Shown in pieces: positions 1 through 43,579 of a DNA stretch of 43,579 nt (positions within the stretch are counted from its first letter, which is position 1; the number at the start of each line of letters is the position of its first letter). The DNA lies in the IMG/VR virus record IMGVR_UViG_2671181030_000006; one strand, 5' to 3'. The position numbers and the translations under genes are program-made. The stretch comes from a virus (lineage: Duplodnaviria; Heunggongvirae; Uroviricota; Caudoviricetes). Below the pieces are notes generated by a model. It had not been told where the DNA came from and ran no database searches. It saw nothing but the letters and a program-made list of their open reading frames with translations.

Positions 1-1194
1 ATGATCACCGACACAAAGCTCAGGAAGGCGCTCGGCAAGAAAAGAGATGATATCGAGATTATTTCTGATTCGCACGGGCTCAACGCCAGAATCAGCCAGG
101 CCGGAAAAATATCATTTTTCTATCGGTATCGCTGGGCCGGTAAAGCGGTAAAACTCAATGTTGGTGATTATCCTGCAATGAGTATCACCCAGGCAAGAGA
201 GCGTCGCCAACAATTCAGAAACTGGTTAACTGAGGGACTGGATCCGCGAGAGCAGGTGAAGCTGGATAAGCAGACCCGACAGGAAGCGATGTCCGTTGCC
301 GAAGCGTTCAATTACTGGATTGAAAGGCACTGTATCGCTAACGGGCTAGTTAAAGTCGATTACTATCGCCAGGTGTTTGAGAAACATATCGCCGAACCGA
401 TGAAGAATGTCAAAGTCGATAACACAGCGAAAATGCACTGGATCAACGTCTTCGATTCTATAGAAAGCAGGGTGATGGCTCATTACATGCTTTCGCTGTG
501 CAAACGGGCGTTTAGGTTCTGCGTTAACAGAAGTGTGATCGCCTCAAACCCACTCGAGGGATTACTGCCATCTGATGTCGGGCAAAAGCCTAAAAAGAGA
601 ACTCGCAGGATGGACGATGACGATCTGCGCAAAATCTATCAGTGGTTGAAAAGCCATATGTCGATAGAGTCCGTTTTCCTGGTGAAATTTATTATGCTTA
701 CCGGATGCCGTACGGCTGAGATTCGACTTAGTGAGAGATCATGGTTTCGATTGGATGATAATGAGTGGGTCGTGCCTGCGGGCAGTTATAAAACTCGGGT
801 ACATATTAGAAGGGGGCTCTCAGACGCCGCCGTTAACTTGGTCAGAAATCACCTCAAGAAAATAAACACCAATCACCTGGTGACTTCACAACGTAAAATT
901 GATGGCGGGATCAAAGATTCGCCCGTTCATTCACCTGTGGCATCCAATTACGCCCGTTCTATTTGGAATGGAACAGGTATGGCAGAGTGGTCGCTTCATG
1001 ATATGAGGCGGACGATAGCCACAAATCTCTCTGAGTTAGGTTGCCCGCCGCACGTAATTGAAAAGCTGCTCGGGCATCAGATGGTGGGGGTTATGGCGCA
1101 TTACAACCTTCATGACTATATCGATGATCAGAAACACTGGCTCCGCGTTTGGCAGAGCCATCTTGAAGAGATCATCGGAGAGCCCTTCAGTTAA
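1..1194 (+). CDS. int: Tyrosine site-specific integrase, P4-type (N-terminal arm-binding region, C-terminal catalytic domain)
   Basis: Seen: 397-aa ORF; C-terminal HDMRRT...LLGH...HY catalytic-type residues; N-terminal [14 protein letters not shown] region typical of P4-like integrases. ATG is at window position 1, so upstream att and promoter are outside the window. Confidence 0.88.
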
Positions 1195-1433
1195 TTTATC
1201 TTCTTTTTATCCTCCCACTCTTTGATTGACTCAGAGCGCCAGCGGTTAGGGTTGCCGGGCCAGTCAGGGGGTGGGAACGGGCATACGAAGCCCCGAGGCA
1301 TTGTGTCTGCACTTTGCCATGACCAAAGGGTTTTGCGTGAAATTTTGTAGCGACTGGTCAGGTCTGACGTTACCAAAATATCATCCATAGCTCTCTCCAG
1401 TTGCCCGTTCGGGCCATTCAAAATCTTTTTCAA
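1191..1433 (-). CDS. xis: Excisionase / AlpA-like small DNA-binding protein
   Basis: Seen: 80-aa ORF convergent with int, with 4-bp end overlap. Inference from position and small basic HTH-like sequence ([11 protein letters not shown]). Confidence 0.55.
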
Positions 1434-1672
1434 CCAACCTGCCCGGGCAGGGAGCGGAGACGGCGCATGCCGGTCATCGCTGTGGCCACGTAGCTCGCCT
1501 TTCGGTTCACCACCTCCACCCAGACTTTCACGCCTTCAACCTTCACCGTATAAGTCTCTTTCATCTTGCTTCGCCCATAGTCGCCATATGTTTGCAAGTG
1601 AGCTGCCAGCGCGATGTCGCATGCTTGGCGAGCTAAAGGTGATTGCTTACTTCCTCGATTGATCAGTCGCAT
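1430..1672 (-). CDS. Hypothetical small protein, first gene distal to recT in the leftward operon
   Basis: Seen: 80-aa ORF whose stop overlaps the xis start (ATGA-type coupling). No recognised motif. Confidence 0.45.
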   Translation of the reverse strand: MRLINRGSKQSPLARQACDIALAAHLQTYGDYGRSKMKETYTVKVEGVKVWVEVVNRKASYVATAMTGMRRLRSLPGQVG

Positions 1673-1710
1673 ATAATCTCCTTGAGGGAGGGTTACCCCT
1701 CCCGGTCTCG

Positions 1711-2829
1711 TCAGGCCACGTATTCCGGTTTCATATCCGCCAGGGTGATGCTGAATTGATCGTGCAGTTCATCGCCTAAGTGACGCTTTGAAGATGCAAG
1801 CATGCGCTCGGCTTCAGCGAACCGTTCGGCTGCATGCGGCTCGTCGGGCTGGGGCAGGGATTTAATAGCCTCCTCAACCTTGTTGCGTGCATCCACTAGG
1901 TAATAACGCTTTACGGCTTTGTTTTTCAGCTCGGTGAATAGTGCGGATCCCAGCGTAGCTTTCGCCGTTTCAATGTCGGCACGCAGCGATTTGGCGCTAT
2001 CCACGTCCTGAGCAGATTCGATGCGTTCGCGGAAATCATCGGCAAGAGAGCCGACATTTACCGACGATTCCTGTGCGCTTTGCGTGGTTGTGACGGTGTC
2101 ACCTGAGATATCAGCCAGGCTAACGCGTTGCGGCGTTGGGTTGATCTCTTTTTCTGTGCGCTGTTCAATCTCATCAGGGGTGTACACACCAAGAACAACT
2201 GCAGGGCAATACAGGCGCGCCCAGTATTTGAGTGCCAGATAAGCGATCTGCTGTTTCGGGTTTGATACCCAAAGTGGAGAATTACGTGTGATTACGCTGG
2301 AGAGGAAAACAGGCTCTCCCCAGGTGATATCACTTTCACCGCGAATAACGGCACCTACCCGTACCGACAGTCCTTGTTCATCAGCACTTTCCCAACCGCG
2401 TACCATTTCTTTCTTGTCGTACGTCCCGCCACCTTTCGCAGGCTTTTTAACGGTTATCTCGCGGCTGCTGGCACATTTCGACCAGTCGCCCTCGTACTCA
2501 TAGTGAAAGCGGCCAACGATGGCGTTTGAGCTGGAGATCACCGCATTAACCAGTTGCGCTTCGTATCCCAGGACACCGTTAACCAGGTGCGTCTTTTGCG
2601 CCACGGCGTAAGGGTTCATACCCCACTGCATCGCCTGCATGATGATGGCCATGCAGTCTGCCGGATTGCCGCGGAGGTGCTCAGGCACCGTTACGGCTGC
2701 CTGTGCCATCAACCCGGCGACAGACTGAAGCTGGGTTAAAGCCTGCGCGTTGAAAATGGCATTGCTGGCTGAGATCGTGTTTGGAGTCTGCTGTTCAGCG
2801 GTTACGATATTCGTGTTTTCCATCATCAT
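1711..2829 (-). CDS. recT: RecT/Bet-family single-strand annealing recombinase (RecT-like)
   Basis: Seen: 372-aa ORF immediately downstream of, and same strand as, the RecE-like gene. Inference from the recE-recT gene pair arrangement as in Rac prophage; direct sequence recognition is weak. Confidence 0.6.
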   Translation of the reverse strand: MMMENTNIVTAEQQTPNTISASNAIFNAQALTQLQSVAGLMAQAAVTVPEHLRGNPADCMAIIMQAMQWGMNPYAVAQKTHLVNGVLGYEAQLVNAVISSSNAIVGRFHYEYEGDWSKCASSREITVKKPAKGGGTYDKKEMVRGWESADEQGLSVRVGAVIRGESDITWGEPVFLSSVITRNSPLWVSNPKQQIAYLALKYWARLYCPAVVLGVYTPDEIEQRTEKEINPTPQRVSLADISGDTVTTTQSAQESSVNVGSLADDFRERIESAQDVDSAKSLRADIETAKATLGSALFTELKNKAVKRYYLVDARNKVEEAIKSLPQPDEPHAAERFAEAERMLASSKRHLGDELHDQFSITLADMKPEYVA

Positions 2830-2834
2830 TCCCC

Positions 2835-5669
2835 TTATGCCTGAGTACGCAGCGCTTCAAGGCGGCGCAGGTCGAAGTCGTTCAGTTCGTCGGTGTAGTC
2901 AGCAGTGATTGGCGCTGGCCATTCACCTGTGTCGAATCCGGTTGCGATATTGCGCATCGCTTTGCGGTACTCGAGCATACCCAGCTCCAGTAGTTCAGCG
3001 GATGCCTCGATGATGGCGATCCAGTGGTAGTTCTCGTCTTTGTTGACGAAAATCCAGAAGAACTGATCCAGCGCTGCGGTTTCGCAGTACATAGCCGCGC
3101 TCAGGTGATAATCACGTTCAATAATTTCCCGGTGTAGCCTGGCGCGCAGGCTTTCCTGCTTAACATTCCACATGCTGATGGTTTTCAGGTCAGCACCGAT
3201 ACGCACGCCGTCTAGGTCGATCTCAAGGTCAGGGCGCACACGAACTTCCAGTCCCGTCTCCTCGTCAAAGCCAAAGTAGCTCACCTCAACGGCGCGGCTC
3301 GGGTGGGTTAGCAGCATGCCTGCGGTCGGGTGTGCCAGCAGGGCCGACTGGATGGCCTGGGCGGTCACCAGCTGCTGGCGCGTCACCAGAATCTTGTCGC
3401 CCGGATTTTCTCGCCAGGCGTCCAGCAGCTCGTCGGCGAATACGGCATCGGGTTTAACCGACTTAATCGCTTGGATCATTTCCGCTTTGCTGCCGGACAC
3501 CTTAAGCGGTGCCGGCTTCTGGGCTTCCTGCTCCACCAGGTCAGGGTTGATGATTGCCAGCTGTTCAAGCAGCGCATCGCGGCTGCCGCTGGTTTTAACC
3601 GGCGCGGGCAGGGTGGCGTTGTACTCTTTGATGCAGGCTTTCATAGCTGCTGCGGTCTGCTTCTGGTCTGGCTCGATGCGCTGGTACTCTGCCGGCAAAG
3701 CCATATAGCTCTGGGCCGTTTCCTCCAGGCTGGCGCCCAGCGGCAGCTGCGCGGGCAGGGTGGCGTTGTGCTCTTCAAGCAGCGCTTTGATATCGTCAGT
3801 GCTCAGCAGTGCCGGCAGGGTGGCGTTGTGCGAATCGATGAACTCGCGCAGGGTGGCGGTGGTAGTAAAAGCATCTTCCGGGATCTCCGGCTCCACGCTG
3901 AACTCTGCCTCAAGGTTTTCAGGCTGCAGCGCCAGGGCGTGAACCAGATTACCCATGTCCAGCACCTTGGAAGGGGCCCGCGGGATAGTTTTGGCGACGT
4001 GGCGCGCGTTGAAGTACATCAGGCTGACCCTGGCATCCTTCACCTGGGTGGAACTGATCCCGTTCGCCGCGTGATAAACGTCATTCGGCACGCCTTCATA
4101 GCGGCCCGGTTCGAAGTACGCCGGGTATTCCGGGACCGGTTGTGAAGGTTGCTCTTCCGGCGCGCTCGCTTTCTCCTCTGATGCTTCGGTGGTCAATTCC
4201 TGCGTAGTGGCGTTCGCCAGCTCCGGCGCCGCGGCGGAGAGCACCTCAGCCGGGTTCAGGGTATCTGTTTGCGGATCAGTTGCATCAGCGCTTTCGCCTG
4301 GTGGTACCGTATCAACAGTTTTGTCTTTCTCTGGCTGAGTCGCTTCCATCTGCACATCGCTGGTGGTCTCCACTACGGTTTCCGGTTTTTCTGCTTCATT
4401 TGAGGGAATATTGATGACCGGGTTAGTATTTCCACTCAACAGGCCATTGATGGAGAACATGCCACCGCCGAGGTTCGCGACCTGCGGCTGAGCTGTTGGT
4501 TCCTCAACCTCTACTTGCGTCTGAACCGCGGACGCGCGCAGGGGCATCAGTTCAGTTGCGGCGTTAAACTCAGCGGTCATGGTCTGGTTAACGAACTCCA
4601 GATGGGCCGCCGGCGTACGATGAATGTTTTCCGGTGCGATCCGTACCAGGTTGAAAATGGCCGCACGGTTTACCGACAGAACGCCAGGCTGGTTACGCAG
4701 AAGGGCGCTCCATGATTTCCAGGGCTCTTCTTTTTTCGCCACGATTTCTTTGGCGCGACGGTGAATGCTGCCCGGGATCTCAAGGTGGTTGAAATCCATC
4801 GGCAGCAGGGCACAGGCGATCTCCAGATCCAGTGTGTCCAGCGTGTGATGCGCACCTTCGCCGCGGTCGGTGACATATCCACCATCGGCATTGGTACCTG
4901 CGTCAGTGCGCTGAACACTACTGATGTGATTACCGGCAGCCCATTCACGCGCCAGGATGCCACGGTCAATGTAATCAGTCGCCGCCCACATTCTGGTGAA
5001 ACGGAGTACCAGCGCGAGTTCGTGACGCTTGTCCTGGCTGAACACTTTGCGAATGGCATCGGTGTAGCGCCACAGGTCTTTGGTGTCGTAACCCTTCACT
5101 TCCGGGCAGTTCTCAGCAGCTAACAGCAAGTTCTGGACGTAACTGTTATCAGTGTCCATCTCCAGCGCGCCGATAGCTTCGTACTCTTCGCGGGTTACGT
5201 GGTGGCGCAGTTCGTCGGCGGTGAACTGGGAAAGCAGTTGCTTACGAAACGGCATCTGCACTACCGGGTAGAGGGTTGAGTCGTCGTCGTGTTCGTCCAG
5301 CGTGATGCCAGCGGTTTCTGGCAGCGTTGACTCAGTAGTTATGTGACTATCAACGGTCTGAGCCGTTTTCTCGTCAGAGTTTTCAGCTGTGACTTTTGGC
5401 AGCCAGGTGCGGTCATCGTTCTGCAGTTCGTAGCGTTCGCACCAGGTGTAATCCACTGCGCCTTCTTCCGGCAGGTCGTCATATACCGGGAAATCGGTGC
5501 GGATTGGTTTGGCATAATCTTTACCGCGGCCAGTTTCTTCAATTCCGGCTTCTTCCAGTGCCACATCGAGTTGGAGATTGGCGCGCGCTACACTTTTCGC
5601 AGTGAACCAAATCACTGCATCTTTCTTGCCAGACTTCTGACTGGCTTTTATCAGATGGAAAAATTCCAT
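2835..5669 (-). CDS. recE: RecE-like exodeoxyribonuclease VIII (C-terminal PD-(D/E)xK-type nuclease), with internal tandem repeats
   Basis: Seen: N-terminal FPVYDDLPEEGAVDYTWCERYEL and TDRGEG motifs closely resemble recalled E. coli RecE. Start chosen at ATG 5669 (MEFFHLIKA...) with a GAGGA Shine-Dalgarno upstream; the track ORF extends to 5774. Confidence 0.8.
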   Translation of the reverse strand: MEFFHLIKASQKSGKKDAVIWFTAKSVARANLQLDVALEEAGIEETGRGKDYAKPIRTDFPVYDDLPEEGAVDYTWCERYELQNDDRTWLPKVTAENSDEKTAQTVDSHITTESTLPETAGITLDEHDDDSTLYPVVQMPFRKQLLSQFTADELRHHVTREEYEAIGALEMDTDNSYVQNLLLAAENCPEVKGYDTKDLWRYTDAIRKVFSQDKRHELALVLRFTRMWAATDYIDRGILAREWAAGNHISSVQRTDAGTNADGGYVTDRGEGAHHTLDTLDLEIACALLPMDFNHLEIPGSIHRRAKEIVAKKEEPWKSWSALLRNQPGVLSVNRAAIFNLVRIAPENIHRTPAAHLEFVNQTMTAEFNAATELMPLRASAVQTQVEVEEPTAQPQVANLGGGMFSINGLLSGNTNPVINIPSNEAEKPETVVETTSDVQMEATQPEKDKTVDTVPPGESADATDPQTDTLNPAEVLSAAAPELANATTQELTTEASEEKASAPEEQPSQPVPEYPAYFEPGRYEGVPNDVYHAANGISSTQVKDARVSLMYFNARHVAKTIPRAPSKVLDMGNLVHALALQPENLEAEFSVEPEIPEDAFTTTATLREFIDSHNATLPALLSTDDIKALLEEHNATLPAQLPLGASLEETAQSYMALPAEYQRIEPDQKQTAAAMKACIKEYNATLPAPVKTSGSRDALLEQLAIINPDLVEQEAQKPAPLKVSGSKAEMIQAIKSVKPDAVFADELLDAWRENPGDKILVTRQQLVTAQAIQSALLAHPTAGMLLTHPSRAVEVSYFGFDEETGLEVRVRPDLEIDLDGVRIGADLKTISMWNVKQESLRARLHREIIERDYHLSAAMYCETAALDQFFWIFVNKDENYHWIAIIEASAELLELGMLEYRKAMRNIATGFDTGEWPAPITADYTDELNDFDLRRLEALRTQA
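3600..3865. repeat. Intragenic tandem repeats (about 4 copies of CAGGGTGGCGTTGT on the + strand) inside recE
   Basis: Seen: copies starting near 3609, 3755, 3815 and a degenerate one near 3849; they encode repeated xHNATLPA peptide units in RecE. Confidence 0.75.
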
Positions 5670-5807
5670 GTGAGATCCTCTTTTTTGAGTGTTAGAATCC
5701 CCGGGCCAGAGATAGCGCCCATTGGATGTTTTTTGGTTTGGTATAAATTCCGGTGTAACTTTGGTCGGTGGCACCGGACGTGAATCCCGCCTTGCGCGGG
5801 GTTTTCG

Positions 5808-5969
5808 TTATGCTTCGTGGGCCATCTGGTCGAACGAAGCGCAACGTACTGAACAGTAATCACGTTGCTCGCGTTTCAACTGCGTGCCGTGGATAAAGAG
5901 CAGTTCGTTTTTAACTTCCTTCCCTTGCTTGATCGGCTTGCGGCAGTACGCGCATTTTTTCTCCTGCAT
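5808..5969 (-). CDS. Small zinc-ribbon protein (CxxC...C...C), YdaE-like position upstream of recE
   Basis: Seen: 53-aa ORF MQEKKCAYCRKPIKQ...DYCSVRCASFDQMAHEA, below the 60-aa ORF-track cut-off. Established knowledge: Rac prophage encodes a small zinc-binding protein YdaE near recE. Homology is inferred, not verified. Confidence 0.45.
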   Translation of the reverse strand: MQEKKCAYCRKPIKQGKEVKNELLFIHGTQLKREQRDYCSVRCASFDQMAHEA

Positions 5970-5980
5970 AACTCACTCCG

Positions 5981-6187
5981 TTAATGGCTAAGGCCATGTC
6001 CTAAACCGTTCAGATAAACTTCAACCAGCAAGTCGGTTGTGTAAGTCCGCTCAATCCCACGATGCAGATACAGGCGGCCGCGTTTATTTGCTGATGCTGT
6101 CCAGGTGCTTTCCCGATGCTTAACGAGCATCCCTGGGAGAACGGCGCCGCGGTTAACAGTCTGTGTCCCGTAATGATGACTAACCAT
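5981..6187 (-). CDS. Hypothetical small protein in the kil-like position of the leftward early operon
   Basis: Seen: ORF ending 12 nt before the zinc-ribbon gene start; internal ATG at 6187 chosen over the track start at 6247. Overlapping alternative frames exist, so the call is weak. Confidence 0.3.
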   Translation of the reverse strand: MVSHHYGTQTVNRGAVLPGMLVKHRESTWTASANKRGRLYLHRGIERTYTTDLLVEVYLNGLGHGLSH

Positions 6188-6368
6188 TGAACACCCCCGT
6201 GAAATGCATAATTTCGACAGCCAGGCCAGCCCAGAAAACCACACCAATGGCCAGCGCGATAACCAGTGAGCGAATGCCGTTTCTGCTCATACCGCACCCC
6301 AGCACTGAACGCTTACGAATGCGACCAAAGCCAACAACAGAGCCACCTTCACCTTGAATCTGTTCCAC
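6180..6368 (-). CDS. Possible small membrane peptide, first ORF downstream of OL/PL (36 aa from ATG 6290, or 62 aa from GTG 6368)
   Basis: Seen: hydrophobic single-helix sequence MSRNGIRSLVIALAIGVVFWAGLAVEIMHFTGVFNG. Inference only. Confidence 0.3.
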   Translation of the reverse strand: MEQIQGEGGSVVGFGRIRKRSVLGCGMSRNGIRSLVIALAIGVVFWAGLAVEIMHFTGVFNG

Positions 6369-6475
6369 GCAGGAACCTCATGTTCTCGGATCATCTCTTC
6401 ACCTTTGCCTTATCGCGGCTAACGGGACGTTTTGACTTCACCCCGGCGTTGCCGGTGTTGTTTGGATGAGATGAT

Positions 6476-6545
6476 AATACTCCTGGTATTATTTTATATC
6501 AATACCGCCAGTATTATTATGTTTAATAAAAATACTAAAGGTATG
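6476..6545. promoter_or_regulatory. OL-like operator cluster: three AATAC-N5-GTATT sites at 6476-6490, 6501-6515 and 6531-6545 (third has one mismatch); probable PL region
   Basis: Seen: the same 15-bp dyad motif recurs at OR next to cI. Established knowledge: lambdoid CI binds dyad operators at both OL and OR. Confidence 0.6.
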
Positions 6546-6615
6546 ATTTTAAAGTTAATTTATTTTTGTAAAAAGTGCTGTTATGCTCAAAAAAACATCA
6601 TAAAGGGGTGTTGGC

Positions 6616-6819
6616 ATGTCAAATGAGGATGAGTTTTTCGCAGAGATGCACCCGCAGATAGCGCAGGTCATCGGGATAGCGGTTATGCAACTGCTGGTTG
6701 AGAAGCGCGAGCCCTCAAGAGAGGCGCTGATAGAGATGATTCAGGTGTTGTGGCAGGAAGACCAGGTCGATCTGGCTGTGGAGTTGGCGCTGGACGTGCT
6801 GATGCTGAGGGAAGAGTAG
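6616..6819 (+). CDS. Hypothetical small acidic protein (67 aa)
   Basis: Seen: ORF with AAAGGGG Shine-Dalgarno about 8 nt upstream; lies between the OL cluster and the convergent hairpin terminator. Confidence 0.45.
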   Translation: MSNEDEFFAEMHPQIAQVIGIAVMQLLVEKREPSREALIEMIQVLWQEDQVDLAVELALDVLMLREE

Positions 6820-6825
6820 GGCAGT

Positions 6826-6848
6826 AAAAACCCGGCGCGGTGGCCGGG
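6826..6848 (-). terminator. Intrinsic terminator (tIMM-like) ending the cI-cassette transcript
   Basis: Seen: hairpin CCCGGC-GCGGTG-GCCGGG; on the minus strand it is followed by TTTTT. Confidence 0.5.
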
Positions 6849-6855
6849 TGAGATA

Positions 6856-7788
6856 TTAAAGAACCGATTTAACAAGATGGTTTTTACGGTACAGACCTAT
6901 GCGATCATTGTGAATCTCAGTAGTCTCCACTAAAAGAGAAACAATCTGTCCGACCTTGTGTTTTTTTTGTATTAAATCTAGCATTTCAATCGGATAGGAA
7001 GCCTTTAAATGTTCACCACCAACATCAAGCTCCAGCTTCCCATATTTGGATAGAACGACCAGTTCGCCTGTAACCGTTTCAGTAATGGGAGGGGATGAAA
7101 TGGTTGATGTAAGTCTACTCACCAAGTACTTAATTTTATTGGAGTCAATAGTTGCCACCTTGGTGCCATTACTAAATGGACCGGTCCAACTTGCATCAAA
7201 TGTTAAGTTGTGTTTATCGCATTCCTCTACGATTCTCTTAAGGCTTACAGTGGAATTGTATCCAATTTCAGCGACGTGATTCATGAAGTTGTTGTCGTCA
7301 TCGCTTAACAACAAATCGAATATGCCTTTTACAGCCTTGCTGGGTACTGTTTCTACTAATTCTGCTATTCCTGTAGAGAAGGTGACGCCCAATTTTGTAG
7401 ACCCAGGGGATAAATCAGCCAGCCTGAGGTTTAAGGAGCTTTTCACGTCGTAGGGAACTTTTTTTGAGTCCTTGCCTGAGGCAATTTTGTGTGTTGCTCT
7501 TTGTATTAGCGCTGCAAGATTTGTTGAAATAGCCCCAAGCAGCTCTAAAGGAATAGAGCCAAAGTCAACCTCAGAGCCTTTCAGCCGCAGCTCAAAAAAA
7601 TCGATAAGTGGGTGCCGACTATCTTGCTTTAATTTTTCGGCCTTCAAATCGCTCAGATGAGAATCCATGGAGCGATAAAGAAGCATGTCAGCAAAGGACC
7701 TGGTTTTGTTTTGCTTCATTGCATCGACTTCTTTTTGAATGAAATCAATGCGTTTATCGCAATTTTTAAACATTGATTTATCATTCAT
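6856..7788 (-). CDS. Hypothetical 310-aa protein, distal gene of the AT-rich two-gene cassette at the rex-equivalent locus (candidate defence effector or sensor)
   Basis: Seen: long AT-rich ORF with GAGGA Shine-Dalgarno; start overlaps the upstream gene stop (ATGA). No motif recognised. Confidence 0.7.
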   Translation of the reverse strand: MNDKSMFKNCDKRIDFIQKEVDAMKQNKTRSFADMLLYRSMDSHLSDLKAEKLKQDSRHPLIDFFELRLKGSEVDFGSIPLELLGAISTNLAALIQRATHKIASGKDSKKVPYDVKSSLNLRLADLSPGSTKLGVTFSTGIAELVETVPSKAVKGIFDLLLSDDDNNFMNHVAEIGYNSTVSLKRIVEECDKHNLTFDASWTGPFSNGTKVATIDSNKIKYLVSRLTSTISSPPITETVTGELVVLSKYGKLELDVGGEHLKASYPIEMLDLIQKKHKVGQIVSLLVETTEIHNDRIGLYRKNHLVKSVL

Positions 7789-8264
7789 AAAAAAATCCTC
7801 ACTAACCCTTTCGGGTTTTCACTGCGATCAAAACCAAACCAACCGCGCCAGTAGCTACGCCAGTACTCATAATCATAGTTAGGGTCATCTAAATTCTTCA
7901 TGAGTAGTAGGACATCAATTTTGTAGTTTTGTTTGATGTAGTTTCGGTCAAGCAAATTATCGACGCGGCCCCGAAGCATGACAGGTATTGAGTTTATATT
8001 GCTATAGTCACATACCAACAAAATATCAATATCATCAGGCTCTGGTTTAGACGTGGTGTATGAACCATCAACCCATATTTCTGTAAAACAGCCATATTGA
8101 GCAGATAATTCTCGAATAGATTCGAGTAGCTGTATAAAATTACAGTATAGCATGCCTCGCCTGGATGATGAAGGAAAGCAATCGACACAATACGATTTTA
8201 ATCCAGCTTCATCCATGTCATGGAACCCTGGCTCAAACAGGGGTGGGTAATTAATTTTATCCAT
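7785..8264 (-). CDS. Minimal nucleotidyltransferase-fold protein (GS-x9-DxD motif), proximal gene of the AT-rich cassette
   Basis: Seen: IWVDGSYTTSKPEPDDIDILLVCD matches the Pol-beta-type NTase signature hG[GS]-x9-13-DhDh. ATG 8264 chosen; the track start at 8312 is GTG. Confidence 0.7.
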   Translation of the reverse strand: MDKINYPPLFEPGFHDMDEAGLKSYCVDCFPSSSRRGMLYCNFIQLLESIRELSAQYGCFTEIWVDGSYTTSKPEPDDIDILLVCDYSNINSIPVMLRGRVDNLLDRNYIKQNYKIDVLLLMKNLDDPNYDYEYWRSYWRGWFGFDRSENPKGLVRIFL

Positions 8265-8413
8265 AAAAAACCTTGCTATACATTTGTTTTTTTTTATTAA
8301 AAATCTAACCACCGAAATGGTGACGGCAAGATGTTACATGGGGTTACAATCAGCCAATACACCGCATTAAATAATTTTTTCACCAGCTATGCGCCGACCA
8401 GAACACCTTGCCC

Positions 8414-8526
8414 ATCACCCAAACGTCTCTTCAGGCCACCATAAGCACGATCGCAACAACCGAGAGCAAAGTAACCACGCCTACTATCAGATATTCTCTC
8501 ATCACCCAAACGTCTCTTCAGGCCAC
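8414..8526. repeat. Two perfect 26-bp direct repeats (ATCACCCAAACGTCTCTTCAGGCCAC) at 8414-8439 and 8501-8526
   Basis: Seen directly; located between the cI stop and the NTase gene start. Confidence 0.85.
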
Positions 8527-8574
8527 TGTTAATCTGCTACCCATGCTTCCTGTACGTCCGCGGCATGCTGCTGA

Positions 8575-9285
8575 TCACACAAGTCTCAACTTAGTTTCTA
8601 CAGCCACACCAATGATCCGGCAATTCCCATTGATGGGAACCAATGGCCATTGAGGGTTTAAGCCCTTCAGGTACTTCTGGCCCCCATCAATAATCAGCTT
8701 TTTGAATGTCGCTTCGTTTGATTCGGATAGCTTTGCGATCACAAGGCTGCCATTTACTGGCTCTCGGCCGGTATCAAACAAAACGTAGGTACCCTCTGGT
8801 ATGCTGAGCCCGACCGGGGCAGTCATGGATTCCCCCTCGACCAACAACCAGAACGCATCCCCCTGGATGTGAGCGTCTGATTCTAGCCATAGATCGATAT
8901 CTTTAAGTGCATACGGCTCGCACGCTTCCGACCAATGCCCAGCCTGAATCTTGCTTAATACAGGGTATTTAATGCCTGGGGTGTACTGGCCTGCATACTT
9001 GGCATTCGATGTAGCGGAAGCACTCATTGCAGATATTTCTTTCGCAAGGCTGGGGCTAAAATCAGAGACATCCACCTGGAGGGCTCTGGCAAAAACAGCA
9101 GCCACGGCAGCATTAAGGGCATTCCTGCCATTCAAGTAATGCCCAACGCCCCCCTGAGATATGTCTAGCATGTCAGCTATTGATTGCTGTGTTATCCCAA
9201 GCTCTTTTTTCTTGGCTTCATAGAGGGCTTTCAGCCTTTCTGCGTCAGCGATCTGAGCCGATGTCAGTGTCTTTTTCTTTTCCAT
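8575..9285 (-). CDS. cI: CI-type prophage repressor: N-terminal HTH plus C-terminal LexA-like S24 autopeptidase domain
   Basis: Seen: HTH region (ITQQSIADMLDISQGGVGHYLNG), probable Ala-Gly cleavage site (IQAGHW), Ser (GESMT) and Lys (FKKL) catalytic-type residues. ATG 9285 chosen; the track begins at TTG 9291. Confidence 0.9.
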   Translation of the reverse strand: MEKKKTLTSAQIADAERLKALYEAKKKELGITQQSIADMLDISQGGVGHYLNGRNALNAAVAAVFARALQVDVSDFSPSLAKEISAMSASATSNAKYAGQYTPGIKYPVLSKIQAGHWSEACEPYALKDIDLWLESDAHIQGDAFWLLVEGESMTAPVGLSIPEGTYVLFDTGREPVNGSLVIAKLSESNEATFKKLIIDGGQKYLKGLNPQWPLVPINGNCRIIGVAVETKLRLV

Positions 9286-9296
9286 TTTCAAATAGT

Positions 9297-9358
9297 AATA
9301 CCAATGTTCTTATTTTAAAAATACTAGCGGTATTGCAATGTTTAATACTTGTGGTATT
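9297..9358. promoter_or_regulatory. OR-like operator cluster between cI and cro: AATAC-N5-GTATT at 9320-9334 and 9344-9358 plus a degenerate copy at 9297-9311; probable PRM/PR region
   Basis: Seen: perfect dyad sites 24 bp apart in the divergent cI/cro intergenic region, same motif as at OL. Confidence 0.65.
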
Positions 9359-9389
9359 GTTTACTCATGAGTTGATAGGAGCTAACCAC

Positions 9390-9581
9390 ATGAAAATTTC
9401 TTTAGCTGAATACGTTGACGAAGTTGGACAGGCAAGAGCTGCTGATGCCATCGGCGTTCACCAGACCGCAATTAGTAAAGCTATCCGGGTAGGGCGGAAG
9501 ATTTTCGTTAACACCCTGCCTGATGGAAAAATTAAGGCTGAGGAGATCAAGCCTTTCCCACATAACAGAAATCCTGATTAA
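9390..9581 (+). CDS. cro: Cro-like HTH repressor
   Basis: Seen: 63-aa ORF divergent from cI, Shine-Dalgarno GGAG upstream, HTH-like GVHQTAISKAIR. Inference from position. Confidence 0.7.
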   Translation: MKISLAEYVDEVGQARAADAIGVHQTAISKAIRVGRKIFVNTLPDGKIKAEEIKPFPHNRNPD

Positions 9582-9660
9582 ACAAAGCTGAATTGAGCAG
9601 TCAGCGGGTTCTGACTGAGTAATTCAGCCATTCCAAACACCACCAGAGGAAGTATCACAA

Positions 9661-9882
9661 ATGGAGCGTTCAACGACACGCAACAAAGTGGAGGCTCGCA
9701 GGATAGAAAGCTGGTTACACAGCCAGATAGCTGAACTGGGAACCACGAATATCGCCAAAGTGGCCGGAGTGAATAAGTCGACGGTGAGTCGCTGGCGGGA
9801 AAGTCTGCTGCCGAACATGTCGCTACTGCTGGCCATCCTGATTTCTAACAGGCCGGGAGAGAAAGGTGATTTTGAAGCATGA
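9661..9882 (+). CDS. cII: CII transcriptional activator
   Basis: Seen: RIESWLHSQIAELGTTNIAKVAGVNKSTVSRWRESLLPNMSLLLAIL closely resembles recalled lambda CII. Confidence 0.85.
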   Translation: MERSTTRNKVEARRIESWLHSQIAELGTTNIAKVAGVNKSTVSRWRESLLPNMSLLLAILISNRPGEKGDFEA

Positions 9883-9967
9883 GTGGAAACAGAAGGGCGA
9901 AAGCCGCAGTGCGGGAACACTAACGGCTTTCTACGCGAATTAACTGAACAAATTCACAGGAGTAATT

Positions 9968-10987
9968 ATGGCAAATACTGCCGAAGTAATCAATTTCCCT
10001 GTGCCGGAAAAGGTACAGCAGGAGAGTCGCATGGCTGATCTGGACAATGGCTATCTGCGCCTTGCTAACCAGATTCAGGACGCCTTGTGTGTAGTGGAGC
10101 TTTCGGGGCGCGAATTTCGCGTGCTGAATGCAATTGTTCGCCTGACGTATGGCTGGTCGAAAAAAGAAGACCGGATCGCTAACAGCCTCATCGCTGACAA
10201 AACCATGCTGGCGGTTAAGCACGTTTCTGAAGCGGTTCTCAGCCTTGCTTATCGCAACATCATCAAGGTTCGCAGGATTGGGCAAACACGATACATCGGG
10301 ATCAACACCTGTCTGGATGCATGGGCTTATACCAAACCGAAATGCCCTAAATGTCCGGTGAGTTTTCCGGTCGCTGAAGTTGAAACGCAGGTTATCACCA
10401 TCCCTGAAATTAGGGATAGCAGAATAGCCGCGCCAACCATCCCTGAAAACAGGGATAACCATCCCCAAAAACAGGGAAAGGTATCCCCGGAAACAGGGAA
10501 CACCAAAGACATTCTTTCAAAGACAAATATAAAAACAGATCTAACCCCTATAGTCCCCGCTGGGGACGAGTGTGGAAAACCAGATCCCGATCCGGTTATT
10601 CAGGAGCAGCCGAAGACCGACCCTGTAAGACTGGTTTTCACCCACTGGCAGAAAGAACATGACCACCCGTCAGCAAAACTCGACGACAAACGCCGCAAGC
10701 GCATCAAGGCGCGACTGGCGGAAGGCTTCACTGTGGACGAGCTGTGCCGGGCCATAACTGGCGCAAAAGGCGATCCGTGGCTTATGGGAAAGAACCCTTC
10801 CAGAAAGCGCTATGACGGCATTGAGACGCTCCTGCGAGACGCTGCTCAGGTCGAAAAACTTCGTGATATGGCCGGCGATGCTCACGCAATGGCAATTGCT
10901 CAGGGCCAGTACTCAGCCACAACGGCTCGCAACCTTGAAACCCTCCAGCGCTGGGCTGGCGGCACTGATTCAGGAGAACTTTTCTGA
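9968..10987 (+). CDS. Replication initiator protein (lambda O-like N-terminal domain), containing the origin iterons
   Basis: Seen: N-terminal LSGREFRVLNAIVRLTYGWSKKEDRIANS, typical of O-family initiators; iterons lie inside the gene; AGGAG Shine-Dalgarno. Confidence 0.85.
   Translation: MANTAEVINFPVPEKVQQESRMADLDNGYLRLANQIQDALCVVELSGREFRVLNAIVRLTYGWSKKEDRIANSLIADKTMLAVKHVSEAVLSLAYRNIIKVRRIGQTRYIGINTCLDAWAYTKPKCPKCPVSFPVAEVETQVITIPEIRDSRIAAPTIPENRDNHPQKQGKVSPETGNTKDILSKTNIKTDLTPIVPAGDECGKPDPDPVIQEQPKTDPVRLVFTHWQKEHDHPSAKLDDKRRKRIKARLAEGFTVDELCRAITGAKGDPWLMGKNPSRKRYDGIETLLRDAAQVEKLRDMAGDAHAMAIAQGQYSATTARNLETLQRWAGGTDSGELF
10400..10545. repeat. Candidate replication origin: four about 19-bp iterons (ATCCCTGAAAnnAGGGATA-type) followed by an AT-rich tract
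   Basis: Seen: four tandem iteron-like repeats between about 10400 and 10500, then an AT-rich stretch. Established knowledge: lambda ori lies within gene O and has this architecture. Confidence 0.7.
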
Positions 10988-11577
10988 TGAACGATTCTGA
11001 AAAACCAAAGTTCGCCCAGTCCATGGCAGCGATCGGCGAGATTTACGGAAAGGATATATCCGAGGTGATGGTGGGTATTTACTGGAATGCCCTCAAGCCT
11101 TACCCGGTTGAAGATGTGATGCGCTCCTTCCAGGGGCATACCCGCGATACCGACAACGGCCAGTTTTTCCCTAAGCCTGCGGATCTTCTTCGTCACATCG
11201 AAGGCAACAAAGATGGCAAAGCGCTGATGGCCTGGTCGAAAGCATACAGGGCAATCTGCAGTTATGGGCGCCGCAACAGCGTTGTGTTTGATGATCCGAT
11301 CATCCATGCGGTCATTGCCGATATGGGTGGGTGGATTGAATTTGCCGGGATGAGCGAAGAGGAATTGCCGTTCCGTTCCCGCGAGTTCGAAAAGCGTTAC
11401 CGCTCTTACCTGATAACCGGCGTCAGCAAGTGCGAAACGGTGATGATCGGCATGGATGATGCGCAGAACATGCGCGCGGGATTCCTGCGCGAACCAATGC
11501 CATTTCTGATTGGCGAGAAGGACAAGGCCAAGCTCATTCGCAACGGACAGGCGCTTCTTGAGAACAGGTGGCAATGA
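10987..11577 (+). CDS. Hypothetical replication-module protein (at the position of a helicase loader, but no ATPase or lambda-P motif seen)
   Basis: Seen: 196-aa ORF; start overlaps the O-like stop. Confidence 0.6.
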   Translation: MNDSEKPKFAQSMAAIGEIYGKDISEVMVGIYWNALKPYPVEDVMRSFQGHTRDTDNGQFFPKPADLLRHIEGNKDGKALMAWSKAYRAICSYGRRNSVVFDDPIIHAVIADMGGWIEFAGMSEEELPFRSREFEKRYRSYLITGVSKCETVMIGMDDAQNMRAGFLREPMPFLIGEKDKAKLIRNGQALLENRWQ

Positions 11578-11870
11578 TGACAGGCAAAGACGCAATTCTG
11601 AACTACCTGAAAACGCATAAAACCTGCAGCTCTCCAGATGTCGCCGCGGCTTCAGGAATGACGCATACCTGCATCAACCAGGCTGCAAATATCCTGGCAA
11701 AGCAGGGGGTGCTGGTAGCGGAAGCTCGGGTGTGGCGTACGGTTTACTACCGGTTGGCCACTGAAGAAGAAATTTCAGGCAGGAAGAGCACCAATCAGAT
11801 TTTTAACGAGTGTCGGCAAAGCCCGGCGATGAAGCGGGTACTGGCTGTTTACGGGAGAACATCAGCATGA
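11574..11870 (+). CDS. Hypothetical protein, possible winged-helix DNA-binding
   Basis: Seen: ORF with overlapping start (ATGATGA). Inference only. Confidence 0.5.
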   Translation: MMTGKDAILNYLKTHKTCSSPDVAAASGMTHTCINQAANILAKQGVLVAEARVWRTVYYRLATEEEISGRKSTNQIFNECRQSPAMKRVLAVYGRTSA

Positions 11871-12490
11871 CTATCACACTACAGGCAGTAAACGAGCTCA
11901 TCGCCTTCTTGGAGAGCGCAGGCGAGCTGTCGATCAGAGAGCAGAAGTATCTGGACGTTATGCGCTGGGCGATTCGTGTTGCTGGCGAGCGTGATGCGGC
12001 GCTGAATGCAGAGCTTGTATGGGAAAAGACCATGATGGAAGCTTGCGGCGAGGATGGCCCTGCGTCGGTAGCCAACGAAATTCGCTCGTTGCGGGCTCTA
12101 CGGGATACGGCAATTCAGGCGCTTAAGTCTCAGGTTGAGCAGCTGTCTGCGGAGAATGTGGCGCTGAAGGCAGCCGTTGCGGAAGAAATTGAAGTTATCA
12201 ATCGTGGTGGACAGCGGTATTGCGTGAAGGACGGCATGTCTATAAACCCGATATATGCGCGCGGATGGAATGACCACCGGGCTAATTTGACAGCAGTAGA
12301 AACCCCCGCCACAGATCGCTTCGTAGTCGGGATTAAGGCTGATGGGGTGGAAGAGTTTGCAGCGATGACAGAAAAAGTTGGTGATGAAGAGGAGTTTTAC
12401 GATCACGGGGAGTCTTCTGAGACGCTGAAATACACGGCTAAGCAAGCAAGATTATTCGCCCAGCAGCTGCGCGATGGGGCCGACAAATGA
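11867..12490 (+). CDS. Hypothetical protein
   Basis: Seen: ORF starting MTITLQAV at an ATGA overlap with the upstream stop; the track ORF starts earlier at 11810. Confidence 0.55.
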   Translation: MTITLQAVNELIAFLESAGELSIREQKYLDVMRWAIRVAGERDAALNAELVWEKTMMEACGEDGPASVANEIRSLRALRDTAIQALKSQVEQLSAENVALKAAVAEEIEVINRGGQRYCVKDGMSINPIYARGWNDHRANLTAVETPATDRFVVGIKADGVEEFAAMTEKVGDEEEFYDHGESSETLKYTAKQARLFAQQLRDGADK

Positions 12491-13062
12491 CCAAATCAAC
12501 CATAACCAGAGAGCGAATAGCTCAGATAGCAAATCCTGGCGCATGGGTGAAGTGTACGCACGAAGAGGTGCAGGAACTAGCCCGCATGGCTCTGGCCGCA
12601 ATGGACAGCGAGTCTGAGTGTTTGCCTATCGACTACCTACAGGGACACAAAGACGGTCTGGAGTGGGCCGCCAAACTGGCGGAAGCCAACCACCCTGAAA
12701 CCGGAGACTGGCTTTACGATGACCCTATCGAGCTGGCAAAAGCTATTCGCAAAGGTCCAGATATGCCGCCAGCGCAGCCGGTAGCGGACAGCGAGCCGGT
12801 GGCGGTAATTGACCTGGCTAACCTTGATTATCTCCTAAGTGGTGCTGATGCCGATGTGTGGCCTCCTGAGCGCGAAGAGATGGGAGATGTGCTTCTCTGT
12901 CGCCACGCGCAGCCAGCGACGGTAGTGCCGAAAGACCATCAAATCCGCGAACTGGTTAATCAGTTGCGCGATATTGCGATTGAATATCATGGGACACAGC
13001 AACTTCGTGAACGCATTGCGCGGGTTCTACGCGCCGCCATGCTCAACGGAGGTAAGTCATGA
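12487..13062 (+). CDS. Hypothetical protein
   Basis: Seen: 191-aa ORF translationally coupled to its neighbours. Confidence 0.55.
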   Translation: MTKSTITRERIAQIANPGAWVKCTHEEVQELARMALAAMDSESECLPIDYLQGHKDGLEWAAKLAEANHPETGDWLYDDPIELAKAIRKGPDMPPAQPVADSEPVAVIDLANLDYLLSGADADVWPPEREEMGDVLLCRHAQPATVVPKDHQIRELVNQLRDIAIEYHGTQQLRERIARVLRAAMLNGGKS

Positions 13063-13526
13063 AATTCGAAGAATGGTTATCGCAACAAAACGGCGTCATT
13101 GAGGTTGATTGCGGCTGTGTTACCTCTGAAGCTTTTTATCACTGGATGCGCGTAGCTTATGAGGCTGGCAACTCTCAGGTGATTCCGGATGGTTGGACAT
13201 GCAACGATAAAGCAAACGCAGCGCTGATGATGCTTGATCGGATTGAAACGGTAGACCCTGTTGATGATGACCGTATCGACAGCATTAAGCGCATTGTTCG
13301 TGAGCTCGCAGCCGCCCCGCAGTCTCCCGGCAGTGACCCTGCCACCGTGCCGGGTAAATGGATTCCGGTAAGCGAGCGGATGCCGGAGAATGATGTATCT
13401 GTTCTCACATTCGACGGAATGTATAAGCGAGTTCATCATGCCATGTATGGTCATTGGCAGTGCTGGGAGCCAGAGAAAATCACCCACTGGATGCCGCTGC
13501 CAGCAGCGCCGCAGGAGGTGAGGTGA
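13059..13526 (+). CDS. Phage protein with DUF551-like C-terminal region
   Basis: Seen: WIPVSERMPENDVSVLTF...HWMPLPAAP pattern. Family assignment is from memory of the Pfam signature. Confidence 0.55.
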   Translation: MKFEEWLSQQNGVIEVDCGCVTSEAFYHWMRVAYEAGNSQVIPDGWTCNDKANAALMMLDRIETVDPVDDDRIDSIKRIVRELAAAPQSPGSDPATVPGKWIPVSERMPENDVSVLTFDGMYKRVHHAMYGHWQCWEPEKITHWMPLPAAPQEVR

Positions 13527-13648
13527 TGACCAAGTGCAATGCTCTGCTTTATGCCATGGTGATTGGCTTCGGCCTGGTTGCTGGTATCCGGGTTTATATT
13601 GCCTGGGAGTCATTAATCAATCTGGCGTGGAGTGCGATTCGTGGCTAA
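13526..13648 (+). CDS. Small hydrophobic protein (40 aa)
   Basis: Seen: strong Shine-Dalgarno GGAGGTGAGG, ATGA overlap, one predicted transmembrane helix. Confidence 0.4.
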   Translation: MTKCNALLYAMVIGFGLVAGIRVYIAWESLINLAWSAIRG

Positions 13649-13724
13649 ATCCCCCGCAGAACGCAAAGCCGCGCAGCTAATCTGTTAGTGATATATAATC
13701 CCCTTCATAACCTGAGGGGGATTT

Positions 13725-13973
13725 ATGTTTAAAGAAAAAATGAACCTTGAAGCTGGCTACACTCTTTTGGACGATGGAACAGTCAGGAGGGGGCATTTAG
13801 CAAGCCGCATAGATAGAAGTTACATTGTCCTGGATGAGAATCAGAACAAAATTGGCACAGCTACAGTGACTGTTATCGAGCAAACCAAGCCGCCATTTAA
13901 GGAAGATGTTCATATTGTGAGAAAGGACCTTGATGGAAACGTGGTTCTGGATGTGCGATATGTAGATGATTAA
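13725..13973 (+). CDS. Hypothetical protein (AT-rich nin-region moron, gene 1)
   Basis: Seen: 82-aa ORF with GAGGGGGA Shine-Dalgarno. Confidence 0.5.
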
Positions 13974-13975
13974 TC

Positions 13976-14233
13976 ATGAGTAAATTCAACATTGCAGCCA
14001 AATCGAAAGACGATCAGGACAAGGTCAACGTCGACCTGGCAGCGTCCGGCGTCGCTTACAAAGAGCGCCTGAACATGCCGGTTGTCGCCGAAGTGGTGGC
14101 CAGAGAGCAGCCTGAGCATCTACGTGAGTATTTCATGGAGCGCGTCCGCTACTACCGCGAGCAGAGCATCCAACTCCCCAAGGCATCCGATCCGCGCTAT
14201 ATTGAAATGGCCGAGCAGAACTCTAAGAAATAG
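13976..14233 (+). CDS. Hypothetical protein (nin-region moron, gene 2)
   Basis: Seen: 85-aa ORF. Confidence 0.5.
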
Positions 14234-14252
14234 CCGATTAATCGAGGGTGAA

Positions 14253-14531
14253 ATGAATAAAATTCAATATTTGCTAGTAGGATACGGGCGTGATGGAGAA
14301 ATCCATGAAGATACAGAATTAAAAAGCAGGTTGACTATTTTTGAATCATCAGTAGGCAGTAGTCATCGGCCGCCAAACGCACAATTCAATCGTTCATATG
14401 ATGTTCATTTGATTCCAGTAGATGGCAAAGTCTACGCGGTTGGTGTTGGGCGAACTTTACATGGCAATGAGTTGCCTGATTTAATTTCTCTATCTGGTAT
14501 ATCTCCTGTTCCCAAGGAATTTACCCATTAG
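14253..14531 (+). CDS. Hypothetical protein (nin-region moron, gene 3; AT-rich)
   Basis: Seen: 92-aa ORF from ATG 14253 with GAGGGTGA Shine-Dalgarno; the track ORF begins earlier. Confidence 0.45.
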   Translation: MNKIQYLLVGYGRDGEIHEDTELKSRLTIFESSVGSSHRPPNAQFNRSYDVHLIPVDGKVYAVGVGRTLHGNELPDLISLSGISPVPKEFTH

Positions 14532-14621
14532 TTGTCCATTGATTTATAAGCATCAGCCATCCATAATTACTTGGTCAGTCTGGACAACTGACAACTTTAC
14601 CCCGGCGCCAAGTGGGGACAC

Positions 14622-15218
14622 ATGGCGCAAACACTGCAATTTGAGAAAAGTTATCAAAACGTACTGATTCCCGCAGAGCCGGGAACCAGCGAATACCTGC
14701 AACTTATCCCCGTAGGGCAACTGCTTTGCGGTGAGTTCCGCAAGCCCAGGAATTACGCATTCCACAAGAAGTTCTTCAAACTTCTGACTCTCGGGTATCA
14801 CTACTGGACGCCTTCCGGTGGTCTCATTGAGCCCGCGGAGCGTACCCTCATATCCGGTTTTATCGACTTTCTCTCATCCGACCTCGATCAGCGCGCTGCA
14901 CTCCAGAATGCCGCGGAGATGTATCTCTCCTCGGTCGGTATATCCCGTTCCCGCGATATGGCGCTGCTGAAACACTTCGAATCCTTCCGCGAGTGGGCAA
15001 CCATTCAGGCTGGCTTTTATGACGAATACCAGATGCCTGACGGCAGCCGTCGTCGTGTCGCAAAGTCGATCTCCTTCGCCAGCATGGACGACAGCCAGTT
15101 TAACGGCGTCTACAAATCAGTGCTGAATGTGCTTTGGAACTACATTCTGCGTCGCAAGTTCCACTCGCCGGCTGAGGCTGAAAACGCCGCCAGTCAGCTG
15201 CTGAGCTTTGCGGGGTGA
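14622..15218 (+). CDS. DUF1367-family protein (YbcN-like)
   Basis: Seen: 198-aa ORF upstream of a YbcO-like gene and rusA. Assignment rests on synteny with DLP12 ybcN-ninE-ybcO-rusA and on memory. Confidence 0.6.
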   Translation: MAQTLQFEKSYQNVLIPAEPGTSEYLQLIPVGQLLCGEFRKPRNYAFHKKFFKLLTLGYHYWTPSGGLIEPAERTLISGFIDFLSSDLDQRAALQNAAEMYLSSVGISRSRDMALLKHFESFREWATIQAGFYDEYQMPDGSRRRVAKSISFASMDDSQFNGVYKSVLNVLWNYILRRKFHSPAEAENAASQLLSFAG

Positions 15219-15424
15219 TGGCGATGAAATACTCATGGTTCCAGCATCCCGACTGCACAACCGAGCAGGCCGAACAGTTAGTGTCCAGATATCAGGCGCG
15301 AGGCATTGTCACAGAGAAAAGCCTTAACGCGGATTATCTGAGTTGGACGGTCAGCGCCCGGCTGCCGGTTTGTGTTCGCCCGGAGCATACTCCGCGATCA
15401 CTTCGTCAACGTATATGGGGGTGA
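15215..15424 (+). CDS. Hypothetical small protein (NinE position)
   Basis: Seen: 69-aa ORF with ATGA overlap. Confidence 0.45.
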   Translation: MMAMKYSWFQHPDCTTEQAEQLVSRYQARGIVTEKSLNADYLSWTVSARLPVCVRPEHTPRSLRQRIWG

Positions 15425-15426
15425 GC

Positions 15427-15717
15427 ATGGCCAATCTTCGTAAAGCAGCTCGCGGTCGTGAATGCCAGGTTCGCATCCCGGGCGTCTGCAACGGCAACCC
15501 TGAAACCACGGTATTGGCCCATATCCGCATTGCTGGATTGTGCGGGACGGGGATTAAGCCGCCTGATCTGCTCGCCGCTATCGCCTGTTCATCCTGTCAC
15601 GATGAAATAGACCGCCGCACGCGCCTGGTAGATGCGGAGTATGCGAAGGAGTGCGCGCTGGAGGGAATGGCCAGAACGCAGGTTATCTGGATGAAAGAGG
15701 GGTTGATAAAAGCATGA
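15427..15717 (+). CDS. DUF1364-family protein (YbcO-like, Cys/His-rich putative nuclease)
   Basis: Seen: [32 protein letters not shown] resembles recalled E. coli YbcO; GGGGTGAG Shine-Dalgarno. Confidence 0.7.
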
Positions 15718-16076
15718 ACCAATATCGCATTTCATTGCCCTGGCCGCCGAGCAATAACCGCTACTACCGCCATAATCGCGGGCGCACGCACATCAGCTCA
15801 GAAGGGCAGGCATACCGCGATAACGTCGCCCGAATCATTAAAAACGCAATGCTGGATATCGGTCTGGCTATGCCTGTGAAAATCCGCATTGAGTGCCACA
15901 TGCCAGATCGCCGCCGCCGTGACCTGGACAACCTACAAAAGGCCGCATTCGACGCGCTGACGAAATCGGGTTTCTGGCTCGATGACCAGCAGGTTGACTA
16001 CTACAGCGTGAAGAGAATGCCTGTCGTCAAAGGTGGGCGGCTTGAGCTAACCATTACTGAAATGGAGTCCGCATGA
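15714..16076 (+). CDS. rusA: RusA Holliday-junction resolvase
   Basis: Seen: [79 protein letters not shown] is near-identical to recalled E. coli RusA. Confidence 0.92.
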
Positions 16077-16213
16077 GCCGTGACGTTATCGAACGCATCC
16101 GCGACCGCTGGCAAAAGCTTCGCCTCCTGCGTAGCCGCGGCACCGTGCTGGTCGACTACAAAATATTACGCAATTTCGTCCGTATCTATAAGCGCCTGGG
16201 AGAAGCAGCATGA
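16073..16213 (+). CDS. Small basic protein (46 aa), YlcG-like position between rusA and Q
   Basis: Seen: [53 protein letters not shown]-coupled at both ends; not in the ORF track because it is under 60 aa. Confidence 0.5.
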
Positions 16214-16899
16214 CAGCTCAATACTTGGAATTTGTTCGCCAGCAGCTGATAGTGGCCACCGCCGATCTGAGTGGTGCGACGAAAGGGCAACTGGTAGCTT
16301 TTGCAGAGAACGCGCAATTTACCGCTACGGCGCGCAGCCGTGGCCGGAAGAAGGTGTATAGCGAGGTGAAGCAAAAAATGGTTAACCCGGATGGACCGCC
16401 GATGAGCGGCAGCCAGTCCCGCGCTAAGGGTTCCTCAATCGCTCTCGTTCTGCCCGTTGAATACTCGACAGCCAGCTGGCGCCGCGCCCTCCTGTCGCTG
16501 GAAGACCACCAGAAATCCTGGTTGCTGTGGAACTACAGCGACAATATCCGCTTTGAGTATCAGGTAGCGATAACACAGTGGGCATGGGAAGAATTCCGTG
16601 ATCAACTCGGCGCTAAGAAAGTGGCCGGCAAGACGATGGAGCGGCTGAAGAAACTGATATGGCTGGCGGCACAGGACGTGAAAGCAGAGCTGGCGGGTAA
16701 GTATGTATATCAGCACCAGGACCTTGCAGCCCTGTGTGGCGTTAAGCCTGATAACTGGTGCCATAACTACGCTGATTACTGGCGGGCTATGTGCGCCATT
16801 TTTAAGCGGCTTGATAGCGACTCTCTTCTCTGTGCTGTGAGAACACGATCACAACAAAAAGCGACTTTTTCGCAGCAGGGTCTTGCAAAAGTCAATTAA
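16210..16899 (+). CDS. Late-gene antitermination protein Q
   Basis: Seen: 229-aa ORF directly upstream of a short leader, a strong terminator and the lysis cassette. Inference from position and size; sequence recognition is moderate. Confidence 0.75.
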   Translation: MTAQYLEFVRQQLIVATADLSGATKGQLVAFAENAQFTATARSRGRKKVYSEVKQKMVNPDGPPMSGSQSRAKGSSIALVLPVEYSTASWRRALLSLEDHQKSWLLWNYSDNIRFEYQVAITQWAWEEFRDQLGAKKVAGKTMERLKKLIWLAAQDVKAELAGKYVYQHQDLAALCGVKPDNWCHNYADYWRAMCAIFKRLDSDSLLCAVRTRSQQKATFSQQGLAKVN

Positions 16900-16987
16900 A
16901 TACGTCATATTTGAGTCTACTTTGATATGCTGCCTTAACTTTAAGTGGCGGCATGAAGATGATAGTCATATACCAGTTTGTAAAATT

Positions 16988-17016
16988 AGCCTCGGCAATC
17001 CGCCGGGGCTTTTTTA
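16988..17016 (+). terminator. Strong intrinsic terminator (tR'-like) after the Q-proximal leader
   Basis: Seen: 9-bp stem AGCCUCGGC/GCCGGGGCU with a 5-nt loop, followed by UUUUUU. Confidence 0.65.
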
Positions 17017-17325
17017 TGCCTGCGATCCGGTCAGGGCTCTTGGGTAGAGACGTGCTGCACGACACGTCAAAGCCCTTCCGCGCAGAGCCCTGAACCAGAT
17101 TGAAGTTACTCAGCAATAAGAAAACTGCATGTCATCATTTGCTTATATCTTATTGACCAGAAAATTAACATGTTGTTAATCTATTCGTGTGGTGAATCCC
17201 CCTATGCGGAGGGGCGACCAGTCAAACTTTTTTGTCCAGGTTTGTTTGCGCGGAACTAGTCGGCTGGGGCTGTTCCACCGGGAGGCACCCGGCGCCACCT
17301 CCTTGACGGTATTGTTATTTTTCAT

Positions 17326-17352
17326 GCCTGTTCGTCCGAGCAGGCTTTTTTT
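17326..17352 (+). terminator. Second intrinsic terminator in the Q-to-lysis spacer
   Basis: Seen: GCCTGTTCGTCCGAGCAGGC hairpin followed by TTTTTTT. Confidence 0.5.
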
Positions 17353-17400
17353 GCCCGCATTATCTTCATTGAAAACTGGCAACTCAGAGAATCATCCAAA

Positions 17401-17554
17401 TTAAAAAAGCAGCAACGAGAGCGATTACTAATACATTCTTCGCTTTTTCTCTTCTGCTGGCCTTCACAAAAGGATTCACTATCCGGCAGTGGCTACACAC
17501 AAGTGATTCTGGGTTAATTAACTTTCCGCAGTAGGGGCAGGGCTTGATAATCAT
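17401..17554 (-). CDS. Possible small zinc-ribbon protein with C-terminal hydrophobic helix (50 aa), antisense to late transcription
   Basis: Seen: MIIKPCPYCGKLINPESLVCSHCRIVNPFVKASRREKAKNVLVIALVAAFL; no clear Shine-Dalgarno. Confidence 0.3.
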
Positions 17555-17759
17555 TGGTACTAATTAAGTTGTGAGAACGTAGTCTCATTTAACCACATTT
17601 ATCGAGTTGTTTTACTAATGGTCTAGTTATTTCAGACATATTCATCAATTTCAGGCTCACGGGAATCATCCGCTACGTGCTTTGTTGATAAATCCAGCCC
17701 GTGAAGCCTGACCCTTTTCAAACACACACAGCGCCATCCGAAAAATCGGAGGTGAGGCT

Positions 17760-18038
17760 ATGACCAGAATGAGCACCATTTACAGCAGACTTTCATATGG
17801 AACAGGAACCACGCTGACCGGCTGCGGTGTATCAGCGAAGGCATATGCCGAAACAGCTAAAACAGCAAAAGAGGTGTCCTGGATGTTGGCCGACAGAATT
17901 GCAGGGTTAAGCCTGAGCGACTGGGCAATTATTGTCGGTATCGCATGCACTGTTATTACCTGTGCAGTGAACTGGTATTTCCGCTGGAAAGAACGGGAGG
18001 ATCGGCGCAATGGCTATGCCACCAAAGCTGAAGAATAG
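17760..18038 (+). CDS. Holin, pinholin (S21-like) type, with dual-start motif
   Basis: Seen: Shine-Dalgarno GGAGGTGAGG; MTRM dual start; hydrophobic core then [13 protein letters not shown], resembling recalled phage 21 S. Confidence 0.75.
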
Positions 18039-18582
18039 CGTTATTGCAGCGATACCCGCTGGCGCTATTGCTATCGCTGCGGCGTTGATTACTGGCCCAA
18101 CGGGTAATGATGGCCTTGAAGGTGTACGCTATCAGCCTTATCGGGATGTTGTTGGAGTGTGGACTGTATGCTGGGGCCATACTGGTAAAGATATTATCCT
18201 CGGCAAGACCTACACCAAAGCAGAGTGCCAGGCGCTGCTGGATAAAGACCTGAATATTGTCGCCCGACAGATTAACCCATATATCAATGCTCCGATCCCC
18301 GAAACGATGAGAGGGGCGCTGTACTCATTTGCGTATAACGTAGGCGCGGGAAACTTCAAAACCTCCACACTGTTACGAAAAATCAACCAGGGTGATTCGA
18401 AAGGCGCATGCGAACAACTGCGGCGCTGGATCTATGCTGGTGACAAACAGTGGAAGGGTTTAATCACGAGGCGTGAGATTGAGCGTGAAGTTTGCCTGTG
18501 GGCAGAGAAACCTCAGGTTCTGGGGGATGGACTCGGGCCGCTTAACCCTGGCATTCCGGTATCAGTTCCGGGGGTATTCTGA
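18010..18582 (+). CDS. SAR endolysin (T4-lysozyme-like muramidase with N-terminal signal-anchor-release helix)
   Basis: Seen: N-terminal hydrophobic Gly/Ala-rich stretch ([18 protein letters not shown]) followed by a lysozyme-like region ([16 protein letters not shown]). Confidence 0.85.
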
Positions 18583-19118
18583 TGAAACCCAGAAAAATTA
18601 CGATTGTTGCGGTTCTGCTGGTGGCTGTCGTAATCATTATTGCAGTGCTTAGCGTATTACTGGTTCGTAGCCGCTCAGCTCTTGAAACAGAACAGAGTGA
18701 GAATCGGGTATTACGTAATGATAACGCGCTGCAGGCGACGGTGATAACTACACAGGCTTTCAACTTCAATCGGTTTAACCAGATAGCAGAGAACGCCAAC
18801 CGCCTTAACTCGCTGATCGATGCCGGTACTGAGAAAACTGTCATCGAATACCGGGAGATTCTCCGACGTGAAAAGACCTGTGATCTGCCTGTTCCTGCTG
18901 ATGTCGCTGGTGGGCTGCTCAAATACGCGTACCGTTTACGTGCCAGCGCAATGCACCCCGATACCGGGAACACTAACGCAACCGATGATAGTACCGCTGC
19001 CGCCAGCTCAATGACGTATTGCCAGGCCGTCCTCTGGATTGAACCTTTGCTGGCTGTTATTGAGAAGGGCAACAATAACCTGGCGGGTATACGAGAGATT
19101 GAGAAGTTACGAAAATGA
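18582..19118 (+). CDS. Rz-like inner-membrane spanin (i-spanin)
   Basis: Seen: N-terminal transmembrane helix then coiled-coil-like sequence; an embedded out-of-frame lipoprotein ORF is present. Confidence 0.75.
   Translation: MKPRKITIVAVLLVAVVIIIAVLSVLLVRSRSALETEQSENRVLRNDNALQATVITTQAFNFNRFNQIAENANRLNSLIDAGTEKTVIEYREILRREKTCDLPVPADVAGGLLKYAYRLRASAMHPDTGNTNATDDSTAAASSMTYCQAVLWIEPLLAVIEKGNNNLAGIREIEKLRK
18868..19014 (+). CDS. Rz1-like outer-membrane lipoprotein spanin (o-spanin), embedded in Rz in another frame
   Basis: Seen: GTG-start ORF (V)KRPVICLFLLMSLVGCS with lipobox LVGC and Pro-rich tail. Confidence 0.6.
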   Translation: MKRPVICLFLLMSLVGCSNTRTVYVPAQCTPIPGTLTQPMIVPLPPAQ

Positions 19119-19378
19119 ATAATGTCCGTTGACATTGTTAGGGTGATTCTCATTTAACAACCTCAACTGCTACATTACAGTGCTTCATCATGCAATTAGC
19201 TTTTTCACCAATGGCTTAGATCCAGTGAAAGTTACTGACGTTATCTAATGACAAGATGAACGTAGCTTTTGTGTAGTTTTTCAGCGAATAGGATTATCTG
19301 AATTTAGCATTTTTGGCTTGTATAAACTGTGGGTAAGTAGCTATAGTCACGTCATAGATAGTATTTTTGCATCTTTTT

Positions 19379-19402
19379 CAAGCCTCTTTTGAGGCTTTTT
19401 GC
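19379..19402 (+). terminator. Hairpin plus T-tract downstream of the lysis genes
   Basis: Seen: AAGCCTC-TTTT-GAGGCTT followed by TTTG. Confidence 0.4.
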
Positions 19403-19488
19403 ACATTTAAATATGACAACAATGGCACATATAGTATGTCCCCCTTGGCACAGGCACTATATGTAGCGCTATAAAAGGAGCTATCATT

Positions 19489-19689
19489 ATGACCCCAGCT
19501 GAGTTCTACGATGTTTACAATATCAAACCGGCAGAAATGTTGACTGGTGAAACTGTTAACAACTTCGCTTCTCGTGTAATGGCACAGCAAACTAGTACGA
19601 GTGGAAACACAGGTGTTTGGTACTCACAAGGTACCGCTACACAATCGAAGCAAAACCAAACTACAAGTCATCAACTTTACACGTACTGA
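19489..19689 (+). CDS. Hypothetical small Thr/Ser/Gln-rich protein, first gene of an AT-rich moron
   Basis: Seen: 66-aa ORF with strong Shine-Dalgarno AAGGAG. Confidence 0.55.
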   Translation: MTPAEFYDVYNIKPAEMLTGETVNNFASRVMAQQTSTSGNTGVWYSQGTATQSKQNQTTSHQLYTY

Positions 19690-19692
19690 TTT

Positions 19693-20595
19693 ATGCCTAA
19701 TTGGAGCGACGTACTGGGCGAGATAACGGCTCTCGCCCATAAAAGTCCTATGGATGAGGTTCGCCGTAAATACTTATCTCAACTTTCGAATCATACTGGA
19801 AGAAATGTAATCACATATTACTCAGGGTGGTTACAGCATGGTGGTGCAGAAGTACGCCATCTTACTCAGATGACTGATGATGATAAGAACGGGTTGATGA
19901 CAGCCATCAATGGTTTAGATGTATCAAAAGGGTTGGATTTGATACTTCATACTCCAGGTGGTGATATTGCCGCTTTGGAATCAATCGGGCATTACTTAAG
20001 GTCGAAGTTTGGAACTAACATCAGAGCAATTGTTCCTATGATTTCAATGTCCTGCGGAACTATGCTTGCATGTTGTGCCAATGAAATCATCATGGGTAAA
20101 CAGTCCAACATTGGCCCAATTGATCCTCAGTTCAACGGTTTCTCCACCCATGCCATCATTGAAGAATGGAATCGTGCGCAGACGGAAATTTTTCAAAATC
20201 CCGCAGCTGTTCAGATGTGGCAGTTCATTCTTCAAAAGCTAAACCCGACGATCATCGGCGAGTGTGAGAAAGCAATCAAATGGGCAAATGAGATTGTTAA
20301 GCATTGGCTTATGACAGGCATGTTTGATAATGATCCTGAGGCAGAATCAAAAGCAACACATGTTTGTTCAGAGTTAAACAACCATCACACAACCTATACC
20401 CACTCGCGTCATATTCATTTTGATAAGGCGCAGAAAATTGGGTTGAATGTTACCGAACTTGAAAGTGATCAAGTACTTCAAGATTTGGTTTTGACTATAC
20501 ATCACAGCTACATGCATTCTTTTGGTGGAGCACCACTGGCAAAAATCATTGAAAATCATAACGGTAACGCAATGATTTGGAATATCCAGTCTTAA
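19693..20595 (+). CDS. ClpP/S49-fold serine protease-like protein (SDH-proteinase-like), moron gene
   Basis: Seen: LHTPGGDIAALESI and IVPMISMSCGTMLACCANEI resemble the ClpP/SppA motifs (xSPGG and the catalytic-Ser GxSxG region). Family call is from memory of those motifs. Confidence 0.6.
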   Translation: MPNWSDVLGEITALAHKSPMDEVRRKYLSQLSNHTGRNVITYYSGWLQHGGAEVRHLTQMTDDDKNGLMTAINGLDVSKGLDLILHTPGGDIAALESIGHYLRSKFGTNIRAIVPMISMSCGTMLACCANEIIMGKQSNIGPIDPQFNGFSTHAIIEEWNRAQTEIFQNPAAVQMWQFILQKLNPTIIGECEKAIKWANEIVKHWLMTGMFDNDPEAESKATHVCSELNNHHTTYTHSRHIHFDKAQKIGLNVTELESDQVLQDLVLTIHHSYMHSFGGAPLAKIIENHNGNAMIWNIQS

Positions 20596-20614
20596 TCCCC
20601 CCTGTCTGATTCCA

Positions 20615-20638
20615 GCCTCGCCTATGCGGGGCTTTTTT
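20615..20638 (+). terminator. Intrinsic terminator after the protease moron
   Basis: Seen: 7-bp stem GCCUCGC/GCGGGGC (one G-U pair) with CUAU loop, followed by UUUUUU. Confidence 0.6.
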
Positions 20639-20746
20639 ACGCGTATTGCATACTCAAATCAAACTAGAGTCGTTTAGAAGAGAATTCAAAACGGCGGTCG
20701 GACCTGTGTTTTCTTATGGGTCCTCCCGGCGGGGTTGCCTACCACG

Positions 20747-20758
20747 GGGCGGCGCGCT
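20747..20758. other. Candidate cosN cohesive-end site (GGGCGGCGCGCT), with probable cosB sequences downstream
   Basis: Seen: GGGCGGCGCGCTCGCGGG lies about 100 bp upstream of the Nu1-like gene. Established knowledge (recalled): lambda cos overhang is GGGCGGCGACCT followed by CGCGGG. Confidence 0.55.
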
Positions 20759-20863
20759 CGCGGGAAACGGCTAGTTTTTCGGATCCAGGGTCATCATCAT
20801 CATGTGCGCAGGTCTTTGATTTAATTAGAGGCCATTTTCGCAACATGTCGAATCGTTCAAAAA

Positions 20864-21364
20864 GTGTTCACCATCATGGACCAGGAAATTGCCACTTTAA
20901 AACTCAATATCAACCAGCTGGCAGGGATAACCGGCGTACACCGTCAGACGGTTGCCGCGAGACTGAAAAATGTTGAACCTGCTCCAGGCAGCAATAGCAA
21001 GTTAAAGCTCTATCTGGTGACCGACATTCTGACCGAACTGATGATCCCTACCGTTTCGGCCAACATCGACGATATGCCCCCTTCTGACAGGCTGTCCCAC
21101 TGGAAAGCAGAGAACGAGAGGCTGAAGTTCGAACAGGATACGGGGCAGTTAATACCCGCAGATGAAGTGGCGCGAGAATTCTCATTGATGGCGAAAGCCG
21201 TCGTCATGGTACTTGAAACCCTCCCGGATGTGCTCGAGCGCGACTGTGCTTTAACGCCTGCTGCGGTAGTTCGTGTGCAAAGCGTTATCGATGATCTGCG
21301 CGACCAGATGGCGGAGAAGGTGCAGGACGCTGGAAAAGAGGAGGAGCAGCCTGAGGAGGACTGA
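20864..21364 (+). CDS. Terminase small subunit (Nu1-like)
   Basis: Seen: N-terminal HTH-like INQLAGITGVHRQTVAARLKN; acidic C-terminus; followed by the large subunit with overlapping start. ATG 20876 is an alternative start. Confidence 0.8.
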   Translation: MFTIMDQEIATLKLNINQLAGITGVHRQTVAARLKNVEPAPGSNSKLKLYLVTDILTELMIPTVSANIDDMPPSDRLSHWKAENERLKFEQDTGQLIPADEVAREFSLMAKAVVMVLETLPDVLERDCALTPAAVVRVQSVIDDLRDQMAEKVQDAGKEEEQPEED

Positions 21365-23466
21365 TGGCAAAGCGGGCATCCGCCAGGGACATCCGCCGCG
21401 ATGTTTCCGGTATTTTACGAGCCCCGCGTCGTATGCCGGTGGCCGATGCGGTCAGTACTTATATGCGCGTGCCAATGGGGGCGGGAAACTCAGTTCCGTG
21501 GGATCCGGATCTGGCACCCTATGTGATTGAGCCGATGAACTGTCTGGCATCGCGTGAATACGATGCGGTTGTGTTTGTGGGCCCAGCGCGAACGGGTAAA
21601 ACCATCGGGCTGATTGACGGCTGGATCGTTTATAACATTGTCTGCGATCCGGCAGATATGCTTGTAATTCAGGTATCTGAGGAAAAAGCGCGCGAGCATT
21701 CCAAAAAACGCCTGGACCGTACTTTTCGCTGTAGCCCTGAAGTTAAAACCCGGCTAAGCCCAAGACGTAACGATAACAACGTCTACGACCGTACATTCCG
21801 CGCCGGTAACTATCTGAAGCTGGGCTGGCCATCCGTCAATATCATGTCGTCCTCGGACTATAAAAGTGTGGCGCTGACGGATTATGACCGCTTTCCGGAA
21901 GATATCGACGGGGAGGGGGATGCTTTTTCACTGGCATCGAAACGAACCACGACATTCATGTCCTCCGGGATGACGCTGGTTGAGAGCTCGCCCGGGAGGG
22001 ATATCAGAGACACAAAATGGCGGCGCTCCACGCCCCATGAAGCCCCTCCGACCACCGGAATTTTATCGCTCTATAACCGTGGTGACCGCCGTCGTCTTTA
22101 CTGGCCATGCCCGCATTGCGGCGAATATTTCCAGCCGGAAATGGACAATATGACCGGATACCGCGACAGCAGCGATCCTGTGCTTGCCAGCGAAGCGGCG
22201 TTTCTTCAGTGCCCTGCCTGTAAAGGCAGGATCACACCGGACATGAAGCGTGCGCTTAACATGAAATGTGTCTGGCTCCGGGACGGGCAAACCATCGACA
22301 GGAAAGGCCTGGTTAGCGGTGATGGCCGTCGTTCCCGTATTGCCTCCTTCTGGATGGAAGGTCCGGCAGCTGCTTACCAGACCTGGGCGCAGCTTATTTA
22401 TAAGTTTCTGACCGCCGAGCAGGAATATGAATCCACGCGCAGCGAAGAAACCCTGAAGACGGTGATCAACACCGATTTCGGCAGGCCCTATTTGCCGCGA
22501 GCCAGCATGGAGCAGCGTAAAAGTGAATTGCTCGAGCAGCGTGCCGAAGACGTCCCAAAACGTTCGGTACCGAACGGCGTGCAGTTTCTCACTGCGACCG
22601 TGGACGTGCAGGCCGGGCGCAACCGGCGCTTTGTTGTGCAGATTACGGGTTATGGAAGTATGGGTGAGCGCTGGATAGTTGACCGTTACAACATCCGGCA
22701 TTCGCTGCGCTGCGACGGCAACGGTGAAAGCATTCAGGTGGATCCGGCGAGCTATCCGGAGGACTGGGATCTTTTACTCACTGACGTCTTTGATAAAACG
22801 TGGCCGCTCGCAGCTGACCCATCAAAGGGCATGCGGCTGATGTCGATGGCCGTGGACTCAGGGGGCGAAGATGGCGTGACGGATAATGCCTACAAGTTCT
22901 GGCGCAGATGTCGCCGTGAGGGGCTGGGTAAGCGTATCTATCTCTTCAAAGGGGACAGCGTCAGGCGCAGCAAACTTATCCAGCGAACGTTTCCCGACAA
23001 CACGGGCAGATCAACGCGCCGCGCACAGGCGACTGGTGATGTGCCTCTTTATCTTCTCCAGACCGATGCCCTTAAAGACCGGGTGAATAATGCGCTGTGG
23101 CGTGATTCACCCGGCCCTGGCTATGTGCATTTCCCCGCCTGGCTGGGCAGCTGGTTCTATGACGAACTGACGTATGAGGAACGCTCGAATGAAGGGAAAT
23201 GGAGTAAGCCCGGCCGGGGCGCAAACGAAGCATTTGACCTGCTCGTTTATGCCGACGCGCTCGCCATCCTTAGTGGTTACGAAAAAATCAAATGGCCGTC
23301 AGCTCCTGAGTGGGCACGGCGGGAAACGTGGATCGAGGACACGCAGACGGAAGCTGGCGAAATGCCATCCCCGCCGCCTGCGCCGAAATCTAAACCAAAA
23401 CCAAAACGTGAGAAGCCCGTAACCGAGCAGGCTAATCCGTGGTCTTCGTCAGGAGGTTGGGTGTGA
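21364..23466 (+). CDS. Terminase large subunit (lambda gpA family)
   Basis: Seen: 700-aa ORF with Walker-A-like VGPARTGKT and a Cys-rich CPHCGEY...CPACKG element. Inference from size and position. Confidence 0.88.
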   Translation: MAKRASARDIRRDVSGILRAPRRMPVADAVSTYMRVPMGAGNSVPWDPDLAPYVIEPMNCLASREYDAVVFVGPARTGKTIGLIDGWIVYNIVCDPADMLVIQVSEEKAREHSKKRLDRTFRCSPEVKTRLSPRRNDNNVYDRTFRAGNYLKLGWPSVNIMSSSDYKSVALTDYDRFPEDIDGEGDAFSLASKRTTTFMSSGMTLVESSPGRDIRDTKWRRSTPHEAPPTTGILSLYNRGDRRRLYWPCPHCGEYFQPEMDNMTGYRDSSDPVLASEAAFLQCPACKGRITPDMKRALNMKCVWLRDGQTIDRKGLVSGDGRRSRIASFWMEGPAAAYQTWAQLIYKFLTAEQEYESTRSEETLKTVINTDFGRPYLPRASMEQRKSELLEQRAEDVPKRSVPNGVQFLTATVDVQAGRNRRFVVQITGYGSMGERWIVDRYNIRHSLRCDGNGESIQVDPASYPEDWDLLLTDVFDKTWPLAADPSKGMRLMSMAVDSGGEDGVTDNAYKFWRRCRREGLGKRIYLFKGDSVRRSKLIQRTFPDNTGRSTRRAQATGDVPLYLLQTDALKDRVNNALWRDSPGPGYVHFPAWLGSWFYDELTYEERSNEGKWSKPGRGANEAFDLLVYADALAILSGYEKIKWPSAPEWARRETWIEDTQTEAGEMPSPPPAPKSKPKPKREKPVTEQANPWSSSGGWV

Positions 23467-23678
23467 ATCCAGCAGATATTCAAAACATGATCGACCGCTA
23501 TGCTGCAGCCGAGCTGTCTGTTCTGGAGGGGAAATCAATCACTTTCAACGGGCAGCAGATGACGCTCGAAAACCTGTCGGAAATCAGAAAAGGCCGTCAG
23601 GAATGGGAGCGACGACTGGCAACGCTCAATAACAAACGCCGTGGGCGACCCGGCTACAGGCTGGCGAGGTTTGGATGA
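23463..23678 (+). CDS. Head-tail joining protein (gpW-like)
   Basis: Seen: small ORF between terminase and portal; GTG 23463 preceded by AGGAGG; Arg-rich C-terminus resembling recalled lambda gpW. Confidence 0.65.
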   Translation: MNPADIQNMIDRYAAAELSVLEGKSITFNGQQMTLENLSEIRKGRQEWERRLATLNNKRRGRPGYRLARFG

Positions 23679-25174
23679 GTTTTTTAGATGATGCGATTGG
23701 CCTGTTTTCACCAGGCTGGAAAGCCTCACGCCTGCGTGCCCGCGCAGTTATTAAAGCGTATGAGGCGGTAAAGCAAACGCGTACCCACAAAGCCCAGAAG
23801 GAAAATCGTTCAGCCGATCAGCTCAGCCAGATGGGGGCGGTTTCGCTGAGGCAGCAGGCGCGCTGGCTGGATAACAACCACGATCTGGTGATCGGCGTTT
23901 TCGACAAGCTGGAAGAAAGGGTGGTGGGTGCGAAGGGCATCATAGTTGAACCGCATCCGATGCTGAGTAACGGGAAGATCGCTAAAAAGCTGGCCACTGA
24001 TATCCGCCGAAAGTGGGGCGAATGGTCCGTAAGGCCAGATGTCACAACCCAGTTTACCCGCCCAATGCTGGAGCGGCTGATGCTGCGAACGTGGCTCCGG
24101 GACGGTGAGGTATTTGCTCAGCTGGTTCGCGGTACCGGAAATGGTCTTCAGCCGGTTGCTGGCGTGCCGTTCTGGCTGGAAGCGCTGGAGCCGGACTTTG
24201 TGCCGATGAACAGCGATGCTGCCACCCAGCTCAATCAGGGCGTTTTTGTCGATAACTGGGGACGCCCGAAAAAATATCAGGTCTATAAAAGCCTGCCAGT
24301 ATCCGGGCGTCAGTTTGATACCAAAGAGATAGATGCAGAGAACATGCTGCATCTCAAATTCACCCGACGCCTGCACCAGACCCGCGGAACGTCTCTTTTG
24401 TCTGGTGTTCTGATGCGTCTGAGCGCGCTGAAAGAATACGAGGACTCGGAGCTTACTGCTGCCAGAATTGCTGCGGCACTCGGCATGTATATCAAAAAAG
24501 GCGACGGACAGAGCTTCGATTCTGATTCAAGCAGCGATGACCGCGAGCTGATGATTCAGCCCGGTATGCTCTATGACGAACTGCAGGCCGGGGAAGAAAT
24601 CGGGATGATTAAATCCGATCGCCCGAACCCTAACCTCGAATCTTTTCGTAACGGACAGCTGCGTGCCGTGTCCGCCGGCAGTCGCCTCAGCTTTTCCAGC
24701 ACATCCAGAAACTACAACGGAACGTACAGTGCCCAGCGGCAGGAGCTTGTCGAGTCAACCGACGGCTATCTGATTCTTCAGGACTGGTTCATCGGTTCAG
24801 TGACCCGGCCCATGTACCGGGCCTGGCTCAAGATGGCTATTGCTGCCGGAGAAATCAAGCTGCCGAGAGGCATTGATATGGACTCGCTTTATAACGCGGT
24901 TTATTCGGGGCCCGTTATGCCGTGGATTGATCCCGTTAAAGAAGCGAATGCCTGGAAAACGCAGATCCGCGGCGGTGCTGCTACTGAATCCGACTGGATA
25001 CGTGCCAGCGGTCGCAACCCGGATGATGTTAAGTCACGCCGTAAAGCTGAGGTTGACGAGAACCGTGAACAGGGCCTGGTGTTTGACACCGACCCCGCCA
25101 ATGATAAAGGAGGCACCAGTGCCGAAGCCAAAGAACCGGGCGCGCCACCGTCCGAAAGCCAGCGCAAAAAGTAA
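23675..25174 (+). CDS. Portal protein
   Basis: Seen: 499-aa ORF directly after W and before the protease-capsid gene. Inference from position and size. Confidence 0.85.
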   Translation: MSFLDDAIGLFSPGWKASRLRARAVIKAYEAVKQTRTHKAQKENRSADQLSQMGAVSLRQQARWLDNNHDLVIGVFDKLEERVVGAKGIIVEPHPMLSNGKIAKKLATDIRRKWGEWSVRPDVTTQFTRPMLERLMLRTWLRDGEVFAQLVRGTGNGLQPVAGVPFWLEALEPDFVPMNSDAATQLNQGVFVDNWGRPKKYQVYKSLPVSGRQFDTKEIDAENMLHLKFTRRLHQTRGTSLLSGVLMRLSALKEYEDSELTAARIAAALGMYIKKGDGQSFDSDSSSDDRELMIQPGMLYDELQAGEEIGMIKSDRPNPNLESFRNGQLRAVSAGSRLSFSSTSRNYNGTYSAQRQELVESTDGYLILQDWFIGSVTRPMYRAWLKMAIAAGEIKLPRGIDMDSLYNAVYSGPVMPWIDPVKEANAWKTQIRGGAATESDWIRASGRNPDDVKSRRKAEVDENREQGLVFDTDPANDKGGTSAEAKEPGAPPSESQRKK

Positions 25175-25187
25175 TTCGTGGTTCCGC

Positions 25188-27134
25188 ATGCAGGCCAGCA
25201 ATAACAGTGAGGCCGACATTTTTATTTATGACGAAATCGGGTACTGGGGCGTAACGGCGAAACAGTTCGTCAATGATCTCCGGGCACTTGGGGACGTCAC
25301 CCACATCAACCTTTATATCAACTCGCCCGGTGGTGATGTCTTCGACGGAATTGCTATTTATAACGCGCTGAAGCACCACGGCGCGGCGATTACCGTACAT
25401 ATCGACGGTCTGGCGGCCTCCATGGCCTCGGTGATTGCGATGGTAGGCAATCCGGTCATCATGCCTGAAAACACGATGATGATGATCCATAAGCCCTGGG
25501 GGTTTGCTGGTGGTGACGCGAGCGATATGCGCGACTATGCGGATCTTCTCGACAAGGTTGAATCCGTTCTTATCCCGGCTTATGCACAGAAAACCGGAAA
25601 ATCCACCGAAGAAATTGCGGCAATGCTGGAGGACGAAACCTGGATGAACGGCAGCGAGTGCCTTGAACTGGGTTTTGCCGACCAGGTGACACCATCCCTT
25701 CAGGCTATGGCCTGTATTCATTCAAAACGTATTGAGGAATTTGAAAAAATGCCAAAAAGCATTCGCAACATGATCACCCCGCCGCGCAACACTACCCAGC
25801 GTGACCCGGTTATTACCCAGCCTCAGGCACCGCAGGCAAAAACAGACCCGGCACCGGATGAAAATGCGATCCGCGCGCAGGTGTTGGCTGAGCAGAAAAC
25901 CCGTGTTAACGCTATCGGCGATCTCTTTGCCATGTTCGGTAATAAGCACATGGAACTGCAGAATCAGTGTGTGGCCGACCCTGATTGCTCCGTCGATAAG
26001 GCGAAAGATTTGCTGCTGGCAGAACTCGGTAAAACGGCCACGCCGTCCAATAAAACCACTCAGCCGCATATTCATGCGGGCAACGGTAACTTCGTCGCGG
26101 ATGGTATTCGCCAGGCACTGATGGCGCGTGCCGGGTTCGAAGGTCAGGAGCGGGATAACGTTTATAACGGTATGACGCTGCGCGAGTATGCGCGTATGGC
26201 CCTGACAGAAAAAGGTATCGGCGTGGCCAGCTACAACCCGATGCAGATGGTTGGCCTGGCGCTGACCCACAGCACCTCTGACTTTGGCAACATTCTGCTT
26301 GATGTTGCGAACAAAGCGCTGATTCAGGGCTGGGACGAGGCGCAGGAAACCTTCGAGCAGTGGACCAAAAAAGGCCAGCTGTCGGACTTCAAAACGGCGC
26401 ATCGTGTCGGTATGGGTGGGTTCCCTTCTCTGCGACAGGTTCGCGAAGGGGCTGAGTACAAGTACATCACTACCAGTGACAAAGGCGAAACCATCGCGCT
26501 TGCCACGTATGGTGAAATCTTCTCAGTAACTCGCCAGGCGATCATCAACGACGATCTGAACCAGCTTACCGACGTACCGATGAAGATGGGGCGCGCGGCG
26601 AAAGCAACGATTGGCGATCTGGTTTACGCCATTCTGACCAAAAACCCGAAACTCTCAGACGGAAAGGCGCTGTTCCATGCCGATCACAAGAACCTGAGCT
26701 CGGGTGCAATTTCTGTGGCCAGCCTGGACGAATCGCGCAAGCTGATGCGTCTGCAGAAGGAGGGGGAGCGAACCCTGAATATCCGTCCGGCCTACATGCT
26801 GGTGCCCGTCGCCCTGGAAACTCTGGCAAATCAGACCATCAAGTCGGCCAGTGTTAAAGGTGCAGACATCAATGCCGGGATCGTTAACCCTATCCAGAAC
26901 TTTGCAGAAGTCATTGCCGAACCACGTCTGGATGAAGCTGATGCGAAAGCCTGGTATCTGGCTGCCGCGAAGGGCACCGACACCATTGAGGTCGCTTATC
27001 TCAACGGCGTCGACACGCCATACATCGATCAGCAGGAAGGCTTCACCACTGATGGTATCGCCACGAAAGTGCGTATTGATGCTGGCGTGGCGCCGCTGGA
27101 CTATCGCGGCATGACCAAATCCTCTGGTCAGTAA
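25188..27134 (+). CDS. ClpP-like prohead protease fused to major capsid protein
   Basis: Seen: N-terminal ClpP-type region (YINSPGGDVFDGIAIYNAL...ASMASVIA...MIHKPWG) and a long C-terminal capsid-like domain. Alternative start GTG 25113, preceded by AAGGAGG, lies inside the portal 3' end. Confidence 0.8.
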   Translation: MQASNNSEADIFIYDEIGYWGVTAKQFVNDLRALGDVTHINLYINSPGGDVFDGIAIYNALKHHGAAITVHIDGLAASMASVIAMVGNPVIMPENTMMMIHKPWGFAGGDASDMRDYADLLDKVESVLIPAYAQKTGKSTEEIAAMLEDETWMNGSECLELGFADQVTPSLQAMACIHSKRIEEFEKMPKSIRNMITPPRNTTQRDPVITQPQAPQAKTDPAPDENAIRAQVLAEQKTRVNAIGDLFAMFGNKHMELQNQCVADPDCSVDKAKDLLLAELGKTATPSNKTTQPHIHAGNGNFVADGIRQALMARAGFEGQERDNVYNGMTLREYARMALTEKGIGVASYNPMQMVGLALTHSTSDFGNILLDVANKALIQGWDEAQETFEQWTKKGQLSDFKTAHRVGMGGFPSLRQVREGAEYKYITTSDKGETIALATYGEIFSVTRQAIINDDLNQLTDVPMKMGRAAKATIGDLVYAILTKNPKLSDGKALFHADHKNLSSGAISVASLDESRKLMRLQKEGERTLNIRPAYMLVPVALETLANQTIKSASVKGADINAGIVNPIQNFAEVIAEPRLDEADAKAWYLAAAKGTDTIEVAYLNGVDTPYIDQQEGFTTDGIATKVRIDAGVAPLDYRGMTKSSGQ

Positions 27135-27156
27135 AAAACAGTCCTGACAAACAGAC

Positions 27157-27176
27157 GCCCGTAAGGGCTTTTTTTA
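27157..27176 (+). terminator. Intrinsic terminator after the capsid gene
   Basis: Seen: GCCC-GTAA-GGGC followed by TTTTTTT. Confidence 0.5.
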
Positions 27177-27216
27177 TACCTGAAACCAGCCTCGAAAGGG
27201 GCTGAATGGAGAAGTT

Positions 27217-27543
27217 ATGGCTAAGAACTATGCGCAGGACGGGAAAACGATCCCTCTGGTAAACAGTGGTGCAACCGATGTTCACAGCGGCGACCCGGTT
27301 GTTGTTGGAAAACTTATCGCGGTGGCAATTACCGATATCCCGGCTGGCGATACCGGGGACGGTTTTACTGAGGGTGTTTTCCTCCTGCCAAAAGTATCCG
27401 CAGATGCGGTTACTGCCGGGGCGCAGGTGTATCTGAAGGACGGCAAAATCACGATCGAAGAAACGGACGCCGTTGCCGCGGGCATCGCCTGGGAAGATGC
27501 AGGGGCAAACACCACCGTTGTTGAAGTTAAGATCAATGCCTAA
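27217..27543 (+). CDS. Head decoration / capsid cement-like protein
   Basis: Seen: 108-aa Gly/Ala/Val-rich ORF right after the capsid gene. Inference from position. Confidence 0.55.
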   Translation: MAKNYAQDGKTIPLVNSGATDVHSGDPVVVGKLIAVAITDIPAGDTGDGFTEGVFLLPKVSADAVTAGAQVYLKDGKITIEETDAVAAGIAWEDAGANTTVVEVKINA

Positions 27544-27811
27544 CTCCTTTGACCGGATGGCGGCGCGCATGGACGCGGCCACTATAAAAAAGATGGGAAA
27601 GACAGCGATCATCAATGGCAGCAGCTATGACGTTGTTCCCGCCGAGCAACTCGAGGAAATGGGGCCATTGTCGGGAACAGGTACTTCGCTGGTGGTTTTC
27701 TCTGAGCTTTACCAGCCACGCCGAAACGACAGCGTCGACTACGACGGTAAGAACCTGATCGTTACCCGCTATGACATGTTCAACGGAAAACCCCGCATCC
27801 ATCTCGAATGA
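27536..27811 (+). CDS. Head-tail connector / head completion protein (FII-like position)
   Basis: Seen: 91-aa ORF from ATG 27536 overlapping the upstream stop. Confidence 0.5.
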   Translation: MPNSFDRMAARMDAATIKKMGKTAIINGSSYDVVPAEQLEEMGPLSGTGTSLVVFSELYQPRRNDSVDYDGKNLIVTRYDMFNGKPRIHLE

Positions 27812-27820
27812 GGAGGCGCT

Positions 27821-28399
27821 ATGTCTGTGAAAGGACTGGAAAGGGCTATTCAGAACCTGAACAGCCTCAGCCGGTTAATCGTTCCTGAGGCAACCGCAAA
27901 AGCACTTAACAGGGTGGCCAGAAGAACGATAAGCCAGGGGAGCAAAGCTGTAGCGAAAGAAGCAACAGTTGATGATAACCGGAAAAAGGGGCTTCCGGTT
28001 CGTCTGGTCCGCCAGCGTTCCCGTCTGCGCAAGGCCCGTCACGATCGCCAGGTCGCGTCGATAAAAATCAACCGCGGTAATCTTCCTGCGATAAAGCTCG
28101 GCACGGCGCGCGTCAGGCTCTCGCGTAAAAAAGGGGCCAGAAACGGAGCGGGCAGCGTCCTTAAAATCGGGCCCTATACCTTTCGTAACGCTTTTATCCA
28201 ACAGCTTGCGAACGGGCGCTGGCAGGTCATGCGGCGCGTAGGTCAGGCCCGTTATCCGATTGATGTGGTCAAAGTTCCTCTTGAGACACCGCTCACCGTG
28301 GCCTTCACCGCTATTTCAAAGCGCCTTATTGAAAGCGATATGCCCAAAGAACTTTCCGCAGCCCTGAAAAACCAACTGAGGATCCACCTGAAGCGATGA
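27821..28399 (+). CDS. Tail completion protein (gpZ-like)
   Basis: Seen: 192-aa basic ORF; position and size match lambda Z, which precedes U. Confidence 0.6.
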   Translation: MSVKGLERAIQNLNSLSRLIVPEATAKALNRVARRTISQGSKAVAKEATVDDNRKKGLPVRLVRQRSRLRKARHDRQVASIKINRGNLPAIKLGTARVRLSRKKGARNGAGSVLKIGPYTFRNAFIQQLANGRWQVMRRVGQARYPIDVVKVPLETPLTVAFTAISKRLIESDMPKELSAALKNQLRIHLKR

Positions 28400-28797
28400 A
28401 CAGACACAGCGCAATTCGTGCAGCCATTCTGGCCAAACTGAAAGCCGAGATCACCGACACGGTCACCTGGTTTGACGGGCGCCCTGTTTTTCTTGAAGAG
28501 CAGGATCTCCCTGCCGTGGCTGTATACCTTTCTGACGCGGAGTACACCGGCGATTCGCTTGACGAAGATTCGTGGCAGGCGGTTGTTCACATCGAGGTAT
28601 TTCTTAAAGCCTCCAGCCCCGACAGCGCGCTTGATTCCTGGATGGAAGAGAAAGTGTATCCGGCAATGGCCTTCATCCCAGGTCTGACCGAACTGGTCGA
28701 GACGTTCACCCCGCAGGGTTATGACTATCAGCGGGATGATGAAATGGCCACCTGGGGTTCAGTCGATTTCACGTACTTAATCACCTATTCAATTTAA
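28396..28797 (+). CDS. U: Tail terminator protein gpU
   Basis: Seen: FDGRPVFLEEQDLPAVAVYLSDAEYTGDSLDEDSWQAVVHIEVFL...GYDYQRDDEMATWGSVDFTYLITY closely resembles recalled lambda gpU. Confidence 0.88.
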   Translation: MNRHSAIRAAILAKLKAEITDTVTWFDGRPVFLEEQDLPAVAVYLSDAEYTGDSLDEDSWQAVVHIEVFLKASSPDSALDSWMEEKVYPAMAFIPGLTELVETFTPQGYDYQRDDEMATWGSVDFTYLITYSI

Positions 28798-28806
28798 GAG
28801 GTACTT

Positions 28807-29550
28807 ATGCCTACTCCAAACCCGCTGGCCCCTGTGAAAGGTGCCGGTACCACCCTCTGGCTTTACACCGGAACGGGCAACGCTTTCGCTAACCCACTCT
28901 CGGATATCGACTGGAACCGCCTGGCGAAAATTAAAGAGCTGACGCCGGGCGAAATGACCGCCGAATCGTATGACGACACTTACCTCGACGACGAGGATGC
29001 CGACTGGAACGCGACGGCCCAGGGGGCAAAATCTGCTGGCGATACCTCGTTCACCCTCGCCTGGAAGCCGGGCGAAGAAGGGCAAAAAGACCTTGTCGCA
29101 TGGTTTATTGATGGCTCAGTACGCTATTACAAAATCAAATACCCGAACGGTACCGTCGACGTTTTCCGCGGCTGGTGCAGCAGCCTGGGTAAAGCCATTC
29201 CGGCAAAAGAGGTCATAACCCGTACAGCGAAAATTACCAATACCGGCAAGCCGGAACTGGCAGAAGAAAGCGGGACCCCGAATATCCCCGTGACAGGCGT
29301 TACGCTCGATAAAGCCACGGCAAGCGTGGCCGTCGGCGCAACCACAACGCTCAATGTGACGGTTAACCCAGCCAGTGCCTCAGATACCGCGTTCCGTGTG
29401 GCAACCTCAGACGGGGCAAAAGCAACGGTCACCGTTAGCGGTAATGCGATCACCGTCACCGGCGTGGCGGCAGGCACCGCTGACGTTATTGTTATGACCA
29501 GCGACGGTAATTTCGTTGCGGTCTGCAAAGTTACCGTAACTGCAGCGTAA
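28807..29550 (+). CDS. V: Major tail protein gpV with C-terminal Ig-like (Big_2-type) domain
   Basis: Seen: [22 protein letters not shown]...[39 protein letters not shown] is near-identical to recalled lambda V. Confidence 0.92.
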
Positions 29551-29560
29551 GGAAGGACGC

Positions 29561-29992
29561 ATGTTTCTGAAAAAAGAGAAGTTCACCTGGCAAAAAGAAT
29601 CACTGACCATCTTCGAGCTGTCGGCGCTTCAGCGTATTGAGTACATCACGTTTATGGCCGCAGAGGAAAAGGCCGTCAGCGCTGACAGCGACGGCATCAG
29701 CGATCAGGAAATGACGGCCAGGCTGATTGGCTCAAATATTCGCTGCGGTGCGCGTTTGATTGCGATGTCTTTGTGGCATAACGATCCGGCTGGCACGGAT
29801 GTGGAGACGCTTTACCAGCAGGTGCTTAGCGGCTGGCCGCCGGAGGCGATCGGTAAAGCAGAAATGGAAATAAAGCTGCTCTCCGGCATGCTCGTTCCGG
29901 TTGAGGATGACAAAGCTGCCGATCCGGATGCCCCAGCGGAGGCCGAAAGCGCAGAACCCGTTGCGGCGGAAAAGCCCTTGCCAGCGAGCTGA
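29561..29992 (+). CDS. G: Tail assembly chaperone gpG
   Basis: Seen: 143-aa acidic ORF between V and the tape-measure gene, with an overlapping -1 frame open from 29911. Confidence 0.75.
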   Translation: MFLKKEKFTWQKESLTIFELSALQRIEYITFMAAEEKAVSADSDGISDQEMTARLIGSNIRCGARLIAMSLWHNDPAGTDVETLYQQVLSGWPPEAIGKAEMEIKLLSGMLVPVEDDKAADPDAPAEAESAEPVAAEKPLPAS

Positions 29993-30315
29993 AGTTTGTC
30001 CTGAATCTGGCGCGCGAGTTCGGGCGACCCGACTGGCGCGCCATGCTGGCTGGAATGACTTCCACTGAGCTGGGCGACTGGCACCAGTTCTACCGGGAGC
30101 ATTATTTTCAGGACGCTCAGCTCGATGCGCATTTCTCAGAGCTGCTTTATTCCATCTCCACTCTTTTCTTCCGCGACCCGGAACTTACCCCCGCACATTT
30201 CAGCCTGCTTTCTCCTTCCGGTATCGTCATCAGCGATGACGAGCCGGATGATGATGCGCTGATGGCCGCAGCTGAGGGGATAACAGGAGGTATCCGATAT
30301 GGCCCAGCAGATTAG
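29989..30315 (+). CDS. T: gpT region of the G-T programmed -1 frameshift product (T frame, -1 relative to G)
   Basis: Seen: the -1 frame is open from 29911 to 30315 and overlaps the G 3' end; candidate slip site GGAAAAG at 29968-29974. Established knowledge: G/GT frameshifting is conserved in tailed phages. Confidence 0.6.
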
Positions 30316-33300
30316 CGATCTGGTCATCAACCTTGACGTCGACAGCGCCACGTTTAGTGAGCAGGTTGCCCGCATAAAGGGCCAGCTAACCGGGATGGCT
30401 GAGGACTCTGAAAAAGTCCAGACGCGAATGCAGCGCGCTTCAGAGCGGCAGGCGGCTGCGTTTAAAACCGTGGGCGACGCTGGCGCGGCGGCTGCCGCAG
30501 ATATGAAATCCCGCCAGTCGGCCGCAACGGAAGGGCTTACCAAAGACTGGCAGAACGTTTCAAAGTCCGTTGATGAAACTCACCGCCGCGTGACCGAGCT
30601 TAATCAGCGCATGCGTGAGAATGACGGGCAGGCCGCTGCGCTTGCCCGTCGACAGGATGAACTTGCGGCATCATTTTTCCGCCAGATCGACGGCGTACGC
30701 CAGCTCAATGGTGAAACACAGTCGCTTGCGAACGTGCAGGCGCGCTTTCGCGCAGCGAGGGCACAGGGCAACATAACCCAGCAGGATTATCTCGCCCTTA
30801 TTTCCCGCACCACGGCCCGTCAAAAAGAACTGCAGATCGTGGAGGAAAAATCGGCCGCAGCGCGCACGCGATTCCTCAGCCAGCTGAAGCAACAGGTTGC
30901 AGAGCAAAAGCTCTCCGGTACCGAGCTACTGCGCATGAAGGCGGCGCAGGTCGGTGCCAGCGATGCGGCTGAAGTCTATATCCGCAAGCTCGAAGCTGCC
31001 AAAGTCGCCACGCACGGTCTGGGGCTGCAAAGTGCCGCCGCCCGGCAGGAACTGGGAATACTGATCGGCGAGGTCATGCGCGGTAACTTCGGCGCGCTGC
31101 GCGGCTCCGGGATCACGCTGGCTAACCGGGCAGGGTGGATAGACCAGCTTCTGTCACTGCGCGGTCTTGGGATCGCCAGCATGGTCGGAGGGATTGCCGC
31201 GGCGGTATTCGGGTTGGGTAAGGCCTGGTACGACGGCAGCAAAGAGTCTGAGGAATTTAACAGGCAGCTGATCCTGACCGGGAACTACGCGGGGAAAACG
31301 TCAGGGCAGCTGCAGGCGCTGGCGCGCTCGCTGGCAGGTAATGGCATCACTCAGCATGCCGCTGCAGGCGTGCTGGCGCAGGTCGTTGGCAGCGGCGCGT
31401 TCAGCGGTAATGACGTCAGCATGGTCAGCAATGTTGCCGCCAGGCTGCAGCAGGCTACCGGGCAGGCCGTTGACGAAACCATAAATCAGTTTAAACGCCT
31501 GAAGGATGATCCGGTTAACGCGGTCGCGACGCTCAACGATTCCCTTCATTTTCTGACAGCCACCCAGTATGAACAGATAGCTTCTGCTCAGGCGCTGGGG
31601 GATTCTCAGAAGGCTGCCGAGCTGGCCATGCGGGCATATTCCGACGCGGTCATTCAGCGCGCCGGTGCGGTCGAGGATAATCTCGGATCCCTCGAAAAAG
31701 CCTGGAACTGGGTGAAGAATGCCGCCTCCGGTGCGTGGGATGCGATGCTGGGCGTCGGGCGTAATCCTGACACCGCGATGAAGCGCCAGGACTCTTTTGC
31801 TGAGTGGCAGGCAGCAGAGAAAGAGTACCGCGCGCTGTCCAGCAATCTTAAGGTCGACCCGGATTATGCCGGTAACAACGTTCTGCAGAAAGCGGATGCG
31901 GAAAGGCTGAGAAACGCGCGCCAGCAGGTGGAGCTGAAAAAGCAGGCTTACGATCTTGCCGATCAGCAATACGCCCAGGAAGGGCTGGCAGCCGCGCGGG
32001 AAAAAATGCGAACGGACCAGCAGGCTCAGGCAATCCGCAGCCAGCAGCAGTTTAACCAGCTGGTGGAGTCCGGCGCGACGGCGGCAGAAAAGCGGGCTTC
32101 AGCAGAGAAAAAGCTCAGTCAGCTTATTGAGAAAAACCGCCAGGATGCGAAAGACGGTGTCGCCACGCTGTGGACTGAAAAGGACATTGCCGCGGCCCGC
32201 GCCGGGATTGAAAAGCAGTGGAAGGATCCAAAAACACCGAAAGGCAAAAGCTACTCAACGCCCGCCGGGGACAAAGCCGAGGAAAAGGCGCAGGCCGAAC
32301 TTCTCACCCTTCAGGCCCAGCTTAAAACGCTTGAGCAGCATACCAGCGTGAACGACGTCATAAGTAAACAGCGTCAGGATCTCTGGCAAACTGAAAATCA
32401 GTTCACCGTTCTGCAGGAGGCCGCTGGGCGTCGTCAGCTTACGGCGCAGGAAAAATCCCTGCTGGCGCACAAAGAAGAAACGCTCGAGTACAAGCGGCAG
32501 CTGGCCGACCTGGGCGATAAGGTTGCCAGCCAGCAAAAGCTCAACCAGCTGGCCGATCAGGCCGTGAAGTTTGAGCAGCAGCAAAAAGCCGCCAGGGCGG
32601 GCCTGCAGGCTCAGTCTGAGGGGTTATCCACCCGGGAAGCCGGGCGACAAACTACGCTGCAGCGTCTCAGCGAAAGCTATTCGTACAACCCTCAGGCGCA
32701 GCAAAAGGTTCTGGAAGAGCAAAGGGCGACGTTCGAAGCTGAAGATGCCCTGCGTGCAAACTGGCTGGCCGGTGCGAAACAGGGTTGGGCCGAATATCAG
32801 GATTCAGCGACAAACGTTTTCAGCTCCGTTCAGCAGATTTCTCAGGCTACGTTCAGCGGGTTGGCGGGCCAGCTTACCAGCCTGACGACAACCGGGAAGG
32901 CGAGCTTCAGGGAATTCACCAGCTCGATCCTTAAAATGATTGTGTCCGTTATCAACCAGCTGCTGGTGGCTTACACCATCCAGAGTGCAATGGGCTGGGT
33001 TAGCGGCGGGGCGAAAACCTCCTCTGCCGGTCAGTCATTCGCGGTCCCGTCATACCGGCCACAGGGTTTTGACGTGGGCGGTTTTACCGGGCACGGCGGC
33101 AAGTACGAGCCAGCCGGTATCGTTCACCGCGGGGAATTCGTCTTCACCAAAGAATCAACCAGCCGCATCGGCGTGGCTAATCTCTATCGCCTGATGCGCG
33201 GGTATGCCTCGGGTGGTCTGGTCGGCGGCGGGAACGCAGCCGGTGCTGGCATGGGCGGGATCAGTGTTTATGCCCCAGTCAGCATCAGCCAGCAGGGGAG

Positions 33301-33436
33301 TGACGGAAGCATAAATCAGGCGAACGCCACGGGGACGGCGAAACAGCTGCAGGCGATTGTTCAGCAGACAATCACCGAGCGACTGAAAAAAGAAATGTCC
33401 GCGGGCGGCGTGCTTTATTCGAGGAGGACACAGTGA
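30299..33436 (+). CDS. H: Tail tape measure protein (gpH-like)
   Basis: Seen: 1045-aa Ala/Gln-rich coiled-coil ORF following G/T. Confidence 0.9.
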
Positions 33437-33771
33437 CGGACACGTTTACCTGGCGCACGCGAAAAACAGCGCAGGGCACTGAAACAGCCCGAACGCTGCA
33501 GGCCCAGTTCGGGGATGGCTACAAACAGATAGCGGGGATGGGGATCAACGACAAACAGGAAACGTGGAACCTGGACTGGACGGGCACCAGACAGGAGGCG
33601 GCTGCGCTGCGCGCTTTCCTGATGTCTCACGTTACTAAATCGTTCTGGTGGACCACTCCATGGGGTGAAAAAAAGCTGTTCAGAATGAAGGCCGATTCGT
33701 TCAGCGTTTCTTTCCCTACCGGGAAAAAAGCCACTGTGGCCTTCACTTTTGAACAGGCGTTCGCGCCCTGA
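33433..33771 (+). CDS. M: Minor tail protein gpM
   Basis: Seen: FGDGYKQ...WNLDW...[16 protein letters not shown] resembles recalled lambda M; GTG start after GAGGAGG. Confidence 0.85.
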
Positions 33772-33791
33772 TTTTCTCGAAAAACACTGAA

Positions 33792-33818
33792 AGCTGCCTC
33801 CGGGCGGCTTTTTTTTAT
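33792..33818 (+). terminator. Intrinsic-terminator-like hairpin plus U-tract between M and L
   Basis: Seen: 7-bp stem AGCUGCC/GGCGGCU with UCCG loop, followed by nine U. Confidence 0.45.
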
Positions 33819-33827
33819 GGGGGGAGT

Positions 33828-34565
33828 ATGAGTTTTACGGCAGACATACAACAGCTTGAGCCCGGCAGCGTTATTCAGCTGATTGAGATCGACGGCACTG
33901 AATTCGGTATGGATCAGGTGCTGCGTTTTCATGCGCACAATATTCAGGAAGAGGGGTGGGCAGCCTTCGCCGCAGAAAATCTGCCCGCCATTATCTGGCA
34001 GGGAAACCAGTACGATCCCCATCCCTACGAACTTAAGGGGATGGAGTTATCGAGTACAGGTTCCCAGCCAACGCCCACGCTGTCCGTCGGGAACGTCGGA
34101 AACTATGTCACCGCGCTGTGTCTTGAATATGACGATATGGTCAGGGCTAAGGTCAAAATCCATACCACGCTTTCGAAGTATCTCGATGCCGCCAACTGGA
34201 AAAACGGTAATCCGGGTGCCAGCCCGGCCGATGAGCGCTTACAGCTCTTTTACGTCAATGCTAAAACCGCAGAGACGCGGGTACAGGTTGATTTCGAGCT
34301 GTGTTCTCCTTTCGATATTCAGAGCCTGCAGCTGCCGACACGGCAGATTACGCCTGTCTGCACCTGGTGTATGCGGGGCTGGTACCGAAGCGGGACCGGA
34401 TGCGATTACAACGGCACGAAATACTTTACCAAAGACGGTACACCGACCGATGACCCGTCGAAAGATGTTTGTGGCGGCCGCCGGCAGGATTGTCAGGATC
34501 GTCACGGCCCGGATGCGCCGCTGCCGTTCGGCGGTTTTCCGGCTGCAAACCTGCAGGGGAAATAA
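33828..34565 (+). CDS. L: Minor tail protein gpL
   Basis: Seen: PTLSVGNV...TWCMRGWYRSGTGCDY... resembles recalled lambda L, including the Cys-rich C-terminus. Confidence 0.85.
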   Translation: MSFTADIQQLEPGSVIQLIEIDGTEFGMDQVLRFHAHNIQEEGWAAFAAENLPAIIWQGNQYDPHPYELKGMELSSTGSQPTPTLSVGNVGNYVTALCLEYDDMVRAKVKIHTTLSKYLDAANWKNGNPGASPADERLQLFYVNAKTAETRVQVDFELCSPFDIQSLQLPTRQITPVCTWCMRGWYRSGTGCDYNGTKYFTKDGTPTDDPSKDVCGGRRQDCQDRHGPDAPLPFGGFPAANLQGK

Positions 34566-34567
34566 AA

Positions 34568-35287
34568 ATGCGTGAAAAATTGCTGGATGCTATCCGTCAG
34601 CACGTCGCTGCTGAATACCCCAAAGAAGCCTGCGGCCTGATTGTTCAGTCAGGCCAGCAACAAATCTTTATTCCCTGCCGCAACATTGCCGATAAACCCG
34701 AGGAGACATTCACGCTCTCCCCGGAAGACCAGCTCGCTGCCCGCGCGCGCGGTGAGATCATCATGCTCATTCATTCCCATCCGGATGTGGTTCGGCTGGT
34801 GCCCTCAGAGCTGGACCGGATCCAGTGCGACTGGTCGGGGATTGAGTGGGGGATCATGTCCTGGCCGGACGGGGATTTTTGTACGATTTCCCCGCGTGAA
34901 GACCGGGATTATGCCGGGCGGCAGTGGGTGCTGGGTTACGCCGACTGCTGGTCGCTTATCCGTGAATTTTATCTGCGCGAATACGGCATTGTTCTCGGCA
35001 ATTATTCAGTACCTTACGAATGGTGGGAGAGCGGCAAGGAGCGTCTCTACGACGACAACTGGGAGCGTGAGGGATTCGTTGAGATTGCCGCCGGTGCAAT
35101 GCAGCCCGGAGATATCATCATGATGAGTGTGCAGGCATCGGTGACTAATCACGCCGCGGTATATGTGGGTGATAACATCATTCTCCATCATCTTTTCGGG
35201 CACCTTTCTTCGCGAACGCCTTATGGAAAATATTATCGCGACAGAACGGTCCGGGTGGTCAGGCATAAGGACAGAATGCATGGTTAA
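34568..35287 (+). CDS. K: Tail assembly protein gpK (JAB/MPN metalloprotease-like N-terminus plus NlpC/P60-like C-terminus)
   Basis: Seen: HSHPD JAMM-type motif and a later Cys/His pair (GYADCW, NHAAVYVG...LHH). ATG 34568 chosen; the track ORF starts earlier. Confidence 0.85.
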   Translation: MREKLLDAIRQHVAAEYPKEACGLIVQSGQQQIFIPCRNIADKPEETFTLSPEDQLAARARGEIIMLIHSHPDVVRLVPSELDRIQCDWSGIEWGIMSWPDGDFCTISPREDRDYAGRQWVLGYADCWSLIREFYLREYGIVLGNYSVPYEWWESGKERLYDDNWEREGFVEIAAGAMQPGDIIMMSVQASVTNHAAVYVGDNIILHHLFGHLSSRTPYGKYYRDRTVRVVRHKDRMHG

Positions 35288-35897
35288 GACGCTTATTCTC
35301 GAAGGTAAAATGGCAAAAAAATTCGGTAAACGCGTTCAGTTTGATGTTGCCGACCTGCGCGAGATGCTCAGGGCCATGTGTTCACAGGTTCCCGGATTCA
35401 AAAAATATATGTCTGAAGCTCATATGAAGGGGATCCGTTTCGCCTTTTTTAACGGTGGCAACAATATCGGGCTGGAAGAGTTTGATATGACCCGCGGTGG
35501 AAGCGTGTACCGGATCGTGCCCGTTTATGAGGGGGCCAAAAGTTCGGGCGTCCTGCAGATAGTTGTCGGGGCTGTTGCGCTGGTCGCTGCATTCTTTACC
35601 GCTGGTGCGAGCATGGCAGCCTGGGGCGCGGCGATGAGTGCAACAGCTATCAGCGCCACGTCAATTCTGACAGGGGTCGGAGTGTCGATGATGCTGGGGG
35701 GCGTTGTCCAGATGCTCACGCCCCAGCCATCCTTCGGCGCGGGTAAATCCTCCAGCACGGACAACACGCCTAACTACGCCTTCGGGGCGCCGGTCAATAC
35801 CGTCGCTATGGGGCATCCTGTCCCCCTGGCCTACGGTCTGACTGAGGCAGGGGGAGCGATAGTCAGCGCCGGTATGTACTCGAGCGATCAGCAGTAG
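35280..35897 (+). CDS. I: Tail assembly protein gpI
   Basis: Seen: GAKSSGVLQIVVGAVALVAAFFTAGASMAAWGAA...MMLGGVVQMLTPQP resembles recalled lambda I. Confidence 0.85.
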   Translation: MVKTLILEGKMAKKFGKRVQFDVADLREMLRAMCSQVPGFKKYMSEAHMKGIRFAFFNGGNNIGLEEFDMTRGGSVYRIVPVYEGAKSSGVLQIVVGAVALVAAFFTAGASMAAWGAAMSATAISATSILTGVGVSMMLGGVVQMLTPQPSFGAGKSSSTDNTPNYAFGAPVNTVAMGHPVPLAYGLTEAGGAIVSAGMYSSDQQ

Positions 35898-35916
35898 GCC
35901 AGCGGCCACTAACTTA

Positions 35917-35939
35917 AAGGTGCTTCGGCACCTTTTTTT
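35917..35939 (+). terminator. Intrinsic-terminator-like hairpin plus T-tract immediately upstream of J
   Basis: Seen: AAGGTGC-TTCG-GCACCTT followed by TTTTTTT, abutting the first in-frame ATG of J at 35940. Confidence 0.45.
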
Positions 35940-35951
35940 ATGGGTGAAAAA

Positions 35952-38900
35952 ATGCAGCTTCTTAAACAAGAAACCATCCTGCAGGGTGCCAAAGGGGGAG
36001 GTGGCAGTTCACATACTCCGGTTGAGCAGCCTGACGATCTGCTGTCGGTCGCAAAATTAAAAATGCTCATTGCCGTTTCTGAGGGGGAAATACAGGGCGA
36101 CCTGACCGCTCAGAACATTTTTCTCAACGATACGCCGCTGGCAAACGACAGCGGGGAATACAACTTCAGCGGCGTGAAATGGGAGTTCCGCAAGGGCACA
36201 CAGGACCAGACCTATATTGCCGGGATGCCCCAGGTCGACAACGAGCTGGCCGTGGGCACAACTGTCACCACCACCGCGCCCTGGACGCGCCAGTTTACAA
36301 ACCTTTCCCTGGATGCCATCCGTATCAAGCTCAGCCTTCCGGTCCAGTATCTCTATAAAGATAATGGCGATATGGTGGGCACGGTCACCGAGTATGCGAT
36401 CGATTTATCAACGGACGGCGGCGCCTGGAAAACGGTTGTAAACGGCAAGTTTGACGGAAAGACCACGACGGAATATCAGCGTGACCACCGTATCGATCTG
36501 CCAAAATCCACGTCCGGCTGGTCTGTCAGGGTCAGGCGTATTACGGCTGATGCCAGCGGATCAAATTCGAAACTGGTTAACGCCTTCAAGGTGTTTTCGT
36601 ATGCGGAAGTCATCGACAGCAAGCTTCGTTATCCTTTAACAGCGCTCCTGTATGTCGAAGTGGACAGCAGCCAATTCAACGGCAGCGCGCCGAAAGTGAC
36701 CTGTAAGATAAAAGGCAAGCTGATTAAGGTTCCGGATAATTACGATCCGAAAACCCGAACCTATTCTGGTTCATGGTCCGGCGGGTTCAAAATGGCATGG
36801 TCCAATAACCCTGCCTGGATCTTTTACGATCTGGTTCTGGATGAAATTTACGGCATGGGCACGCGCGTGGATGCGTCCATGGTGGATAAGTGGGCGCTGT
36901 ATTCAATCGCCCAGTACTGTGACGAAATGGTTTCCGACGGGGCCGGTGGCACCGAACCGCGTTTCACCTGCAACGTTTTCATTCAGAGCCAGGAGGACGC
37001 CTGGCAGGTACTTAACGATCTCGCCGCGGTATTTCGTGGAATAACGTTCTGGGGCAACGATCAGATTTATGTCCAGGCAGACGTCCCGCAGGACGATGTT
37101 GACTGGGTTTATAACGTCTCAAACGTTATCGATGGGCTGTTTACTTATGCGGGCGGCTCATACAAGAATCGCTACAGCTCCTGCCTGGTGTCCTGGTCCG
37201 ATCCGCAGAACCATTACAGCGATACCGTTGAGGGGGTTTACGATTCGGCGCTTGTAGAACGTTACGACGTCCGGCAGACGTCCCTGACCGCAATCGGCTG
37301 CACCTCGCAAAGTGAAGCGCACCGACGCGGTCGCTGGGTATTGCTCTCCAATGCCAAAGACGGGACCGTATCGTTTGGCGTGGGGCTGGACGGTTATATC
37401 CCTTTGCCCGCTGAAATTATCGGTGTCGCCGATCCTTTCCGCTCTGGTAAGGAGAACGGGGGCCGTATAAGCGCGGCCAACGGCCGCCAAATTACCCTCG
37501 ATCGAGAAATAGACTACGCGGCGAAAGACCGGCTGGTGGTTAACCTTCCCGACGGAAAAGCCCAGACGCGGACAATCAGCGCGGTGAGCGCCGATAAAAA
37601 AACGGTGACGGTGGCTACGGCATTCAGTCAGGTTCCTGTGGCGGGCGCTGTTTGGGCGATAGACAGTGATAACCTCGCAATACAGTACTTCAGGGTCACC
37701 TCAATCGCGGCTAACGACGACAGTACAGGCGGTTTCACTATTACGGCCGTTCAGCACGATCCAAACAAATATCGTTACATCGATGACGGCGTTCGGGTCG
37801 AGTCTCCCCCGATCACCGTCACGCCGATAAGCGTCCTGTCTGCTCCGAAGAATATCGTGGTGACTGAGAGCGATCATGTGTCTCAGGGGCTGACTGTAGC
37901 AAGCCTGGACGTGTCATGGGATAAGGTAGAGGGCGCAATCCGGTATGTTGCCCAGTGGCGTAAGGACAACGGGGACTGGATAAACGTTCCGGTTACCAGC
38001 GCGCAGGGTTTCTCGGTTCAGGGCATTTATTCGGGCAGCTATGACGTGCGCGTACGGGCGCTGAATGCGCAGGATACGTCGTCACCATGGGGATACGGTG
38101 AAACAACTTATCTCTCCGGTAAAACGGGAAAACCGGGTACTCCGCTCAACTTCCTGGCGACCGAAGATGTGGTCTGGCATATCGACCTGACCTGGAAATT
38201 TCCGGATGGCTCAGGCGACACGGCCTATACAGAGATTCAGCGCGCCACAACTGCCGACTACGCCAATCCTGAACTGCTGGTCCTGGTGCCGTACCCGGCT
38301 GCAGATTATCAGCATGGCCCCATGCCTGCCGGCGTTCGCCAGTGGTACCGCGCGCGCCTGATTGACCGTATCGGTAACGCCGGGGACTGGACCGACTGGA
38401 TCATGGGCACGTCCTCGATAGATGTCAGCGAAATAACTAATGACATTCTGGAGGATATGAAAGAGTCGGAAACGTTCAAAGACCTGATCGAGAACGCGGT
38501 GGACAGCAACGAAAAAATTGCTGGCATGGCTAACGATATCAAACAGGCCAACGACGAACTGGAGCAGCAAGCGAAAGATATCGCCAAAAATGCCCAGGAC
38601 GTCGGGAAGGTTCAGACCAGCGTTAATGAGCTTTCCAGCACGGTCGGGAATGTTTCGTCTTCACTCAGTCAGCTTGAGCAGACCGTTGCGACGGCTGATA
38701 CCGCCCTGGGCCAGCGAATCGACAACATCAGCGTTTCTATGGACGGCATGACGGGCGGGGTGAAGAACTCTGCAATTGCGATAATCCAGGCCAACCTCGC
38801 TCAGGTGGCCACGCGTAAAACCCTTTCTGCATCGGTCGCCGGCAACAGCGCGAATCTGGACCGCATTGATGAAGTGATTGTCAACGACAGGGAGGCAACG

Positions 38901-39866
38901 GCGCGCTCGCTGTTGAGCCTGCAGACGGACGTTAACGGCAACAAGGCATCCATCAACAGCCTGAACCAGACGTTCTCCGATTACCAGCAGGCTATGGCCA
39001 CGCAGGTAAACAGCATCACGGCGACGGTGAACGGGCATACCTCAGCCATCACCACCAACGCTCAGGCCATAGCGAACGTAAACGGCGACCTCAGCGCGAT
39101 GTACAACATCAAGGTTGGTGTCTCCAGCAACGGGCAGTATTACGCCACGGGGATGGGTATCGGCGTGGAGAATACGCCATCCGGCATGCAGTCGCAGGTT
39201 ATCTTCCTGGCTGACCGCTTCGCCGTCACCACGGCAGCCGGAAATAGCGTAGCTTTGCCGTTCGTGATCCAGAACGGGCAGACATTCATCCGGGCCAGCT
39301 TCATCCAGGACGGCACCATTGAGAACGCCAAAATCGGCAACTATATCCAGTCCAACAACTATGCAGCTGGTTCTGCTGGTTGGAAGTTGAATAAAGCTGG
39401 AGATGCTGAATTCAACAATGTGACCGTCAGAGGTGTAGTATATGCTAGTGGCGGTAGCTTTACTGGTGAGATCCAAGCAACAAGCGGTAAATTCAAAGGG
39501 ACTGTGGAAGCCCAAAGTTTTATCGGGGACATTGCAAATATGCACACCGGAACTAACGTTAGTCGGTCTAGTGACGGTCTTTTAGAAAAGGTAATAACTT
39601 ATACGGATTCATCCAGTTCTGGGCACGCAAGACACGTCTGTGTTATAGCAAACGTTAAAGGTAATGGTGCAGGACTAATCAATATTAACGGCAATGAGAG
39701 TGGTTCATCTGTGCAAGACGTGGAGAGACTTATTATGCATTCTGCTGTTGTAACAGGTCCAAGCGTAACAGTACGTATTAAAGTGTCCGCTCAAAATAAC
39801 AGAGGCGCGTCCATTTATTCGCCTACTGTCATAGTATCACACGGATCTGGTTCATTCACAGGTTAA
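35952..39866 (+). CDS. J: Central tail fibre / host specificity protein gpJ
   Basis: Seen: 1.3-kaa ORF with J-like N-terminus (KGGGGSSHTP) and conserved core (WSNNPAWIFYDLV..., GGTEPRFTCNVF). Start could be ATG 35940 or 35952; 35952 chosen because the upstream hairpin T-tract abuts 35940. The last about 170 codons are AT-rich. Confidence 0.88.
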   Translation: MQLLKQETILQGAKGGGGSSHTPVEQPDDLLSVAKLKMLIAVSEGEIQGDLTAQNIFLNDTPLANDSGEYNFSGVKWEFRKGTQDQTYIAGMPQVDNELAVGTTVTTTAPWTRQFTNLSLDAIRIKLSLPVQYLYKDNGDMVGTVTEYAIDLSTDGGAWKTVVNGKFDGKTTTEYQRDHRIDLPKSTSGWSVRVRRITADASGSNSKLVNAFKVFSYAEVIDSKLRYPLTALLYVEVDSSQFNGSAPKVTCKIKGKLIKVPDNYDPKTRTYSGSWSGGFKMAWSNNPAWIFYDLVLDEIYGMGTRVDASMVDKWALYSIAQYCDEMVSDGAGGTEPRFTCNVFIQSQEDAWQVLNDLAAVFRGITFWGNDQIYVQADVPQDDVDWVYNVSNVIDGLFTYAGGSYKNRYSSCLVSWSDPQNHYSDTVEGVYDSALVERYDVRQTSLTAIGCTSQSEAHRRGRWVLLSNAKDGTVSFGVGLDGYIPLPAEIIGVADPFRSGKENGGRISAANGRQITLDREIDYAAKDRLVVNLPDGKAQTRTISAVSADKKTVTVATAFSQVPVAGAVWAIDSDNLAIQYFRVTSIAANDDSTGGFTITAVQHDPNKYRYIDDGVRVESPPITVTPISVLSAPKNIVVTESDHVSQGLTVASLDVSWDKVEGAIRYVAQWRKDNGDWINVPVTSAQGFSVQGIYSGSYDVRVRALNAQDTSSPWGYGETTYLSGKTGKPGTPLNFLATEDVVWHIDLTWKFPDGSGDTAYTEIQRATTADYANPELLVLVPYPAADYQHGPMPAGVRQWYRARLIDRIGNAGDWTDWIMGTSSIDVSEITNDILEDMKESETFKDLIENAVDSNEKIAGMANDIKQANDELEQQAKDIAKNAQDVGKVQTSVNELSSTVGNVSSSLSQLEQTVATADTALGQRIDNISVSMDGMTGGVKNSAIAIIQANLAQVATRKTLSASVAGNSANLDRIDEVIVNDREATARSLLSLQTDVNGNKASINSLNQTFSDYQQAMATQVNSITATVNGHTSAITTNAQAIANVNGDLSAMYNIKVGVSSNGQYYATGMGIGVENTPSGMQSQVIFLADRFAVTTAAGNSVALPFVIQNGQTFIRASFIQDGTIENAKIGNYIQSNNYAAGSAGWKLNKAGDAEFNNVTVRGVVYASGGSFTGEIQATSGKFKGTVEAQSFIGDIANMHTGTNVSRSSDGLLEKVITYTDSSSSGHARHVCVIANVKGNGAGLININGNESGSSVQDVERLIMHSAVVTGPSVTVRIKVSAQNNRGASIYSPTVIVSHGSGSFTG

Positions 39867-39898
39867 AATATTAACCCCTCTTTTTAGGGGTTAATATT
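39867..39898. terminator. Bidirectional terminator / perfect palindrome between convergent J and lipoprotein genes
   Basis: Seen: 14-bp perfect inverted arms (AATATTAACCCCT...AGGGGTTAATATT) around a T-rich loop. Confidence 0.55.
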
Positions 39899-40131
39899 TA
39901 GTAGTCTATAACACAGTTAGAAGGGCTACCGATTCGTCGGTATTCGTGATCAATCTCGTGACACCACTGCCCCGTCATTGGAAGGTTTTCGGTATCATAA
40001 ATTAAAGAACCGTTACCATCTCGATCCAAAGGTTTTGGAATGACACCGGAATTTGGTTTACCGGTATTTAAACCATTACCACATGCAGTGAGGGACAGAC
40101 ATAATGGCAGCATAATTAGAGCGAGTTTCAT
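39898..40131 (-). CDS. Small lipoprotein (signal peptide plus lipobox LTAC), moron in the Cor/Bor-like position
   Basis: Seen: 77-aa ORF MKLALIMLPLCLSLTACG with strong AAGGAG Shine-Dalgarno; convergent with J; AT-rich. Confidence 0.65.
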   Translation of the reverse strand: MKLALIMLPLCLSLTACGNGLNTGKPNSGVIPKPLDRDGNGSLIYDTENLPMTGQWCHEIDHEYRRIGSPSNCVIDY

Positions 40132-40213
40132 TTGGACTCCTTTGTGTTGTTGACAAGGTTCAATTTTAATATACTTGTTGTGTTGAGTAAGTCAAATAAA
40201 GTGGGAAATGTTA

Positions 40214-40558
40214 TGGCAATTCGTTTACATGGTATTTTAGTTGATGGATTGAATAAACCAATCGTCAACGCAAACGTCTTCTTACTTGCACGAAGCCATT
40301 CATTTTTGATGGGACAATAAATATCACCAATGCGAACCTGAATATTGGTGATAAATTTTGCCAGATTGTTTATACCGGGGCTAACTGTCGACACGTTGGT
40401 GGTTACGGAAATATTAGGTATAAAGGAATTGTAATGACAGGTGGGAATGTCATAGCGGAAAGGAATAAAGTAGTCGGCAATTATTATTTGGGTGGGTGGT
40501 CAATGGCATTTGATACAACTATAGCTATGCCAACACTGGCGTTGCCCAACATGTATTA
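40214..40558 (+). pseudogene. Decayed remnant of a side-tail-fibre (stf-like) gene start, interrupted by stop and frameshift
   Basis: Seen: MAIRLHGILVDGLNKPIVNANVFL resembles the recalled lambda Stf N-terminus (MAVKISGVLKDGTGKPVQNCTI); the ORF stops after 35 codons and continues in another frame. Confidence 0.35.
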
Positions 40559-40636
40559 AAAACCAATTCAGAAATTATTTCTGGTGAGGGTTATATACCT
40601 CTCCGGGCTTCATGTTGTCTAAATTTAGGAGTTGTT

Positions 40637-41548
40637 ATGATTTATAGCACCGGAACTATCTCTATTAACGGAAATACCGCAACCGGCTCCGGCACAAACT
40701 GGACAGCTCCCGCCAGCCAGGTCCGCGCTGGCCAGACGATTATCGTGATGTCTAACCCGGTGCAGCTGTTTCAGATTTCATCCGTGAACAGCGCCACGTC
40801 AATGACGGTTACGCCAGCAGTTTCCCCGGCGCTGAGCGGCCAGAAGTATGGAATCCTTGTGTCGGACAATATCTCAGTCGACGGCCTGGCGCAGGCCATG
40901 TCACAGCTCATCAAAGAGTACGACGAGAATATTGGCGCGTGGGAGACGTTCGCCACCACCTCAGCAAACCAAAGCATCACAGTTACCATCAACGGCACCG
41001 CCGTAACCATCCCAGGCATCGGTAAACTTGCGCAGAAAGGGAGCAACGGTGCGGTTACTGTCGCAGACGGCGGAACCGGCGCAACGAATGCCGCAGACGC
41101 TCGCACAAACCTTGGTTTGGGAGAAGGCTCAGCATTACCTGTTGGGGTGCCTGTTCCGTGGCCTTCAGCCACTCCGCCAACAGGCTGGCTGAAATGCAAT
41201 GGTGCGGCTTTTTCTGCTGAAGAATACCCGGAACTGGCAAAGGCTTACCCGACAAATAAATTGCCTGATTTACGCGGTGAATTTATTCGTGGATGGGATG
41301 ATGGGCGCGGGGTGGATTCCTCTCGTGGTTTGTTGACATCTCAAGACCATTTATTTGCTTCTCATGGGCACTGGTTTGACCAGTACTATGCGCTAAAAAG
41401 TTTTGATCCAACGGGAGGTCGGTTCGTAGTTACGGCTGATGCTTTCGGGGAACTTATTACGGCAAATTCAATTTCTACGGTATCGGTTGGTGGTTCTGAA
41501 ACCCGGCCGCGCAACGTCGCATTTAACTATATCGTGAGGGCAGCCTGA
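40637..41548 (+). CDS. Side tail fibre protein (constant N-terminal part plus currently expressed variable C-terminal part inside the invertible segment)
   Basis: Seen: AGGAG Shine-Dalgarno; C-terminus RNVAFNYIVRAA matches the recalled Stf-type ending NIAFNYIVRLA; the recombination crossover site lies inside the gene near 41101-41126. Confidence 0.8.
   Translation: MIYSTGTISINGNTATGSGTNWTAPASQVRAGQTIIVMSNPVQLFQISSVNSATSMTVTPAVSPALSGQKYGILVSDNISVDGLAQAMSQLIKEYDENIGAWETFATTSANQSITVTINGTAVTIPGIGKLAQKGSNGAVTVADGGTGATNAADARTNLGLGEGSALPVGVPVPWPSATPPTGWLKCNGAAFSAEEYPELAKAYPTNKLPDLRGEFIRGWDDGRGVDSSRGLLTSQDHLFASHGHWFDQYYALKSFDPTGGRFVVTADAFGELITANSISTVSVGGSETRPRNVAFNYIVRAA
41101..41126. repeat. Invertase crossover site, left (inside the tail-fibre gene)
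   Basis: Seen: AAACCTTGGTTTGGGAGAAG; its 15-bp core TTGGTTTGGGAGAAG is repeated in inverted orientation at 42945-42959. Confidence 0.6.
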
Positions 41549-42150
41549 TGAATAAAGCCGTATTAAATAACGAACTCATTGCCATAAAAGCGGGAGACAT
41601 TATCATTTATAATTATGATGGTGAAACGCGTGAATATATTTCTACATCAACTGAATATCTCGCTGTCGGCGTCGGTATCCCGGCATGTTCTTGTTTGGAT
41701 GCACCAGGTACACATAAAGCTGGTTATGCAATCTGTCGCTCTGTAGATTTAAATTCATGGGAATATGTGCCAGATCATCGTGGTGAAATCGTCTATAGCA
41801 CCGAAACAGGAGAATCGAAAAAAATCACAGCTCCGGGTGATTATCCTGAAAATACAACCACTATCGCCCCGTTAACGCCATACGATAAATGGAATGGTGA
41901 GAAATGGGTGACAGATACCGAGGCACAGCACGGCGCAGCAGTAGATGCAGCAGAAGCACTGCGCCAGTCGCTGATTCATACTGCAATGGCCTCCATCAGT
42001 CTGATTCAACTGAAATTACAGGCCGGACGGAATCTGACGCAGGCAGAAACAACCCGCCTTAACGCTGTGCTGGATTACATTTACGCGGTGACGGCAACAG
42101 ATACCAGCACCGCGCCGGATGTCATCTGGCCTGAACTGCCGGAGGCGTAG
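41548..42150 (+). CDS. Tail fibre assembly protein (Tfa), current orientation
   Basis: Seen: 200-aa ORF coupled (ATGA) to the fibre gene; its C-terminus mirrors that of the convergent ORF (conserved WPxxP ending). Confidence 0.8.
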   Translation: MNKAVLNNELIAIKAGDIIIYNYDGETREYISTSTEYLAVGVGIPACSCLDAPGTHKAGYAICRSVDLNSWEYVPDHRGEIVYSTETGESKKITAPGDYPENTTTIAPLTPYDKWNGEKWVTDTEAQHGAAVDAAEALRQSLIHTAMASISLIQLKLQAGRNLTQAETTRLNAVLDYIYAVTATDTSTAPDVIWPELPEA

Positions 42151-42574
42151 GCCATTCAATATCTGGCGCACCGGAAGTATCGATCAGCTCCAGTGCGTCC
42201 AGATAATCCAGCCACAAATTATATTGCGCCAGTTCATCATCTTTCAGACGACCAATAGCGGCTTTACCGGGCCATTGCTTACTGTTCATGTATTCGTTGG
42301 CCTGGTTAATTAGTAGCTGTCTTTCTGATTCAGTAATTTCAATAAGCTCTTCATGCGTGGGTGGAGGAATATCTGCCCACGCAGGCATCCCATCATCTCC
42401 GGCAATACGGATTTTTCCTTGTGGCGGTTCAGCCATAAACTCACTGATAATATTTTGATTCACCTCCTTTGCATCTGATAAATCCCATCCCTCTGATTTA
42501 TATTTATCAATCATATCCACAGGGAAAAAAGCATTATTCCTTGCGCTATAAACATATTCGTTCATATAAATCAC
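42122..42574 (-). CDS. Alternative tail fibre assembly protein (Tfa'), used after inversion
   Basis: Seen: 150-aa convergent ORF overlapping the Tfa 3' end by 29 bp, with similar C-terminal sequence. Confidence 0.75.
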   Translation of the reverse strand: MIYMNEYVYSARNNAFFPVDMIDKYKSEGWDLSDAKEVNQNIISEFMAEPPQGKIRIAGDDGMPAWADIPPPTHEELIEITESERQLLINQANEYMNSKQWPGKAAIGRLKDDELAQYNLWLDYLDALELIDTSGAPDIEWPTPPAVQAR

Positions 42575-42585
42575 CCTGAATAAAA

Positions 42586-42978
42586 TTACTCACCAACAGC
42601 CCACCAACTGTAATTCATCGATACTGTGGAACTGGTTGATGCAGTTCTGTAAGCGGAATTAAAACCGGTTAATGTTGGGCCTTCTGCGGTCATCACGAAT
42701 CCCCGCCCAGCACCTAAAGGCGCACCACCATCACCAGAATGAGTAAGCATGGCGCAGTCCACTTTTTTAGGAAAAGGGATGCTGAATGTAATTCTCATTG
42801 TTTGCGTCGATAATGTCGGCGTAACCGCACCACGACCATATTGCAGGATTTTCCCGTTGGGTAATTTCATCCATCCATCACCACTGGCAAAAGAGGCCAT
42901 GTCCGGTATCTGATTTTCCCCTGTCCCCACATCCCGTTTTGCCGCTTCTCCCAAACCAACCTTTTTTATAACCATCAA
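42586..42978 (-). CDS. Alternative variable C-terminal tail-fibre segment (Sv'-like), silent in this orientation
   Basis: Seen: the ORF begins at the right crossover site and encodes KVGLGEA, matching NLGLGEG at the left site in the expressed fibre; it lacks its own constant N-terminal part. Confidence 0.6.
   Translation of the reverse strand: MMVIKKVGLGEAAKRDVGTGENQIPDMASFASGDGWMKLPNGKILQYGRGAVTPTLSTQTMRITFSIPFPKKVDCAMLTHSGDGGAPLGAGRGFVMTAEGPTLTGFNSAYRTASTSSTVSMNYSWWAVGE
42945..42972. repeat. Invertase crossover site, right
   Basis: Seen: CTTCTCCCAAACCAACCTTTTTTATAACC, the reverse complement of the left-site core. Confidence 0.6.
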
Positions 42979-43030
42979 AAATCTGGTGATGCTTCGCCGT
43001 TTCTCCTGTTTTCATAACAGGAGAAATCCC

Positions 43031-43579
43031 ATGATTTACGGTTATGCCCGAGTATCAACAAACCACCAGGACACTGAATTGCAACTAACGGCGCTCAAGT
43101 CAGCGGGTTGTGAGAAAATTTTTGAAGAGCATGCCAGCGGGAGGAAATCGAATCGGCCGGTTCTAAAACGGCTCATCGCCACTATGCAGCCGGGGGATGA
43201 ACTGGTGGTCTGGAAGCTGGACAGGATAGGCCGCAACGTTCTGCATGCGCTGTTGATGTTCCAGCAGTTACAGGAAAAGGGTATCAACTTCCGCAGTATT
43301 ACCGATGGCGTGGATCTCAAAACAGCCAGCGGCCGCTATAACTTTCGTAACATCCTTTCCGCAGCACAATATGAATCTGATCTTAATAGCGAACGTACCT
43401 TAGCAGGGCTGGCCGTAGCCAGGGCAAAAGGGCGAGTTGGTGGTCGCAGGCCTAAGTTCACGGATGAGCAATGGCGGGAAATGGGGGAGCGGATGGCAAC
43501 CGGTGAATCACGACAAAGCGTATCAAAAACGTATGGAGTAGGGCTCTCAACTCTGTATAAAAAGTTTCCAGCTAGCTGA
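43031..43579 (+). CDS. Serine DNA invertase (Pin/Gin/Hin family)
   Basis: Seen: MIYGYARVSTNHQD...(catalytic Ser region)...C-terminal HTH; AGGAG Shine-Dalgarno; gene ends exactly at the window end with a stop codon. Confidence 0.9.
   Translation: MIYGYARVSTNHQDTELQLTALKSAGCEKIFEEHASGRKSNRPVLKRLIATMQPGDELVVWKLDRIGRNVLHALLMFQQLQEKGINFRSITDGVDLKTASGRYNFRNILSAAQYESDLNSERTLAGLAVARAKGRVGGRRPKFTDEQWREMGERMATGESRQSVSKTYGVGLSTLYKKFPAS

What the first reader, a model, noticed from the sequence alone, without database searches (positions are those of the whole stretch)
39350..40640. Mosaic, AT-rich junction: J C-terminus, convergent lipoprotein moron and a decayed stf-like gene start
From about 39350 the J gene 3' end becomes AT-rich, suggesting a horizontally exchanged receptor-binding domain. 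Immediately downstream, on the opposite strand, is a strongly initiated 77-aa lipoprotein, followed by a perfect 14-bp-arm palindrome. Lipoproteins at this position in lambdoid phages (Cor, Bor) mediate superinfection exclusion or serum resistance. Upstream of the functional fibre gene there is an ORF start that resembles the Stf N-terminus (MAIRLHGILVDGLNKPIVNANV) but is cut by a stop after 35 codons and continues out of frame.
Basis: partly seen in the sequence, partly recalled or inferred. Interest (0 to 1): 0.5.

Follow-up and report, generated by a model that had tools for sequence, protein, structure and literature searches.

The report
LamB-binding tail tip plus exclusion lipoprotein cassette
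An HK97-like prophage carries an imported AT-rich cassette: the receptor-binding tip of tail protein J, predicted to bind the LamB porin, plus a small outer-membrane lipoprotein of a family shown to block LamB-using phages, followed by two dead gene fragments left by the recombination; this is a new member of a known kind.

Summary
Bases 39350-40640 have 40.6% GC against a 52.4% window mean, and third-codon-position GC falls from 0.66 to 0.33 inside J. The 77-aa lipoprotein, its ribosome-binding site, the perfect 14-bp palindrome and the 35-codon ORF are all present.

The J tip is an exchanged receptor-binding domain. It is 94% identical to HK97's (LamB) and 81% to KurtStettler's (lamB-dependent).

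The lipoprotein is not Cor or Bor. It belongs to a small family that always sits convergent to J in LamB-using phages. It is 51% identical to mEp010 Lpp010, which experimentally excludes LamB phages including lambda.

Nonagvirus 9g is collinear with 39271-40299 at 88%. This stretch covers the J tip, terminator, lipoprotein, promoter and the first 28 codons of 9g's lateral tail fibre. The "stf-like start" is therefore a co-transferred scar.

What follows out of frame is not stf. It is the last 85 codons of a DUF6453 gene, which lies between J and the fibre gene in Salmonella phage SPN3UB. HK97 itself lacks 39868-40555.

Verdict: a new member of a known kind. Function and mechanism on LamB remain untested here.

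The parts
35940..39270 (+). Body of tail-tip protein J (host-specificity protein, 1308 aa in all), resident HK97/HK022-type sequence
   Evidence: ORF. Pfam FNIII-A_GpJ, Phage-tail_3 and Phage_Tail_Tip. 89-95% nt identity to HK97, HK106 and Eeyore. GC 0.552, third-position GC 0.662.
39271..39396 (+). Left crossover zone inside J: a conserved core (FIQDGTIENAKIGNYIQSNNY...) shared by both parental types
   Evidence: 9g homology starts at 39271. HK106 and Eeyore homology ends at 39396 and 39390. Protein alignment. GC 0.50.
39397..39866 (+). AT-rich C-terminal receptor-binding domain of J, predicted to bind LamB. The compact all-beta tip is about 39525-39863.
   Evidence: Identity over 155-156 aa: 93.6% HK97, 92.3% 9g, 81.3% KurtStettler, 67% mEp010. 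The tip domain occurs in only 12 phage records. The AlphaFold2 model has pLDDT above 90 for residues 46-158. Best PDB folds are the lambda gpJ-LamB and A8 gpJ-OmpC central fibres, E 3e-5 to 2e-4, TM about 0.45. No sequence match to lambda J residues 1000-1132.
39866..39899 (.). Perfect 14-bp-arm palindrome: a bidirectional intrinsic terminator shared by the convergent J and lipoprotein genes
   Evidence: The equivalent element is annotated as 'H1 loop' in 9g and as a Rho-independent terminator in mEp010.
39898..40131 (-). 77-aa outer-membrane lipoprotein: signal peptide, lipobox LTAC, Cys17, Gly at +2, invariant Cys57 and Cys73. Predicted LamB-directed exclusion / receptor-inactivation protein.
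   Evidence: phrog_12984 'lipoprotein' at 1.3e-56. 96% identity to CAjan and Bas21, 83% to Bas22. 51% to mEp010 gp116 = Lpp010, E 2e-30. Invariant residues. 0-1 nt differences among four E. coli prophage copies, while the flanks differ by 2-26.
40132..40212 (-). Lipoprotein leader and promoter region: SD AAGGAG at 40142-40137, -10 TATATT at 40173-40168, -35 TTGACT at 40195-40190. On the + strand it is also the upstream region of the fibre remnant.
   Evidence: Best promoter-like site in the region, 10 of 12 matches with a 16-nt spacer. Largely conserved in 9g, Bas21, Bas22 and Nissle (alignment). Activity not tested.
40213..40320 (+). Scar 1: the first 28 codons of a Queuovirinae-type lateral tail fibre gene (40213-40296), running into a stop after 35 codons
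   Evidence: MAIRLHGILVDGLNKPIVNANVFLLARS is identical to 9g gp70 residues 1-28. DNA identity to 9g ends at 40298-40299. PHROG tail-fibre N-termini match at 9e-6.
40293..40301 (.). Right (illegitimate) recombination junction between the fibre N-terminus and the DUF6453 3' end, in different reading frames
   Evidence: Three-frame translation and DNA alignment. The same junction is present in Nissle 1917. The fibre remnant and the DUF6453 fragment are both present, with 0-2 and 0-10 base differences, in the other four prophages compared.
40302..40559 (+). Scar 2: the last 85 codons of a DUF6453 gene (full length about 290-330 aa), with no ATG/GTG/TTG start until 40434
   Evidence: Pfam PF20051 positions 229-289 of 291, E 6e-17. 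phrog_1265 positions 248-332 of 332. It aligns to the C-termini of SPN3UB gp38 and DTL ORF51. PGAP flags it as a pseudogene 'missing N-terminus' in strain 730V1. Variant codons: 4 synonymous, 9 non-synonymous.
40556..41548 (+). Resident sequence resumes: stf leader and the functional side tail fibre gene stf (40637-41548)
   Evidence: HK97 homology resumes at 40556 at 96.7%. Pfam Collar domain.

Best explanation
The region is a host-recognition and exclusion cassette recombined into an HK97-like lambdoid prophage from an AT-rich pool of siphoviruses, of the Nonagvirus/Seuratvirus type.

What the cassette contains: (i) the C-terminal receptor-binding domain of J, predicted to bind the maltoporin LamB; (ii) a shared bidirectional terminator; (iii) a convergent gene with its own Shine-Dalgarno sequence and sigma-70-like promoter, encoding a 60-residue mature outer-membrane lipoprotein.

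How the lipoprotein most likely works (inferred): it is lipidated at Cys17, sorted to the outer membrane (Gly at +2) and disulfide-bonded between Cys57 and Cys73. It then acts on LamB so that phages using LamB can no longer infect. In a lysogen this excludes superinfecting LamB phages. During lytic growth it would stop progeny being lost on cell debris, as T5 Llp and Cor do for FhuA.

How the cassette got here (inferred from homology breakpoints): the left crossover was homologous, in the conserved J core at 39271-39396. The right crossover was illegitimate, at about 40293-40301. It joined codon 28 of the donor's lateral tail fibre gene, out of frame, to the last 85 codons of a resident DUF6453 gene that lay between J and stf. 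The stretch 40213-40559 is therefore two non-functional scars.

Shown: the homologies, the breakpoints and the gene architecture. Shown only for a 51%-identical homologue: the exclusion phenotype. Inferred: LamB binding by this J, expression in the lysogen, and the way LamB is blocked.
For: Composition and breakpoints.

Donor. 9g is collinear with 39271-40299 at 87.8%. Donor-type loci have 0.44-0.45 GC, and Bas21-24 genomes have 0.443-0.447 (S5 table of PMC8594841).

Receptor.
- The receptor-binding domain is 93.6% identical to HK97's, and HK97 adsorbs to LamB (PMC6832061).
- It is 81% identical to that of KurtStettler, whose lamB dependence was complemented (PMC8594841).
- It is 67% identical to that of mEp010, whose group uses LamB (PMC11893012).

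Lipoprotein.
- It is 51% identical to Lpp010, E 2e-30. L009 gene mEp010_116 matches the residue positions the paper describes (K2, A11, Q38, V40).
- Lpp010 excluded mEp010, mEp044, mEp554 and lambda.
- Bas21, 22, 23 and 24 are all listed as LamB phages, and all carry the lipoprotein at 83-96% identity.
- Van den Berg et al. had already suggested that LamB phages 'likely do have SE lipoproteins' (PMC9586334).
- The arrangement 'J, convergent lipoprotein, then a fibre gene where the record extends that far' recurs in 9g, Bas21, Bas22, mEp010, Dhillonvirus HH3 and a Salmonella arizonae contig.
- Of the 9 distinct phages with this tip domain, all but HK97 have the lipoprotein gene or DNA matching it.
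- The lipoprotein is the most conserved piece among the prophage copies.

Scars. The gene order J, DUF6453, tail fibre is seen in SPN3UB.
Against: - No experiment exists on this protein or on any lambdoid copy.
- Identity to the tested Lpp010 is only 51%, and Lpp010 failed to exclude the LamB-dependent phage mEp013. Exclusion is therefore not a simple consequence of LamB use.
- LamB has no plug or known allostery, so an Llp-like mechanism is not obviously available.
- E. coli Nissle 1917 carries the same cassette at 97.4% identity, yet lambda still binds its LamB (PMC5987069). If the gene is expressed there, it does not abolish adsorption.
- The promoter is only a consensus match.
- The AlphaFold2 model of the lipoprotein is unreliable, pLDDT 58.
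- No full-length DUF6453 gene close to the remnant was found, so the ancestral J-DUF6453-stf order rests on a Salmonella phage only 51% identical.
Confidence: 0.8

Rival explanations
1. The lipoprotein works only during lytic growth. Like T5 Llp in a virulent phage, it inactivates the receptor so that progeny are not wasted on debris. It is silent in the lysogen, so it gives no superinfection exclusion to the host.
For: Most carriers are obligately virulent phages (Seuratvirus, Nonagvirus, Dhillonvirus). Lambda still adsorbs to LamB of Nissle 1917, which carries the cassette.
Against: The gene has its own sigma-70-like promoter and terminator and is transcribed against the late operon, which is the classic layout of a lysogen-expressed moron. 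It is kept unchanged in several prophages whose flanks have diverged. Temperate mEp phages carry it, and Lpp010 excludes phages when expressed alone.
Confidence: 0.15
2. The lipoprotein is a host-fitness or virulence moron of the Bor/Lom type (serum resistance, adhesion) and has nothing to do with phage receptors.
For: It is a small outer-membrane lipoprotein in a prophage.
Against: No Pfam, NCBIfam or PADLOC family matches. There is no similarity to Cor. The gene is strictly linked to the J 3' end in virulent phages, which have no use for serum resistance. A homologue has an exclusion phenotype.
Confidence: 0.03
3. The stretch 40213-40559 is still functional. Either a -1 frameshift fuses the fibre N-terminus to the DUF6453 C-terminus, or the 85-aa DUF6453 tail is made as a small protein, as RefSeq annotates it.
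For: RefSeq calls a 71-85 aa 'DUF6453 family protein' in most genomes. The fragment has no in-frame stop in five genomes. The two frames differ by -1.
Against: - The fragment covers only the last fifth of the family profile.
- There is no ATG/GTG/TTG start before 40434, so the annotated starts fall on ATT codons.
- There is no canonical slippery heptamer at the junction; the sequence is A-TTT-TTG (read).
- PGAP itself marks the fragment as a pseudogene in strain 730V1.
- Variant codons are 9 non-synonymous to 4 synonymous, which is close to neutral.
- HK97 has lost the whole stretch.
Confidence: 0.06
4. The low GC reflects local mutational bias or selection on a resident sequence, not import.
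For: Tail-fibre regions further right are also AT-rich in places.
Against: The homology breakpoints coincide with the composition steps. The stretch is 88% identical at the DNA level to a virulent phage of another subfamily, and this stretch includes a dead fragment of that phage's fibre gene. Third-position GC jumps from 0.66 to 0.33 within one gene.
Confidence: 0.02

Closest known systems
Lpp010 (gp116, type-C lipoprotein) of temperate phage mEp010, mEpimmI group (PMC11893012)
   Same: It is homologous: 51% identity, E 2e-30, with the core PNSGVIP...DTEKLP.TGQWCHE.DH..RRIGSPSNCV conserved. It has the same convergent position directly after J with a shared terminator. Its J has a related receptor-binding domain, 67% identical. 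Lpp010 excludes LamB-dependent phages, including lambda.
   Different: The window copy sits in a lambdoid, HK97-like prophage, and that paper says no lipoprotein of a lambdoid phage is reported to exclude lambda. The signal peptide and the first 12 mature residues differ. The window protein is untested.
Lipoprotein downstream of gpJ in LamB-targeting Queuovirinae (9g gp69, CAjan, Seurat, BASEL Bas21-24); phrog_12984
   Same: 83-96% protein identity. In 9g, 88% DNA identity across the J tip, terminator, lipoprotein, promoter and fibre start. Bas21-24 are listed as LamB phages. The literature names these as likely exclusion lipoproteins.
   Different: Those phages are virulent and carry an intact lateral tail fibre gene after the lipoprotein; here only 28 codons of it survive. 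No experimental test of these proteins was found in the papers searched.
T5 Llp and Cor of T1, phi80, HK022 and N15 (FhuA-directed exclusion lipoproteins)
   Same: Functional analogy: small outer-membrane lipoproteins encoded beside the receptor-binding function that inactivate the phage's own receptor. The HK106 Cor gene is also 77 aa and lies between the J region and stf.
   Different: There is no sequence similarity: no alignment to HK106 Cor, and no PDB chain matches by sequence or by profile (the PDB holds the FhuA-Llp complex 8A60). The target is predicted to be LamB, a porin without a plug domain, so the allosteric mechanism solved for Llp-FhuA need not apply.
Phage HK97 J (gp24) and its J-stf junction
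   Same: The J tip is the same, 93.6% identical. The flanks are the same, 89% and 97% nt identity. The receptor is LamB.
   Different: HK97 lacks 39868-40555. In its place are 125 bp containing 17-bp inverted repeats, GGAAGGTGCGAATAAGT. The model phage therefore lacks the lipoprotein that its prophage relatives keep.
Lambda gpJ receptor-binding domain (PDB 8XCJ/8XCK)
   Same: Same position at the J C-terminus and, by inference, the same receptor. It is among the best structural matches of the predicted tip domain, E 5e-5, probability 1.0.
   Different: 13-14% identity and TM only about 0.45. No sequence-level match beyond lambda J residue 1000. It is a different allele class of LamB binder.

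Membership tests
LamB-associated exclusion lipoproteins (Lpp010 type C / phrog_12984) | Sequence homology to the experimentally tested member and to the PHROG profile | tested here: met
   51% identity to mEp010 gp116, E 2e-30. phrog_12984 at 1.3e-56, full length 1-77 of 77.
LamB-associated exclusion lipoproteins (Lpp010 type C / phrog_12984) | Type II signal peptide with lipobox [LVI][ASTVI][GAS]C, and the two further conserved cysteines | tested here: met
   L14-T15-A16-C17. C17, C57 and C73 are invariant in 21 sequences.
LamB-associated exclusion lipoproteins (Lpp010 type C / phrog_12984) | Gene lies convergent to J, directly after its stop codon, in phages that use LamB | tested here: met
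   Window layout. The same layout is seen in 9g, Bas21, Bas22, mEp010, HH3 and a S. arizonae contig. LamB use of Bas21-24, the mEp010 group and HK97 is taken from papers.
LamB-associated exclusion lipoproteins (Lpp010 type C / phrog_12984) | Expression alone excludes LamB-dependent phages | not testable with these tools
   Needs plating and adsorption assays. It has been shown only for Lpp010.
Cor (FhuA-directed exclusion protein of phi80, HK022, N15 and T1) | Sequence similarity to Cor | tested here: not met
   BLASTP against HK106 Cor gives no alignment at E <= 100.
Bor (Pfam Lambda_Bor) or other curated lipoprotein families | Match to a curated family model | tested here: not met
   No Pfam family at E <= 1, no NCBIfam family and no PADLOC family.
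T5 Llp | Sequence or fold similarity to Llp (PDB 8A60) | tested here: inconclusive
   No PDB sequence match at E <= 10 with the single sequence; with the family profile only two unrelated chains above E 0.2. The fold could not be compared because the AlphaFold2 model is poor, pLDDT 57.9.
Lambda-type J C-terminal receptor-binding domain | Trimeric fibre end followed by a beta-sandwich tip at the J C-terminus that binds an outer-membrane porin | tested here: inconclusive
   A confident all-beta tip is predicted. The best folds are the lambda gpJ-LamB and A8 gpJ-OmpC fibres, but TM is about 0.45 and identity 13-17%. There is no sequence match to the lambda tip. Binding was not tested.
Tail fibre N-terminal domain (Pfam phage_tail_N, lambda Stf type) | Match to the N-terminal domain profile, and a full-length gene | tested here: not met
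   Only profile positions 1-30 of 134 are present, E 0.061, 13.8 bits against a cut-off of 26.6. PHROG tail-fibre N-termini match at 9e-6. Identical over 28 of 28 residues to 9g gp70, then truncated. It is a fragment of a family member, not a gene.
DUF6453 (PF20051) | Full-length protein of about 290-330 aa | tested here: not met
   62.3 bits, above the cut-off of 25, but only profile positions 229-289 of 291 are present. Full-length SPN3UB gp38 (319 aa) and DTL ORF51 (318 aa) align only over their C-termini. Called a pseudogene in one RefSeq record.
Bidirectional intrinsic terminator | GC-rich hairpin flanked by an A-tract and a U-tract, between convergent genes | tested here: met
   14-bp perfect arms whose outer halves are AT-rich and whose inner 5 bp are CCCCT/AGGGG. 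Folding energy is significant on both strands. The terminator scan hits it. Termination itself was not measured.

The most novel reading that the evidence does not exclude
This would be the first lipoprotein from a lambdoid phage that excludes lambda-type (LamB-using) phages. Because LamB has no plug and no known allostery, the lipoprotein would have to block a porin in a way different from the Llp-FhuA mechanism. It might insert into or cap the LamB channel, or block a step after adsorption. It would then also be a candidate for the unidentified factor that keeps lambda DNA out of E. coli Nissle 1917 even though lambda still binds LamB there. The model phage HK97 would be a natural deletion mutant of its own exclusion gene.
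Probability: 0.3. Interest if true: 0.55.

Novelty: new member of a known kind. Interest (0 to 1): 0.38.

Why it matters
It turns an unannotated "hypothetical protein" into a specific, cheaply testable prediction: protection against LamB-using phages. That gene is present in about 0.8% of complete E. coli genomes (43 of 5426), including the probiotic Nissle 1917.

It shows a virulent-phage host-recognition cassette captured whole by a temperate phage, with both recombination endpoints still readable.

It explains two mis-annotated ORFs. The "DUF6453 family protein" and the stf-like start are recombination scars.

It also gives a lambdoid entry point to an open question raised by van den Berg et al.: how a small lipoprotein can disable a receptor that is not TonB-dependent.

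Tried and rejected
- AlphaFold2 on the lipoprotein with 21 homologues gave pLDDT 57.9, so no fold search was run on it.
- Sequence and profile searches of the lipoprotein against the PDB found nothing meaningful.
- Pfam, NCBIfam and PADLOC gave no family for the lipoprotein.
- A weak PHROG hit to an Rz-like spanin (E 0.25, residues 2-32) is signal-peptide similarity only. The gene is not in a lysis cassette, so this was rejected.
- Rfam found no RNA family in 39300-40700. The lipoprotein leader and the fibre upstream region fold no better than shuffles.
- Programmed frameshifting across 40299-40309 was rejected for lack of a slippery site.
- Searches for a close full-length ancestor of the DUF6453 remnant in E. 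coli genomes and in the protein database found only other copies of the remnant.
- I first suspected that the Nissle 1917 copy lies in the 'prophage 3' implicated in lambda resistance. The coordinates place it in PHAST 'prophage 4' instead, so that link is only a hypothesis.
- The exhaustive profile search shows a very small family: three clusters at 50% identity, plus two giant repetitive proteins that I take to be spurious.

Full report

Yes. In 300-bp windows, GC falls from 0.59 (39000-39299) to 0.45 (39300-39599). It stays at 0.37-0.43 until about 40600 and is back at 0.54-0.58 inside stf.

The stretch 39350-40640 has 0.406 GC, against a mean of 0.524 (sd 0.048) for all windows of the same length. 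Only one other island, near 6850-8400, is as low. Within the single gene J, third-position GC is 0.662 in the body and 0.327 in the last 156 codons.

The other features are also present:
- The 77-aa ORF on the - strand at 39898-40131.
- Its AAGGAG sequence, 5 nt before the ATG.
- The perfect 14-nt inverted repeat at 39866-39879 / 39886-39899.
- The 35-codon ORF beginning MAIRLHGILVDGLNKPIVNANV at 40213.

**2. What the window is**

The tail end of the window is an HK97-like lambdoid prophage.
- J, stf and tfa are 89-97% identical in DNA to HK97.
- The same 1.3 kb occurs in 43 of 5426 complete E. coli genomes, at 97-99% identity in most, including Nissle 1917.
- RefSeq calls the lipoprotein 'hypothetical protein' and annotates a 'DUF6453 family protein' at 40302/40344-40559.

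**3. The J tip**

J genes of HK022-type phages (HK106, Eeyore) match the window at 91-95% up to 39390-39396 and then stop. Nonagvirus 9g starts to match at 39271.

Identity of the domain that follows to other phages:

| Phage | Identity |
|---|---|
| HK97 | 93.6% |
| 9g | 92.3% |
| KurtStettler (Bas22) | 81.3% |
| mEp010 | 67.1% |
| Bas21 | 37% |
| Dhillonvirus HH3 | 32% |

The last 113 residues are found in only 12 phage records.

Evidence for the receptor comes from these relatives:
- HK97 adsorbs to LamB (PMC6832061).
- KurtStettler is lamB-dependent, with complementation (PMC8594841).
- The mEp010 group uses LamB (PMC11893012).

LamB is therefore the predicted receptor of this J. This is an inference from 81-94% identical domains.

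The tip is not lambda's tip by sequence: lambda J aligns only up to its residue 1000. An AlphaFold2 model is confident for residues 46-158. Its best PDB matches are the lambda gpJ-LamB and A8 gpJ-OmpC central fibres, at E 3e-5 to 2e-4 but with TM about 0.45 and 13-17% identity. This suggests the same general architecture, but only weakly.

**4. The lipoprotein**

Sequence features:
- It has a type II signal peptide, the lipobox LTAC and Cys17. Gly at +2 predicts outer-membrane sorting by the established Lol rule.
- Two further cysteines are invariant in 21 homologues, as are the motifs PNSGV.P and GQWC.

What it is not:
- It hits no Pfam, NCBIfam or PADLOC model.
- No PDB chain matches.
- It does not align with Cor of HK106.

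What it is:
- It matches phrog_12984 'lipoprotein' over its full length, 1.3e-56.
- It is 96% identical to the protein encoded directly after J, on the opposite strand, in Seuratvirus CAjan and GottfriedDienst (Bas21). It is 90% identical to the 9g protein, 83% to KurtStettler, 72-74% to Dhillonvirus HH3 and EP23, and 51% to mEp044 and mEp010.
- The 'J, convergent lipoprotein, then a fibre gene where the record extends that far' arrangement is the same in every locus I opened.

Link to LamB:
- The S5 table of PMC8594841 lists Bas21, Bas22, Bas23 and Bas24 as LamB phages, and all four carry the gene.
- Van den Berg et al. noted that LamB phages such as Bas23 'likely do have SE lipoproteins'.
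- The decisive functional evidence comes from PMC11893012. Gene gp116 of mEp010 (Lpp010), expressed alone, excluded mEp010, mEp044, mEp554 and lambda, but not mEp013. I verified that L009 gene mEp010_116 is that protein; residues K2, A11, Q38 and V40 agree with the paper's description.
- The same paper states that no lipoprotein of a lambdoid phage is reported to exclude lambda. The window holds a candidate.

Conservation:
- Among four collinear E. coli prophage copies, the lipoprotein differs by 0-1 bases. The J tip differs by 5-26 and the DUF6453 remnant by 2-10.
- Across phages, the lipoprotein is much better conserved than the tip. Bas21 is 96% against 37%; HH3 is 74% against 32%.
- Lpp010 also excludes lambda, whose tip is unrelated in sequence. 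Together these facts argue that the protein acts on the receptor and not on a particular tip.
- The family is tiny: three clusters at 50% identity among 1.84 billion representatives.

**5. Signals around the gene**

The palindrome fills the gap between the two stop codons. It folds significantly on both strands and corresponds to elements annotated as a stem-loop or terminator in 9g and mEp010. It is a shared bidirectional terminator.

The best promoter-like site of the region lies on the - strand, about 30 nt upstream of the ribosome-binding site: TTGACT, a 16-nt spacer, TATATT, at 40195 to 40168. It is largely conserved in 9g, Bas21 and Bas22. Whether it fires in a lysogen is untested.

**6. 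The 'stf-like' start and what follows**

9g is collinear with the window from 39271 to 40299 in one 1029-bp block at 87.8%. That block ends 28 codons into the 9g lateral tail fibre gene gp70. The window peptide MAIRLHGILVDGLNKPIVNANVFLLARS is identical to gp70 residues 1-28 and then diverges.

However, the ORF is a passenger fragment of the donor's fibre gene, not a decayed resident stf.

From 40302, in another frame, the sequence encodes the last 85 residues of a DUF6453 protein:
- Pfam positions 229-289 of 291, E 6e-17.
- phrog_1265 positions 248-332 of 332.
- It aligns to the C-termini of SPN3UB gp38 and DTL ORF51.

In Salmonella phage SPN3UB the gene order is J, DUF6453, tail fibre. This is the order expected for the recipient before the cassette replaced the J tip and three quarters of DUF6453.

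The junction at about 40293-40301 is also present in Nissle 1917. Both scars are present, almost unchanged, in the four other prophages compared. This suggests a single event.

Evidence that the remnant is dead:
- It has no ordinary start codon before 40434.
- PGAP flags it as a pseudogene in strain 730V1.
- It shows 9 non-synonymous to 4 synonymous variant codons.

HK97 lacks 39868-40555 altogether. In its place are 125 bp bounded by 17-bp inverted repeats. HK97 homology resumes at 40556.

**7. Direction of transfer**

The cassette's GC is 0.42 and its third-position GC is 0.33-0.36. This fits the Queuovirinae loci (0.44-0.45) and genomes (0.443-0.447), not the J body. The dead 28-codon piece of a fibre gene that is intact in 9g also points to transfer into the lambdoid genome.

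**8. Mechanism, and what remains open**

Shown here or in papers:
- The architecture, homologies and breakpoints.
- LamB use by close relatives.
- Exclusion by a 51%-identical homologue.

Inferred:
- This protein reaches the outer membrane and renders LamB useless to phages.

How it does so is unknown, because LamB has no plug domain.

A cautionary datum comes from Nissle 1917. It carries the cassette, resists lambda and is reported to hold an unidentified factor that prevents DNA entry, yet lambda still binds its LamB. Either the gene is not expressed enough there, or the block comes after adsorption.

The Nissle copy maps to PHAST 'prophage 4', not to the 'prophage 3' studied in that paper. 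This assumes that the table uses CP007799 coordinates.

**9. Verdict**

The finding is real and now largely explained. It is a LamB-type J tip with its cognate exclusion lipoprotein, imported as one cassette, followed by two recombination scars. It is a new member of a known kind, and the first candidate in a lambdoid, HK97-like phage. It is of moderate interest, mainly because the prediction is cheap to test and the way LamB is blocked is unknown.

Noticed in passing
window 41107-43579: There is an invertible tail-fibre switch. 20-nt inverted repeats AAACCTTGGTTTGGGAGAAG lie at 41107-41126 (inside stf) and 42945-42964; from memory they resemble gix/cix/hix crossover sites. They flank tfa (41548-42150, +), an alternative tfa (42122-42574, -) and an alternative fibre C-terminus (42586-42978, -, Gp53-like_C). 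A serine invertase (Resolvase + HTH_7) starts at 42986 and runs off the window.
   Followed up: partly
window 6856-8312 (- strand), next to the CI-like repressor at 8575-9291: This is the only other island as AT-rich as the finding, about 0.40 GC. Two genes occupy the rexAB position: a 310-aa protein matching PADLOC PDC-M63B (7.5e-45), and a 175-aa protein matching PDC-M63A (2.4e-41) and Pfam DUF6932. Together they form a candidate two-gene anti-phage system carried as a moron.
   Followed up: partly
L003 (HK97) 2567-2691: Exactly where the window has the lipoprotein and the two scars, HK97 has 125 bp containing 17-bp terminal inverted repeats GGAAGGTGCGAATAAGT...ACTTATTCGCACCTTCC. From memory these look like IS5 ends, so this may be a miniature IS5-derived element or the footprint of the deletion.
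   Followed up: no
L011 (E. coli EC23HZZ201) 1599-2599: This prophage keeps identical scars (fibre remnant and DUF6453 fragment, 0 differences) but carries another allele of the cassette. Its J tip is 67% identical to the window's, about as distant as mEp010's. Its lipoprotein has the mEp010-type C-terminus (...PYTGQWCHELDHNMRRIGSPSNCVANY). The tip and lipoprotein alleles therefore travel together. There is no ATG at the homologous start, and PGAP extends the ORF to 165 aa.
   Followed up: partly
window 40302-40559 and homologous RefSeq loci: RefSeq annotation is inconsistent. The DUF6453 remnant is called as a 71-85 aa protein in most genomes; the homologous start positions are ATT codons in the window. 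In strain 730V1 it is called a pseudogene 'missing N-terminus'.
   Followed up: yes
L010 (phage DTL) 4108-5261 and L012 (SPN3UB) 4299-5258: Full-length DUF6453 proteins (about 318 aa, annotated 'membrane protein') always lie directly next to J. They are co-oriented between J and the fibre gene in SPN3UB, and convergent with J in the Drexlerviridae phage DTL. This is the locus where Maffei et al. place the dedicated receptor-binding proteins of small siphoviruses, so DUF6453 may be such a protein. Only one paper mentions the family.
   Followed up: no
window 40128-40394 (- strand): An 88-aa GTG ORF overlaps the promoter region, the fibre remnant and the DUF6453 remnant on the opposite strand. 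It is most likely spurious.
   Followed up: no

Follow-up and report, generated by a model that had tools for sequence, protein, structure and literature searches.

Organization of the tail fibre locus

The window (the whole 43,579-nt stretch of DNA that was analyzed) is an E. coli prophage, complete and of the phi80-like lambdoid kind. Five ORFs form the locus presented here, namely a tail fibre, two Tfa chaperones, an alternative fibre segment and an invertase. All five are intact, and NCBIfam search of their proteins returned no equivalog for any of them. The features of the locus are the following (window coordinates):

40637-41111, + strand: constant fibre part (Sc), codons 1-158 and the first base of Leu159; unmoved in both orientations
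41100-41125, + strand: left crossover site, CTCGCACAAACC-TT-GGTTTGGGAGAA, central dinucleotide at 41112-41113
41112-42959: invertible block, 1,848 bp bounded by identical 15-bp cores (1,846 bp centre-to-centre)
41114-41548, + strand: variable C-terminus A, Phage Tail Collar type (Pfam Collar, E-value = 2.4e-15), now fused to Sc in a 303-aa protein
41548-42150, + strand: Tfa chaperone A, 200 aa (Pfam Caudo_TAP, E-value = 8.9e-31), DNA about 87% identical to e14 tfaE
42122-42565, - strand: Tfa chaperone B, 147 aa from its ATG (Pfam Caudo_TAP, E-value = 5.3e-31), silent in the window orientation
42586-42957, - strand: variable C-terminus B, gp53-like (Pfam Gp53-like_C, E-value = 2.8e-13), promoterless and without an N-terminus in the window orientation
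42946-42971, + strand: right crossover site, TTCTCCCAAACC-AA-CCTTTTTTATAA, central dinucleotide at 42958-42959
42985-42998, + strand: short GC-rich stem-loop GGTGA-TGCT-TCGCC with a T-rich run behind it, a weak terminator-like match between the cassette and the invertase gene
43000-43026, + strand: palindrome, TTTCTCCTGTT-TTCAT-AACAGGAGAAA
43031-43579, + strand: serine DNA invertase of the phi80 PinL lineage, 182 aa (Pfam Resolvase, E-value = 3.6e-39, and HTH_7)
43049-43120, + strand: counterpart, by codon alignment with cin, gin and pinE, of the Cin recombinational enhancer (gene nt 19-90)

The original prediction, made from the letters of the window, had proposed a switch of the Mu G / P1 C / e14 P type, and all structural elements of such a switch are there, with reading frames that fit. 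The left core, said to lie in the tail fibre gene as NLGLGEG, is found in a 303-aa ORF (40637-41548, + strand), while the right one encodes KVGLGEA, as proposed, in a minus-strand ORF (42586-42978). Between the cores, the two convergent overlapping tfa genes that had been postulated both belong to the Caudo_TAP family (41548-42150, + strand; 42122-42574, - strand) and share a 29-bp overlap. The start of chaperone A also overlaps the fibre stop codon (TGATG). The serine invertase gene, with its Resolvase and HTH_7 domains, is likewise located just outside the cassette. The cassette itself contains two alternative fibre C-termini, the Collar type being expressed and the gp53-like one silent, together with the two convergent Tfa genes. 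Taken alone, it is 99.7% identical to sequences in other E. coli prophages, the similarity stopping at the crossover sites, and the same cassette, also at 99.7% identity, is present in e14-like elements of other strains. Elsewhere in the prophage, a 77-aa lipoprotein encoded downstream of J was considered as a Cor homologue and discarded, since it presents no similarity to phi80 Cor.

Crossover sites and reading frames

As originally reported, each strand contains a single exact copy of the 15-mer TTGGTTTGGGAGAAG, located at 41112-41126 (+) and 42945-42959 (-). None of 100 dinucleotide shuffles contained two 15-mer matches, even when 2 mismatches were allowed. The inverted repeat can be extended to 20 nt with 90% complementarity (41107-41126 / 42945-42964). 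The 15-bp core had been taken as the crossover site; the core stands, but the functional unit is instead a 26-bp site at each end (41100-41125 and 42946-42971). In each of them a 2-bp core separates two half-sites of 12 bp; the sites form an inverted pair and have the AA/TT core in common. Both e14 pix sites have exactly the same inner half-sites TTCTCCCAAACC and AA core, and the window sites, which match the family consensus TTMTCNNAAACC-NN-GGTTT..., are also similar to gix and cix as taken from the Mu and P1 records. The left site aligns with cix, for which the P1 record places the crossover in the central TT. In ES5 and EC2001 the orientation breakpoints fall at the same coordinates as the window block 41112-42959.

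The left site is situated within the fibre coding sequence, where it encodes N158 L G L G E163. The crossover dinucleotide has the same codon positions in both sites, and consequently either C-terminus can follow the constant 159-residue N-terminus without a change of frame. Inverting the block in silico generated an in-frame fibre ORF of 282 aa followed by the 147-aa Tfa.

Occurrence of both orientations in nature

The predicted flipped 282-aa fibre exists verbatim as KUG75834.1. The contig that encodes it, LLYC01000090.1, is the same as the in-silico flipped window, with 0 mismatches in 12,367 positions, so that the inversion of 41112-42959 is the sole difference between them. Sc is 100% identical between the two sister assemblies, and chaperone B is called as a 147-aa gene in both. 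The sister assembly with LLYC01000090.1 comes from a second E. coli isolate, and the isolates ccpm3961 and ccpm3962 (assemblies GCA_001484085.1 and GCA_001484235.1) share one child as their source (PMC7133007). Because the two forms differ solely by the flip over 12.4 kb, in isolates from one child, the inversion event should be very recent. The observation of only one orientation had been named as evidence against a switch; both forms were found, in KUG75834.1, in the inverted contig LLYC01000090.1 and in isolates of the same child. This is an unusually clean natural example of switching, as the flip is the only difference between two gut isolates of one child over the compared 12.4 kb.

Among related prophages, too, either orientation is encountered and the breakpoints coincide to the base, and in EC2001, ES5 and Nissle 1917 the same Sc is joined to other C-termini. 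A census of junction types among complete E. coli genomes returned one native versus two flipped records (coverage of at least 80%), the variable modules being too mosaic for a test.

The invertase and the PinL lineage

Residues 1-181 of the invertase align with the Mu Gin structures 3UJ3/4M6F (E-value = 1e-56). A mutated catalytic serine had been listed as a possible objection; Ser9 is intact, R7, D64, R65 and R68 are identical to those of Gin, and the recognition-helix motif STLYKKFP is conserved. The enzyme shares 51.6% identity with Gin, 52.2% with Cin and 54.9% with PinE, which are 75-82% identical to one another, and hence it does not show the close kinship of the classical Din invertases at that level. 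It belongs to the PinL lineage, found in phi80-like prophages of Escherichia, Trabulsiella, Kluyvera, Shimwellia, Morganella and Erwinia. This lineage has its own invariant E-helix motif, SGRYNFRNILSAAQYESDLNSERT, and the residues F105, H107, M109 and M115 of the autoinhibitory E-helix of Hin are replaced in it by N, R, I and Y. In Morganella, Erwinia and Kluyvera, PinL-lineage genes repeatedly adjoin inverted pix-like repeats 1.7-3.3 kb apart, and the motif AACCAACCTTT is kept upstream of PinL-lineage genes in other genera. These recurrent repeats and the conserved upstream motif argue that PinL-lineage enzymes act on pix-like sites.

In the canonical arrangement, the Fis-bound recombinational enhancer lies early in the coding sequence of the invertase and comprises two Fis sites with a spacing of about 48 bp. 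In the P1 record, the Cin enhancer is annotated at nt 19-90 of cin. At the equivalent position of the window gene, the counterpart of the proximal Fis site (GTATCAACAAACCAC) is kept and codon-level conservation is raised there. The counterpart of the distal site (CAGCGGGTTGTGAGA) is without both flanking G/C, the region is not conserved in close relatives, and Fis binding itself is degenerate. Codon-level conservation across 13 PinL-lineage genes was noisy, with a sole clear peak at codons 5-16. Pairs of G-N13-C 15-mers 48 bp apart elsewhere in the gene (e.g., at nt 130 and 178) were dropped, their number being at chance-level expectation.

Residues Q151, R154 and L155 of Hin and the basic residues 47, 48 and 51 are reported to be uniquely conserved in Fis/enhancer-dependent invertases (PMC3798978). 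The window invertase does not keep the full set, having E/E/R at Hin positions 151/154/155 and K/R/A at 47/48/51, so that helix-B K51 is an alanine. Gin, Cin and PinE keep all of these residues. The PinL relatives vary at these positions. Fis dependence of the window enzyme is doubtful on these grounds. With a changed Fis-contact patch, E-helix residues replaced by a lineage motif and the distal Fis-site position poorly matched, the PinL lineage may have dropped or rewired Fis licensing. For the same reason, i.e., its divergence from the classical family in the Fis-contact residues, K51 and the distal Fis-site position, mechanistic detail derived from Hin and Gin may transfer incompletely to this enzyme. 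The sequence of the lineage suggests a regulation unlike the Hin/Gin paradigm. Tentatively, PinL could represent a separate enteric branch of invertases that still flips pix-type tail fibre cassettes, having abandoned or rewired canonical Fis/enhancer licensing, with activity perhaps limited instead by the leader palindrome, through occlusion of the ribosome-binding site or enzyme binding; we regard this as a possibility with the balance of probability against it. If the lineage is Fis-independent or self-limiting via the leader palindrome, it would offer a useful comparison for serine invertase licensing, and it could also serve engineering as a compact recombinase.

The leader palindrome

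The palindrome noticed upstream of the invertase is real, although its layout had to be revised: it occupies 43000-43026 with 11-bp arms and a 5-nt loop, and not 43003-43028 in a 9-N8-9 arrangement. It does overlap the invertase ribosome-binding site, as had been suggested, since the 3' arm holds the Shine-Dalgarno sequence AGGAG and the ATG follows 4 nt downstream. The fold of 42975-43050 has an energy of -24.9 kcal/mol (z = -4.45), and the strong hairpin predicted for the palindrome would bury the ribosome-binding site. The small hairpin GGTGA-TGCT-TCGCC also belongs to the minimum-free-energy fold, and as GGYGA/TCGCC it is kept across genera with a G-U to G-C change. The palindrome, which the phi80 record annotates as IR3, stays the same across six genera, in contrast to its variable flanks. 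Regarding covariation, 10 of 12 pairs are invariant and a single two-sided change, in phi80, is compatible with either RNA pairing or a symmetric operator. Going by its sequence, the palindrome could be either an RNA element or an operator bound by a protein, the latter being the autoregulatory site first suggested. At its extremities the hexamers TTCTCC...GGAGAA agree with the outer ends of a pix site, but the span is 25 instead of 26 bp, there is no AAACC part, and GGAGAA could be no more than the Shine-Dalgarno sequence. A promoter search of the + strand yielded no sigma-70-like candidate for the invertase gene, and the sole nearby match was on the minus strand, at chance level.

Proposed mechanism and alternative explanations

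We consider it highly probable that the locus performs site-specific DNA inversion of the tail fibre tip for host range, as a newly described element of a long-known type. Adjacent invertase dimers would bind both inverted 26-bp sites, Ser9 would cut at the central 2-bp cores, and rotation of a half-tetramer by 180 degrees followed by religation would leave the 1.85-kb cassette flipped. Sc would in this way be fused in frame to the Collar-type or to the gp53-like C-terminus, a frame-preserving swap that we were able to demonstrate. The Tfa gene downstream of each C-terminus would be co-transcribed with it in the matching orientation only. A lysogen population would then hold two prophage forms, and induction would release virions of two receptor specificities. 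Synthesis of the invertase is probably held low by the 12-bp leader hairpin that buries its ribosome-binding site.

A different source of the recombinase has to be weighed, namely that the cassette is flipped in trans by a classical invertase elsewhere in the host (e14 PinE or a P2-/Mu-type Gin/Cin homologue), the PinL-type enzyme being weak, inactive or otherwise targeted. Classical Din invertases cross-complement, e14 pix has the same inner half-sites TTCTCCCAAACC and AA core, e14-like elements of other strains carry the same cassette (99.7%), and the adjacent enzyme is without the Fis-contact residues. Nevertheless, this enzyme has every catalytic residue and a conserved recognition helix, and the recurrent location of PinL genes near inverted pix-like repeats in Morganella, Erwinia and Kluyvera, with AACCAACCTTT conserved upstream, argues for its action on such sites; we consider action in trans to be unlikely.

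It is considerably less probable that the locus is a frozen relic, whose sister orientations derive from one old event or from RecA-mediated recombination of short repeats. Decayed versions of it do exist, in phi80 (pinL and cassette fragments), Nissle 1917 (a cassette and no invertase) and HK97 (one module). However, the five window ORFs are intact, the forms from the same child differ in nothing except the inversion over 12.4 kb, and a repeat of 15-20 bp is a poor substrate for RecA. Finally, the opposite orientation in the sister assembly could have arisen during assembly. Both records are short-read draft assemblies and the LLYC contig stops 44 nt past the right core, at window position 43003; yet both flipped junctions are in that contig and the two arrangements are seen again in the complete genomes of related prophages, which makes an artefact hardly credible. 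Each junction needs spanning reads, because the 15-20-bp repeat is shorter than the usual assembly k-mers. Flipping of the cassette by its own adjacent invertase is the reading that we prefer, and with it the locus falls among the textbook phage bet-hedging switches and so adds no new principle to them.

Comparison with known inversion systems

One of the closest known systems is the P segment of e14, the cryptic prophage of E. coli K-12, with its PinE invertase (stfP-tfaP / tfaE-stfE, pinE). Both share the same gene order: constant fibre part, variable part, tfa, convergent tfa', variable part' and invertase. The expressed Collar module of the window is similar to that of e14 at the DNA level, C-terminus A being about 93% identical to the start of stfE (87% for tfaE), and the e14 P segment flips in ordinary cultures (PMC4272514). 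The two systems differ in their second module, which is StfP/TfaP in e14 and gp53-like in the window, and e14 is a defective element in contrast to the complete phi80-like lambdoid prophage of the window. Furthermore, PinE is only 54.9% identical to the window invertase and the leader palindrome is absent from e14.

The Mu G/Gin and P1 C/Cin systems resemble the window in their 26-bp sites with an AAACC-NN-GGTTT centre, the Sc/Sv fibre split, the U/U' (Tfa) chaperones and the adjacent small serine invertase. Their cassettes are larger (Mu, about 3 kb; P1, 4.2 kb; window, 1.85 kb), and conservation in the window does not extend to the Fis-contact residues or to the distal Fis-site position.

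The pinL region of phi80 and the similar region of mEp237 share with the window the invertase lineage, the location at the right prophage end next to attP/yciI, the right site TTCTCCCAAACCAACC, the palindrome upstream of pinL and the fibre N-terminus. In both of them, however, nothing but pseudogene fragments is left of the destroyed cassette, a dinI-type gene has been inserted, and the left partner site is missing. In phi80, pinL is also truncated at its 3' end, while the window bears an intact, switchable version and illustrates the intact ancestor of the decayed phi80 region.

The fibre regions of HK97 and of the E. coli Nissle 1917 prophage are fixed forms. The HK97 stf-tfa region has, like the window, Sc and a Collar-type fibre with Tfa (95% identity for stf), but neither a second module nor an invertase. 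In the Nissle 1917 prophage, which has no invertase either, this Sc continues into a different variable module, with the junction precisely at the crossover site.

Prophage setting and gene layout

The window holds a complete lambdoid prophage with its genes in prophage order, including a RecT-like and RecE-like recombination pair, a CI-type repressor, an O-like replication protein, a large terminase, a portal and a tape-measure protein. It is identical to the Escherichia coli contig LLYD01000125.1 (GCA_001484235.1), in which the host yciI-tonB region, the phi80 attachment region, follows the invertase gene. The nearest named phages are phi80, mEp237 and HK97. ORFs and domain matches at the fibre locus confirmed the gene arrangement that had been described from the sequence.

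Features of the prophage and of its invertible fibre locus
1-1194: integrase
35940-39866: J-type tip protein, 1308 aa
40637-41548: fibre, 303 aa, Phage Tail Collar domain
41100-41125: left 26-bp site, CTCGCACAAACC-TT-GGTTTGGGAGAA
41548-42150, plus strand: Tfa, 200 aa
42122-42565/42574, minus strand: second Tfa, 147/150 aa, convergent with the first Tfa gene and overlapping it by 29 bp
42586-42978, minus strand: ORF with gp53-like C-terminal domain
42946-42971: right 26-bp site, TTCTCCCAAACC-AA-CCTTTTTTATAA
43031-43579: 182-aa protein, Resolvase and HTH_7 domains

Crossover sites

As noted from the sequence, a 15-bp core lies in inverted orientation at the two ends of the cassette, the 15-mer TTGGTTTGGGAGAAG occurring exactly once per strand at 41112-41126 (plus) and 42945-42959 (minus). 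A pair of matches never arose in 100 dinucleotide-preserving shuffles, even at a tolerance of two mismatches, and a repeat finder extended the inverted repeat to 20 nt at 90% complementarity. The sites of e14 in K-12, TTCTCCCAAACC-AA-CGTTTATGAAAA and TTCTCCCAAACC-AA-GGTTTTCGAGAG, share inner half-site and core with those of the window, while the phage records give TTATCCAAAACC-TC-GGTTTACAGGAA for Mu gix and CAATCCTAAACC-TT-GGTTTAAGAGAA for P1 cix. Since crossover is annotated within the central dinucleotide in the P1 record, the crossover points of the window would by analogy be 41112-41113 and 42958-42959. The central TT occupies positions 2-3 of codon Leu159 (CTT) at the left site and of a GTT codon on the minus strand at the right one, so that an in silico flip of 41112-42959 stays in frame. 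The flipped product is a 282-aa fibre (…ARTNLGLGEAAKRDVGTGENQ…WWAVGE), with the second Tfa gene beginning 20 nt further on.

Evidence for inversion

By exact-sequence look-up, the native 303-aa fibre corresponds to KUG70681.1 and the predicted 282-aa recombinant was found verbatim in NCBI as KUG75834.1 (ARC81_06770) of E. coli. The contig coding for the latter, LLYC01000090.1 (GCA_001484085.1), is 100% identical to window positions 30637-43003, but with 41112-42959 aligned on the opposite strand; against the in silico flipped sequence it shows 0 mismatches in 12,367 bases. The two assemblies derive from isolates ccpm3961 (AN61) and ccpm3962 (AN62) of one healthy preschool child, "WZW" (PMC7133007), and their opposite orientations, which bear on the refuting condition set beforehand (a single orientation only), favor inversion. 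Independent support comes from complete genomes of related prophages, which carry the window orientation in 730V1 and ES8 and the flipped one in ES5 and EC2001, the alignment strand switching exactly at 41112-41126 and 42945-42959. The original observation is thus confirmed and its interpretation as an invertible tail-fibre switch supported; similar prophage inversions have been documented in E. coli cultures (PMC4272514; PMC9881135). The cassette by itself is also found in e14-like elements with 99.7% identity, the match stopping at the sites, which fits a mobile module with the recombination sites as its putative borders. The switch represents an uncharacterised new example of a long-known type of system, and the remaining novelty lies in its divergent invertase lineage and leader palindrome.

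LLYC01000090.1 ends at window position 43003, 44 nt beyond the right core and within the left arm of the palindrome. In five of the 14 related loci from other species (L012, L013, L015, L021, L024), the contig likewise ends 160-930 bp before the invertase gene. Mixed orientations or repeated invertase genes could disrupt short-read assemblies at this place.

The invertase and the Fis question

The invertase aligns with the Mu Gin crystal-structure sequences across residues 1-181 (E-value 1e-56). The catalytic serine is intact, R7, S9, D64, R65 and R68 being identical to Gin, and the recognition-helix motif STLYKKFP is common to the window enzyme, Cin and Gin. Identity is 51.6% with Gin, 52.2% with Cin and 54.9% with PinE, compared with 75-82% among these three. 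Genes of the same phi80 PinL lineage in Morganella, Erwinia and Kluyvera adjoin inverted pix-like repeats (e14-type sites) spaced 1.7-3.3 kb apart, so the lineage as a whole appears to serve pix-type cassettes. The window enzyme is filed as a putative DNA invertase acting on pix-type sites. In a 426-bp contig of Kluyvera sichuanensis (L024), invertase codons 1-89 translate identically to those of the window; within the 100 bp compared upstream, the stretch from crossover core to ATG is identical to the window while the sequence distal of the core matches L013. This pattern suggests a recent intergeneric exchange of this module, or else a fragment of the assembly graph.

Concerning regulation, Hin Q151, R154 and L155 in helix 1 of the DBD, and likewise the basic residues 47, 48 and 51 of helix B, are reported as uniquely conserved in Fis/enhancer-dependent invertases (McLean et al., PMC3798978). 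Gin, Cin and PinE hold the full set, whereas the window enzyme has E, E and R at the former positions and K, R and A at the latter. Hin F105 and M109, E-helix positions described in PMC4513852 as locking the inactive dimer, and H107, site of the activating mutation H107Y according to PMC4817059, are replaced by N, I and R, respectively. All 13 members of the lineage that were retrieved from other genera carry the whole E-helix motif SGRYNFRNILSAAQYESDLNSERT unchanged. The Cin enhancer is annotated at nt 19-90 of cin in the P1 record. The equivalent of its proximal Fis site is retained in the window (GTATCAACAAACCAC versus GTATCAACAAATGAC in gin), with high codon-level conservation in every clade. 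The distal equivalent (CAGCGGGTTGTGAGA versus GTGCAGGATGTGAAC in gin) no longer has the G and C at its flanks, on which Fis binding depends most strongly, and this region is not conserved in close relatives. Given the changed Fis-contact and E-helix residues together with the lost distal G and C, dependence of the enzyme on Fis and the enhancer is regarded as doubtful.

States of the locus in relatives

The same locus is visible in four states forming a decay series. HK97 has only Sc (the constant N-terminal part of the fibre gene), the Collar module and one Tfa, while the window represents the complete version. In phi80 and mEp237 the invertase, right site and palindrome are kept, but the cassette was lost through a dinI insertion and deletions. 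In Nissle 1917 (NZ_CP022686.1, 427441-429763) the crossover site is the exact junction between the same Sc and a third C-terminal module. A full cassette is present, with tfa, tfa' and, in silent form, a gp53-like segment, but there is no invertase, and a dinI-like gene takes its position. This probiotic strain carries a locked version of the switch.

Leader palindrome

The palindrome described at the invertase ribosome-binding site is real, although its position and arms had to be redrawn: it spans 43000-43026, and a 5-nt loop separates its two 11-bp arms. The RNA of 42975-43050 folds as two hairpins in a row, one of 5 bp and then one of 12 bp, the latter with AGGAG in its 3' arm (-24.9 kcal/mol, z -4.45; none of 200 shuffles equally stable). 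In contrast to the variable sequence on its left, CGCCGTTTCTCCTGTTTTCAYAACAGGAGAAAT is invariant before the closest invertase genes, those of Trabulsiella, Kluyvera, Pseudocitrobacter, Shimwellia and Apirhabdus; neither e14 nor the more distant members of the lineage have it.

We prefer the reading that the palindrome would dampen invertase synthesis at translation by occluding the Shine-Dalgarno sequence. Autoregulation through binding of the invertase itself is possible. The hexamers TTCTCC…GGAGAA at the edges of the palindrome resemble the outer ends of a pix site, but the dyad is 25 bp instead of 26, the conserved AAACC is missing, and GGAGAA may be present simply as the Shine-Dalgarno sequence. 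Both sides of the outermost pair differ (C-G in place of T-A) in phi80, where the record labels the repeat IR3, in mEp237 and in strain 730V1; with 10 of the 12 pairs invariant, covariation does not separate an RNA hairpin from a symmetric protein site. At the 5' end of the invertase gene, a promoter-like TTGATA-16-AATCAT (43031-43058, minus strand, 9/12) is directed into the cassette, and is probably a chance match, as the region gave eight such hits versus 5.6 expected.

Other features of the prophage

A perfect 14-bp inverted repeat, AAATATTAACCCCT-N6-AGGGGTTAATATTT (39866-39899), starts at the stop codon of J (39864-39866), between J on the plus strand and a convergent lipoprotein gene on the minus strand, and looks like a bidirectional terminator. 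The latter gene (39898-40131) encodes a predicted 77-aa lipoprotein with lipobox LTAC (phrog_12984, E-value 1e-56) and occupies the cor position of phi80 and N15, but on the opposite strand. A superinfection-exclusion function may be considered for it; comparison with phi80 Cor detected no similarity. Between it and the fibre gene lie broken coding remnants (40132-40560), whose equivalent in related prophages is annotated in RefSeq as an incomplete DUF6453 pseudogene. Finally, a full-length match to the Rfam sRNA family STnc100 is located within the prophage at 17157-17356 on the plus strand (85 bits versus a gathering score of 47).
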